From contig JAAOMT010000295.1 of the NCBI GenBank assembly GCA_016748015.1, forward strand, positions 1 through 64,000: a DNA stretch of 64,000 bases. Direction: 5' to 3'. This DNA is from Geosiphon pyriformis uo1 (Eukaryota > Fungi > Glomeromycota). The translations under genes and the position numbers were made by a program. The number at the start of each line of letters is the position of its first letter. The first letter of the stretch is position 1. Below the pieces are notes generated by a model, which saw only the letters and a list, made by a program, of their open reading frames with translations, had not been told where the DNA came from and did not search any database. Of this stretch, positions 1 through 64,000 are shown in pieces.

Positions 1-62
<62 letters not shown>
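1..62. repeat. poly(A) run at window/contig start
   Basis: 62 consecutive A; probably a contig end. Confidence 0.9.
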
Positions 63-64
<2 letters not shown>

Positions 65-769
65 ATACAGAAATTTTGAAAAATAGGCTTTGAAATTTTT
101 TTCAAGAAAAAAGGAATTTTTATTTCGAAAGAAGGAATAGCATCAATTCTTTTTGTCCTAGTTTTTCTAGGTCAATTACAGGACTTTATATAGATCTAGT
201 TTTTAAATAAATAATTAGAGAGGAAAATCTTTTCTGCCAAAAACAGTAACAACTTTAAAACTAAAATGGTAGGCTAAGGTAAGAGTAACATAATAAAATG
301 TTTCAACATCTGATGTGAACCTTTTGTGCATCGAGTCACGGAAAATTCAAAGGGGTACAAGTATTCTCGATGACAATTTTCTGTATATTTTTTTCTTTAT
401 TTTTAAATTGTTACACACATATTTTTCAAGGATTTCAGATGGCAATATTTTTTAAAATAGAAGAATCTTTTGATTTCCAAACTGTCGGATGTATTTAATG
501 GACCTCTAGAATGGGGCGTGGGTAGGAGAATTTTTTTATATATATTGTAAACTTAGGGGGAAGATGATTATTTTTCACATGTGCATAAAATTTTTAAAAT
601 CGTTTATTTTAAAACTATTTTTTTCATTAAAGGGCGTAAAATTGAAAAGATTATTTTGATATTTGTATAAATGCAATGATGTAACTGAAATTCAAAGACA
701 TTGTTTCTTTCTCTTTTTAATATTTCAAAGAATAAATTGAACTTTTTATTTTATTTTTTAATTTTAATT

Positions 770-862
770 ACTTATTTATTTACTTAATTTATTTACTGAA
801 TTTATTTACTTAATTTATTTACTTAATTTATTTACTTAATTTATTTACTTAATTTATTTACT
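770..862. repeat. 13-bp minisatellite (CTTAATTTATTTA)n, about 7 copies
   Basis: Direct tandem copies visible, one with a t>g variant. Confidence 0.85.
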
Positions 863-2260
863 TTTAATTTAATATCATCAAAAACGATCCTGTTTTAGAA
901 ATCGGCAAAACAGACTGTCTCTAAGAAAACAAAACAAATAAGCAATCTAATTAATTGATAAAGCTCATCTCTTAAAAGAACAATGATTGTCTTTCCCCTA
1001 TGAAAGAAAATAGTTTGAGAAAACTTTGTAAATTTTCAAATCTATTTTTTTTTTTTTACATGGCAAATTCTATGAAACAAATTCTTTTAAAATAAAAGAT
1101 ATAGTTTTCGCTTACCTTTGATATATATATTTTTTTGTTTTTGAATGAAAGGATGATGTTTAATCATCATCATCATCATCATCATCATTATAATCATGAT
1201 TAAAGTTTTGTCTGTTGTCATCAACAATATATGTTTGCTAAAAGATAAAATTAGTGATCATATATGCATTACATTCTTGCGCACGTTAAAAACCTTCTCT
1301 CTTCTACCGCCAATTTGTTTGTATTGAAAATAATAAAAAAGAAGATACTTCTCAAACACTTATTTATGGCCGACAAAATGTATTCAGGGGTGATAATGAA
1401 CGCAGTTATTTAATGCAGTCCTACGATGATTCAATAGTACAGTATATGCATATATATATTTACAGATTGGTAGTAGTGTAAGATAAAATAAATAAATAAT
1501 TGGTTTTCAAGTGAAAACGTGACCAAATAGTGATCGATCAATTTTTAAAAAACTAAACATTCAAAAATTTTAACATTTTTTCCTCCAAAAATACTATTTT
1601 ACAAAATATTGATACTTAATCTTAAACTTTTAAGCAATAAATAAATAAAGATGAATTTTTTTTTCACTTTGTTCATTTGTTGAGAACTTTCTATCAAGAA
1701 TTTATTTTGAGGATTTTTTTTTTTCCAAAAGACATATGCATTGATATGTGAATTTTAGGCAGTCAACAACTTTTTAGGGAATGGAATAATTAATTTTTGC
1801 TATCTGTATATTATCATGATTTAATTTTGATCAAGGTTCACGCTACGACAACAATCCACGTAGTTAAACCTAAATAGAAGTGTCAAATCAATTGTTTAAT
1901 ATATTTTTTTTTCTCAAAAGCTCATGAGAATTTTGCGAAAATATGTACAGTTTTTACTCAAAGAAATCAAATGCATCAATTCACTTGTGATGTAAGTAAT
2001 TTGCATCGTTTAAAATCCTTCTCCTGCAGCCTTTGAATGCCTTTATTTTCATTAAATTGCAGGAATATTTATTTATCTAAAATATCCAAAAAATTTTAAA
2101 GAATGAAATTTTTTTTTACTTTCAACAACTTACACGCGAACATGATAATATTTTAAAGAACGCTAAGTTCATCAAAGATCCACGATATGCAAGATGTTGT
2201 AAAAAGGATTTGGTGATACCCAATTCAAAATGCATTGAGTAGAAATTTCTATGAATCGTC

Positions 2261-2326
<66 letters not shown>

Positions 2327-2349
2327 GCAACAATAACGACAACAACAAC

Positions 2350-2382
<33 letters not shown>
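2261..2382. repeat. compound (AAC)n/(AAT)n microsatellite
   Basis: Visible directly; explains the poly-Asn ORF 2251-2439. Confidence 0.95.
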
Positions 2383-3575
2383 TTATGTACCAGCAGTCAT
2401 CCGCCAATTTCAGATGAACAGTTTCAAGAATATATATAGTTGAGATTTGATTTTCTAATTTTCTAATTTTCTTTGATTAGAATTTTTTTTTATGGTATTT
2501 TTAAATATCAGCCTTTGAAAATGGAATATTTTATTTCCTTTTTCTAATGAGTAGTCTAAAGTTATAAAAAGACTTTTTTGTAGATTTTAAAAGTAGTAAA
2601 AAAATCTTTTTATTATGACATTCTTGTTTCTAGATGAAATGATGATCGTGATCCAGTGATTGATTATTACTCTCTTGATTTTCTAGAAAAAAAATTTCTA
2701 AATGAGTTTTTGCATTTTTTTTTTAGTTTATCCAAAAAAAAAAAAATTTATTATAATAAATGTGGATATTATAAAGACTTTTTTTTTTAAAAAAATCAGA
2801 ATTAGAATATTAGATTTGAAAATTTAAAAAATTCAAATGAATACTAAATATCTGTGTTAACCTCTATGAGAAATTAGAAATAAAAATTTCAGATCCTAAA
2901 ATTTCTCCTGTGCTTCATTGTATAGTTAAAGATGCATTCATTTAAAAAAGGGAAAATTTTTCTGTTCCATTCAATTAAAAGGGATGTATAAAAATATTTG
3001 CAATTTATGCTGCGGAAAATCGATTCCCTTTTTACACTCTCTGAATCAAAAACTTGATTGGATTAAATGAAGTTAAATAAATAATATTAATATTAATATT
3101 AATATTTATAACCAAATTTAGAATATTCTGAACAAATATTACATGTATTAATGACTTATATATTGCTTTTTTAGGTAAAAATTTTATTACTTGCTTTAAA
3201 TTTAGGCTTTAAACCTTGTAAACACTGCTGATGTCTAATAAAAATGACATAAAGAAAAAGCATAATAATTAAAAATTGAACATACTTATTAATCGAGATT
3301 TTGATTATTTTAACATTATTAAAATTCAAATGACACCCAGATATTTAGGTTTTTTGGTTGTTGAATTAGATCAAAGAGCATGACTAAAAAATTTCATCTG
3401 ACAAATGAGTTTTCAAGAGTCAAATGATCGAATAATCAATCATTTTAGAGTGATACATTTACATGCATTTTGATCATGTAGATTAATGGAGATTGATTAG
3501 CATGCAGTATTAGGAAAAGGCTTGGATGTTTTCGGTTTTGTTTTAGGGTACCTTTAATCAGATTGGTGTTTCAGC

Positions 3576-3632
3576 GGGGGAGGGGAGTAGGGAAGGGGAG
3601 GAGGGAAGGGGAAGGGAGGAATGGAGAAGGGG
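3576..3632 (+). other. G-rich polypurine tract, potential G-quadruplex
   Basis: Eight runs of GGG or longer with short loops in otherwise AT-rich DNA. Confidence 0.5.
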
Positions 3633-3968
3633 AATAAAGTTGGAAAAAAAATTACCAAGAAAAAACTAATACACACAAATTAAAAACTTTTTGTTTTAAA
3701 TTTATAATTCAATTACTCGTTTATTTGGAGTTTTTTTTTTGTTTTGTTAACGTGAGCAATTTTCATCCCGCATAATTGTTCATTTTGTATCATTGTCCTT
3801 TTGTATCATTGTCCTTTGAAGGTTTTAACGATAAAAGTTTAATGTGAATAATTCACGTTAAATTATTTTGTTTATTTTAAAAAAATTCTATGATTTATTA
3901 TGTAAAAAGAAAACCAAATATTTTTTGAAATTACAATTTAAATTTTATAAATACCCAGTTTCAAACCT

Positions 3969-4089
3969 GATTTTCATAAATGCTCAAAAGTTAAAGATTT
4001 TCATAAATGCTCAAAAGCTAAAGATTTTCATAAATGCTCAAAAGTTAAAGATTTTCATAAATGCTCAAAAGTTAAAGATTTTCATAAAT
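3969..4089. repeat. 27-bp tandem repeat GATTTTCATAAATGCTCAAAAGTTAAA, about 4.5 copies
   Basis: Near-perfect head-to-tail copies with no spacers. Confidence 0.95.
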
Positions 4090-6473
4090 AATTGATCTTG
4101 ATCTAAAAAGTCATTGATAAAAAATTTTACTAAGCCTGATATGAAAGGGGGCGTAAAAAAAACAAAACAATATCTGCAAAATAAACAACCAAATGATAAT
4201 TTAATTGTTTTCACTTAGAATAAAAGTTTTATGCACGTAATATTAGATTAATTAGAATTTTTCTCATTTCATTGCTAATCGAAGCCATAAAACGATTTCT
4301 TTTTTTTTTTTCTTTTTTTTTGATTAAAAGATGATTATTTAATTACTTTTTTTTATTAACCCTTTTCACAGAACCCATTAATCTCAAAATTCCCCGGATT
4401 CAAGATATTCATAATTGTTATAATTTCTCAATTTAATTTATTTTCGGGAATTTATTTCTTTATACTCTACAAAATTTATGCTTGAAATAATTTATTTATT
4501 TTTTAATTTGATCATTGATCTTTGTCCCTTTTTCACATTCTTTGATAAATTAATTAAACAACTGTTTTGAATATCAATATCATAGAACGCGAAAGATTTT
4601 GAACATGAAAAACTTTTTTCATTTTATCCCATGATTAAAATATTAATTGAGATGCATGTATTCTGGATGCACTCTAATTAATGTTAAATCATTTTAGGGA
4701 GGTCACTTAAAATGTAACATATATATCCCTTTTAAGGAAATTTTTTAATGCGAAAATGACTGTCTTTTTAACCTTTAAAAGCGAATTAAAAATAAAGACT
4801 TTGAGAACTTTTAATAGTTAGACTGAAAAATTAATTAAATTTTGCAAATGGTTCCTATAATGGTAAAAAAATTAATTTCATATATCAATTCAAATGTGGT
4901 AGATGACATAATAAAAGAGTCATTCTTTAGCAAAGAATGCTAGGTGACTTATTATTGTTATCTTTTCGTTTTTTAGGACTAGTTTTAAATTTGTTTATAT
5001 TAAAATTTGAATGCCTCAAAAGGAGCTTTGAAAAATTTGGGACATATAATGTAGCTAAATATGTAAAAGAAACCTTTTTTTATTTTTAAGGATCGAAAAT
5101 TTATTGAGAATATTGAAAGAACTTTTCAAGTATAAGTGTGTGACAATTCACAAAGATATTTTGAAGTTTATTGTTGTTTTTTTCAAACTTGATTAAAAAC
5201 TTTTTTAATATTTTTACTTATAAGGAAACTTTCAAAGTTTATATTGAAACTTTGGCTGAAAAAGTATTTTCATCTCCTTTCGTCAATTAAAAGGTTTAAA
5301 AGTTTGAAACTGTTAATTTTTTATTTTTCGAGTAATCAAGAAATTATAAAGCCCCTTTTTTGCAAACCTTTTTTTTTGTATTTTTTTAATTAAATTATTT
5401 CAATTATCTAAACCAAATTCCCGTGTAAATATATTAAGCGTGGTTTTTCTTTGAATAGTTTAAAGAATATGATTGGGTTAATTTGGTTGGTTACTTTTTG
5501 CAAGAGCGTTAATTAATTAATTAACTCCGAATAGGTCATGATAATTAATTACTTTAGCAAAATTTCTAAGAATGTTAAAAATTATTCCATATTCATGTAT
5601 AAATAAAATCATTTTTTTGATCTATAAAAAAAAAGTTTCCCCACTTAAAAAAATTCAAAAAGTTGTTTATGTTTAGGTTTTTGAAAAAATTTATTATTAA
5701 AATATAAGTTAAATAGATTATAAAGAAAATTCTACACTTTTCTTTAATTAATATTTCGCATGGGAACTCTTTTAAAAGGCAAATATAAATTTAATGCTTA
5801 AATGAAGATACACCCCTAGAGCTGTATTATTAAATAAAGATTTATATGTTATCACAATTTTGTATAAAAAATAAATAAATTTACACCTCAATTAAAAATG
5901 ATAAAAACCTTGATAAGATTTTTTCTTGTACAAAGAAGATTGATTGAGATATTAGCTTTGATTCTGCGCTAGGTTGATACAAAAAAAACTAAATCGAAAA
6001 ACAAATTTTTTCATACGTTTCGATAACATAATTATGCAAGTCTTTCTGCAGTGAAAAAAAGATTAATATATATTTCATTTGAACATTTTTTAATCCAAAA
6101 AAGTTAGCTCTTTAGTACAAATGTACAACGTAAAAAAAAAACATGAATTTTTTATTTTGATGATCATTACTTATTGGATCGAGGACTTTTAACCGAAAAA
6201 AAATCGACATGTAAAAATAGAATTTCCTGGTATAGTATTAATTTTGAAAAGAAAGTTACCTTTTTCTAAAAAGTCCTTATAAAAAAAACTTGAGATTCAT
6301 TATTTTATTGATAACAGTTAAAAAGGTTATAAACTTTTATTTGGAATAATATAAAATAAATCTTTTTCATGATTTTTACCTTTTAATTACATAAATTAAA
6401 AATCCAAACATAATTATAAATTCTTTTCGTTACCAAAAACGGATTTTTGATATTGAATGATTTTTAAATATTC

Positions 6474-6475
<2 letters not shown>

Positions 6476-6552
<77 letters not shown>

Positions 6553-6603
6553 NNNNNNNNNNNNNNNNNNNNNNNNNNNNNNNNNNNNNNNNNNNNNNNN
6601 NNN
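6476..6603. other. poly(T) run followed by scaffold gap (N 6553-6603)
   Basis: Homopolymer then Ns. Confidence 0.95.
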
Positions 6604-9492
6604 TTACCTGTGATTTTTTTCCATTTATTATGAATATGATTTAAAATATTATCAAAATTAAAAATCTCTGTATATATATTACAATTAAATTAAAATTAAA
6701 AATTAAAAATAAATTTCTATTCTCTTTATCAAAAGAGCTTTAATGGCAATTATCACATTCTCTTTAATCAACAATTTCATAAAAAAATATTATTGAAATA
6801 ATTTTTAATTCAATTTTTTCTTTTTTCTTTTTCTTTTTTTTTGAATGAGTTATCTAAAAAAGAGTAATATTGCAAAAAAATTTAAATAAACAAAAACAAA
6901 AAAATTGAGTAACTTTAATAAACAAAAATATAAATTCATTAATTTAAGTAAACAATCATATTAACTAAAAACTGATCTTTTCTTATTTAAAATTTTCCAA
7001 AAAATATAATAATAATAAAATTTTTTTTTGAATTATTACAAGAAAATAACTTTCTTTTGAATACTCATGATAAAATTTTTTATATTACATTAAAATTGAT
7101 TTAAAATTAAATTTATAAAATATTTTTTTACAAAAAATACTCACAAATAGTATAAAAAATAAATCTTGTCTTTTACAGTAACCCAATTTTTTATATCAAT
7201 ATAATTAACAAAAAATTTTGAATAATTAAATTACAAAAACTTTTCAGTTTCACATTTTTTGTAATAAGAATATTATAAGAAAATAATTGAGATTTTATTA
7301 AACTTTATAAACTTAAAAAAAAAATTTTAGATACTAATATCAAGTCGAAAGAATAAAATTAAAAAAATTAAAATTAAAATTTTTGAAATGATAATGTAAT
7401 AATTAATTTTTTATTATTGAAAATTTGTATTTTTAAGTTTTTTCTCATTTCTAAGAAATAAGTTCAAAAAAATATTAAAATAAATATTTTTAGAAATTTT
7501 AACTTAAAAAATTGTTTTTAACCATACATAACTCATAAATGAAAGGAAATTTTTTAAAAAAATTACTTTGCTATCTTATGTATGCTAGATATTTCGATTG
7601 GTTTTTGATAAAATAAAACTTTTTCTTTAAATTAATAAATAATAAATAAATAAATAAAAAACTTTTTTTTTATTTTTTTTTTATTTAACGAGTGAAGCCC
7701 AATTGTAAAAACTTTGTAAATTTGTCATTTAATAATGCTAATAAAAAATTTGGATTCATTTAGAAAAAGTAAATATAAAAATTAAGATTTGAAAAAAGAA
7801 AATTTTAAAAATTAAACAAAGATAAAATATGTGAATTAAAATATTCTCAAAAACTTATATTGTAAAACGATACTCATGAAATAAATAGTTATCAAAAAAT
7901 TTTACCAATTTTTCAATATTAATTCTTGGATTTAATTTATTGGTTTGAACTTAAAACGGAATGGAACATCAACAAATGGGTAGTAATACATTATAAAGGT
8001 TTTGAAATTAAAATAAAATAAAATAAAATAAAATAAAATTTCTCAAAAGGTATATAATAAAGTTAGTTTCAATCCTCTATTGAGTTAAAAAATGATAATT
8101 TAATAAAAGTATAAACATACGTTCAAATCATTTACTCTTATTCAAATTTTTTTTCAGACTTATTATAAATTATTTAATTTTAAATATTTAATTGTGACCA
8201 TTTTTTTATTGTGTAAATTCAAAAACGTTAACGACTTCAGATGGGAAAAAAACTGCTTTAAAATTCCAAAATTAGAAAACTAGAGTTCACCCTTTTAAGT
8301 AAATATGGGTTGTTGTTTTTTAAAATTACTGCAATTGCTCCTGCAGAAAATTTGTAAATATCTAAATAAATATTTATCCGCCATTTTTAGATTAAATATT
8401 TAAAAAAATTATCACTTTTTTAACAAAAACTTTTTTCAAATTTCAAATTTTAATCTTTATTTGACCTAAATTCGAAATTAAAAAAAGATTTCACAAACTC
8501 ACTACTAAGCGTTTCAACTGTACAACCTCGGCGTTAATCACTGACAAAGACATTTTCGATAATAACACTTTAAGAAATCTTTCTTTGTATGCATATAATC
8601 AAAGATATCAAGATATGCTTTGTTTCGCATTTTTGGTAATGATAACGGGGGTACATATAAATAGTGAAGAAAACTTTACACGTGTAAGATATGAAAAAGG
8701 ACCCTCCTTTTGTGGATCATAAAATCCTTGCTAGTGTAATGTAATCAGTATTCAGAATGGATCGAGGCTAGCAAATGCAAACAAGTTAGAAATACAAAAC
8801 TATCCTAATTAGATAAAAGAATTATGCAGGCACAATAATCAATGCTTTGGAATTTCAAAATACTGTGTTATCATAACATCACTACTTTTATGTGTATATA
8901 TCTACTGTAATAGTTTTATAAAATACTAATGGTAACATAATGGGCTAACGTTAACTAATTTAGGTGGAACATCATCCTAATAAAAAATTTCAAATTAGAA
9001 AGATCTCCAAGATTTTAATATAATGAAATTTTTTTACTCGTTACGATTTTAAAGAGGCTTCGGTATTTTTAAAACATTTGAACTTTATTTAACAAAAGTG
9101 GTTTTTTTTTTTACAAATGGTTGTGATGTAGGAAAAAATTTCAAACATTAAACAATGAACATTTCGCTGGCTAATTCTGCTCAAGTAAAGTGATATGGGG
9201 GGGGGGGAAAGTTTGGAGTCATGATGAATGCAAGAAAAGATGAAAAATGCAAAGATGAATGCGCAAAAATTACAATGAAAAATGCAAAATATGAATATAT
9301 CTATGGAATGATAGTTGTGATAATAATAATATGTCAATATATACAATAAAAAATATTGTATATAAAAACGGTGTATATGAAGAAAATGCTGATATAACAA
9401 GAAATGATTCAAATTTATCTTGATTGATGGGTTTGAGGTGATGGCAGGATCCAATGCAATAATGTTTTTTTTTTACAACACCCATAACAATC

Positions 9493-10134
9493 TTAATTTC
9501 TCTTAAGAAGTCGTCGTTTAGCAAAAAGGAATTGAGATCCTGGCATAGTCTCTATTGGAATAGGAGTTGTTCTAATCAATGATCGTTTTTTGCCACAACC
9601 GTAATAACAAGCAGTTCGCTGACGTTTTTTCAAGCTAATATCTTCTTTTTCTTCATTAATAGAAACAGGACTCGCTGGAGAAATAGAGACATCAGCACAA
9701 TTGATGTAAGTATCACCAGACAGTTTTGGTATCCACCGAAAACGAAGAGTACATTGCTCGCAAGTAACTTCTTTCGGTAATGTTATTTCTGTCTTAAATA
9801 TATCAACTTTATTTCCGCAGTCTTTGACTGATCCAATGGTTTGAAATTTTGTATCTTTACCCGTTGTTGAAAGATCGATGAAACAATTACCCTCAAGAGC
9901 TTTCCCGATTTCAAATTCAATTTTTATCGATTCACCTTCCGTGTAATGTGTTGTAATCTGTCGTGGAATTTCGGTAGCAGCTCCACATTTGTAATCTGAG
10001 GACGCTTTTCTTGTTTGTGAAAGATGATTTTCTATATCTCCTTTTGGAATACGAATCTCTGGTGTCATCAAATATCCTTGACCCGCAACATTGGTGGTTG
10101 CGAACAAAAGGATCAAGCCGACTATTAGCTTCAT
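9493..10134 (-). CDS. Secreted LPMO-fold (AA11/AA16-like, chitin-binding type-4-like) protein lacking the His-brace, with a dibasic-rich C-terminal tail; 213 aa
   Basis: The second ATG (10134) gives signal peptide MKLIVGLILLFATTNVAG. Mature start QGYLMTPEIR resembles HGxLxxPxxR. Motifs YKCG, GESIKIEF, GNCFIDLS, LPKEVTCEQCTLRFRW and TYINCADVSI are typical of the LPMO beta-sandwich. Single exon. Confidence 0.75.
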   Translation of the reverse strand: MKLIVGLILLFATTNVAGQGYLMTPEIRIPKGDIENHLSQTRKASSDYKCGAATEIPRQITTHYTEGESIKIEFEIGKALEGNCFIDLSTTGKDTKFQTIGSVKDCGNKVDIFKTEITLPKEVTCEQCTLRFRWIPKLSGDTYINCADVSISPASPVSINEEKEDISLKKRQRTACYYGCGKKRSLIRTTPIPIETMPGSQFLFAKRRLLKRN

Positions 10135-13100
10135 GTTTCTTGGGGTAAAGTTTGATGAGATTGAATACGGGGAGAAAGTGGCAATAGAAGAGGAAAGTAA
10201 GATGGCGGATGAAAGTAAGATAGGGGATGAAAGTTTAAAGAGAATATGGACTAATGATGTCATGATAAGGGAGAAAATGTTTGTTAATGATATTTAAAAT
10301 TCAGAAATAAAAGCAACGCGTCAAATGATTATGATATCCGCTGTTTTAATGAATTCTAATAGTTTAGAGGGAGGGGGGGGAGAACTGAAGATAAAGAATG
10401 GTGATAGGAAGATGGAGGAGATGATGAGGATGAGGATGAGGATGAAGATGAGGTAAATGAAAAGCCAAAGGATGAGTTAAATGATGATATTATGATAATG
10501 ACCTCTGGCCAGTGAAAGAATATTGCCACTTCTGAGGAAAAAAATTTGTGCTTGAGAAATTAGCATCTTTATAGAGAAAGCGAAAATGTTATGATGATTA
10601 GAAAATAAGGATCCGTGACACTCGAGGGGTTTTCATTTTTTGTGTGTGCATCTCGGAAACTTTCTTCAAAAGATTAGTATGTGATGATAGCATAATAAGT
10701 TGATCAACGTGATTGTATAATAATTTATATATTAACTGATCATCCCGAACACCCAGTTAACCAAAATTGGTCTATAATCTTTTGGTAAAATTGCCGAATA
10801 TCAACATTAAATGTGACTATTTTAATAACATGCATCACTAATTATAAATCAAGTTTCAACGTTCCATTGACTAGCTTCTTGAAATCTCCCATAAAAAGCT
10901 AAAACAATGACACACTGCAGCTGTAAAGTTATGATTTTTTTGTCATGAAAGTCTTGTTACTGGCTACCGTGCATTAATTTTTAATGTTAAAAATATCACC
11001 TTTCTCAAATAGATTTCAACCAATCTAAACTTACCCTGCATAAAGAATAAAGAATTTATTCTACAATGGACCGGGTTTCTGCAGAAACTTTGTTACAAGG
11101 TCTGTTAAAATCAATAAATTTTTGTGCATTGATTTCAAATCATTTCTATATAATAAACTCTGTGATTAATACGCGTGATGCAGATATTTTTTTTTACTTA
11201 AAACCATTTCGTGGCTCCAGAAGGTTCTTAAAAATAAGTTTTCAGACACCAATCATGCTGTTTTATTAAAATATTGACAGGAAAAATATATCCAGAGTTT
11301 TAATTTTTTTTGGTTGGTATCCATTCAAATTGTTACTAACCTGATTAGGAATTGAACAAGTGTTCAGATTTTAAAACTGTCAAGAAAATGTCAAAACTTT
11401 GTCTTATGCAAAGTTTTAAAATAAATTTTTAAGTCTGGTTTTCTTGAGTACAAAATTAATTGAAATAGTCATCTAAGGCAGTGTAGCTACCTTTGTAATT
11501 TTATAAATATAGCAGAAATAAACCTTGTGAAGAAAGTCTCGAAAAAACGATAAAAGAACCTAAATATTTTTGTTATTTTTCAAGTAAACATATTTGCTGT
11601 TCACCTTATCTGAAGTTCTACATGATCATAGAATCTTCTTTGAGGTTTAGATATTTGATCTTTGTCAAATTTCAATCCAAGTAAAAAATAAATTAAAAAT
11701 TTTAGCAACCAAAAAATCTTTTACACAAATTATTGTTGAATTTTTATCTAAGACTTCATCTTTTGCTGTGAGATTAAATAATCATCCAGAATAATAGTAT
11801 ACTTAAAGATAATATCTATTTTTTCAAACATAATTACTTCAATTAATTACAAGAAAACTCGGAAAATGTTTTCGAGAATTGAAAATTAAACGTGATAATC
11901 TCAGACTCAGGCAAAATTCTTCGTATCTGATAAGTTTCGATGGCCTTTAATATAATTTTATCAGATATTTTTATCAAGAATTTATTAATGAAAATTATAA
12001 ATTCCCTTCGTCTTAATCATAAAAAGGATAAAAAATCAAATTTAAATTTAATAATTACTTCTTAAATCTTTCATTTACTATTGGTATAAATGTTAAACAA
12101 TGCGTATCAAAATTTGATAATATCAACAGAGTTTTGTTTTTTGCTCTCTTTGTCAAATATTTTGATTCATTGACCGGGTTTTTTATTAAAAAACTCCATA
12201 TGCTACCATAATTTATTATATTATTTTGAGAATCATCTTATCACAATCAAGCTTGAACCTTAAAGTTCCATATTCCTTGAGAATGATGCTTGAAACATTT
12301 GATTTAATGCTGTTTTTGCCAAAAAAATTAAAGAAAAAAATTGACCATTATATCAATCACATGGAAATGGATTTACACTTGTAAATAATCATTCTGCATT
12401 ACCACTGTATGCAACCTAAATAATAAGATTAATTTTTGCCAATTGATGACAATGGCAAAGTCTGTCATAGAAGCAAGAACTATTTTTTAATTTCATTTCG
12501 TGTCTGAATACTCAAAATAAGTCATTGATGTCCTTATATTTTTTATTACTTTCCTTGATAAGAGATATTATTATTTTTTATCAAGCAAATATTTCGATAA
12601 CTTTCAAAGAAAACTAATATAAACTTATTTTAATACTCTCAACCTAGCTACAAAGTAATAATTTTCAACTAAAGTTACTCAAGTTTCAAAAAAAGTGAGA
12701 TATTCTAACATGCATTTATTATCCTAAAAAATCCTAAACATTTTAAAGTTGAATGCATTTGAAATTAAATACTTTCCTTTTTTTTTATCTCTTTATTTTT
12801 GATAATCATACTTTTTTGAATTTGAATTTCGATTCAAACATCAAAAATTGACAAAATTCAATTTCAAAATCTAAATTTTTCTCAAAAACATTATATTTAA
12901 GCTTTATTTTTTGACTTTTATGCTTAATATTTCATAAATTTTATTAAAAGGATATTTATTAATTTTTAAAAATTGGATAATCCCACATTAATCAAACTGT
13001 CATTTAATAGATAAATTTTAGAGAAACTTTTTATTCTAGAATTGAATGATTAATAAAATTAAAATTATTTAAAGGTTAATTTTTAAAAAAAAAAAATAAT

Positions 13101-14067
13101 AATACTATTATTTGAAAATAATTTTTTATTTCGATATATTATCGATAATACATTTTTTAATATAAATATTGATAATTTATAATTTCTAAAACCTCATTAA
13201 TTGGATGTCTTTTTTAAATTTTGAACTTATAACCCAATTCTTATGAATAAACTATTAACTTACTTATTATTCATCTGCTCGAAATATCTGGTCGAATAAT
13301 ATCCAATATTAATTAGGAGTTAATAAATTAATAAATCAAAGATTTTAATTATCTGTGAATTATCGAATCAATATTAAATTTTGGTTTCAAAAAAATATTG
13401 CTTTTGATCAAAGGTCTGAAAGAAAAAGAATATACCATTCAAAATAGCCTCTCTAAACATGAAAATATCAAAAATATTTACCTAAAACTTTTAATAATTT
13501 TTTTCTTGTCACAAATATATTATATTTTGCTCAGATTCTTAATTTTATTCAGAAAACAATGGGTATCTCTTTTTTCTAGAATTAATTTAAAAGATTAAAA
13601 CATGCAATATGTGTAAACCGTGAACAAATTAGAAAAAGTAGGTAAGATGAAATTATGCAAAAAAGATTCTAAAGAAAAATGCACTTCTATATTAGATTAA
13701 CAAACTAGAATCAAAAAGTGTATATTCTTTTCTGAAAGAATAGAATTTTGAAATTTCTTGAAATGCCTATACTTGATAACGCTGGTTTTTCCTCGAGAGG
13801 CCGTCATTACAAAATTTAACCTTCATATATTCATTCCCAAAAAATAGAAAGGTTTGATTTTGACGGTCCAAGAAAAAATTTCCGAAATATTCAACCTTCT
13901 AGGTGCTTGGTAAGCTAATTATATTTTCCTGGAATTTATTAGGATACACCATGTCTGATTGTATTGGTATTTTGGCAATTCACATCGAGAGCATTTCATT
14001 AAAGCATAAATAAAGTTATTTATAAAAGGTCAAAAACCAATGTTATTTAATTAAAACTTTTATCGAG

Positions 14068-15520
14068 TCAAATTTCTGGTTTCACAGTATTATCCGGTTT
14101 ATCAACTTTAGGAAGATCATATGAATGAACTACGCGAGGACGCTTTCTTATTCTGATGCTAATATTTTCATTCAGATGAATATTTTCACCATTTCTCCTG
14201 TTCTTTTCCGAATCACTATCACAATGAATATTACCACTATAAATTGTTGATATCTTTTGGTAGGTGTGATCTGTCAAACTGGCATTGTTCAGAGGATCAA
14301 TAGATAAATCCACAGCTAAATCAAGATCGAGTTCTGGATGCCATTTTTTTAATTCATTTAACTGTTTCGCATATAGCAAGAATTTAAGACCAACAGCAGC
14401 CCGATGCATCTCCATAAGAAGCAAATGTTGATGCCGAAGTGGGTTGTAAGGAGTTTGATTTCTCAATTGTTGGGTTTGCACTGGGGAGTCGACAGGAGAT
14501 AAAGAGCAACTTGAAGACTCAGAGTAGCCTGTAGATTTAGTGTCTATTGGAGACAAGATTCGGGATTTTGACAAGAAATTGGGGGATGCTGATCGGGATG
14601 TTGGTAGGCTCGTGTCTGGTGTAGTTCGATAAATGTGTCCTTTGAAATTTGAATTGCGACCCTTAAAAAAAAAATACTAGGGTGAGAAAGCTGATGCAAA
14701 TAATTAGTTGTTGGAAAAATTTAGATACCTCTAGTCCTCTAAAAAGGGATAAGTCCAACGACTCGTATTCAATTGGTGTATTAATTTCATCAAAATGTTT
14801 AATTGTGCTGCTACATTCTTCAATCAATCGAGCATATTCGTCTATAGCATGTAACATTGTGTCAAGTTCTTCGGTAAGATGAGTCTGACTGTCATCAAGA
14901 CTTTCAATTTTGGAGTGTAATGTTCGATTGTTATCCAGAAGCTGCACATGAATTTCGAAGAGTTTATAGATTTTCAAAGAAAGGTAATATTATTAATCAA
15001 GTTTAAATAAATTGGCATTACCTCATTAAGTTGCTGCTGAATTTCTTTTAAATCATTATTGATATCTTCGTTGGCTTGATGTTGCAAAATCTGTGATTTT
15101 TCCCAATAATGTCTACTCTCGAGTAGCTTCTCATTTGCCGCCGCTATGCAATCTTCGACATTATCTGAGTTGACAATTAAAATTTTTTTAGAGTTATTAA
15201 ATGTTTCAATGATCATTAAAGGAGGGTTGATTCCCTAAAAATATTTGTTGTCTCTATAATTCTAAAGCACTTCTAGGACAAAGCATAAAACCTTTCTTAG
15301 CCGCTTACCTTGTTTCTTTTTAATTTCTTCGATTCGTTTCAAACACTCTGGCGCTTCTTTAATTAGCTTATCCACATTCTGTGATAATTCATCCAAGTCC
15401 TGCTCAAATTTCTTAAAGTCGTTATGGGTAATACTTAAATTCTTCTCAATTTTTGTTGGCGAAGGTAAAGGTGAGCGGTCAGTCAAGATATTGGTTGTAA
15501 CAATCCGTGGCTTCTTTGAA
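14068..15520 (-). CDS. Multi-exon hypothetical coiled-coil protein; 5' end unresolved (may extend to about 15722 or 15791)
   Basis: In-phase GT-AG introns 15165-15308, 14942-15021 and 14662-14728 join the four ORF-track fragments. Heptad-rich exons (DFKKFEQDLDELSQNVDKL; LHSKIESLDDSQTHLTEELD) and a Ser/Pro-rich last exon 14068-14661. Confidence 0.6.
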
Positions 15521-18075
15521 GGATATTTTTTAAACCTTAGTTTTATTTTCTTTCTTCTCTTAATAAGAAACACTTGCTTACCCTCGAAAATTGAAATGGG
15601 GGCAAAATCAATGGAAATTGAAAACCTTGATCTTTTCGAAACACCAAAGAGTAATTTTTACCATAGCGATGAAATTAAAATTGTTTTCCCTAATTTTCTT
15701 GTTCACTACCTACCTTTGACATGTGGTGATGAAAAAAAGTTTGATGCTTTGTTGTTGTGATGCGTAAAGTTACTGAAGAACGTTTGCCCATGGGTTTCGT
15801 GTGTGCAAGTCAGGTGTTGACGGTATCAAATGAACAAAGGCGTCGATTGTGGAGAAAGGATATTGAGAATATTCTTGACTACAACTTCTTTGCGTGAAAA
15901 ATCAATGCTAAAAATAAATTTAAATTAAGAGTTATTGAACTTTTAAGTGTCGCAAAGTTCTTAATTTGTCAGACTGGCACTGATAAAATGAATTATCGAT
16001 TTCTATCTTGAAGAAGTTTGGAATATATTTAACAAAAAAAAGAAGAGGTGTTAATAAAGAATGATGAATTGATTATGACGACACTTAATATAACCTAACC
16101 TCAGAAATGAGATCAAATTAGAACTGTATTCCAAAAAAGTGACAAGAGAAAATTTGTACCAATATGCCATTTGATGAACCATAAAAATAGAGTATGAAAT
16201 TTGCAATAGTTAATATCACTTTCTTAATGGGATAAACCGAATTTTTACCATTTTACGTTATTGTGATATTTAATAGTCAATTATACACAAAGTTCAGTAA
16301 CGTGGTACATGCCTTGAATGAAGTTTCGCATGCATTTTGAGTTAAAATACACAAATTAAAATTAGCAAGTACAAGACCTCAGAACCTTTCAAATGCCGAA
16401 GAAAAATGTCAGGCTATTTGAGCTTTTTTGTTTATAAAAGATTTGAGGTCATTCAATCGACAATCCTAAAGATAATCATATTAATTTGATCGATTCTGAC
16501 GGAGATTGAAATTGTCACAGATGTGAAGATTGCAAATCCTATAAGCAAATATTACCACTTTTAATTACACTATAATGTAGGTTAATTTAAAACAATAATT
16601 CACTCAGTTGAAATTGAATATTACAGAAATCATAATTTAAATTCGAAAAAAACAATAAATTTAAAAGTGTAAAATATATGTGAAATAATTTTATAATATT
16701 GAACACCCGAAGAATTAAATTGTTTAAAAAAATGGCATTTATATAAATTTACATTGTTGCAAAAACACAGAAATTCTTGATTAATGAGGCAAGCTAATTA
16801 AAAATAAAACAAGAGGGTTTATAAAAAATTAAATTTTCATAAATTTGATGTGAGACTGTTTTTTTTGAAATAACAAAAAACAATCAAGTGTTAAATGTCA
16901 CAGGAATATATGATGCACCTTAATTTAAAAGACTTTTAGAACAACTTCTGGCCTTTTCAAATTTTATAAAAATTTACTGAAAAGTTTATATTGTCAATAA
17001 TTTTCATTTTACAATATTTAGAACAAATAGACTCAAGTTATTATTTAAAAAAAAATTTCTATATTCATAAAGTGTGATTAAATTTCAAAGATTTAGGTGA
17101 GTTTTGGCTCATTATATTTAGAAAAAAATCTTAAAAACTAATTCAATAGGCAAGTTTACATCCAAAAGTTTATGAGTGACGAATTATTAGAAACAAAATT
17201 TTCAATCTTTTCAAAAGATCAAAGAACTTTTTGCGATGTAATTTTAGAAGAAATAGGATTAAATCCAAAGAGAAATATAAGTTAAATTGAATTTATTCTA
17301 CAAGCTTTTTGCAATTAATCAACTTTGACTATCCAAAATTTAATCTAATATTTCAATTATATTGTTTTTAATTTTTACTATTATTTATTTATTTATTTTT
17401 TTATAACAATTCACAATTATTATTTTTTACTATTCTAATTTTAAAATGACAAAATTTTCAAAATATTTATAAATTGAATGAGATTTGGAAATCAAAATTT
17501 TTGAGAACATGATTGCTTGATATATTTTAATTTAATAGAACTTGTCTTTGCCTGAAAATAAAACAGCAAAAACAATATACAAATTAAATAATTTAATTTC
17601 TTTTTGCTTAAATTAATTATTATACCAAGAATGAAAGATTAAAATTAAAATCTTTATATTCTAAAAAAATTTTCTTTCTAGTACGAAATATTTGTCAGGA
17701 GCATAATAGTAATACTTTAATAGAGTTTCTTTCCCAAAGAAAAAGTGAAAATCTTAATTAGCTAACAAATTTAATTTTTGAAAAAATTAACAATTAAAAA
17801 CTTATTATCCTTTCATAAATTTTTGTTTTCTAAAAACCCAAGTCAAATCGAAAATACCTTTTATCTCAAATGCTGAATTTCTATTCTATCAAGGATCATA
17901 CATCTTTTTAAATGCTTCTAAATGCATCTATTTTGATATCAAATTCATTAATCTTTATAAAGTTTTCTTTATATGGTCATTCTTTCAAATCAATCAAAAT
18001 CAATCTTGGAAAACCTTATAAAAAAATTCACTCTTATTGAAATCTTGAACAAAGAAATTTCCTCAATTATTAAAA

Positions 18076-19035
18076 ATGAAATTGAAGTTAAACTCAATAT
18101 TTTATTTTCCTTTCGCTGTTTTTATTATTCTGTTTTCTTTATTTCAACATTTCATCCGTGCAACACCAATAACAACCTCGATTGAATCAACTCAATTAGT
18201 TCAACCTCGCTCTGTTTTAAACCTAAATGAGAATAAGCTGAATTACTTAAACCGTCGTCAGTTTGTTTCAAGTGGATATTACGACGAATTTGGACCATAT
18301 CAACCTTATTTTTATGATCCTTATTATGGTTTTTACGATTATGAGAACTATGAAAGTGCAGAATTCGAGGATTTCTACAATGATCTTCCCTACTATTATC
18401 CTTATTCATCAAGAATTCATCATCGTCGTCGTCGTCGTCATCATGCTAAACCAACTGCCATAAATAAATCATATAAACATAATAAAAGAGCTCCATCATC
18501 TTTAGTCGGCATGTTATTGAAGAAGCCTGAAGATCTCGTCGATTATGGTGATGACGATGATGATGATGATCTCTTATGGGATGTAGTTGATGAGACCGAT
18601 GATGATCTATTATGGGAGACCGACGAAGATGATCTCTTATGGGATGAGGACGATGACGATGACGAGGAAGATGAGACAGAAATTGAAGAGATCGATATTT
18701 CAAAACGTGATTTGAAGCTCTCTGACAAAGAAAACTCAACACCAACTGCCACACTCAAACGACGTCAATTTTTCAATGATCTTGACTTTGTTGATGATGA
18801 TTTGGGATGGATATATTATGATGATTATGATAATTTAATGGATTATTATTATTTATATGAAGAGCCAATCCTCGATGAGTATTATTATTATGAACCAACG
18901 TGGGATGAAGATTATTATTATGATGATATTATTGATGAGCCTGAGTTGGTTTACGAAGACATAGTTCCTGACGTTTTTGAAGAATATTATGTTCCATTCG
19001 ATGAAGAGGAGTTTATCTTTGAAGAAGATTACTGA
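18076..19035 (+). CDS. Secreted Asp/Glu/Tyr-rich low-complexity precursor with multiple Kex2-type dibasic sites; 319 aa
   Basis: Hydrophobic N-terminal signal (...FIRA|TP). Sites NRR|Q, NKR|A, SKR|D and KRR|Q. Repeats DDDLLW x3 and DDDLGW; two Tyr-rich blocks; open intronless ORF in AT-rich context. Confidence 0.8.
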   Translation: MKLKLNSIFYFPFAVFIILFSLFQHFIRATPITTSIESTQLVQPRSVLNLNENKLNYLNRRQFVSSGYYDEFGPYQPYFYDPYYGFYDYENYESAEFEDFYNDLPYYYPYSSRIHHRRRRRHHAKPTAINKSYKHNKRAPSSLVGMLLKKPEDLVDYGDDDDDDDLLWDVVDETDDDLLWETDEDDLLWDEDDDDDEEDETEIEEIDISKRDLKLSDKENSTPTATLKRRQFFNDLDFVDDDLGWIYYDDYDNLMDYYYLYEEPILDEYYYYEPTWDEDYYYDDIIDEPELVYEDIVPDVFEEYYVPFDEEEFIFEEDY

Positions 19036-19997
19036 GCTCTAATTTAAAGGATCTTTTACGTTTTCTAGCCTAAAAACAAATTCTTTTATTTTCTACTTTT
19101 GTATTTTATTAGACAAAACCGACTCCTAGTGTAATTCTTAAGTGTAACAATATTTTTAAAACTTGACAATATTTGTAAAAATATGTAATTTTGGATTTTA
19201 AAATTTAAATAATCATTCATAATTTCATGAGGGTTTTTGGTCCAATGATAATTATAGGATGTTAAAATTAAAAATTTTTCCTTTTTTCATCTATTTTTTT
19301 AACTTGATAGCAACAAACCTAGTATAAAAAACACTCACAACTTAGGTTCAGATATTTTATACAGAACGATATTTGATAATGGGAAGATAATTCATTGTAA
19401 ACTTAATTGAATCCAGTGTCGAATGCCAAAGTTGTAATTATATGATCGTGTGAATATTTTATATCAACTGATCTCTGTACTTGTGAGATTCATGTGATTT
19501 TCGGCAAAAACTAGAATAAAAAGCTTTAATACTGAAAGTTGAAACTAAAAATTATGCTTATCGTCGTTCCGTAAGAACTATTTCGGACTTATAACAAGTT
19601 GTTGTTGGTAAATGATTAAAATGTTAGCAGACACTTTTTTACGGAATCAAGTATTTCGAATTTAGTTTCTCATTAAAGTAGCTTTATCAATTTGTTATAT
19701 TAAAAATACGTCAGGCTTAAAATAAAAAAAAAATTCAAATTACTACAAACGGGGAAAGTCGGGACTGTTCTGTTCTAAATATGATTGAAAATCTTCCATT
19801 GAAAAAATCCATTGTTGTGTAACTATATTTTTTCCTGTTAATTTATTAGGCCAGAATTATAATTCAGCTATAGTAAATTACCCTATTATACCTATCTAAG
19901 GTTTTTTAAGAACAAAGACTATTAAAAATACATTAATCCTAATTTCTTTATTAATTCTAGTATACTGAGTTTTTCAAATCCAAAACTTATTATTATT

Positions 19998-20980
19998 TCA
20001 CAAAACAAAAAAGAATCCAAAGCTAAAAACGAGCAAGAAAATTACATTGCTCGATCTGACGGCTGCCAATGTTGAAGCATCATTTGTACTTGTACTTGTA
20101 GATGAACTTGAAGTTTTGGTCTCACTATTTGTATTATCTGTAGAGCTAGAGTTCTCGTCTGTACTACTTGAAGAGTTATCTGAAGGTGAGCTTGATGTGG
20201 GCGTTTCTCCCGGAGTGTAGGTGGTCTGTTGTACAGCGGTTGTCGTTGATGTTGCTATTCCTGATTCTGTTGCTGATCCTGTTCCTGTTCCCGTTGCTGA
20301 TCCTGTTCCTGTTCCTGTTCCCGTTGCTGATCCTGTTCCCGTTCCTGTTCCCGTTGCTGATCCTGTTCCTGTTACTGATCCTGTTGCTGTGGGATTGCTA
20401 TGAAATGGATTATTATTTTATAAGAACTTTTTCCCATTCAAACTTTCAAAAAATTTTGTCCATATATGAAAAACTTACTTCGCTTGTGAATTAGAATTTG
20501 TAGCAGGGTTTGCACTTGAACCAGTGCCAGGGGATGCCTTACTACCAGTTCCACTAACTCCTACAGATGATTGAGATGCACCAGAAATTGAAGATCCTGC
20601 TGATGATGCAGCTTGTGCAGCTAATGCAGAACTTTTATCTCTAAAAAAATAAATAATCTTTTTTTTAGCATGTGCTTGAAGGCATATATTAATTTTGGGA
20701 AGGAAGGAAATTTCAAGGTTAAAATGAGACTTACTCTGGAGACCATGTTATAACTACGGTGCTTCCAGTTGGGGATGGAATTACTGTGGTAATGGTTATA
20801 AATGATTGTCTAATTTTGTTCGAAAAGGTGTTTAGAATAATTGCGTTCATTAAAAGACTTTAAAGTTTATTAATTTTTTAAATTGCTATCTTACCTCTTT
20901 TCCAATTCTACCGCCGAATTAAATTGAGTGATTGCCAATAAGCCAAAGAAGAAGAGGAGTAAATTTTTGAAAGATGTCAT
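19998..20980 (-). CDS. Secreted GPI-anchored Ser/Thr/Gly-rich cell-surface (mucin-like) protein, 4 exons, 240 aa
   Basis: Exons 20895-20980, 20735-20809, 20479-20640 and 19998-20397; all donors GTAAG, all phase 2, total 723 nt. Signal MTSFKNLLLFFFGLLAITQFNSA, then VELEKR|Q, (GSATGT)n repeats and C-terminal NDASTLAAVRSSNVIFLLVFSFGFFFVL-stop. Confidence 0.88.
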
Positions 20981-22796
20981 TTCGAAATGTTTTTTTGTTT
21001 GTTTAATATTATTAATGTTTATTTGAAGAATTGACAAAAGATTATTCGATTTTTAATGAAACTGAACTAATTTTATTGCCCAAAGAGTCAAATGAAGTTC
21101 GTTTGGCCTTTTTCATAATTTTTTTGAGCCTCTCTTTATATATGAAAATTTTACTTTTTTTTTTTGCATGGCAAGGCAGTTTTTCCTAATTATAGAGTAC
21201 AAAATATATTTTTTATGTAATATCTGCAATAAAAAAATTCCCAAAATCTAATGATTTTCAAATTATTATTCTTAGTAGTCGATAAATTTGGATTTAAATA
21301 AGTTGGAATTCCCGATGTGACATATTCATGATCAAATTTAGCAAACAAATATCGATAAGCCTGAAATGCTTGGTAACACTTCCTCAAAAAGCTGGATCCG
21401 GATTGACATCCTCGTACAATATCGTACAATAGTTTTTGGTGAAATCTTTGGTCAGCATACATCGGTTAAAATCTTGATGATGATGATGATGATGATTATG
21501 ATGATGATACCTCCTGGACTTTCCAAGAATAATTTCTACTTTAATGCATTCAACCTTCGATCATCGCGTTTTTAGATTCATTCCAGAAGCTTTCAATTTA
21601 AGGGGATGCTTGATATGTTAGCCGATGTTTTAAGACAAGAGTTTTATTACATCAAAATGATACAAACATTTATTAAATTCCACAAGAATCTTTTATGTAA
21701 AAGTCCAAAGGGGTTTTTTATATATATATTTCAAAAAAAAATTGCATGATTGGAAAAGATTCTCAAAAAAATGTTTTTGAATTCAATGCTGTGTATCTCA
21801 TTAGAGATATACAGATTCTTGTTACAGCTTGGAAGCTTGTTAAATGCCAAAGAAGTTTCTAAGGCATGTTAAAGACAATCAAATAGGCAGTCAAGCAAAA
21901 AACTTTCTTGCGCACATCGCTTGCATGAATATTCGGGCGTGAAATTTGCATGTAAATAGTTTTTCCGAAAAGCTTGGCATAGGGAAAGAAATATCTCGGT
22001 GATTGAACTCTGATTGATTCAAGTCTTAAATCAATTAATTCTTCTTATTTTCAATTAGAATTTCATTTTTTTTTTTTTTTTTAAAAAAAAATTAATTTTA
22101 ATTTTTATATTTACATTAAAAATGCCCATTTTTGGCTTCTTTACTAAATTTTTTGATGCACGCCGGCCGATTATTTATCTCTCAAAATGGTTTACTGAGA
22201 TACTAAAAATTTTAGAGTTAGCAATCTCTTTTCTATTTTAAATAAGAGACTATTGAATTTTTTTAAAAACAAAATATTTGTAGCAAAAAAAATACAAGTT
22301 TTGGATTTCATTTATTGTTGTGTAGAACAAAATTAATTACACCTGGGTTGAAAAATAAATATTTTCCGAAATTTTTTTAAATATTTGGACTATTTAGGAA
22401 AAATTGAATCATGTTTCACAGATTGAAGTATATTTTAACTGTCATTCGAAACTTTATCAACAATTCGGAAAGACAATACGTTTCAAGCCGAACCAATTTG
22501 TCACAGAGACTTCTTTTTGTACTAGATAGTTATGTAAATGTTCAATAAAGTTTAGGAATATAAAATATAAAGTTAAACTTAAATTTTCTTATTAACTTAA
22601 ATATTCTTTTTAAAAATCGGATCATCTAAATTGTGTAAAAAGAACCCATATGAGTGAAATCGGGTCATCTAAAGTTATTATAAAGAAACAGGACCGAGAT
22701 GAGTGAAACACAAATAACGAAATGTTTGTAAAATTGCCAAAACTTGAAAGGGCGTCTATTTTTTCCATATGGAATATTCTCATGAAATAAATTTAA

Positions 22797-22854
22797 CCCT
22801 TCCCTCCCATCCCCCTCCTATCCCTTCCTATCCCCTCCTTTCCTCTTCTCCCCT
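22797..22854 (-). other. C/T-rich tract (G-rich on minus strand), potential G-quadruplex or CT-rich promoter element
   Basis: Repeated CCC/CCCC runs with short spacers. Confidence 0.4.
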
Positions 22855-23899
22855 CATTGGCTTTAAGTATGATAATCGTGTCGTGATCTGAACACAATTA
22901 TCAGCGAAAAGGGAAGCTATCTTTACCCGTGAGAGTTTTAATCATGGTCAGCGTAGTTACCATAAATAGAATTCTTTGTTCAAGATTTATGACGATTTTT
23001 TCTGCAGAATAATATATCATGCATACATTTCAGGATTCGATGCATAGACTTTACTTGTGGCCTGAAAATCAAAAATTTTGAAATTTTTTTCTTATTTGAT
23101 TAAAAATTTCAAAAGTTTTCCTATGATATCATGTGAATATTAACCACTTCAAAACATAAATTAAACAATCCAAAAATTATTTTAGCAAAATATTTGGCTT
23201 CTCAAATTGTAAACTGAATTTTTCATTAATTTAAATTATATAGGTATTAATTTAATATCAACTTAAAATTTTTTAATCTAAACTTTTGATTAAAATGTCA
23301 ATCTATTTTTTTTTTTCCCAAGTTTCGAGTACCGGGTGTTTGTAGTTATACCAGTCTCTTTTATAATTTATTTTTGGAATAGAAAGAAAGTAGTTTTTGG
23401 TACCATCAAATCGAACCTGTTCGGATTTTCAACTTGAAAGAAAATCATAAAGTCAATCCCAATTTTACTCATTCACATACCAAACAAATTATTTGATATG
23501 TCAATTTTTGCAATGGAAAATTTCGTTCACAAACATCATAATTCTCTTTATGCCCAAATTCTTAAATAACTTGGAACTAAAAAAAAAAATCTCTCTCAAG
23601 TTTAAAAGTTTCAGGTTCGATAATGTGAATAATATCTATCAGCAGTAAATGTTACGGATGTTTAAAAAAAAACAAACAGTGTTTCGAGAATATTTAATAT
23701 AGAGAAATTTGATCTTTATCATCTAAACTTTTAATCGCAGACTCTAGAACACCAAAGAAGTGTAAGAGGGAGAAATTAGGTTTACGTTTCGGATTGGAAA
23801 TATTGATGTCTATCAGTTAGGAGATTGCAGAATTACGTTGGTCCACAAATAATTAAATAATTATTTAATTATATATTTTTTCTAATCTCATTTATCCTC

Positions 23900-26800
23900 T
23901 TGTATATCCATTCTTTGGTTTTATTGATCATTATTTTTCCAGATATAATATCAATCAGTTAAATTTAAAATCAATTTTAATACCATTATAAATTTTTTCA
24001 CAAAATTACTTTATTTGCAAAATATTTGTCATAATATTCCTATTTGATTTAAATTTAAAGATTACAATAATAAATCAAAAAGTAACAAATTATTTTTGAT
24101 TGTCATTAAAAATTTTTATTTACTTTTATTTCTTGTTATTTTATGTAAATGAGCCAAAAAAGCTCTCTTTTAAAAAATTTTATTAATATATTTTATTTAT
24201 TCATTCATTAATTTTACAAAAATTTTTAATATTATTAATTATTAAATATATACTCAATTTTAAATATTGTTTTTATAAATCAAAATAAAAAGCTAACAAT
24301 ATAAATTATCTAAAAAATAAATAATATATATTTTTTAATTTACTTGATTTAATTAACCTTAAAATCACTATTTTTTTTTATAACTTTTACTATCAAGGAA
24401 TTTTATGTTAAGAAATAATATTAACAAATTGTGGTTTTATTATTTATTATATACATAAAATTAAAAATTTTTACAATAAATACTGTTTATTTTTTTTCTA
24501 TATATGACCAGCCATCTAAATACAAATTTTACACAAAAAATTTTAATATTATTTTTTAATAATTAATTTTAAACTAAGAAATTTAAATAAAAACTCAAAT
24601 ACAGCCATAAATACCAAAATAAAAATCACTCACTCAAAAAACTTTTAATTATTAATATTTTCAAAAAAATGTTTTAGTTTCTATTTTATTAGCTTAATTT
24701 TTAATATTAAATGACTTAATAGATTAATTAATAAAAATTGTATGTAAAAACATAACTTGTTTTAGTTTCAAAACTGGCAAAAATCAACTAGAATTTAATA
24801 TATTAAATAACTTAATTATATACTAATTAAAACTAGTTTTGGCAAATATGTTGTTACTGTTATTATACAAATAAAAAAAAAAGATTATTGTTTATAGCCA
24901 AATTTTAATTAAATATTAAAATTAATGTAGTTGTAAATGGATTAGTAAAAACACCAATAAAATTAAAAAAAACCTAATATATCATTTTTTACAAAAGAAA
25001 AAACCAGCTTTAAATCAAAAAAGTGCTTTTAAAAACATCAAGAAAATATTTTTTAATTATATGTACAATAAAAAGAGAATTGATAACAAAAAATAATAGT
25101 TTAGCTACTAATTTGTTGTTAAAAATCTTAAAACTCTTTGGTTTAATTATGATCTTAAAAAAAGAGAGAAAAAAAACTTCAAAATTACAATTATTAAATT
25201 TTTCAAAAAAACTGAAAAGTAGAAAAATAATTTATTATTGTAAATAAAAAATATTACAACTGCTATAATTTTATGTCTTAAAAATATATTTAAGATTCAA
25301 AAACAAATTTAAATTATTTTTTTATCATTTTTTACTGAATTAAAAAAACAAGTTTTTTATTTTTTTAATAAATACCAATTCAAAAAAAAAAAAGTTAAAA
25401 GTATAATTAATTAAATTATAATAATAGTAAAATGAAATTATAAATATAAAAAATTAGTTATAATTAATTGTAACTATAATTTAAAGTTGTAATAATGTAA
25501 ATAATTAGGTCAATAATTTGATTAAAAGTCAAATCAAGAATTAAATCGACAATTAAATTAAAAATCAAGTTAATAATTAATTCTAAAATTAGAATAAATA
25601 AATAATATCAATAATTAATGCACAATTAATATAATTAAAATAATTAAATTATGGAAAAAAAATTATTTTATGCTGAATATTCAACTGTAATAATATATTA
25701 ATTGTATTATCTTTTTTATCAAACTTTAATTAATGATTTTTAAATCAAAATACAAAATAATTTTTATTAATTTGAAATTAATTGTGTCTTAATTATAAAA
25801 TTTTTTACAAAAAGAAATTTAATAAAAGTACGCGATCCATATCTAATGTACGATAGCTGAATTGTGCGAGAATAGTCGTTGGTTGAATTACACTTTTAGA
25901 ACATGAAGGTTGTTTGATGTTGAGCACAGAAAAAATAAAATTAAAGTAATTCAACAACTAAATTGAATACATTAGAAATTATAAACCAGTTAAAATTAAT
26001 TCAATTATTTTTTTATTTTATTGTAATTCTAAAATAATTACATATTAGTCATTCTATTTTTAATATTAATTTTTAATCTAATTATAGATTTAATTATAAA
26101 TCTAATATTCAACTAAATTAATAACTCAATTATTGGCTTGATTTTATTTTATCTTAAATAATAATAATTTTTAATTGTATTGTCAATATTAATTTAAAAA
26201 GTAATAAATTATTTTTGTAATTTATTTGTAAATAAAAAATTTTGTAATAATAATATTTATTATTAAATTTAAAAGTGCCAATTATAATAATTGTGTTAAT
26301 TTTGGTTTTATTTAAAAAACTAAAAATTAATATCTGAAAACTAATTTTTTATTCAAATAATTTATACATTCAATTTGTTTTTTATTGTTAAGCTATTTTG
26401 ATCTTTTTTAAAATTTATTTTTGTTATTAAAATAAAATTAAAATATTTTCAAGCCAATAAAAATAATTAATTAAAAGTTAATTAATAATATTTAATGTTT
26501 TTTATTAATAAATTTAATAATATATTTTTCAAATATTATCATTTAATAACAATATAAATTTTAGTAGTTGGGCTATATAGTGTGCAATAATAATAATAAA
26601 CTTTATTTATAAATATAAAAAATATTTTTTCATTCAAATAATAGTTTTACTTCTAATATGTAATATTTTTTATTATTTATTTTTAGGTTTTAGTTGGATT
26701 ATACTTAATTAATACATTAAGTAAATTAATAGTTTTAAGCTTTTATAATAAATATAATAAATTTTAATTACAATAACAAAAAAAAACTCTATTTTTATAA

Positions 26801-29300
26801 TTATATTCAAAATAAAAACTAAAAAAAAAGCAAACATTATTTTTAAAACAAAAATATTGATCTTTGCTAAAAACCCTTTTTTTTGTCTCTAAATTCTTAA
26901 AACTTGGTTTATTATTATTATTACTATTATTAAAAATTGCAAAATTTATAATAATATTATTTTGGTATTTTTTCTAAAAAAGCAGATTTTTTATTTCAAA
27001 TTTTAAAACCAAATTTTTAGACATAATTATATATAATACAATATTTATATATTTTAATTATAAACTATAAAATACTTAATACTTTTATAAACATACTAAA
27101 AACATCTTGTCAAAATCTAAAACAGTCTAAAAAAATTAAATTTCTTTATCAAAAATATTTTTGCAATCTAAGTTTTTTTAATTTATATTAAATACAAAAA
27201 ACACTAAAATACTTTAAATTATATAATAAAAATAAACAAATTTTGTAAAAAGTCTTTATACAATAAGTTTATATTTTATATTAAGCATATTTAAATTTTT
27301 TTAATAATCAATCTTATAACTAAAAAGCTTGTATAAGCTTTTTATTTCCAAAAAAATTACTAAAAAAACCGAATTTTGAAGCTTAGTTTTTTGTAATAGT
27401 AAAAAGATTTTAATCTTAAATTAATTTACAAATACAATCTCATATTTTTTAATTAAAATAATAAACAAATTATTTTATTATTTATTTAGAATACTTAAAA
27501 CAAAAACACTATTTAAAAGTTAAAATGTATTAATGTTAATATTAATTAATAAAATTCTATATTTTAACAAAAAATTCATAATATTAAACAAATAATAATT
27601 ACTTAATTTTAAGTTAAACTTAATAAAAAACATCAAAAATATTAAAGTTTTTATTTTAATATTTGTAAATTAATTATTTTGTGCTTAAATAATCTTTTTG
27701 AAATGTTTTTAATATTACAAAAACAAACCAAAAAAGCAAACTTATTTTTAATTATACTTGTAAAAATAATTTTAACTTATACAATAAAAAATAATAAAAA
27801 ATTTTAAATTCTTTCTAATTATTATATCTTATTTAATATACATATTTTTAAAAACAAAATTTATTTAAATATAATTACTAATAATTGAATATAAAACTAC
27901 AAAAACCAAATAGCTAAATTGTTTATTATTAAAAGTTTTTTTAAATTGGTCTTATTAAACAAAAAATACCAAAATAATAACAAAAATAACAACACTTAAT
28001 ATACTTAAACTGCAGATTTTAATTCTAGTTAATTAAAATAATTACTATTTTGTTATTATTAATAAAAATATTATTTAAATTAAAGAATTGGCTTGCTATA
28101 TTTAAAATATTTTAAGTAATTACATAACTTTTTTTAATTTAAATAGTATTATTTATAAATACAATTATAGTTAAAAAAATATTATACAAAAAACATTATT
28201 AGTTCTAATAATTACTTTAAAATTTATTCTATAATTTAAACCAATTTAACTTTATTTAACTTTTTAAAAAAGAGGATTATAATTTTTTTTCAAAAAAAAA
28301 TTTTATTTTAATCGGAATTATTAAACACTAAGTACTTTGTTGCTAAGCTAAAATTTATATACTTCTGTTGATTTTACTTTTATAAATATGTTTAAAACTA
28401 AATAAACTTTTTTTAAGTTACTAAATTGTATGATTTATTTATATATTAAAGAATTAATCAAATTTCTTTGATTTTTCGATTTTTTTTTAATTATTAAACT
28501 TGCAATAAAATAGGCATCTAAGTTATAGTATTTTCAAAAACAAAAAAATTGTTTTTTTAAAACATTTTATCTAAATTATATGTTATTAAAATACAATCTA
28601 AAAGCAACTTAAAAGAAATCTTTTTGGTTGATTTAATCAAAGTAATAAGTTTTCTGTTGGTTAAAATTTCTATTTACTTATATGAATTAAAAATTATTAA
28701 AACCAATTCTTGTGTTAAAAATCTAATATCTTTTTTATAATAATGCATTTATTTAAAAGAACTAAAACTTAATCTAATACAAAACAATAATAGAACTTCA
28801 ATAATTCATTTGGAATTTTAGACAAACCAAAGTTTTGTTATTCGAAAAATATTTAATTACATCAAAAAATATTCTATTTATAATTTTAAAAAATACATTA
28901 ATATTTAGATAATATAGGAGATTATACTACTTTTTATAATTAGCTAAATTATTATTTAACTTATATAATTTTGTTTACTAAAAATCTAATATTATTAGAT
29001 ATCAACTTAATATAATTATTTATTATTAAATGATTTAAAATTATCTTTCTAAAAGAATACTTCAAATTAATTTTTATAATATATTCTTTGTTAATCATAA
29101 ATACTTTTATGTATTTAATAATAACAGCTTAAATTCTGAAATTTTTAACAAAATTAGCTTCATATATTTTAGCAATTTTTTGTAATCTATTAACTTTTAT
29201 TAAAGAAATACATACTTTTTTAATATTTATTATTTTTTTATTAAGAAATAACTTATTAGAATTCAAAAAGTTCCAAATTTTTGGCAGTTTTTTAAAATAA
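23900..29300. mobile_element. Extremely AT-rich degenerate transposon remnants, including a minus-strand LINE 3' end near 24430-24520
   Basis: G/C almost absent. The reverse complement of 24496-24515 (ATGGCTGGTCATATATAGAA) matches the LINE 3' UTR at 38561-38580. Boundaries approximate. Confidence 0.55.
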
Positions 29301-29499
29301 GCAGAGTTTTTTTTCTTAAAGATCTGAGAATTTTAAATACTAAAAAATTTAAAAAAATATTTGTTAATATATATTATTAAAATTATAAAAATAATTTGTT
29401 TAAAAAATCTTTTTGCAATTTCGGTTAAGACATTTTATTTTTAAATTTATATATTATTTAAATTATCCAAAAATTTGGCTGTTTTAAAAAAAATTAAAC

Positions 29500-31786
29500 A
29501 TATTTAACACAAAACTTATTCTTATCAATTTTATTAATTTTGTATTTTTCATTAATTTATTATTTTATTTTTATGCACTAATTTTAATTGATTTGTTTAT
29601 GTTTTTTGTTTATTTAAAATTTTAAAAAATCTTTTAAATTTATATTAAAAATGTTTTAATTTTATATATAGTTTTTTAAAACCATATTTAAAATATTTTT
29701 ATTAATTAAAACATAGTCTATTACTTTAAAAAATTTCCAAAATTATTTCAAGTTAATAAAATAATATTAAAGCTATATTTGAATTTTTTATGATTAGTAT
29801 TACATGTTTTAAATGTTTTAAATAATATAACTTTATAAAATATTCAGATCAAGTTTTTTGTTAAAAAAACTAATTAAATAGCTTATTTTTTATAATATTA
29901 AGAAAAGATAAAAATATTTTTGTACTTTTTTTTTGTGTATTTTTAAAAAAAATTGAATTTAAATTTGTGAAATCTTTTTTTTAAATATCAATTTGTTAAT
30001 AATAGAAAAAAAAATTTTAAAAAAAAGTTGTTGTTTATTCAAAAATTTTTATAAAATTAATAATTTTGGAAAAGTTTCTTCTCTTTGAAAATTTTAAAAA
30101 ATTATTTAATTTATATTTACATTTAAATTAAGCTTAAACAAAACTAAAAAATTGATTATAAAACATAATATTATATTAAATACTAATTTAAAACTTGTAA
30201 ATATATATATACAAATTAAGAAACAATTGTTAAGATATCTTTATTAATGTTTTTATAATAGTTGTAAAATTTACTTTTTTTGAGTTTAATAAAATAATGT
30301 TAATTAAAATACAGTTTATTGGTTTATGGTTAAAAAATATAACAAATTGGCTAATTTTAAAATTTTTAAGTTAGTAATTTTTAAATAGTTTGTTATTAAA
30401 AAAAATATTTTATTAATAAATATAATTATACACAATTTTTTTTGGTATTATATAATTTAAATATAACATAGTTTTTTTAAATTTAAAAAAGTTTTAAAAA
30501 ATACAAATTTAAATTTGATGTTTTTAGCAATAATTTAGTTAATATTTGGATTTTACTGTTATTAAAAATAGTGCTGTTGTATATTTTAATAATTTTAGTG
30601 TTAAATTAAAGACCAAAATTTAAAATTTGTTATTTTTTACATTAATAAAACTTTATATAATTATATTAGCTTTAAATATAATACTTAGATTTATTTTATA
30701 AATATTTATATAGATAATTAAACTGTTATTAATATATATAAATTTGAGTTAACTTATTTAAAACCTGATTTTTGTAATAAATATTAATTTAATGTTTAAA
30801 AATATTCTAATATTTATAAAAACAAAATAGCTAATATTTTGTCTAATAAAATTATGAATTCTTTATATTGTTTGTTTTATAATATTTTAAATAAGTTTTT
30901 AGTTGTATTAAATAGTTTAGTTGTTTTAAAAAATATTAAAAATTTGTTTAACATATTTATAATATTATTAATTGTGTTTTTTAAAAAATTGTTCTAAATA
31001 TTTAATTTGTTAATATTTTAATTATAAAAAATATTAATTGGTATTTAATATTATTGATTTGGCATTTAAATTTACATATATTAACTAAATATATTAGCAG
31101 AATTAGTTAATATATGTACATATATTATAATAATTCTGTATAATAGATTGTTAATTATTATTAGAAAAAAACTTTATAATTTTTTATTTTTAAATATCAA
31201 ATGTGTTTAATATAATAAAATAAAATTTAATTATATATTTTTTGTGTAAAAATTAATAATATTTAAAGAATTATTTTTTTGAATATTTTGATTATTGATA
31301 ATTATTGTTTAGTATTTTTATTATTTTTTTTAAAGTTACAATTATTATATAATTATGTTAAAAAAAATGACTTTATATAATTTTTTGTATAAGTGTTTTA
31401 TTTTTAAAAATAATACAAAAATGTTTTAAATATCTTAATTAATATTAAGTATATTTATACTGAAATTATTGAATTTATTTAAGATTTAATTAATGTTTAT
31501 AAAAAATATATATAATTATTATATGTTAAATACAAATTGAATTTAGAAAAAAGTATTTTAATAAATAAAAATAATAGTTTTTTTTGTAATATTAAAAATT
31601 TTGTTAATTTTTTGTTTAAAAGTGTTGTTTATTTATTAAGTATTTAAAAAAATGTTTTGTCTGCTTTCAGATTTTGTAAAAAATATCTTTTTTTGACAAA
31701 AATATATTTGTTATTATGAACATATAATATAGTTTTGATTGATCTAAACAATTGATTGCATGTAAAAAATACATAAATTATGTTTA
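29500..31786 (+). mobile_element. Ghost LINE, ORF1 part (older host element)
   Basis: About 30070-30330 aligns by eye to 32562-32830 of the young LINE, e.g. atacagtttattggtttatggttaaaaaat vs atgcaactgattggtctgtggcagaaagct (MQLIGLWQKA), with G>A and C>T erosion. Confidence 0.65.
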
Positions 31787-31925
31787 GAAAAAAAAAGAAT
31801 TGTTTTCTTGTCAATCTTCTGATTACAATGAAAGCAAAATTTTATTGAAGTTTTAATTAGTCTTTTTTCTCTTCTTCTTTGTTTTTTTTCTAATTATTTC
31901 TTCTGACTTTTCTTCTTTTGCTGCT

Positions 31926-33875
31926 ATAGATCCAGTAAGCACTTCTGCTGATAATTCTGGTACTGGTTTGGCTGGATTGGGAACTTGGTCTAGTGGTAAG
32001 AAAAAAGCTCATGTGGATAGTGTGTATTTCTATGGTCCATTATTTAAGAAGCCGAAAATGTCTGTAGCCAGTGAAGTAGTTAATTTGTCTGCTGGCTCTC
32101 TGAGCTTGGAAGATATTGGTAGTGCTGGTATTAAGCCTGTGGTGTCCTGAGGCAGCAAAGTTGGCAGTGTTTCTAGCAGTATAAGCAGTTTCTTAGATGT
32201 CAAAAATATAGAGAACATGGTTGCCGAAGAAACCAGTTACACTGAATCTGGTGAGAACAATAATATAGATGAAGTGATACCAAAAAAGACTCATACACAA
32301 ACATATGTGTTGGACAACCTACCAAAGAAGCTTTTATTTGAACAAGTGAGTGATGATAATATTAAGTTGGTGTTTCCAGCATTTAAATTTGTTGGATCCA
32401 ATCAGCTGCCATCTGCCAAGTTATGTGTCTTGGAAAAACAATGTTTTGAGCCAGTAAAATTGTTTGCTTTGAATGTAGAATTGTCTGCTGTGTCTGGAAA
32501 GACCAATAATAATAAGTTAATCTTAGTTAAAAAATTTTTTTATTGAATTAATGGTTTTGGAGGAGCTTCTACTTCTTTAAAATTTTTTGGAATTATTAGA
32601 TCTTTTTTTATATCTGAATTGAGTCTAAAGAAAACTAGAGAATTAGCAATTCATGAGAAAATTGTAGTGAATGTTGATGTTAGACAGGTAAATAAACATT
32701 TGGATTGGGTAATTGTTGTTAAGGAGATTCTGGTTGATCTTTCTAAATTGGCTGTAAAATTTGTTTTTTCTAAGTTTGAAAAGATTGTATCAATCAAGAT
32801 GCAACTGATTGGTCTGTGGCAGAAAGCTTTAGTGGAGTTTGAGTCATCTGAAATAGCTGATTTGGTCACAGCTAGATGGTCTGTTTTTATGAAAAAGGAT
32901 TCTGTTTATGTGGCAAAAGCTGTTAATGATAAACAATTGTGAGTTTCTAGGGATTTATATTGGACATTGCTTTATACTTTTCCAGTTGATACAATAGCTT
33001 ATGATCTTTTTGATTTGTTGGAATCATATGGTGGGAAGACTTGTTTCATTGGCTGTAATCCCAGCTCATATATGTGCAATAGATGTGCAATAGTGTATTT
33101 TGTTGATAAGGCATCAAAATCAGCTGCTATTGGTTCTACTTTAGTGTTTAAGAGTGTGAATTTGCACTGGGCTGGTCTTTCTTTGGCCTGTTGTGCTCAT
33201 TGCAAACAGTTTGGTCATATTTCTACAGAGTGTTTATTGGCTGAAAATTCTGGTGCTCATGCTAAGCAGATGGTAACTCCTCAGAATTAGGTCCATTTGG
33301 TCAACATATATAAGAAGAAACAGGCACCAATTGTTTGCCCAGTCTTTTTTGGTAGGAAAACTTGGGCCCAGGTTGTTAGTAGTTCTTTCTTTCATGTGGT
33401 TTTATCAAATCTTTTTGGTACTGGTTTATTTTTAAGTGCAAAACCTGTCTCATTGGTTTCTAATTCCCTTGGTAATTCTTGTTTAGTTAATCGATTGGCT
33501 CTTCTGAAATGCTTTTTGGAGCTTTTGACGGATCAAGTTTTAGTTATTATGAAGAAATTGAGCTTTGTGGAATTGGTGCCTCTGGCATTCAAACCTTGTG
33601 TCTCTTTTCTAGTTGTCCTTACACCCATTATGTCTAATTTGAACTCAGAAATGGCTTTGGATGATACACTGGCATCTTCTTCTCTCTCTCTTTCAGTTGT
33701 TGTTGCAGACTCAGTTGCTGATCTTAGTTTAAGTAGTTCTAAAGTTTTGACCACCAAGATGAGTAGATTAGAATCCAAAATAGTGGCTTTGGAAGTATCA
33801 GTTGAATCTGTTTTGGAAAGATTAGATTGTATGTGCTCTGGCTTAGGCTTGTTATCTTTTTTTCCTCCTCAATGA
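31926..33875 (+). pseudogene. LINE ORF1 (RRM-like region, CCHC zinc knuckle, C-terminal coiled coil) with premature stops
   Basis: Five ORF-track fragments all in one frame; CAHCKQFGHISTEC knuckle; start codon apparently mutated to ATA at 31926. Confidence 0.85.
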
Positions 33876-36800
33876 GTAACTTTGTGTGGAAAATAGTAAT
33901 GTGTAATATTCGAGATATCAATGTTTCTGCCAAGCAAAAGGACATTATCTGTTGGCATAGAAATTCTGAAAATTTGGTTTTGATAATTACAAAGACAAAG
34001 CTGAGGTCTAGCAACAGGCTTTGAATTAAGAATAAGTTTGATAGAATCAGGGTTTTTTTATCTGGATTGGACAAGAGTTTTCTTGGTGCTGGAGTCACAA
34101 TTATTATGAACATTTTACTAGCTCATCATGTTTATAAGATTTTTGAGGTGCCTGGTCAGCTCCTTTTGGTCAAGCTGTTATTTAAAAATAAACTTTCTGT
34201 GTCTATTTTGGGGCTTTATGTTGGGACATCTCTGGCTGTTCATTTTTTTCAAACCAATATTATCAATTCTATGATAGCAAAGACAGTTAATGAATCATTA
34301 TTTGTGGTCTTGGATAGTAACTTCAATAAAGATGGCTCCCGAAGGTGTGCTAGTTTTAAAAAATGTCTAGATCTTGGTTTGATCAATTCCTTGGGTGGAA
34401 GTTTTCATGTCAAAATGCTCACATGAGTTAACTCTTGGGGCATGGCTAAGACTATTGATTTCTTGTTTATTTTTTCAAACTTGGTCAATGCTGTGGTGAA
34501 TTGTGGGATGTTTAATGTTGATGAATTTTTTGATATTAATCATCAGGCCATTTTTGTATCTGTGGGTTTGGATGGACTTTTGAATATGTAGTTGAATTCT
34601 CTTTACAAGCAAGCAAATAAGAATCAGTAAAAGTTTGATTTTAAAGGTGCTGATAAGAATAAATAGAACAATTTCAAAGGTGCTATATTGGCCAATGCTA
34701 CAATGTTTTCAAATGAGTTTGTTACCTCTGCAAGATTTTCAAATTTGGATGTGATGTGGGATACTGTTTGCAAAATAATGGTTCTTTTAGCTAATGAAAT
34801 ATTTAAGAAAAAATGATTTAAGGGCTTTAATAATGTTTTCACCAAGAAATCTTTATGGTTTCACAAGTTAGAGCTCTTGGTTTCTAGGATTGTCAGAGCT
34901 TCATGTGAGAAGTGTATTGTGAATTTTGATTCTCTTATGAGATGCTGGGTTTTTTTGGACAATGTTAAGACTTCAGTCATTCAGGATATTGTAAGCTCTG
35001 GTGCTGGCTCTGATTGTATTCATTCTGCTCTCTTTAGTGTTAGAAAGTCTTATTGCACTGCCAAGTTTGCTGAATCTCTAAGGGCTAAAGAAACAAACAT
35101 CAGATTAGCTATTAATAGAAGGATGGAAAGTTTTGATGTTAATAAAGGTCATACAATTAGAAGTGTGCTGGAGTGTCTTTTTTGCAAGATGTCATTCAAC
35201 CATCTGGTGGTTAATAATAAACTGATTCTGAAACCTGATTTGGTTAAGTCTAAAGTAGATGTGATCATAAAAGGTTGGACTAAGAAACACAAAGTAGTAG
35301 ATAATATCTCTGGTAACTGGTGCTGTCAATATTAATCACTGGAGTATGTTTTCGATAAGGCTTTTTCTGGTGTTATGAATTCAATTAGATTTAATAAGTT
35401 GGTTGGAGTGGTTTCTGATCTGCCTGATAACAAAGCTGTTGGTCTCTTAGGTGTGTCAAATGAGCTTTGGAAACATTGTGATAAGTCAGTTTTGGATATG
35501 CTTTTGGTGCTTTTGAATTCTTGTTTGTTTAGTAAATTTGTGCTAAGCTCTTAAAAAAAGACTTAGGTCTCAATGATTCCCAAACCATATGAGTGGGAGG
35601 GTGTTTTGACAAATACCCATCCTATTGCTTTAATTAAAATTGCTCACAAAATTCTTTCCAAAATTTTCTCTGACAGGATTTTTTTGGCATGCAACACTTT
35701 TGATGTTCTTCATGAGAACAATTTTTTGGTTTTAAAGGGTACATTGACTCAGTCTCTTATTTTTGCTATTGATTCAGTTGTTAAGAATGCTTTGAAAAAA
35801 GACCAGAAGCTTTGGTTGGTTTTACAAGACATGCATAAGGCATATGATTTAGTTGGCTGGGAACATCTTGAGAAAGGTTTAATCAGGATCAAAATGTGTA
35901 GCAAGTTCATTTGATTTTTTGGTAATATTTATAGAGATTGCACCAACAGAGTAATGACAGATTTTGGTTTGACAAATGATTATTATGTGCATGATAGTTT
36001 GGATTAAGGAGAGATGTTTTTCTCCCTTCTGTAGTGTATATTTTATGACCCTTTATTGTATAAAGTCAAGCATCAGAAGAATATATGTGGATATAGATTG
36101 AATTTTCATTTTATTTCCAAAAGTAGTCATGCTGAATTTCAGGCTGGGCTTTTTTCATTTTTTGCTGCTGGTGCTTTCATTAATGATACAATTTGGGTTG
36201 GTAGCAGTCAGAGGGCTATTCAACACATTCTTAATATTGTTAGTGAGTTTTTTCAGATTAATGACATTTCTATTAATAATAATAAGATGGTGGCCATTTC
36301 CATCAACAGCAGAATCAGCAATTCTTCTCTTTTTATCAGTGATTCGCCTATCTCTATTGCCAAAAAGGATGAGTCTTATCAGTATCTGGGTATTTTTCCT
36401 TCAACTTAGGATCTTTTAAAGCCTAGTTTGGCTAAGATGTATTCAGATATTCGTTTTTTTACCAATCTGGTCCTGAGGAAAGCTGTTTCAGATAAGCAAT
36501 TCTTGTATTTGGTATCAGCAGTTCTTTATCCTATTGTCAATTATAGGACTCAGTTTAGCTTTGTTCCTGTTAGTATGTGCAATAAATGGGATGCTCTAAT
36601 TTATAGAGACTTGAAACTTAAGTCTGGTTTGCCTCTTGACTTTCCTAATAATATAATATACTATTTTTTATTTTATGATCTAAAGTCTTTCTTGCAAATT
36701 CAATCTGAAAGTAAAATTGCTTTACTTGTTAGCTTTGTAAACTCTGGTGGGATTTTGGGTTATTTGTTCTTTCACCAGTCGCATAACTTATAAGTTCACT

Positions 36801-38509
36801 GTTGGCACTCTGTTCATCTATTGGTCTTTTCGGTTCATATTTGTATTAGTGTCTCTAATAATTTTCTATTAGGCATGATTCATATTCTTCTTAATTGTGA
36901 TTTATCTCTGAGTAGTTCTTTGGCCAATTTTTTTCAGTTTCGTGATGAAGTGTTCATGTCAGTTGTTCTAGATGAATTAAAGTTTGTCAAGTTTCTCTTT
37001 TCTCTTCAGTAGTATAGTATTGCTTTTGTGAAACAACTTTGTGATCATCATGGTGCTGTTTTTGATTGGTACACTTTTAAGTAGTGGAAAAGATTGGACC
37101 CCCGTGGCTTTGTTCTGGAATGGTTTAAGCTATCTGTTGTATTTCTTAATAATGTAACTTTGTTTCCGACTCAACTCTTGGCTGTATATGATAGTGGTTC
37201 TTTGAACATTCTTGGGTCTAATAACTTTGTGTCTATTTGTGATTATCTTTCGCAGATTAATACTAGTGTTTTGTCTGTATATATGGATGGATCTTTGAAG
37301 AATCTGAGCACAGCTAGCTGTAAAGCTAGTGCTGCTGTCTTTTTTGAGGACATTGATTTGGGTTTAGGTGTTGGTATATTAGGTTTGATGTTTTCTACTC
37401 TGGCTGAATTGCAAGCTATTGTATTGGCTTTGGAATGTGTTCTCTCATCTAGTTCTATTTGCTTGTTTTCAGATAGTCAATCTGTTTTAGATGCTTACAG
37501 ATCAGAATTGGGTCTGGTGTGTCCTGATTTTCATAATCAGTGTTGGGTTGAGTGTTGACATATTGTTAATATTATCCGTGGTAAGAATTTGAGGATTAGT
37601 TAGCATAAGATAAAAGATCATTCTGGTGTTTTGGGAAATGAACACGCTGACATGATTACTGGTGCCGCCTCTCTTTTAGATTGATGTCTTCCTTTTCACT
37701 TGAATGAACACTTTATTGTAGCTAATTATGGTATAGTTTCTGACAATTCTAAGCACTTTGTGCATGATATTTATCATTCCATATATCATGTGTATTGGAA
37801 AGTTGGTTTTGGTTCAAAGTTCTTAAGAAGTGGTTTACTTTCTAATGTTGACTAGATTCACTTTTCATTGGTGTGGCATCCTGATTTGCACATGGCTACT
37901 GGCTTTACCAGCTGATTGTTAGCAAATGTGTGCACATACTTTATGAAGGCTTTATATCATTGTTTGCCTATTGCCATTCAAAAGCATTTTTATTATAGAC
38001 TTTATCCCAGTGTATTGTGCTTATCTTGTGGTGACATAGAAGTATCAGATCATGCATTCTCTTGTAGAGTTAACAAGTATGCTCACCATTAGTTGTTAGA
38101 TTCTCACATGGACTTTTGAAAGGCACTTTCTGGCTTTGCCTATTCTTTTTCATGTGTATTGCAGCTGTTGTTATTCTGTACTTTTAGTTTTTCTGTGTTT
38201 ATGGCTCTCTTCAAGGGTTTTGTTTTTGATGGTTGGTTTGGCGAAGCTGTTTCTGTTTTTTGTGATCTCAAGGTTGCTGGTATGGAGGTTATTAAATTTG
38301 TATATTCTTTCAATATGGCTTTTAGAGATAATATATGGTTGGTTTGTGCTAAGCACTACGTCTATATGGAAAAAAATGGTTTAATTTCTCTTGATGGTTT
38401 GGTGCCTGTCTTAATTTTTGGTTTGACTTCGAGGTTTTCTGTTGGTATATTAAGACTGTTCGGCATTGCTGATGCTTTTGGTATATATTTTGGTTTTTTC
38501 GGATATTAA
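33872..38509 (+). pseudogene. LINE ORF2 (AP endonuclease, reverse transcriptase, RNase H, CCHC) with premature stops
   Basis: Nine fragments in one frame. EN: CNIRDIN, TKTKL, LDSNFN. RT: MIPKP, THPIAL, LQDMHKAYDLV, AFINDT (decayed FVDD). RNase H: YMDGS, AELQAI, FSDSQ, HSGVLGNEHAD. C-terminal CLSCG...HAFSC. The ATG overlaps the ORF1 stop (ATGA). Confidence 0.9.
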
Positions 38510-38683
38510 TGGTTTAATATCTGTTTATATTACTGCATAGTGTTGTTTTGATTGGCCTGAATGGCTGGTCATATGTAGAAAGTGCATGATTCACACTTAG
38601 TTTAGATTATTTCTTTGATGTATAGCACTAGACTGTATTTGGACTTCACTCATTAAATAATAATAATAAAAAAATTATGTTTA

Positions 38684-40500
38684 TTTTAGAATATTTATTG
38701 TTGTATTATAATAAATAGTGATTGGGTTTTATTTATTAAATAAATAAAAAACATATGTGGTTAAAAGAATTGTTTTTTGTTCTTTTTTTAATATTATTTT
38801 TAATAATAATTTATTTATAAACATTAAATTTTTTCTATCTGTTATAAAATACTCAAAGTTATATTTTACCAATTTAAAATACAGTTTTGTTAATCTTATA
38901 AAACAAGTAGATAAATTAATAAAAAATTAAATATATTTATGTTAAGATTTTTTTAGTCTTATTTTAAATATAAATTATTAATAATTTTTTTTAAAGAAAA
39001 TTAAATAAAATATAAACAATCTTGATTTGTCTTTAAAACTTAGTAAATTACTATTTTAATAGCTAATTTAATATAAAAAAATAACAATTTTGCTAAGCAA
39101 AAAGCTATTGTAAAATAATATAAAAATATAAACAATTCTATTTTAATTAATATAGAAACCAAGCTTAAAAAAATTTCTATTCTTGATTAAAAACAAATTT
39201 AAAAAAGTAAAATTGTTTATTTAGAAAAAAAATTGGTTTTTCGAGTTTAGATATGGCTTTAATTATTAAAAATAACCTAATTAAACATGTATATAAAGTT
39301 TTTAAAATAGTTAACTAATTAATTTTAGTTAAGTTTTTATTTAAGAAAAAATTATTAATTTGTTTGGACTTTATGTTAAAGTTTTATTAAACAATATATA
39401 TTTTAAGCTATAATTATTAATAAAATAATAGTCAAAATGCTTATTAAAAGTTTTTTGTATAAAAAAAATTTCAATAAAAATGAGAAACATTTTTATTTTT
39501 ATTTATAATAAACTAATTTTTTTATATAATACTTTTATATATTTTTAATATTTAATTTAACATTAATTTTATCATAAAAACTACTTATTTTACTATTTCA
39601 AAATATAAGTTTCTTAAAAAACACCCCAAAAATATTTATTTTTATATTCAAATTACTAATAAAAGTTTTTAATACAAACATAATAACACCAAACATTTTG
39701 GCTTTTTTATTAAACTTGTCAAATTTACAGTTTATTATGTTTTTTTTAACATTAAAATGAGTTCACTTTTTGTCTTTTTTTGGTCATGTTTATGTCCAGT
39801 TTTTTAAACAAGAATGTATTAAAAAAAATAATCTAAGAAGAAAAAAGCATTAAGATATATCTTTAATTTCTTTTTGTTTTCTTTGCGATCTGAAAATTAA
39901 TAAAAGAAAGAATTTTTTTATAATTGTTTAGTATTTTTTTATTTGCTTTTAAGACATTTTTTATACTCAAAACTATTATAAATTATTTTGTAAATTCTGT
40001 TTTATATATTAAAACCACTGTTTTATTTGAGATATTTTTTAATACTCTTGTTAATAAAAAGTTTAAATCTAGATTAAATTTTTTGAATTTTGGTTGTAAG
40101 ATTTAATTATTTAGTAAAGATAATAATTAAACTTGATAACTTTTTATTAGCTATTCAAAACAATTTACTATTAAGTTAAATATCTAACTTTTTTAAAAAA
40201 ATTTAGATTAATAATATTGCCAATTTGGTTGTTGATTTGTTAAATTAAAAGTAATAAATAATATATATGTTAGATAACAATACAATAAAAAACAAAACGA
40301 ATTCTTTTATAAGTAATAAAATATTTAATAAGCTAATAGTTTTCAAATTTCAAATTATATTTAGCAAAAAAGGTATTTAATTGTAAATATATAAGGTTGT
40401 TTAAAATAGTAACTATTTAAATTATTATTTAAGCAAAATAGATACACAGAACATATTTTTAAATTTAATTCAAAATAATTTTAATTTAAGTAATTAGTTA
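38684..40500 (+). mobile_element. Ghost LINE, endonuclease part (probable continuation of the older host element)
   Basis: About 39090-39360 aligns to 33925-34200: gctaagcaaaaagctatt / gaaaccaagctt / attaaaaacaaattt / catgtatataaagttttt / ttagttaagtttttatttaagaaaaaatta. Confidence 0.65.
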
Positions 40501-40574
40501 TAAATTGTTTTTAATATAATTCATATTTAATGTATAATAATAGGATTGTATAAAAATAGTTTGTAATTAAATAA

Positions 40575-41803
40575 CTAACCTTTAGAAAAATCAACCATCT
40601 GCGCAGTTAAAAGACGACTTGAATAAACTGCTCCTGGATGAATTGTTACTGTTGTCATTTTTGTTGTTGTAGAGCCGTTCTTCAACATTTCTTCTACGTA
40701 TTTATCTGACTTCTAAATTCGGAATTCGTGTACAAAAGTTTATACAACTCGTCTATGAGTTCTCTGGTATTAGGATGATTCTCAGGATTAGGATCCCAAC
40801 ACTTTAGGATTACCAGCCTTAGTAAAATTTTTCTCCTCTTAAAACTTCCGGTGAAATGTATTTGAATCACTCCATATGTCTTTTTTTCTTTCGCATCTTT
40901 ACCTCTTGTTGTAGGTTGACATAATCCGAGGTCTCCAATATTCACTTCATATGTTGCTAGTTGTAGGATGTTGCCCAAGTGTAGGTCATGATGAATCATA
41001 GCAGAAGAATGAATTGAATCAAGTCCATAAGCTATTCTCTCTGCGATCATTAATTTTTATATTCCCAATTAGTAGAATGAAAATTTGTTGATAAATATTT
41101 TCGCATATGTCCATGTTCGGCAAACTCCATCACAATTCTATACTCGGGTGTTTTAGCGTTTTGCGTAATCCCAAATATTGAAGAGATATAATATGAGTAG
41201 TTACCGTTATTATTAATAAACATAGCTCTTTGAATATTTAAATATCAACACAGTGTAAAAAAGTAAATAGATAATATATACGGTAAATAAATAATAGGTA
41301 AATATGAATTAAATATAAAAAAATATAAATTTAACTAATAATAGTTTGTTTACCTCTTTAAACACTTCTGAACTGTTAGTTTTTATAATTTTTATTGCTT
41401 ACTTCTCTGTCTTTTTCTTCTCTTTTATATTCCACCTTTCATATTCCATTTCACCATGATATTTTTATACTCAATAGATCAATTAATCCATTAGCCCCAT
41501 GTTGCTTTATAAATTATACCGAATCCTCCTCTAGCAATTTCGTTGATATTCGACAAAAGCTCCCATGGAATCCATTCATACCTCCATTTTTATTATAGTG
41601 ATTAGGTGGAATATAAATTAGATTCTTAATTATTTCATCCACTTCGTTATTGCCGCTTGAAAAGTTGTGGTAAATTTTTTCAAGAAATATGAGCATGTAG
41701 CGCAGTCATTCAATTCATTTCTTAGAATATTATCTTGACACACTGAAGATTCGTTACAATCATGAGTATACGGACGATTTCTTTTGATTTCTTTATTTCC
41801 CAT
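40575..41803 (-). pseudogene. Protein kinase pseudogene (tyrosine-kinase-like family expanded in Glomeromycotina)
   Basis: SSGNNEVDEIIK, EWIPW, a degenerate GGFG loop, an intron near 41250-41352, FGITQ, HHDLHLGNIL, IGDLGLCQP, CWDPNPENHP and HPGAVYSSRLL lie in several frames; frameshifts and a deletion in subdomains VIII-X. Confidence 0.85.
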
Positions 41804-42822
41804 GGGTGTGAATAAGTGCGGATAAAATGGGAATAGGTTATTATTGGAATGTTGATAAATTAAAGGTTTTCTTTGAAAAGTTTTTATTTATGTTGTTTCT
41901 ATAGTCTAAACAAATCAATTTATTAACAAATTTGAGTAGCCCTGGTATACAAAAAGTTTGCAATTGTCTCATCGTATTGTTGGCTAAAATGACTAGTTCA
42001 ATTTGTTTGTAGAACAATAACCGTAACGCACAGTTGCGCACGATCCACGTCTAATGCGTCGTGCGAAAATAGTCGGTGGGTCTTGAGCAAAACAAAAAAA
42101 ATACTGTATAATTTAAACCAATTTTTAAGTTCTGCTTTAATAATTACATTTTTGTTATTGGAGTTTGTTTAACACTAAAACAAAAAGTTTTTATTAACGT
42201 CCACTTTAAGCTAATTTTAAATGCTTCAACTGTAAACTTTCGAATTTCTACTCTTATCAAATTAGTTTGGCTAATTTACCATTTCAAAATATTAAACTTA
42301 AACCTACAGTGAATGCATATTAGAATTAAGATTCAATAATAAAATTTAACGATTTGATCATTACACTACCATTTTCATAAAATAATATTTGATTTTTTAG
42401 TCAAAACTTTTAAATACCTAAAATAAGCAACCCGCCTCAAATTCGGTAGCCCTGTTTATTTTCAGGACTTTACAGTATGTAGAAAATATTGGTTTATTTT
42501 TATCTCAAAAAATCAATTAGAAAATATTCTGAATTTATGTTTCTCAAATTCTAAAAAATATAATACGTTTAATAATGTATAAATAATCATTAACTATAGT
42601 ATTTGAACAACTTAATTAAAATAAAATAAAGATTATTATCTTAAACAAATATATTTTTGTAAATTAACAAAATTTAAAACTATTTCTATTATTCCAATAA
42701 AATTTTATGCATACACATTATTTTAAGAATATTATAAATTCAAATAACAAACAAACAAATTAAGTAAAAATCTTTTAAATAAATAAAAAAAATTTAATAA
42801 TTAAATAATTGCAAATATTGAT

Positions 42823-42832
42823 ATTATTATTA

Positions 42833-42915
<83 letters not shown>

Positions 42916-42921
42916 CATTAT
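42823..42921. repeat. (TAT)n microsatellite
   Basis: Visible directly. Confidence 0.95.
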
Positions 42922-43467
42922 TTTCTCAACAGGTTATCAAAATTAACAAGTTAAAAATAAAATCAGAAAAATTCTAAATAATTATTACAAAGATGTAATT
43001 AAATATATTTATATAATAGCTTTCATTTTAAAATGAATTGCTAACTTAATTATTGATCAATTATTAAATTAATTGTTTATTTAATTGCTAATATAATCAT
43101 CAAATTTTTTTATAAATATATAAAACAAGCTTGTAAAATAATTTTGACTTAATAACAAATAATTTTTTTTTACCACATTAATTAATTTTTAAAAGTGTTT
43201 TTATAATTTGTTTTGTAATAAAAATATTAGACATTTAATATTCTATATTTTATTAACAATTTCAAATTAGTTAAAATTAATTAATGTTTTTGGTAAATAT
43301 TTATATATTACCAATTTTCTGTTTTCAATTATTTATTAACTTTTTATTTTAATCTGTACATAAAATATTTTGCTCTGAAAACAGTTAAAAAAAATTTATC
43401 TTGTTAAATTATAGTTTAATTAATTATTGAAATTAATTTTCTACAAATATCTAACAGAAATATTTGG

Positions 43468-43572
43468 TTTTTTTATTATTTTTTTATTGCTAATACAGAG
43501 CGCAATCGATTTACATATGTTCTGTTTTAAACATTGCGCATGCGCTTTTTACACGTGACCAGCCACCCGATT
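43468..43572 (-). mobile_element. LINE-family 3' terminus (conserved 3' UTR motif plus A/TAA tail)
   Basis: Minus strand TCGGGTGGCTGGTCACGTGTAAAAAGCGCATG matches 38557-38588; CTGTATT and an A/TAA-rich tail follow at similar spacing. Confidence 0.7.
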
Positions 43573-46500
43573 TATTTTATTAATAATTCATTACTTTGTT
43601 TTTAAATTATTGTTGATCATCGTAATTTATTTTGTTTAATAAAAATTTTAAAAAATACTATTAATATTTTTTTGTGTTATCACAAAAAGTAATTATTCCT
43701 TGAAATTTAATATAAAATTATTAAGAAAAAACAATTAAAATATTTTATTGGTTTAAAGCTAAAAAGTATACAGCTAATAATATTCATATTTGAATAAACA
43801 TAATTATATTATTTATTCGAAAGAATTTCGATATTATAATAAGTTGCTTAAATACATTTAAAACGTTTTTATCAAAATGCAAATTTTAACTTTAGCAACT
43901 TTTCTAAACAGTTACAAATTTAAATAAAAACAAAAACCTGAAAATTTTTTTAAAGAAATTTTATGACTATTCAAATATTTTCTATTAATTCAAATATTTA
44001 TTGCAAAGAACTTGACATTTTGAAGATAGTAAATTATTTTTAATTTGAGACTTTAAATGTTGCAAAATATTAATATTATTAAAACTAAAATTATTCAATA
44101 TCTGAAAATTAATATAAAAAAAACAAGAAAACCAAATTGAAAAATATTTCACATTAATTTATTATTTTTATTTTAATAGACAAAATATAAAAAGTTGATT
44201 AGTATACTATTAGCTATTAGACTAATTTTTATTGCTAAAATCTTGAAAAAGTACACAAAACTTACAATTATATACAATTTTTATTTAACCATATGCAAAA
44301 TAGCTATTTCGCAAATTTCAGGAATTACAACTTTTACAAATAATTTTATAAAAATGATTGTCTTAAAAAACATTATAAATATAAAAAAGTTAATGTTCTT
44401 AATAATATTTATTTTTTTATTTTAATAATATTGTTCAATGTAAAAGAAAAGAATTAGATAATTGAATTTCAAACAAAAAATTATATCATTGGTTTTCTTA
44501 TATTTAATGAAAAAAAATCTGATTTTTAGAATTTGATATTTAAAATAATTAATATCAAACAAAAATTGAGACTTAATAATACATTAATAATTATTAAAAA
44601 TTTTAATTAAAATTTGAACAGTTAAATTAAAATTGAGCAAATTAATACCTTATATAGTATATATACATAATTAATATTAAACATATTTATAGAATTTAAT
44701 GTTTTTAATTTTAAACTAGTTGAAACAAAAAATGTATATAGAAACTAAAATTATATATTAAAAATATTAATATTGTTAATTTTATAAAAACAATATAAAA
44801 ATTTAAGTTACATTCAAATATTATTTTTGTTTAAGGGAAAATTTTTTTCAAAAAAATAAATTAGTCAAGATTGAAAAAAAGTATTATATGTTAATAGGTT
44901 ATACAAATACAAACAAAATAACAAAAATAACAATAATTGATGAAATTTGATACAAACCAAAATTTCTGCACAAATATGATTTATGTTATGTTATATTGAT
45001 AACAATTTATGACTTTGCAATGCAAAATATTTTTATTAATTTAAAAATTGATATTTGTAAACTGAAGATTATATTAAAGTGTTTGATTGGTTTATATGAC
45101 CTCATTTTCAATTTTCAACAGTTTAAATTTGGTATTTTTAAAGAAATAGCTTTTTTTGTGTGTCTCGTGCACGTAGACTAAACAAAGTACACATATTTTT
45201 AACAGAATCACTTTTTTCCATTGTTTTGAAGTTTTTTGAATTTGAATAGCAGTTAAATTTTTCTAAATTGAATTAAATAAAAAATATATTGTTCAAAATA
45301 AATTGTCGACTACCTGACTTTGCCTTTTCATTAAAGCTTTTAATATTTTTTTGGAATAAACATACAACTTGTCGAGTCGAATATCCTTCTATATAAAGAA
45401 CGTAAATAAGAGAATATTTTTCGAGAAAATTTGAGGCATTTGGAATTTAATAATATACTATTAGTACCAAGTTGTATTAGGACGATATTTTTTTTAGATT
45501 TGTACTAGAACTATCATTGTATAATTTACTTTTATGTCTAGATAATTAAATAAGTCTCCTTTTTCTGTGTACAACTTGATTTGAAAATTCAATTTTTTTT
45601 TTCATTGTTCTATTTCTTTTGTGAGCCTTATATATTCCGAAAGGTATTGATTATTGCTAATTCATTTTTTTTAAAAGCAGATAAATCCTGGATTTCGGAT
45701 ATCTCACCAAAAAAATGCTGAATATATTTCCTCAAAGTTTTTCTTTTCCAATTTGGAGTAGCTTCAAAAGTATTATCATTTGCCATTTTAATGAAAAATG
45801 GAATAAAAATAAGTTTTAAATAATCTTTTTATTTGAAAATTAACCTGTTATAATGAAGTGAGATGTAAAAAATTTACAAAATTAACATTATTACAAATCT
45901 TTAACATATCTGTAAATTTAATAACAAAACTGATCAAAACAAGCAGTGAAAGCACTCTTTTTATGGAATAAATCAAAAAATAAACTTTTACAAAAAGCGA
46001 TTTCTTTTTATGGCAAACGGAAAATTTTGAAGGGAACATCAGAAAAAATTTTTATTTTCTATGTGATTTCTAAAGGAAAAAAAATTTTATAGATTTATTG
46101 TTACACAGATTTGGCAAATTCATAGCTGAGAAAACAAAACCATATCAATATGAAAGAATTTTGCCAGCAAGAATTGAGTTAACATTAAATATTAAAGACT
46201 ATATTGAAATTGTGGTAAAGCATATGGTTCTTTGAACTGCTCTATTTACATAAACATTGTTTTTAAAGTTATGATTTTTTTCTGCTCTGATTATTATGCT
46301 TACATTTATAAGCGTCACTTCTTCAAGCATGATATATTGAGATCCTTTAATTTTTATTTTTTACAAAACAAAGTTCAGATTTTCAAGTACCCAGCCAAAT
46401 GTGTATTTTTTTTAAAGGAATAGGTGCTTATCAGTAGTCAAATTGACTTTAGGTTTTTTCGCTTCATAAATGTATATTTCCGGATTTTTTTTCTGATCAA

Positions 46501-47790
46501 TTTTTTTTTTATTAGTTTTAAAATAATCTTTTTTATCGAGGAAAAGAGATCCTCATAATGAATTACTCTTAAAGGTGCAATTCAATTTGTGTGTGCATAG
46601 ATGCTACATGAATGCTACATAATCAACATCATTAATGCTTAGTATAAACTTTCGAGCCCATTTAAGGCACAAAATTATTTCAAAGGGAAAGATAACTTCA
46701 TTCATTCTTCTTATGAATGGCATTCATTAACTTCCTTTTAAGAAATGATTTAAAAGAAAGGGGTTTCTTTGAATTAAATATCATGATAAATGAATGAATG
46801 AATAAATAAAAGGAAGCATAATTTATTATCTATAAACGCAGGCAACCTATTAATGTAATTATGGAAAAAGGGGTTACATTTTTGTCAAGGGCTCTTTAGG
46901 CGCAAATTAGACTATCAGAGGAGTAGTGAAGATATCGAATTCAAAAGGAAAATTTGATTACCTTTTTTCCTAGATCTTTATTGGAACGTTCAGTACATGA
47001 CCTTACTTACTGAATTATTGGCTGTTAAAAGCATTGGATACGAAGAGAATTGGTGTACTATAATTTAAAAGTAAATTATTTATTTAAATATATATTCACC
47101 ATAAGTAAGTTCGCATTGTCTTCAAGTATTCTATTCTGAAATGAATAATCCTTCGGTTGATATTTTCACTACCGCTTAAATCGCACACTTGTATGTGAGG
47201 TAATTTGCTCTTTTTTTGGCTCTATAATCCATTTTTAGAATGAAATGGGGTCTTTGGAGGTCAGTATGTGGAAATAGAACTTTACGGGGGGAATGTGGTT
47301 TGGGCAAAACGGATGGTAAAATTCCGAGTTCTAGTTTAATTTACAATTTATAAAAAAGAAGTCTATATTATTAAATATATCTTATGTATGTAAACATATT
47401 TGAATTTCTTACAATTGCTTTTTTTATCTTATTATTTACAGAACAAATTATTTGATCGAATCATAAACTTAATTAAAATTAAATAGATTTTATATCTAAA
47501 AAATTCTAGTCTATTTAATTAGTATATTTGATACGTGGAAACCGAATAAAAATTAAATCGAAAGTAAAACGAATGTCTTCAGCGCAGTGAAATAGAACCG
47601 AAAAAACGTAAAAAAAAAACCTTTTTAAACTGCTGTAGAATCGAAATAAAAATAGAAAGTGATAATCGAAAGAACAGAACGAAGGAGCAGAACAAAAAAA
47701 AAGGTAAAAAGACAAAATTTTTTAAAATAACGTAAAATCGACAAAAATATTAAAAGTAAGTGTAAGCGTGTAGTGTCGAAAAGACGAGTT

Positions 47791-48381
47791 TTATAAAAAA
47801 AATTGTGAGTAATCAATACTAAAATTTTCAAAATTAATTTTGAAATAGTTTGTCTGCCTTAAAATTTCAAAAAGTGATACGAATTCATCCTGGAGAGCTG
47901 GGTAGAAATCAATCTCAGCAGCAATGGCCACGTGATATAAATCAAATATTTCATTATCGACTGGAATTTCTGGAATAAACACAGGAGTGGAAGAGAAATC
48001 AATCCCGCCAGTATGGACCTGATATAAATTAATTGTCTCATTGGAGACTGGAATGGACATACGATGCGAAATTTGATTTGCAATAAGTCTATAAACATTC
48101 TTAGCATCTTCATTAAAGTCCTCTCATAATTTTGAAGCCTCCTTTGAGAGTTGTCGCATTGAAAGTTGAAATCCAATTCCCAGGAGTTCTCTGTAAAGTT
48201 TGTTTCGAAAGAGAATAAAAGCATTGACTAATTTTCTCTCTTCGAGTAAAGAGGAATATTCTGCAATTATGGGTCTTGAAAGGGCAGGTTTTAAAGCTTC
48301 TAATTGCTCAGTAGTTGGAAGGTTTTGGATTCCTCTAGGATTTCTTGTCAGTGGCAAGGCCCAATAGTGTATTTTATACAT
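47791..48381 (-). pseudogene. MATA_HMG-type HMG-box transcription factor gene with one nonsense codon (TGA 48124-48126 at the conserved Trp)
   Basis: KLVNAFILFRNKLY...MRQLSKEASKL*EDFNEDAKNVYRLIA; ORFs 48124-48381 and 47791-48060 share a frame, giving 196 codons on read-through. Confidence 0.85.
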
Positions 48382-50469
48382 TGAGAATTTGAGATGAGTA
48401 AAATAAAAAAAGCTTGTTAGGAAGCCTGAGTTTTATGTTTTTTTTATCATAATGTCGTTATTACACACGGCTTTGATATAAAATTTTTTGTAAAATATTT
48501 TTCAAATCCCATGTGAAAAAATAGCATAGAAATTCATTTGTTTTTCAATTGGTGAAACAGCGCATTTCATTTGATTTCACTTCAACATTCTACAGAAAAG
48601 ATTAGGATTAATAAAAAATTGTAATGAGTTACTTCTTGGGCTAAGTAATCGGGATATTCAATATTTTACCTTACTTTAGTTTTCTCTTTACCATAAAGTA
48701 AGTGAACATAAAATTGGGCCATAAACATAAACATAATTCTTTAAAAGAATTCTTTGGAATAATTTTGTTAAATTTTTCTATTCCTACTTTTTTGGTATAT
48801 AAAGATTCTTGAGACACCAATACACTACGTAAAAATGGTTAAAAGTTCTCAAAGGTTTACATTAGAAAATTATTTGCTTTTAAATGAATGAAATTCGATC
48901 AAAAATATTTTGTGCGACAAAAAATCACTTCAAATTGATAATTACCATTTTTCAAATTGTATTTCAATGTTATCACCCCTATAAAGTAACTCCATATAAA
49001 TTTTAAGATTTGAGGAAGAGAAATTTACTTGCATAAACAACGCCATAATGACTTGAAAGAAGGTTTTGCTGTATTAAGAAATACATGAATGAGGATAAAT
49101 ATAAACGTTCCCATTAAATTTCTTATTGATTAGATTCAAATGAAAATTATCTTTTTAGAAAATTTTTGCTGCTTTTCAATCCCTTTCTCTAGAATTAGTA
49201 ACCATTTTCATTTGGTCATTTCAAAAATAGGGAGTTTTAAATCAAAATGTAATAAATTAAATGAACCATGAATAATTGGTTTGTGCCATATTACCTTATA
49301 TGGCTGTAAACATTTTTTTCAATAATTTTTTAAACCTTGTTTATTTTCACTATTTCAAATTTAGATTGATTTCAATTTTTTTTGTTTGAGATATACAGAT
49401 ATTAGATTGTAGGTGATAAAAAGAAATTCAATGTCTTTGGATTTCTTTGAACTCTAAAAAATAAAAAATGACAAATCATAATTTTAATTGGTCAAATGAC
49501 ACTTAATCTTCTTATAATTACTAGAATATTTCCATTGTAGAGCTGGTTTTTCTTACAGTCCCCATGAAATGGTCAATTGTAGAGAAATTTTTTCAAACAA
49601 TTTATGATGTGACTTTCGGCTAAATTTGTCATGTAAAATGTAAAAGCCCAAAAATCTAAATAAAAGTATTTAGTAATACACAGGCATCATAGTAATTTTT
49701 TGATTAATGTATTTTATATATTTAGTAGAGTTTTTGGCTATTTTGTACAAAATCAATCAATCAATCATTTAATGTAAAAAATAATGGGATAATTCATGCT
49801 AAAAAGCAATGTCTTTTTCAATTTGGTTATCTAAATAGAATAAAGCATTTGACATGACAAATTTCTTGGACACAATTAGAGTTTCCTAAATTTCAGAATT
49901 TTCATTTAGTTAATTTGAAATACTTTAAATGTAAATACATTAATGTGATGTCTAAATCTTTTCGTTTATTATCAAATTTTGTCATCTCACTTATTTTATT
50001 TGTTATTTAAAAAAAATTTATATTTTTAACTTCTGACCTAGGCATTACAAAAATACTTATGCCTTAATATCTTAAAATAATTATGTGGTGTTAAAAAAAT
50101 CAAAATTTACTTTTTATTCAGAATGAATTAAATTGATAATATGATATGAAATTGTTTTTCCTTTGGTAGTTTTGATATTAAAAATATTGTGAAATTGATA
50201 AAAATAATAAAACTTTGTGTTGAAAAATATTCATAGATAAATTTCTTGAGAGTTTTACTACTATTACTAGAATCTTTTTTCCAATATTACTGAAAGTTAT
50301 CCCATTATCTTATGCTTTGACAATTATAATTACTTGAAAATTTTGTTAAATTGTTTCAACTATAATTTTATATAAAGTCGTTGTATATATACGCTAGTCA
50401 ATATCTAAATTCTGAATTATGTAAAGTTTTTCATTCTGAGAATTTAATTAAAAATTTTAAATAACAAAA

Positions 50470-51794
50470 TTACATATAATCCCTATTTATAGTCGGCTCA
50501 TTCAATGCGCTATACGTTTCTAAATCAAAGTCTTCTAAATATTCTTGACTCAAGAGCTGAGAAAGCCAGTTAATTTTTCTTTTCAAATTTTTGATTTCAT
50601 CTGCATCAACTGCAAACATCGAATTATTGTTTAACTTTGATAACGGAGAATGAGATGGCAATCGATTAATTTGGAAATATGGAATATCAACGAATGTATC
50701 ATTTTGTAGGGACGAAGTCGAAGAAGGATTATGTGAAATGTCTCCATATTTAGACTCTAGTTTCATGCGGTTTTTCTTAGCGTCAGGGGAGCTTTTGAGA
50801 AGATATTTTTGGATAATGCCCCAAGACTTAAATTTCCCAGGACCAAAAAGAACTAACCATATTGTAGAAGTAAAGGTTAAAAAGCCACCGAAGGACGATA
50901 TGAAGTTAATCAAACTATAAGCTTTATTTTCCGTATATTTGGTGACCTTCGAAGATAATATTAAAATTTTAATTTGCGTTCTTGACAATGTTATGACCTT
51001 AGTTTAAATAATTTTGGTAGACTTACCAAAAAATCAGTTGGATAAAACCAAATTTCTAATATCAATGCATCATCTGTTAAATATTCTTTTATCTTTTCGC
51101 TCTCTGTATACCAATGACTATATCCTTCAACATCAACCCTCTCAATCACTTTGAACGTGTACTCATTCAAACTGCCGCCTTTCAAATCATATATGTTCTC
51201 CTCTTGATCATTATCAAGCCCTACATATGTAACAAATAAGAAACCAATTTTTGAATTTTTTGAATTAAAAATTTGACTGTTAAGGGTTTGTCGAGCAATC
51301 AACTGAGTTAGATTACGCCAAAATTTGATCCTAATAGATTCGATTCCTACTGGGTAATAAATTAATCTCGGGTCATTTAAGCGCTCGAATCTTAAACAAT
51401 TAGAGTTGTCAAGTCCTTCTAAAGGCTCCAATTTAACTCGCGTCGAATTCGATGATGTCCCATTAATAAAAATATAATCAGTATTTATATTATTATTATT
51501 ATTATTATTATTATCTACCATTTGATATTCTATTGTAATTTTCTCCACGTAATTAGTTACATTTTGTTTTATGCAAATAGATGCGTCTGGGACTGGAATA
51601 CCACTTTTAGATTTATCGTTAAGCAGAGAAATAGATATTAATGGTTCCTGGTTTTTAAATAGTTTTTTAAAGTTTGGAATTGATGCGACGATAATAAGTC
51701 CATAAAGAGTAATATAGACTAAAAGACGAAGCCTCATTTCTCGGTTTCGCTTTAAAAAGTTGAAACTTATTTTTTTAAACCATTTTGAAATCAT
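50470..51794 (-). CDS. Two-TM membrane protein, type A (DEG/ENaC/PAC-like topology), 414 aa, intact
   Basis: Exons 51027-51794 and 50470-50946, phase-0 intron 50947-51026. TM1 LLVYITLYGLIIVASIP; PLISIS...IPVPDASIC; YTENKAYSLINFISSFGG then TM2; FGPGKFKSWGIIQ. Confidence 0.85.
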
Positions 51795-52115
51795 GGTTTC
51801 TTTAGAATGATTTGGAGGAAGTATAGAGTGTTTTCGTATTAATAAAAAAGAGTAAGTATAAATGGAGAAAAGCTACAGTGTATATTGTGATATATAATGA
51901 TATCAAAAAAAAAAAATTCTCATTATATTAGGGCTGATAGGAAAAACTAGGGAAAACTATTAAAAGATAAAGTTGTTAAAGATCTTTTTGTTAAATGAAA
52001 TATACAGAAAATTTAAAAAATTGAATTTTCTATAAACATGTTTTTCTTGGGATAAATTAATCACGACAAGAATTAAATTTTGATTTGTTAGAGACAGGCA
52101 CAAATAAATACATTA

Positions 52116-52116
<1 letters not shown>

Positions 52117-52161
<45 letters not shown>
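52117..52161. repeat. (TTA)n microsatellite in the A/B divergent intergenic region
   Basis: Visible directly. Confidence 0.9.
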
Positions 52162-52163
<2 letters not shown>

Positions 52164-52660
52164 ATCTTCAGGAAAAAAATTCACCATGATAAATGGCCTA
52201 ATATCAATGACGAAAAACAGTTTATCTTGAGTAACCAAACAAATAAAATCAAAAAAAAACTATTTTTATTATCATAAATATTTTTACTTTCATTATAGTA
52301 TTAAACTTTTGAGCATTTATCCGATATAATCTTTGAATATCCAAAATTGTCATATTTGTCTTGGAAATCTCATGAAAACAACCTTTTCTTAATCGGATGA
52401 TTGATCCTCAAATTGTTTACTTGATGTTTCTACAAATCGCCTTTACAGAGAATTTCCAAAGGATTTTTATCTGACACCACCAAATTGAACAAGAAAAAAT
52501 TCTTATTAAACTCTCCATTTACTAAAATCCTTGAAGATTACAAGCAAATGTAACTTTAATCTCATATATTTTTGTAACTAAAACCCATTCAATTGAATTG
52601 CGTCTGCTTGATTTTTTCTCGGCTATTTTTTCCTTTACTCTGTACCAAATCCAATTTAAA

Positions 52661-54036
52661 ATGAAGGGTTGTCATTCGCTCCCAAAGTTAACCACCGAAC
52701 TAATAATTCGCTTCATATTGGGCATCAGTATTTTATTAATAATTGTCTTCATGACAATTCCCAACTTTTTCAAACTTTTGGTTCATCAAGACACATTAGT
52801 TTCAATCTCTATAAACAAGGATAAATCAGAAACTGGTATACCAGCACCAAATGCCCTACTCTGTCCAAATGAGACAATATTCCCTTATTTGAAGGGTGTA
52901 GAATTTAATACATTTGAATCGCAAGCAGAAAATTCAATCCTTCTTTCCTCTGTTTATATTGATTTACAGAATTATACATCATCCCCAGATGAAATACTGA
53001 CTTTAAGAGAAATAAATGAAAAGTCTAAATGTTTAGCTTTTGTTCCTGATGGTCGTTTGATATATACCTTAAAAGAACTTTCATTTGTTGAGCTCAATGT
53101 CTATCAAAATGAGCAAGTGAATAAAAACACCTTTGGGGAAAATGCAGAGTTTGGAACTATATGGGTGACCTATGATCCAGTCAATAACACCTATCAAGAG
53201 AGAGATTCAGTTAAAATTAAACTACACTATAAAACCAATATCGATTTAAATCCAACAGAAAGAATAGATGTGCATAAAAAAAGTCATTGGTATAAAAGCG
53301 TTCCAGAGCGTTTAGAAGAATTCCCGCTTCCCCAATCTTCTATTTCAGTTAAAATTCGGTTTTATCCGATTAATTTTCTGGTAAGTTTTGAAATAAAGAT
53401 TGATTATTTCAAAATTCAGGTTTTTATAACTATCTAATCTTTTAATGACTTCATTCGTGAAATTAGGTAACGCAATACACAGAAAAAAACGAGGTTACCT
53501 GGATTGATCTTTTTACTGGTATTGGTGGTTTATTTACATATGCCTCAGGATTGTGGAAATTATTATTTGGTCGTGGACGCTTTAAATCATGGGGTATTAT
53601 TCAACAATACATTCTCAAAACTGCACCAAACGCTAATAAACGAAGACGAGAAAAAATCCAAGATTCACCAATATTACCAATACAAACTTTTTCAAAGAAT
53701 CTCTATTCATCAAGCGAACAATCTCAGAGTGATACATTAAATAGCACCCCAACACTATTATATGTCTATAATTCTGGTAAACATTTTCGATGCAACTTCG
53801 ATAATACTAGCGAGAAATCCAGCATTAGTGGTGAAAGTTCATACTCAGAGAAAAGTATCCATTCTTGCAATCGCATACCAAAAATAGCTTTAGATTTTGG
53901 AAATACCGATGAACGAACGGTGGCAGATAATTTAAAGGTATTGCAAAGGGAAGTGAAATTAATTGAAAAACTGTTAAATAAAGAGTATTTAGAAGGATTT
54001 GATTTAGAAACTTTTGATAAGATAAATCGAATTTAA
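52661..54036 (+). CDS. Two-TM membrane protein, type B (paralog of A), 429 aa, intact
   Basis: Exons 52661-53380 and 53467-54036, phase-0 intron 53381-53466 at the same position as in A. TM1 FILGISILLIIVFMTIP; TLVSIS...IPAPNALLC; YTEKNEVTWIDLFTGIGG then TM2. Confidence 0.85.
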
Positions 54037-55143
54037 TCTTAGTTTTTAAAACCCATACCTTATTAAAAAACTCAGACACAATTATTCCATAATAATTTTA
54101 ATTTTTAAATCACAGGAATTCAAAAATAACGTTTTGATAACGTTTTTATTTCCAGAAATTTGTCCTTTATATTTTAATTCATTAAATGAACAATTTTTGA
54201 AAAGAGAAATTTTTATAGGTTTACCAAATTCAACTCATTAACTTAAACAAATTTGCTAATAAACAGTTATAATTTTGTTATTGAAATGAGAAATAAAATA
54301 TATGTAAAAGAATTTTTTTTTACGTACACATTTTTATGGATGAAATTTAAGGATCCGAGTTTTTTTCATGTTGAAGAAAAACTTTAATTCTATTTCTTGG
54401 TAAAAATTACATAATCAATTAGTAAGATTTTCAATTGTTATAAAAATTTTTTTTTAATAGGACGTTTACCTTTTTTTTTCATTCTATTTATACTGTAAAA
54501 TTCTAATAACATAATAAAAATTTTAATTTGAATTCCACTTTCCTATTCTATCAATGGAGAAAGAAATTGATACTCGAAAATTTTAATTCAGTTTAAATTA
54601 TTTCTTATATGTTAAAATCCCAGTTTCATACTTGTAAATTAAATAATTCGTTAAAAATCGAACTTTAGAATTTTTCTCTTGATATTATCATTATTTTTTT
54701 TTCCTTTATATAATCTAGAAAATAGGAAAATATATTTAATTTAAGCATTAGCAATTCAATTATTATTAAAAAAAATCACTTTATAAATAATAATTTGACA
54801 ATTACTATTGAATACGATCAATTGCAAAAGAAATAAAAGAGTGAAATTTTGGAATGTAACAAATAAATTTTATCATTTTTTGTGTACTCGAATTAGTTTT
54901 AATACAAGGATTTTTCTTCTAATTTTAATTCGTCCACTAATTATAAAAGTAATATCACGTAAAAATTTTACCCACGTTAAATTTTTTTGATAATGAAAGC
55001 AAAAATTTAAACAAAACATGAAGCGAATAAATAAATAAATATTTTTCACATAGCTATTTTTTTTATCTTACATTAATTCATTCAAGAGTTACAAAAATCA
55101 AATTCAGATAAAAATATTATGCAAGGCCTGTTAAATCTTGACA

Positions 55144-56461
55144 TCAAACCACTACCCAATCATCATCCTCGTTTTCAGCTTGAGCAACATTCGCAGCGTA
55201 TAGATTAAGATCATACGCTTGATCCTTTAACAAACCTTTGATCATCGTAAAGTCTTTGTCTAAAATTTGGCGAGCAAATTCAACCTCAATTTCATCCCCG
55301 ATTTCCTCGATAACACTTCGGCCAGATCTCAAAGCATCTTCCATTGCATTGGCAATTTTACAGAAATTGGTTCCAAAATAGCTCCAGATATCGCGAAAAG
55401 ATCTCATAGTATCCGCTAATTCTTTGGTATCTTCCCCGATAGACATTATTTCGTATCGTGTTAGTTCGATAATACCGAGCTTTCTTTTAAGTTCCTCCCT
55501 TTTTTGACAAAGCATTTTTGTTTTCTTCCAACCATCTAAAAAATTTTCAAATCACAAGTTCTAGAAAATTAGAAAAAATCCAAAGAGAAATCCACAGAAT
55601 AAGTTTAAATTACCATTATATTTCTCTAAATCATCGTTAATTGTTTCCGAGACCTCGTCAAAAACTTCTGCCACTTTTGTTATTGATTTTCTTACTCTCA
55701 TTGTACTCTCACAAGAACCGACAAAAATTTGTGCCATTATATTCACGAAGGCGAATCCAAGTTGACCAACTGATGCTGACCATTTCATTAAACATTTATT
55801 CATATTTGCTTTTACTTTAATAAGTTCGTTTTGGACTTGATCAATTTCTTTTGAGAGCGTGGTTTTATCTTCAAGACCATAATTCACCTCATATTGAGTG
55901 AGAAACAGGTCAGCCTTGTCACCGAGAAGCTCAAATTCACTTTGAATTTTTGATGTTTCGAAATTTTTCGTTTTAATTGTCTAGGTGGGAGTGAGAAAGT
56001 GAAAAAAAATTACGAATTTACGCGAATCCTTTGGATACCCTAATTTGAAAAAATACCGGTATAGTATCTCTTAAAAATTTTAACTTTCTTTGAATTGAGA
56101 AACCATCTGCTTGGATCGTCGGCAAAATGACATCGCTAAACCGAGTTAAAAAGGCGCTTAATATCCCAGCTTGATCTTTCGAGTCACGTAAAAGATTTCG
56201 CCAATTTTGTTGAAGAGTTGGCCAATCTGTACTGTGATCGAGTTTCTTTACTCCAGGTTGGAGGAAAATTTTTTCTAGATTGAAGCGCACACAGTCAAAA
56301 CTTTGATCTATCTTTTGTGCTTTTAACGTGATTTCGTTAATTTTAGGGTTCAAATTTCTATCGGCTTCATAAGTTTCTACGATTTTCTGTTCGAAATCTT
56401 TTTTCTGGTTATTGGAGGGATCAAATTTTACAAGTTGAGATTCATTGAACGAGTTATTCAT
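55144..56461 (-). CDS. All-alpha cytosolic protein, possibly ClyA/Hbl/XaxA-like pore-forming toxin fold; 3 exons, 387 aa; C-terminal LIR/AIM
   Basis: Exons 56057-56461, 55614-55980 and 55144-55535 splice in frame (1164 nt). Long amphipathic helices flank the hydrophobic segment WSASVGQLGFAFVNIMAQIFVG; ends EDDDWVVV. Gene model solid, fold tentative. Confidence 0.7.
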
Positions 56462-58180
56462 GACTAGCTTAAATTTAAGGATTAATTTGAACACGGATAA
56501 TATGCTTCAGAGTAGATAGTTGAAAATTTAAAGCTTAGCAAAACAACAATAGCTTTTATTGAAAATCATTCACAATAATTCAAAGAAAATAAGAAAAACA
56601 AGAATTCAACCAGTTTGTGTTTACATTCTAATTCCGTCTAGAATTTTTAATTATAAGCCACTGTTTGGTTTTTAATATTGCCTAAATTCATTGTTTTTTA
56701 TTTGTAACAATTACTTGAGAAAATACTTGGGAATTTTGTTCGCATAACTAGCCAAACTAGGGAAACGATGTGTGTGTAAACCGGCTAGTGAGATCGATAT
56801 CATCTATGAAAATTATTATATACAATGATTTCCTAATTGATTTTTTGTGCATAAGAATCCCCTTGAATGCTATATCTCATAAATTAAGGTTATGCATAAG
56901 AGAAAAGCTGATTGTTGTAGAGATAAATGATTGAATTGAACCTTTATTTAGTAAACAAAAACTTTTGATTATGAAGCATTGTTGGTATCTAGTATTGTAA
57001 GCTTTTTTTAATATTATTTTTGGAGAAAAAAAAAACTTGTTTCACTTAACATTGAAGTCACGAGAATACTATCCTTTCACAACCAAAATTTATTAGAAAA
57101 ATTCAAGGTTTAAGCTTTTTTCGGCAAAAAGTTATGATAAAATTAAAAATATTCATATTATCAAATATAATTTATTTAAACCAAGTTTTCAGGATTTTAA
57201 GAAATAGGCAATAAATTTTTAAATTAAACCTTTTTATGTATACTATAAATAATCAAATATATCTGATATTCTAAAAAAAAAATTTTTATCTGATTCAAAA
57301 GCGAAAGCATTTTAATTTTTTGTTTATCTCCTGATTTGGTAAATCCAAAAAACCAAAAGTGTGAGAAAAAAAGTTGCCTAATCTTTCAAAATAATATTAA
57401 AAGATTGGTGGATTTAATAATTCCCTAAAAGTTGGCAATTCCTCGATTAGAAATTATGAGAAAAATGACTTAGACTGAAAGATTATGTAATAATCTGCAC
57501 CATAACTTCTGATGAAAATTAACAAATGATTTCTGCTCAATTAAAGGTTGCTGTTATTAGAAACATTTGATTTAAAATTGAATTTCAAAAGAGCTATTAA
57601 AACTTTTTTATAATTTTAAAGGAAATCCCAATAATCTCAAAAGGATTTCATATTAAAAATAATATTAACATAAAATAAATATTCCATGTACATTGTGACA
57701 ATCAAAAATTACTTTCTTATTTTCGAATTTTAGATTTAGAAAAAAATTCTAAAGTAAAATCATTTCTTGTTGAGTTTTTTTCAACAATATGAAATAATGA
57801 TTTATATAAAGTATAAAAATAAATGTTTTTCTAAACATTATAAGATTTGCTGGTTGAGAAATTATTAGATTTTTGAGCATGATACTAAATAATTTTTTCT
57901 GACTTTGGTAAATTTTTAACTTTTTCGAAAGAATTACCCTAAATATTGCATTCATTATATCTGAAACCTTAAAATGCTTATTCAAACTTAATTCTATTTA
58001 AATCAAACCTCAATATATATGAAAATATTATGTTTTTACTCTTCTGTTCTTGAATTCTTTTGACTTCAAAATTGTGATTTTAAAAATTGAATTATTTAAT
58101 TTGGATATTCATAGAAATTCCGACTCAAATAAATTTTTAACTTATTATTAATAAAGTAGCTATTAAAACCTAACATAAAG

Positions 58181-59585
58181 TCATTTTTTACCATTAGAAG
58201 TCTGACCCGTCTTATCAAAAGTTCCTAAATCAAATCCTTTTAAATACTCTTGATCTAATATTTTTTCAATTAAGTTCACTTTCCTTTGCAATACCTTCAA
58301 ATCATCTGTAAACATTTTTTGATGGCTATTTTCACAATCTAAAGCTATTTTTGATAAGCGATTGCAGGACTGGATACTTTTCTCTAAGTATGAACTTTCA
58401 CCAATAATGCTGGATTTCTCGCTAGTACTATCAAAGTTGCATCGAAAAGTTTCCCCAAAATTAGGTGTAGATAAAAAGGTTGAGGTACTATTTAATGTAT
58501 CACTCTGAGATTGTCGCTTAAAGAATAGAGATTCATTGAAAAAGTTTGTATTGATAATATTGGTGAATCTTGGATTTTTTCTCGTCTTCGTTTATTTGCG
58601 TTTGGTGCAGTTTTGAGAATGTATTGTTGCATAATACCCCATGATTTAAAACTTCCAGGACCGAATAATAATATCCACAATCCTGAGGCATATGTAAATA
58701 AACCACCAATACCAGTAAAAAGATCAATCCAGGTAAACTCGTTTTTTTCCATGTATTGCGTTACCTAATTTCACGAATGAAGTCATTAAAAAATTAGATG
58801 GCTATAAAAATCTGAATTTTGAAATGATCAATCTTAATTTCAAAACCTACCAAAGAATTAATCGGATAAATCCAAACCTCAATCAAAGTGAAAGGTTCTT
58901 TTATGTTTGGATCTTCTTTAAAATTGTCCGGGAAATTTTTGTACCAATGGCTATTTCCCCTCACATTTATTATTTCAGTTGGATCTAAGGTGATGGCAGT
59001 AAGATGGTTTGGCCTGATTTTAACTGATTCTCGCTCTTGATAAGTGCCATTAACTGAATCATATGTAACCCATACAAAGCCAAACTGTTCTTTCTGCCAC
59101 ATTTGCTGAAAATCATCTATTTTACTATTATACTCATTTTGATAAAATACTATTCTAACATTCTCCACTTTTTGATAATATTTCAGAGAACCATCAGGTC
59201 TAAAAGCTAAACATTTAAACTTTGGACCGATTTCTCGTAAAATCAATCTTGGTTCATTTGATGATGATCTATTATTATTTTCCAGATCAAAAAAACCAAA
59301 AATAATTTCTTCGCTTTTATCCAAAACAGTTATATTATTAAAAACGGTTATATTTTTTAAATAAGGGAATATTTTTATATTTAGACAGAGCAAGGCGTTT
59401 GGTACTGGTATACCAGTTTCCGATTTATTCTTGTTTATAGAGATTGAAACTAAGGGGTCTTGATATATGAAAACTTTGGAAAAGTTAGGAATTGTCATGG
59501 CGACGATTATTGAGAAAATACTAAGGCTAAATATGAACCGAATTTTCAGCTCAGTATTGAACTTTGGGAATGAATGACGAAACAT
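58181..59585 (-). pseudogene. Type B' two-TM protein copy with a 1-nt deletion in the cytosolic tail (truncated allele or pseudogene)
   Basis: Exon 1 58851-59585, intron 58765-58850. agcgacaatct vs agcgaacaatct in B near 58514 gives an early stop at 58492; homology continues to EYLKGFDLGTFDK and TGA at 58181. Confidence 0.8.
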
Positions 59586-60335
59586 TATTTTAAGTTTAAA
59601 TGGTGAAAGTAAAAAAGAAAATTGAGCGGATCCAATTTGATTGAGTTAGTTTTATATTCAATAGATTAAATTTATGCCTGCTTTTAGTCTTTCGAAGTTT
59701 TTTTTACTAAAAAAAAGGTTAGTGAAAATATTTCTTAATATGTTATTAAATAAGGATATTATGATAATTTTTTATATAAATTTTAAAAATAAATAAATAA
59801 ATTTTCGAGGAACAATCATTTCCACCAATGTTTTCCATTCGGTGCAACAATTGAATCTGTTATGGAAATGTTTGCCTATAAAAAATTAATATTTTTTCAA
59901 TGATAGGTAGTTTTGGATAATTAATACCAATTGTCCGTTAAAATTTTTTTCATTTTTAAAAGTTTAATACTATCTCAAAATAAAAAAAATTTTAATTATT
60001 AATTTAATCTTATCCTTGTTTTCTCAAAATCTGAAATAAATTTTTATTATTCTCAATTAGTTCATAGTAAAGTCATTGGCAAGTTTAAAACTTTAAAAAA
60101 AAACAAAGAATTCATTGGTACCTCTATTTTGGTGAAAATTTTATTCAACATTTTTACTCCTCGGTTCAAGTTTTTTCCTATCTACAAAATAAAAAAATTG
60201 AATTTCATGATATCTGCGATTACATCAATTTTAAGAAAGTTTTTATATATATAAATATGTCTTTTTTATCATTTTCAACTTTATATTCAGTGCTAAAATA
60301 TATTATATTTATCTTTGAAAAACGCTAGAAAAACT

Positions 60336-61640
60336 ATGATTTCAAAGCTTTTTAGAAAAACAGGTTCCTTTAACTTCTTAAAACGAAATCCAGAACTACG
60401 GATTCGTCTTTTAATTTGGATCACTCTTTGTGCAATCATTATTGTCGTCTCAACTCCAAACTTTATAAAACTATTTAAATACCAAAAACCATCAATATCT
60501 TTACCCGTACTTAGTGATAGATCTATCATTGGTGTTCCAATTCCAGATGTATGCATTTGCGTATTTGAAACGGCCATAGAAAAAGTGACAATAGATTATC
60601 AAATGGCGGATAATAATATAGCCTCAGATTATATTTTTATGAATGGGACAGCATCAAATTCTACAAGAGTTAAATTCAACTTTCGTGAAGAATATCCAAT
60701 CCCATGTTTATTATTTCAGCGATCAAATGACCCGAGGCTGATTTATAAACCATTAGGAATAAAATCGATTAGAATCAGATTTTGGCGTAATCTAATTCGA
60801 CAAACTCCTTTGAAAGCTCGAATAATTGGTTTCTTTTATACTACATATGTAGAGATTGACATTAATCCAGGTTTTAAAACATTCGAAATAATGGACGGTG
60901 GTCTGTATAAGTTCACATTCAATGCGATTGAGAAGATTGATGTAGAAGGAAATAGTCACTGGTACCAAAATTTTGAGAATAAAACGCCTCAGCTTAGTCC
61001 AGGAAATAATACATTACTATGTGAGATTCGTTATTCTCTAATCAATTTTTTGGTATGTTTCTATGATAGATCTTTATCCACGCCCAATTAATGATCAAAT
61101 AAAGCATTCATATTATCTTCAAAGGTCCCAAGATATACGGAAAAGAAAGCTTATAATTTAATTGACTTTATTTCGTCCCTTGGTAGTTTGTTAACCTTTA
61201 CTTCTACAATATGATTGGTTCTTTTTGGTCCTGGGAAATTTAAGTCTTGGGGCATTATCCAAAAATATCTTCTCGAAAGCTCCCCTGATGCTAAGAAAAA
61301 TCGCAAGAAAACAGAGTCTAAATATGGAGACATTTCACATAATCTTTCTTCGACTTCGGCCCTACAAAATGATACATTCGTTGATATTCCATATTTCCAA
61401 GTTAATCGATTGCCATCTCATTCTCCATTATCAGAGTTAAACAATAATTCGATGTTGGGGGTTGATATAATGAGTCATTCAAATGAGAGATGGAAAATGA
61501 CTCCGTCGTTTGCAGCTCAAATGGATGAGATTGAGGTTTTGAAAAGAAAAGTTAAATTACTTTCTCAGCTTTTGAGTAAAAAATATTTGCAAGGTTTCAA
61601 TTCAGAAACTTATAGCGCATTGAATGAGCCGACCAAATAA
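60336..61640 (+). pseudogene. Type A' two-TM protein copy with TGG>TGA nonsense codon in TM2 (61212-61214)
   Basis: Exon 1 60336-61052, intron 61053-61124. Exon 2 reads YTEKKAYNLIDFISSLGSLLTFTSTI*LVLFGPGKF, where A has TIWLVLFG. Confidence 0.82.
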
Positions 61641-62475
61641 TGGCGGCTATATTCGTAAAGCTAACAAATAAAAAAATAACCCTCTGTGAAATATGATTAT
61701 TTTTAAGTATTCACATTGGGTGAGTAACATAAAAGCTTGTAAATTGAGGTTTGGTCCTATTTGGACATATATAAATTATTTTATTCTACATTATCCTGTG
61801 AGCTAGATTTAATGCAGTTTTTTACCATTGAGTAATTCAAAGCTCAAGTTGGATTAATAGTAATTAGGTCAAAATCGAATATTCAAATAATATTAACTTA
61901 ATTTTTAGGTGAAGTTATTACAGTATACTTTTAATTACTATGATTTTATTATTCATGCATTTAAATCAAATTGAATAAGATTTACATTTTGAAGCATTTT
62001 AAATTAATCTCACGGGTTAAAAATAATGGCAGTCAATTTTTTTTTAATTAATAGAATCATTGTCTTCATCATAGCCGTTGTCGCTGTTGTCACTGTTGTA
62101 ACTATTACATATATCGTGTTTTTATATAATGAAAATTATAGGTAAGAATTCTTATTTTGTATAAACATTAATCACATATATTTGTCAAAAATGAGTATTG
62201 TCTTAATAATTTCAAGAAAAAAATAATTAAGTACTACAAAAACAACAAAAATTTTATAACATACATAAATACATATTGAAAAGATGCATTAAAGAAGAAG
62301 TTTTCAAGTACTTTTCAACTCTCTATAAGCTTATAATATTAAGAACACTATAATCATAATTTGAAATCAAATAAAACTTTACAAACTGTTTAAAACAGAA
62401 GAATCAATTTCATACTCAGTTTTTCAGCCCAAAAATTTTGATAAAATAAATTTAAACTGAAATTAGATACTTCCA

Positions 62476-62477
<2 letters not shown>

Positions 62478-62513
<36 letters not shown>

Positions 62514-64000
62514 CAAAAAATACCAACGATTAATCATCATAATCATTTCCAACTATTAACAAAACCAAATATCAACATATAACAAGTCTTTACTAAAATA
62601 AACAGGAAAGCTTCAAACAACCAAAAAATATCAAAAAATACGAAAATTATTTTATTATTAAATTAGTCAGTAAAGTTTGAAAAAATTATAATTTTATTCT
62701 TAACAACTTTTTGTAAAAATTTTACTAAGGTTAATTCATCTTTAATTTTAAATTTTTTTGCATATTCGACTTGAGTTAAATTTGTGAAATCAATAATTTA
62801 ATATTGAATTGTTTTATTTTTTTAATATTTATTTATAAAGCAAGTTAATATTATTTAATTAAATTATGTATAAATAAAACTTATTGGCACTTTAATTTTT
62901 AATTTTTTATCACTATTGTCAATTTTTTTCAAAGGCAATTCAATAAAAACAATTATTTTATTCATAAAATTAAAGCGGATTTACAATTTTATTAGCTATT
63001 ATTGTCATATAAAATTTTAAAATAAACAGATACAAAAGACTATTGAGATATTTTTTTATATTTATTAATAACTAATTATGTATCAGTATTATTGATATTT
63101 ATTTTTAACAGATTCTCAAAGCTTAGCAATTTTTTTAATTTATAAATAAAATTTATTTTTGGTTAAAAAATTTGTAACCATGGTTTTTTACAAATTGTAA
63201 CAAACTAGTATTATTACATATTCGATATAAATTATGTGAGAGATAACAAATTAAATATTATTTTGCCAAACTTTTTTGATGCACATAGGTAATATGTTTA
63301 TTATTCTTTTGTAACGAATTGTTTTTTAACACTGAAATCTTTTGTTTATAACCGAGTTATCAATTTTATAATGTATTACCATAAATTTTAAATATTTTAT
63401 TTGAAATTTATTATTGTAAGCTAAAGTAACAAGTTAACAAATAGCAGAAGTTAAAAATTTTCAGAGCAATATGAATTTAATAAGAAAAATATAATAAGTG
63501 AGCAAATTAATATATATAAAATGCTTTTTTAAGGCTTTGAAAAATCTTGTTTATGTACTTAAAAAAAATGATCAACAAACAAAACAACAGTTAAATCAAT
63601 AACTGAATCAATAATTAAGCCAATAATAAATTTTAAAGAAAAAAATAAAATAATTAAATAAATACAAATGTCAAATACAATATAATTTTAATTTTAAATA
63701 GCTTTTGTTTAGCTACAATTACTTGAAAATTTTTGCTACTAAAAAACATGTATAGCTTATTTAAAATATTTTTATTGACATAAACTGCATTTTGTACAAC
63801 TAAATTGATTGTTTGCAACAACATAAATTTCACATTTGTACTATTTATGTATGTATTAACTCTTTTTTAATTGAAAAATATTAATAAACAATATTTTGTT
63901 GTTTTGAACGGCTAAATTCATTGTTTACAAAATGTTAAAACTTGCATGATTTGTGTTGATAGACTACATTTGGTCCATATTTTTATTTTTTTGCTTTTTT
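62478..64000. repeat. (AAT)n microsatellite followed by AT-rich, probably degenerate repeat DNA
   Basis: Microsatellite 62478-62512; G/C-depleted texture like 24-31 kb; no ORFs. Confidence 0.4.

Follow-up and report, generated by a model that had tools for sequence, protein, structure and literature searches.

A head-to-head gene pair of Geosiphon pyriformis belongs to an uncharacterised fungal protein family with the DEG/ENaC/PAC fold

The window analysed here is a stretch of 64,000 nucleotides from Geosiphon pyriformis, in which two genes, A and B, lie head to head at 50470-54036. Re-reading the frames and splices confirmed both genes at the coordinates given for them in the preliminary description, and the public models, G9A89_013810 for A (exon 1 100% identical) and G9A89_013811 for B, splice alike. 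The public model of A drops the first 19 codons (51737-51794, minus strand), though paralogs conserve them, and its start Met is a Leu in paralogs. The encoded proteins are 414 (A) and 429 (B) amino acids long and about 30% identical. Exons were searched separately and full-length analyses used the two database proteins; exons were joined only to check frame and length. The genes and their inverted duplicates, A-prime and B-prime, are laid out as follows.

50470..50946, minus strand: gene A, exon 2; beta12, TM2, LFG..WG..Q motif, cytoplasmic tail and conserved terminal helix
50809..50832, minus strand: FKSWGIIQ of A; family signature WG..Q, at the start of a short cytoplasmic helix after TM2
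50845..50913, minus strand: TM2 of A (residues 268-290), containing the near-invariant GG and a stripe of small residues
50947..51026, minus strand: intron of A; 80 nt, GT-AG, phase 0, at the beta11/beta12 junction
51027..51794, minus strand: gene A, exon 1; 256 codons with the basic N-terminus, TM1 and most of the ectodomain
51396..51398, minus strand: Cys133 of A, in the family CxxFxP motif; co-occurs with Cys74 among homologs, putative disulfide
51573..51575, minus strand: Cys74 of A, last residue of IPVPxxxxC; aligned to the FPAVTxC-type Cys of FaNaC and BRTNaC1
51657..51734, minus strand: TM1 of A (residues 21-46), its first residue a near-invariant Arg kept in 92% of the family
51795..52660, no strand: A-B intergenic region; 866 bp, head-to-head, putative shared promoter
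52661..53380, plus strand: gene B, exon 1; 240 codons with TM1 (about 52703-52759), Cys68, Cys124 and ectodomain
53381..53466, plus strand: intron of B; 86 nt, GT-AG, phase 0, matching the A intron in position
53467..54036, plus strand: gene B, exon 2; beta12, TM2 (about 53500-53568), WG motif and tail with terminal helix
58492..59585, minus strand: B-prime, inverted duplicate of B; a frameshift shortens the tail and leaves TM2 intact
60336..61640, plus strand: A-prime, inverted duplicate of A; in-frame TGA within TM2 (61212-61214), probable pseudogene

Both proteins contain every element that the preliminary description had listed: a basic N-terminus, TM1, (P/T)L(I/V)SIS, IPxPxxxxC, SHWY, YTE..GG and FGxGxFKSWGIIQ. 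The ectodomain of roughly 200 residues with glycosylation sequons and two cysteines is likewise found, with 220 residues, four sequons and the pair C74 and C133 in A, and 210 residues, three sequons and the pair C68 and C124 in B. The SHWY motif is present in both proteins, as described, but was not seen outside the Geosiphon A/B clade and is not conserved across the wider family. Hydropathy and AF2 models place one large ectodomain between two TM helices, and the basic N-terminus and the sequons suggest an N-in/C-in orientation, with cytoplasmic tails of 115-146 residues in A and B. These motifs do not arise by chance, given that the same motifs recur in 59 protein clusters, that the TM2 exon is under purifying selection among paralogs and that the intron position is shared; the position of the A intron is common to homologs in Ambispora and Diversispora. 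In B, Lys271 (53557-53559, plus strand) lies at the inner end of TM2 near the small-residue stripe, where the two closest paralogs have Ile.

The 59 clusters, at 50% identity, were recovered from 1.84 billion proteins with a HMMER profile of the Geosiphon copies; word-indexed homolog searches had returned only the Geosiphon copies and three Endogone proteins, and the full HMMER scan reached the rest. Named members come from Ambispora, Acaulospora, Diversispora, Funneliformis, Rhizophagus, Paraglomus, Mortierella, Entomortierella, Endogone, Phycomyces, Thamnocephalis, Syncephalis and Basidiobolus; all fall in Mucoromycota and Zoopagomycota and each is annotated as a hypothetical protein. At least 19 related clusters are present in the ESM Atlas, with no Pfam family in common; those listed are mostly from Mucoromycota. 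Metagenome contigs searched with B yielded no relatives. Distant Geosiphon paralogs occur on contigs C661, C639, C634, C718, C657 and C595; the one at C661:267100-269000 (minus strand) has several introns, adjoins histone H2B and carries a PPxY motif, and its public model, G9A89_013254 (1358 residues), may be a fusion with a neighbouring gene. In Ambispora gerdemannii a second family copy lies head to tail about 2.2 kb downstream of CAG8573225.1 (10414-11145 of the locus read). A full-text literature search, with few subscription papers in its reach, found no description of the family. The 'ion channel' expansion described in Rhizophagus was considered as the same family and rejected, since it is TRPV-like and belongs to another group (PMC10234402). 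We conclude that A and B are real and intact, and that the fungal family to which they belong, so far uncharacterised, has the DEG/ENaC/PAC fold. What matters here is that family; the Geosiphon A/B locus is a fast-evolving branch of it.

Conserved positions across the family are the Arg that opens TM1, IPVPxxxxC, CxxFxP, a Pro preceding beta12, the GG of TM2 (98%) and LFG..WG..Q after TM2. The Cys of the post-TM1 motif is present in 81% of the family, and a terminal helix, LE..L..xY, closes the C-termini of many members. The two ectodomain cysteines are both present in 29 members, both absent from 7 and single in 1, a count inflated by kinship among the homologs; this paired keeping and loss suggests one disulfide. 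The second of them may correspond to the Cys of the DEG/ENaC CYTFN motif; searches of PDB sequences with the middle strands or the ectodomain alone gave only noise, as did those with a small alignment or a single homolog.

The A/B cassette occurs three times, always head to head: two copies form a large inverted repeat within the window (about 71-78% identity), and the third is on contig C609. A lone A lies on C778, and broken copies are found on C624, C609 and C482. In the loci read from Ambispora, Diversispora and Mortierella, homologs stand alone or head to tail. In a quick IQ-TREE analysis, with SH-aLRT support only and three rows represented by exon 1 only, A and B form sister clades (98 and 100) whose grouping together, with Ambispora left outside, has a support of 100. 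This A+B clade nests in a well-supported (99) subfamily that also includes other Glomeromycotina and Mortierellaceae. In the A clade and in the B clade alike, the window pair is the first branch. This topology implies that, on this sampling, the A/B split is specific to Geosiphon and that the cassette was copied as a unit. The inverted repeat (50470-54036 versus 58200-61640) is a mosaic whose outer halves resemble each other more closely than its inner halves do. Between the window cassettes, identity is 86-94% in exon 2 and in the B intron but only 68-78% in exon 1, which is closer to the C609 cassette (83-86%). This pattern suggests that the halves encoding TM2 and the tail underwent gene conversion. 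Among paralogs, the TM2 exon has dN/dS values of 0.16-0.51, mostly 0.2-0.3, and exon 1 has values of 0.42-1.16, computed over few sites; those of the TM2 exon indicate purifying selection.

Three other features were noted in the window. A gene of about three exons lies between the cassettes (55144-56494, minus strand), its pieces having no significant Pfam match. ORF pieces at 47791-48381 (minus strand) look like an HMG box (MATA-like) by eye and had no match when the pieces were run against Pfam. The region at about 32000-38600 (plus strand) is richer in GC and strongly skewed, with broken reverse-transcriptase-like ORFs, and is probably a degenerate LINE.

The preliminary description had named a palm-like sheet linking TM1 and TM2 among the structural features on which its reading depended, and the predicted models have both palm and beta-ball. 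The A/B ectodomain, almost all-beta and about 210-220 residues long, superposes on these parts of DEG/ENaC channels and of PAC, the thumb being absent, with an rmsd of 3.1-3.5 Å for the best DEG/ENaC matches versus 4.7-5.6 Å for PAC. The closest DEG/ENaC structures are PDPNaC1 (9jf7), FaNaC (7yvb), BRTNaC1 (8ymr) and ASIC1. At the sequence level, PF00858 (ASC) is the sole Pfam family matched by many members: 13 of 43 matched it, at a best E of 1e-4, and 16 of 41 did so over the beta11-TM2 stretch. The best reported score was 18.8 bits against a curated cut-off of 23.6, and no member attains a Pfam cut-off. A scan of the Geosiphon genome with PF00858 gave no match, and a Pfam scan of single exons found nothing. 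When the family profile was run against PDB sequences, six of eight matches were DEG/ENaC channels (best FaNaC, E 0.018). The FPAVTxC-type motif expected after TM1 exists in degenerate form, the profile setting IPVP..C on the post-TM1 Cys motif of FaNaC, FaNaC1 and BRTNaC1 with weak domain scores.

For the proposed TM2 signature the picture is mixed. On one side, beta12-TM2 aligns to DEG/ENaC without gaps and has the GG, and small residues recur in the DEG/ENaC register at the degenerin-equivalent site (Ser273 in A, Thr257 in B), GG, GG+4 and GG+8 as a stripe of 100-degree periodicity. On the other, the Asp before IGG is absent from all 43 members. The GAS belt (GxS in TM2) is also absent from all 43, its place taken by a small-aliphatic-aromatic triplet in which a bulky W, Y or F replaces Ser, and the pre-TM1 HG motif is absent from all 26 members compared. 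The family has few helices and usually two Cys in an ectodomain of about 210 residues, in contrast to the 300-430 residues of DEG/ENaC, and adds the LFG..WG..Q motif and the terminal helix. There is no Cys-rich helical thumb; the hairpin that we presume to be beta9-beta10 on the ASIC strand scheme has a five-residue turn in 26 of 43 members, and no helix of four or more residues was found in the ectodomain model of B.

PAC works with an ectodomain of similarly small size, and the compact, beta-rich and Cys-poor ectodomain between two TMs agrees with the earlier suggestion that A and B lie nearer PAC/TMEM206 in this respect. The TMEM206 profile (PF15122), proposed as a check, matched none of 43 members at E up to 1, and the TM2 sequence of A and B follows DEG/ENaC rather than PAC/TMEM206/ASOR. 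P2X, also proposed, fared no better and was rejected: P2X7 appeared only at a Foldseek E of 7e-3 with TM 0.16, and P2X was absent among the best 50 VIA matches. No structural match was found among viruses. The nearest named ESM Atlas clusters are those of the uncharacterised Y80K_N family (PF27811; ciliates and streptophytes), with TM 0.65 and features 0.87 in Atlas output only; a WW-domain cluster is a weak feature match. The family combines DEG/ENaC-type motifs with a PAC-sized ectodomain, and strict membership of either group fails. The minimal channel family first proposed is supported in part.

Based on these features, we think it reasonably probable that A and B are subunits of a minimal candidate ion channel of the DEG/ENaC/PAC fold. 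By analogy with the known architecture of such channels, three subunits would pack through their palm sheets, and their three TM2 helices would surround a central pore whose closure lies near GG. A ligand or proton taken up in the upper ectodomain, which changes fast, may shift the palm strands and so open the pore, and the WG..Q and terminal helices may act in the cytoplasm in assembly or regulation. Given that GAS belt, HG motif and thumb are missing, a weakly selective pore would be expected, gated elsewhere than at the acidic pocket of ASIC. The copying of the A+B cassette as a unit three times suggests co-expression, and, if these are channels, A/B heterotrimers are possible, a proposal we make tentatively.

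The same missing filter, HG and gate residues are what a non-conducting surface receptor or sensor would show, in which the channel fold is a ligand-binding scaffold signalling through the WG..Q and terminal helices. This would also suit the fast divergence of the ectodomains (dN/dS 0.42-1.16), the position of the cytoplasmic motifs as the most conserved family-specific ones, and the ESM Atlas finding of the same fold (TM 0.68) in kelch-propeller ('galactose oxidase') proteins of about 1000 residues in Mucoromycota. We nevertheless regard a pure receptor as unlikely. The loss of GAS and HG does not exclude a channel, since PDPNaC1 is functional without HG, GAS mutants of it retain selectivity and its constriction is a Gly above GAS (PMC12714832).

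Structural comparison also gives a non-channel, Erv41p, as a lower-scoring match to the fold, and A and B could be an obligate hetero-pair acting, as Erv41 and Erv46 do, as an early secretory trafficking receptor. We consider this improbable: the genome has its own Erv41/Erv46 genes, on contigs C392 and C631, to which the family HMM gives no score, the likeness between the Geosiphon Erv46 TM2 and the family TM2 is faint (hhalign P 0.007, probability 6%), and none of 68 proteins ends with a dilysine. Membership of Erv41/Erv46/ERGIC was rejected, with PF07970 and PF13850 matching 0 of 43 members, no dilysine tail and a lower fold score. It is very improbable that the family functions in other fungi while A and B are a decaying lineage-specific expansion of little function. 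The long branches, the stop in TM2 of A-prime, the truncated B-prime and the broken copies on other contigs would fit decay, as would the lack of RNA support, which comes from one uninformative run, probably of DNA, that gave a single 227-nt contig without joints. Against decay, neither frames nor splice sites are damaged in A and B, which keep all core motifs, fold confidently and have low dN/dS in the TM2 exon.

A 2023 BLAST survey covering Fungi found non-animal DEG/ENaC only in heterokonts and a filasterean relative, leaving lateral transfer versus loss undecided (PMC10507113). A family with this fold across Glomeromycotina, Mortierellaceae, Endogonales, Mucorales and Zoopagomycota would favour an old eukaryotic origin with divergence beyond the range of BLAST. 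We speculate, without giving it much weight, that the A/B family and Y80K_N form a third, widespread DEG/ENaC-PAC branch of minimal and possibly ancestral design, with ligand-gated channels in early-branching fungi, some of them kelch-fused receptor-channels, and with a lineage-specific A/B heterotrimer in Geosiphon whose fast-changing ectodomain would sense an external cue, possibly from the cyanobacterial partner. Should its members prove to be channels, the family would be a natural minimal channel, lacking thumb, GAS and HG, with which to ask what the fold needs to gate and select; culturable Mortierella carry single homologs and are directly testable. It would also add a candidate class of sensory channels to the arbuscular mycorrhizal fungi.

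Follow-up and report, generated by a model that had tools for sequence, protein, structure and literature searches.

A probable old inverted duplication of a divergent gene pair with a predicted channel-like fold in Geosiphon pyriformis

In the genome of Geosiphon pyriformis uo1, two head-to-head gene pairs lie as mirror images around a single unrelated gene, which raises the question of whether such a palindrome works as one unit or reflects the manner in which DNA is duplicated in this fungus. The locus occupies positions 50470-61640 of the window, the 64,000-nucleotide stretch of DNA that was analysed (GCA_016748015.1 JAAOMT010000295.1:1-64000). An initial annotation had proposed the order A (leftward), B (rightward), a leftward central gene, B' (leftward) and A' (rightward), and this order is present, with inverted repeats linking A to A' and B to B'. 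The same annotation regarded A and B as co-expressed subunits of a receptor-channel and the whole, possibly, as a non-self sensing or cell-death module. The explanation that we favour, and hold to be probable as a whole, is an old inverted duplication of a pair of genes with a channel-type fold, followed by gene conversion between the arms and decay of one of them, with the central gene as a passenger.

The inverted arms are the only repeats of at least 120 nt in the whole window. Positions 50605-50974 pair in inverted orientation with 61097-61466 (A/A') at 90% identity, the other A/A' arms matching at 72-84%; for B/B', 53334-53717 pairs with 58514-58897 at 91% and 53718-54022 with 58210-58514 at 85%. 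The view of the two pairs as an inverted duplication is therefore accurate as regards mirror-image copying, but the arms are mosaics and not simple twins. A 4.2-kb spacer housing the central gene lies between them. Palindromes may also be produced by assembly, as fold-back chimeras or collapsed haplotypes, and a single sample stands behind all of the data used here. Against such an artefact, divergence between the arms, taken segment by segment, is 5-50%, which a chimeric fold-back would not show, and an independent, read-derived DNA contig of 4938 nt (X1 record 6) covers the 3' end of B, the central gene and the 3' end of B', joining the spacer to both inner arm ends. Because this contig bridges the two arms, the layout is no scaffolding artefact; with the divergence of the arms also too high, we rejected an assembly origin, to which we attach next to no credence. 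A second, unrelated palindrome of the same layout occurs 5 kb away. Because of this neighbour the palindromic layout looks mutational, and the arrangement is probably a product of how the Geosiphon genome duplicates DNA.

Both genes of the left arm are intact. Gene A (G9A89_013810, P0001; 50470..51794, minus strand) comprises exon 1 (51794..51027), encoding the first transmembrane segment (TM1) and the ectodomain, an intron (51026..50947), and exon 2 (50946..50470), encoding TM2, a post-TM2 motif and a tail that has a helix at its C-terminus. Gene B (P0004, 429 aa; 52661..54036, plus strand) comprises exon 1 (52661..53380), an intron (53381..53466) and exon 2 (53467..54036). The two genes share an intergenic region of 866 nt (51795..52660; GC 24%, with an (ATT)n run), presumed to be a bidirectional promoter; a bacterial promoter and terminator scan of this spacer found no enrichment, such bacterial signals not being relevant to a eukaryote. 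Transcript contigs exist for both: the intron of B is confirmed by a spliced contig in which 53379 is directly followed by 53466 (GT..AG), and one 3' contig (50470-50635) represents A. That A and B are distant paralogues, as first proposed, is borne out by a full-length alignment with about 30% identity in exon 1 and the ectodomain and higher identity around TM2. Each has one intron, and its position is indeed common to the two, at the same codon ahead of V-T-x-Y-T-E. The same position is found in Ambispora and Rhizophagus and is therefore ancestral to the family to which both genes belong; being family-wide, it was rejected as a mark of any special tie between A and B.

The right pair is decaying, whereas the left pair is intact and transcribed. 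In B' (58181..59585, minus strand; exon 1 59585..58851, intron 58850..58765, exon 2 starting at 58764), a 1-nt deletion near 58514, present in the read-derived contig too, causes a frameshift followed by a stop at 58492, and the database model (P0006) stops short at 306 aa. In A' (60336..61640, plus strand; exon 1 60336..61052, intron 61053..61124, exon 2 61125..61640), a TGG to TGA change places an in-frame stop at 61212-61214 within TM2, and a near-invariant GG has become GS with the loss of one of these glycines; the database model (P0003) leaves out TM2, thereby avoiding the stop. The breaks in both genes are known from the data of one sample. The disruption of one of its two pairs argues against the palindrome being a working four-gene module.

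Further copies elsewhere in the genome suggest how the pair arose. A third, intact head-to-head A/B pair lies on contig C609 (403590-407122) with kinase genes on its flanks, and an intact A-type gene stands by itself on contig C778, some 5 kb on its upstream side being free of any B. All three pairs share one orientation, with spacers of similar length (866 nt for A/B, and 750 and 769 nt for the other two); the A/B spacer is 51-56% identical to the others, and the A'/B' and C609 spacers match one another at 70%. In the tree, all seven copies from Geosiphon group in a single clade (support 99), within which the topologies (A,(A',(A609,A778))) and (B,(B',B609)) are congruent; SH-aLRT values within the A clade and the B clade, at 89-92, are not decisive. 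Synonymous divergence in exon 1 is likewise about 0.7 in both cases (dS 0.69 for A-A' and 0.67 for B-B'). The three head-to-head pairs, the congruent trees and the equal dS indicate that the A/B pair was duplicated as a unit. Other species carry single or tandem family copies with no A/B split, and the split itself is specific to the Geosiphon lineage. The pairing is a conserved unit across the three Geosiphon pairs. On this evidence, the locus would be an old inverted segmental duplication in G. pyriformis; A and B are divergently transcribed paralogues that probably arose within its lineage, and the pair would have undergone at least two duplications as a unit, one giving the mirror image at the locus and a later one carrying the right-arm pair to C609.

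This history is locally overwritten by exchange between the arms. In A, a tract at 50633..50932 (minus strand), with its partner in A' within approximately 61097-61466, runs from the end of the intron through TM2 and the post-TM2 motif into the first part of the tail; in B, a tract at 53422..53816 (plus strand), with its partner in B' within approximately 58415-58810, covers the same gene segment. Informative sites favouring (A',A609) by 151:39 switch to 39:12 in favour of (A,A') within the tract, where A/A' identity is 87-95% as against 49-76% in exon 1. For B, sites support (B,B') by 65:16 within the tract versus 37:141 upstream, and the dS between B and B' is 0.07 in the tract versus 0.67 in exon 1. 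The dN/dS of exon 2 of A' was discarded because its stop codon shifts the codon alignment, and site patterns and identities were used instead. Some 300-400 nt of each gene have thus been homogenised by gene conversion, recombination between the inverted arms having acted on the region around TM2 in both gene types. Other palindromes with arm-to-arm conversion also combine inverted arms and a unique spacer with a local tract of low dS and reversed phylogeny. The Geosiphon arms differ in being old and mostly diverged (dS approximately 0.7), in having conversion limited to 300-400 nt per gene, and in having one arm pseudogenised.

What, then, do A and B encode? The two belong to an unannotated and unnamed family of early-diverging fungi, for which a full HMMER scan gave 69 representatives, with named members from Ambispora, Diversispora, Rhizophagus, Acaulospora, Funneliformis and Gigaspora as well as Mortierella, Dissophora, Phycomyces, Thamnocephalis and Basidiobolus. 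From an N-terminus that is short and cytosolic, the shared architecture runs through TM1 to a beta-rich ectodomain (approximately 220 residues, carrying N-glycosylation sequons and two conserved cysteines), then through TM2 to the post-TM2 motif L-F-G-x-G-K-[YF]-K-S-W-G, and closes with a tail whose final helix is conserved. Sequence traces lead to the DEG/ENaC channels. Pfam ASC (PF00858) matches at TM2 in four members, all below the gathering score of 23.6 bits (13.1 bits for exon 2 of A; 17.4-18.8 for P0007, P0008 and P0015) and all at model positions 395-440. Against PDB sequences, the family profile matches FaNaC and BRTNaC1 only, at the homologous pre-TM2/TM2 block. Weak as they are, the matches to DEG/ENaC keep consistent positions at beta12 and in the pre-TM2/TM2 stretch (Y-x-E ... 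D-[LF]-x-x-x-I-G-G), and at the post-TM1 P-x-x-x-x-C motif ([FY]-P-x-x-T-x-C in DEG/ENaC) the family I-P-V-P-x-x-x-x-C aligns with Y-P-S-V-T-I-C of FaNaC and I-P-E-I-T-V-C of BRTNaC1 in sub-alignments that are all non-significant.

The predicted structure is more telling. The AF2 model of A (pLDDT 73) has a helix at residues 2-28, strands at 33-244 and a second helix at 249-271, which, as VIA comparison also indicates, is the two-TM, N-in/C-in topology with a beta-rich, palm-type ectodomain seen in DEG/ENaC channels. Ranks 1-20 of the Foldseek search are all PAC/ASOR/TMEM206 structures (E 7.8e-9 to 2.1e-6; best probability 1.0), followed by BRTNaC1, PDPNaC1 and ASIC, and chordate TMEM206 is among the nearest shapes in Atlas. 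VIA Z-scores are 10-12.8 over 210-240 residues to FaNaC, ASIC, ENaC and PAC, with 12-12.8 to FaNaC, PDPNaC1 and ASIC1a (211-230 residues) and 10.4-11.8 to PAC (215-243 residues, within model residues 1-290). The matches to PAC and DEG/ENaC cover both TM helices and the ectodomain, and global TM-scores are modest, at 0.3-0.5. One might instead regard the family as ERV41/46- or ERGIC-like proteins, with two TM segments and a lumenal beta-sandwich, that serve trafficking or cargo binding and are not channels. The membrane topology is identical, the lumenal domain of Erv41p, non-channel and cargo-receptor-like, appears in the Foldseek list (E 7e-5), and an ERV cluster occupies row 5 of the Atlas shape search; PAC and DEG/ENaC nevertheless rank well above Erv41p with both TM helices included, the sequence traces lead to DEG/ENaC only, and Pfam scans of family members and the window's exons found no ERGIC_N or COPIIcoated_ERV match. 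We consider a trafficking role improbable. The description of A and B as channel-like is thus upheld by the modelled fold, which suggests that the two proteins may be subunits of trimeric channels or channel-like receptors.

DEG/ENaC and PAC channels are seen as animal inventions with a few protist outliers, and the fungal proteins resemble each group incompletely. With PAC/ASOR/TMEM206 they share two TM helices and a compact, beta-rich ectodomain of comparable size; unlike PAC, they carry a long cytosolic tail, the post-TM2 motif and the C-terminal helix, and Pfam scans covering the window's exons and 30 members of the family gave no sequence match to TMEM206 (PF15122). With DEG/ENaC, ASIC and FaNaC they share the topology and the palm-type beta core, whereas their ectodomain is approximately half the size, lacking the large finger and thumb insertions, and their scores stay below the Pfam threshold. 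A, B and their relatives, with their short N-termini, have no pre-TM1 His-Gly motif, and in the HMMER alignment the G/S-x-S filter is absent from TM2, with A-I-W or T-I-W opposite the G-I-S of FaNaC. PAC has been called restricted to deuterostomes (preprint 10.1101/2022.06.28.497943), a published dedicated search of Fungi by others recovered no DEG/ENaC, and we found no description of fungal relatives of TMEM206 or ENaC in the searchable literature.

The recurrence of the head-to-head arrangement invites the hypothesis that it is under selection, with A and B co-assembling as a heteromeric channel and sharing a bidirectional promoter. The uniform orientation and spacing of the three pairs, their congruent trees and equal dS, and the transcription of both genes are all consistent with this. 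Members of the DEG/ENaC superfamily assemble as homo- or heterotrimers, ENaC is a heterotrimer, and ENaC trimer structures are among the fold matches. Neighbours can, however, co-duplicate without any functional tie, the A-type gene on C778 is intact and solitary, and no other species shows the A/B split. A two-chain prediction for A (1-305) with B (1-310) scored 0.01, a value that amounts to 'no answer' and is evidence neither way. On balance, we regard a selected, heteromeric pairing as possible but doubtful. More ambitiously, A and B could be obligate heterotrimer partners of a gated channel of the DEG/ENaC-PAC type in early-diverging fungi, copied and kept together as a unit for that reason, with conversion holding the pore and post-TM2 gate segment constant as the ectodomains diverge towards the sensing of different extracellular cues, for example where Geosiphon meets its Nostoc symbiont; this we offer as a speculation that is unlikely to be right in full.

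There remains the gene at the centre. It is transcribed and spliced (54971..56465, minus strand; spliced contig X2 record 10, whose 3' end reaches 54971), and its coding sequence of 387 codons (56461..55144) has three exons (56461..56057, 55980..55614 and 55535..55144) and two introns (55981-56056 and 55536-55613), the true exons differing from the raw ORFs. The product is helical, acidic and unrelated to A and B. It had been called pore-forming-toxin-like, and the basis for that label is one sub-threshold lead from Atlas language-model features, in which exon 1 lies nearest to HlyE clusters (score 0.85); exon 2 gave no usable match there. The searches described here and the fold prediction used single exons. 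The gene has no Pfam match, including none to HlyE or Hbl at E up to 5, and exons 1 and 2 returned chance-level matches only against PDB sequences. Word-index searches with exons 1 and 3, in which a length filter passes over full-length kin, returned nothing, as did a metagenome locus scan with exon 3. Exon 2 modelled by itself (AF2) gives three helices at pLDDT 50, too poor for a search query. The protein has one moderately hydrophobic stretch, whose best 19-residue window (KD19 1.53) is below the usual TM cut-off.

Could the whole palindrome nevertheless be one module, in which A and B sense non-self and a central pore-former acts in cell death or allorecognition? The position of a transcribed gene between the arms, the HlyE lead and fast-evolving ectodomains (dN/dS 0.4-1.05) fit such a scheme. 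Yet no dN/dS is clearly above 1, and the value near 1 involves a pseudogene; the toxin fold finds no echo in Pfam, PDB or word searches, and the hydrophobic stretch stays under a usual TM cut-off; one arm is broken; and the neighbouring palindrome makes the layout look mutational. The proposed link between the central gene and the A/B pairs is also not seen elsewhere in the genome: no relative of the central gene lies beside the C609 pair, and its only other copy is an unlinked pseudogene on C525. The Geosiphon locus recalls paired immune receptors and the allorecognition loci of fungi in its divergent paralogue pair, its fast-evolving extracellular domain and its lineage-specific expansion; unlike them, it has no NLR, HET, HeLo or other recognised death or recognition domain in the domain scans, and its 'pore former' has no linked counterpart at the C609 pair. 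We judge a single death or allorecognition module to be very unlikely. Under the preferred reading of an old inverted duplication, the central gene may simply be an unrelated passenger in the spacer, and not a partner of A and B.

The locus accordingly gives no support to a toxin-linked death module. It exemplifies the copying of a gene pair as a unit, the decay of one copy and localised conversion between inverted arms. A family with this fold in Glomeromycotina, Mortierellomycotina, Mucoromycotina and Zoopagomycota would bring the trimeric two-TM channel architecture to fungi, and its members, small and tractable, are candidate ion sensors of mycorrhizal and symbiotic fungi.

The locus at 50470-61640, first described in the initial annotation as an inverted duplication of an A/B pair enclosing one gene, is borne out with corrections by its inverted repeats and by a read-derived contig that bridges its centre. 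The window that holds it makes up positions 1 to 64,000 of contig C664, in a 128-Mb assembly, and its DNA is 20-34% GC. Six-frame reading with peptide anchoring gave models for all four channel-like genes: A (minus strand; exon 1 51794..51027, intron 51026..50947, exon 2 50946..50470) and B (plus; exon 1 52661..53380, intron 53381..53466, exon 2 53467..54036) on the left arm, and their mirror copies B' (minus; exon 1 59585..58851, intron 58850..58765, exon 2 from 58764) and A' (plus; exon 1 60336..61052, intron 61053..61124, exon 2 61125..61640) on the right. Each of the four introns starts with GT and ends with AG. The spliced products of A, A' and B were taken as the database proteins P0001, P0003 and P0004; exon 1 of A has G9A89_013810 as its top match (100% identity) and also matches G9A89_013814 and G9A89_008333, all named Geosiphon pyriformis. 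Inverted repeats of 384 nt (91%), 370 nt (90%) and 305 nt (85%), with more arms at 72-84%, join A to A' and B to B', and are the sole repeats of at least 120 nt within the whole 64-kb window. The layout also holds in a separate assembly of reads from the same sample, because a single 4938-nt DNA contig links the 3' ends of B and B', which lie on opposite strands, by way of the central gene. As the distant paralogues they had been taken for, A and B can be aligned from end to end, with about 30% identity in the ectodomain and much more around TM2, the second transmembrane helix. They do share an intron position, but this does not set them apart, since the same break before V-T-x-Y-T-E is present in genes of Ambispora gerdemannii and Rhizophagus irregularis. 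Microsatellites of the (ATT)n/(AAT)n type lie at 51472-51514 in exon 1 of A, where they encode a nine-Asn run in the ectodomain that A' and the A-type genes on contigs C609 and C778 (A609, A778) lack, and at 52103-52169 in the A/B spacer; read-derived contigs end at both.

A second set of read-derived contigs, from a run recorded as 'DNA?', acts like transcripts. One splices 53379 to 53466, the GT..AG intron of B; another, of 1367 nt, spans the central gene and is spliced across two GT..AG introns; a third, of 198 nt, covers the 3' end of A. The B model is therefore confirmed and the exons of the central gene corrected to 56461..56057, 55980..55614 and 55535..55144 (387 codons). Transcription is thereby shown for A, B and the central gene, with contig depth giving no ranking of expression.

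The product of the central gene is acidic and predicted to be helical, and its highest 19-residue hydrophobicity (1.53) falls under the usual transmembrane cut-off. Searched exon by exon, it returned no credible Pfam family at E up to 5, no match among PDB sequences and no relatives in a word-index search and metagenome scan; language-model features placed bacterial HlyE clusters nearest to exon 1 (0.85), a score that the tool itself grades as no more than a lead, and gave nothing for exon 2. The assembly's one other copy, on C525, is a pseudogene that has kinase genes next to it and no A/B gene adjacent, and a further A/B pair on C609 has no relative of the central gene as its neighbour. Because of both observations, the central gene is best read as sitting coincidentally in the spacer of the inverted duplication, a possibility that had been allowed for from the outset. 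The alternative, a non-self or cell-death module equipped with a pore former, is not supported by a gene that has no Pfam or PDB match and is unlinked to A/B elsewhere.

The history of the pair itself can be followed across the whole assembly. The pair on C609 is intact and head-to-head (403590-404936, minus; 405706-407122, plus; 769-nt spacer), with kinase genes on both sides; an intact lone A-type gene lies on C778, an A-type pseudogene on C624, and family fragments on C482 and C609. At the third pair (C609:403590-408788) the contig ends 1.7 kb away, and the view of any mirror-image partner stops there. Every dispersed A/B copy, like the central-gene pseudogene, adjoins genes or gene remnants from a single protein-kinase family whose N-terminal region is Cys-rich (C609:399993-401452 and 408297-408788; C482:4267-5774; C525:5666-7244; C778:141561-142191), and the dispersed copies are located in kinase-rich, duplication-prone regions. 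In a maximum-likelihood tree, a long stem leads to a single clade (SH-aLRT 99) of all seven Geosiphon copies, which is split between an A and a B clade (98 each) whose internal topologies match, (A,(A',(A609,A778))) and (B,(B',B609)). Exon-1 dS is likewise similar for A-A' (0.69) and B-B' (0.67), and against the C609 copies (0.65 and 0.59). Together, the tree, the topologies and the dS values indicate that the A/B split is specific to the Geosiphon lineage and that the pair was copied as a unit; the mirror-image copy at the palindrome would have come first, followed later by a copy from the right arm to C609. The family gene is single in R. irregularis, D. eburnea and Mortierella. A 13.7-kb contig of Ambispora gerdemannii carries three copies (6968-8213, 10438-11145 and 13574-13672), a tandem pair plus one in convergent orientation at the end of the contig, so that local amplification is not limited to Geosiphon. 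None of the other species shows a head-to-head pair. The view of A and B as a co-duplicated and co-transcribed pair is supported.

The right arm is decaying. In A', the TGG codon at 61212-61214, midway through TM2, has become TGA, and G-S replaces that helix's near-invariant G-G; P0003, the database model, escapes the TGA only by splicing out TM2. In B', a 1-nt deletion near 58514 (G-A-A-C to G-A-C, with no long homopolymer) leads to a stop at 58492; the indel recurs in a read-derived contig, and the database protein P0006 is truncated at 306 aa. A dN/dS of 1.05 between A' and A609 is consistent with neutral drift on the A' branch. Comparisons of intact copies all give 0.4-0.66, and hence no hint that the domain as a whole is under diversifying selection.

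The arms are also mosaic. Over exon 1, A' is 78-94% identical in nucleotides to A609 and A778 in most windows and just 49-76% identical to A, and B' is closer to B609 than to B. From the intron end through TM2 to the motif behind it the pattern flips (A-A' 87-95%, B-B' 94-95%). Informative sites in the A genes favour (A',A609) by 151:39 upstream, (A,A') by 39:12 from 50932 to 50633, and (A',A609) again by 23:9 beyond; in the B genes they favour (B',B609) by 141:37 upstream and (B,B') by 65:16 from 53422 to 53816, where B-B' dS drops from 0.67 in exon 1 to 0.07. Because this low-divergence tract takes in the intron, purifying selection is ruled out as the cause of its similarity in favour of gene conversion between the inverted arms.

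A second palindrome lies about 5 kb past A', with 563-nt arms at 98% identity (C664:66438-67000 and 73337-73899) separated by 6.3 kb. Its arms carry one each of two near-identical, outward-pointing 165-aa ORFs, and between these lies a 226-aa ORF with an HMG-box-like stretch. An inverted pair around a third gene therefore seems to be a recurrent product of the way in which this genome duplicates DNA, and carries less weight as evidence of function. Structurally, the A/B palindrome is instructive but of an ordinary kind: an inverted duplication in which gene conversion has occurred and one arm is decaying.

What A and B encode is a different matter. Pfam yields only sub-threshold matches to the amiloride-sensitive sodium channel family (ASC, PF00858; DEG/ENaC), placed at TM2. 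A profile of A/B, searched in full with HMMER against 1.84 billion representatives, retrieved 69 proteins; those looked up are fungal in every case, annotated 'hypothetical' and without any domain in a Pfam scan, and come from Ambispora, Diversispora, Rhizophagus, Acaulospora, Funneliformis, Gigaspora, Entrophospora, Mortierella, Dissophora, Phycomyces, Thamnocephalis and Basidiobolus. Conserved in their alignment are TM1 followed by I-P-V-P-x-x-x-x-C, a second Cys, S-P-D-x-x-x-V-x-x-Y-x-E ahead of TM2, the near-invariant G-G within it, L-F-G-x-G-K-[YF]-K-S-W-G directly after it and, in most members, a C-terminal helix with L-E-Q-T-L-S-R-x-Y-L-x-G-F. The 3-4 N-glycosylation sequons in the A and B ectodomains, and the basic residues flanking TM1 and TM2 on their cytosolic sides, fit a predicted N-in/C-in topology. 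Residues 1190-1242 of P0052 (G9A89_013254, a 1358-aa VPS9-domain model on another Geosiphon contig) match the TM2/post-TM2 block, which may reflect a fused gene model or point to a member that has diverged further.

An AlphaFold2 model of P0001, with the family alignment as input (pLDDT 73), comprises helices at 2-28 and 249-271 with a beta domain (33-244) between them, and beyond these a pair of short helices, a disordered segment and a last helix. Its first 20 Foldseek chains in the PDB are the proton-activated chloride channel PAC (ASOR, TMEM206; E 7.8e-9 to 2.1e-6), followed by BRTNaC1, PDPNaC1, Erv41p and many ASICs. VIA-align superposed 210-243 residues (Z 10.3-12.8; model positions 1-290) on FaNaC, PDPNaC1, ASIC1a/2a, ENaC, BRTNaC1 and PAC. 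At the level of sequence, the family profile had just four matches at E up to 10 among all PDB sequences, all of them DEG/ENaC channels (FaNaC 0.052; BRTNaC1 0.22-0.37); the FaNaC and BRTNaC1 alignments sit at the homologous beta12/pre-TM2/TM2 block, with a secondary, non-significant alignment at the post-TM1 motif. An Atlas shape search with the A model returned several large clusters of 'hypothetical' Mucoromycota proteins, along with chordate TMEM206 and the ERV family. In its fourth row, 193 Mucoromycota proteins of about 1000 aa cluster together; they pair beta-propellers of the Kelch or galactose-oxidase type with a region resembling model residues 1-288, which hints at fusion of the fold with other extracellular domains.

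The 'channel-like' label thus finds support in the predicted fold and in weak sequence traces, and we conclude that the A/B family probably forms a fungal branch of the DEG/ENaC-PAC structural superfamily. It is compact like PAC; unlike DEG/ENaC it falls below the Pfam threshold and lacks the HG motif and the GxS filter, and because several such features of membership are absent we file it under neither. A published survey that looked for DEG/ENaC in Fungi came up empty and termed PAC deuterostome-restricted (10.1101/2022.06.28.497943), and our further literature searches found no description of fungal relatives of either. From the modelled fold we infer a channel function, and it is plausible that A and B together form a putative heteromeric channel. 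The most notable result is this candidate fungal gene family with a DEG/ENaC-PAC fold.
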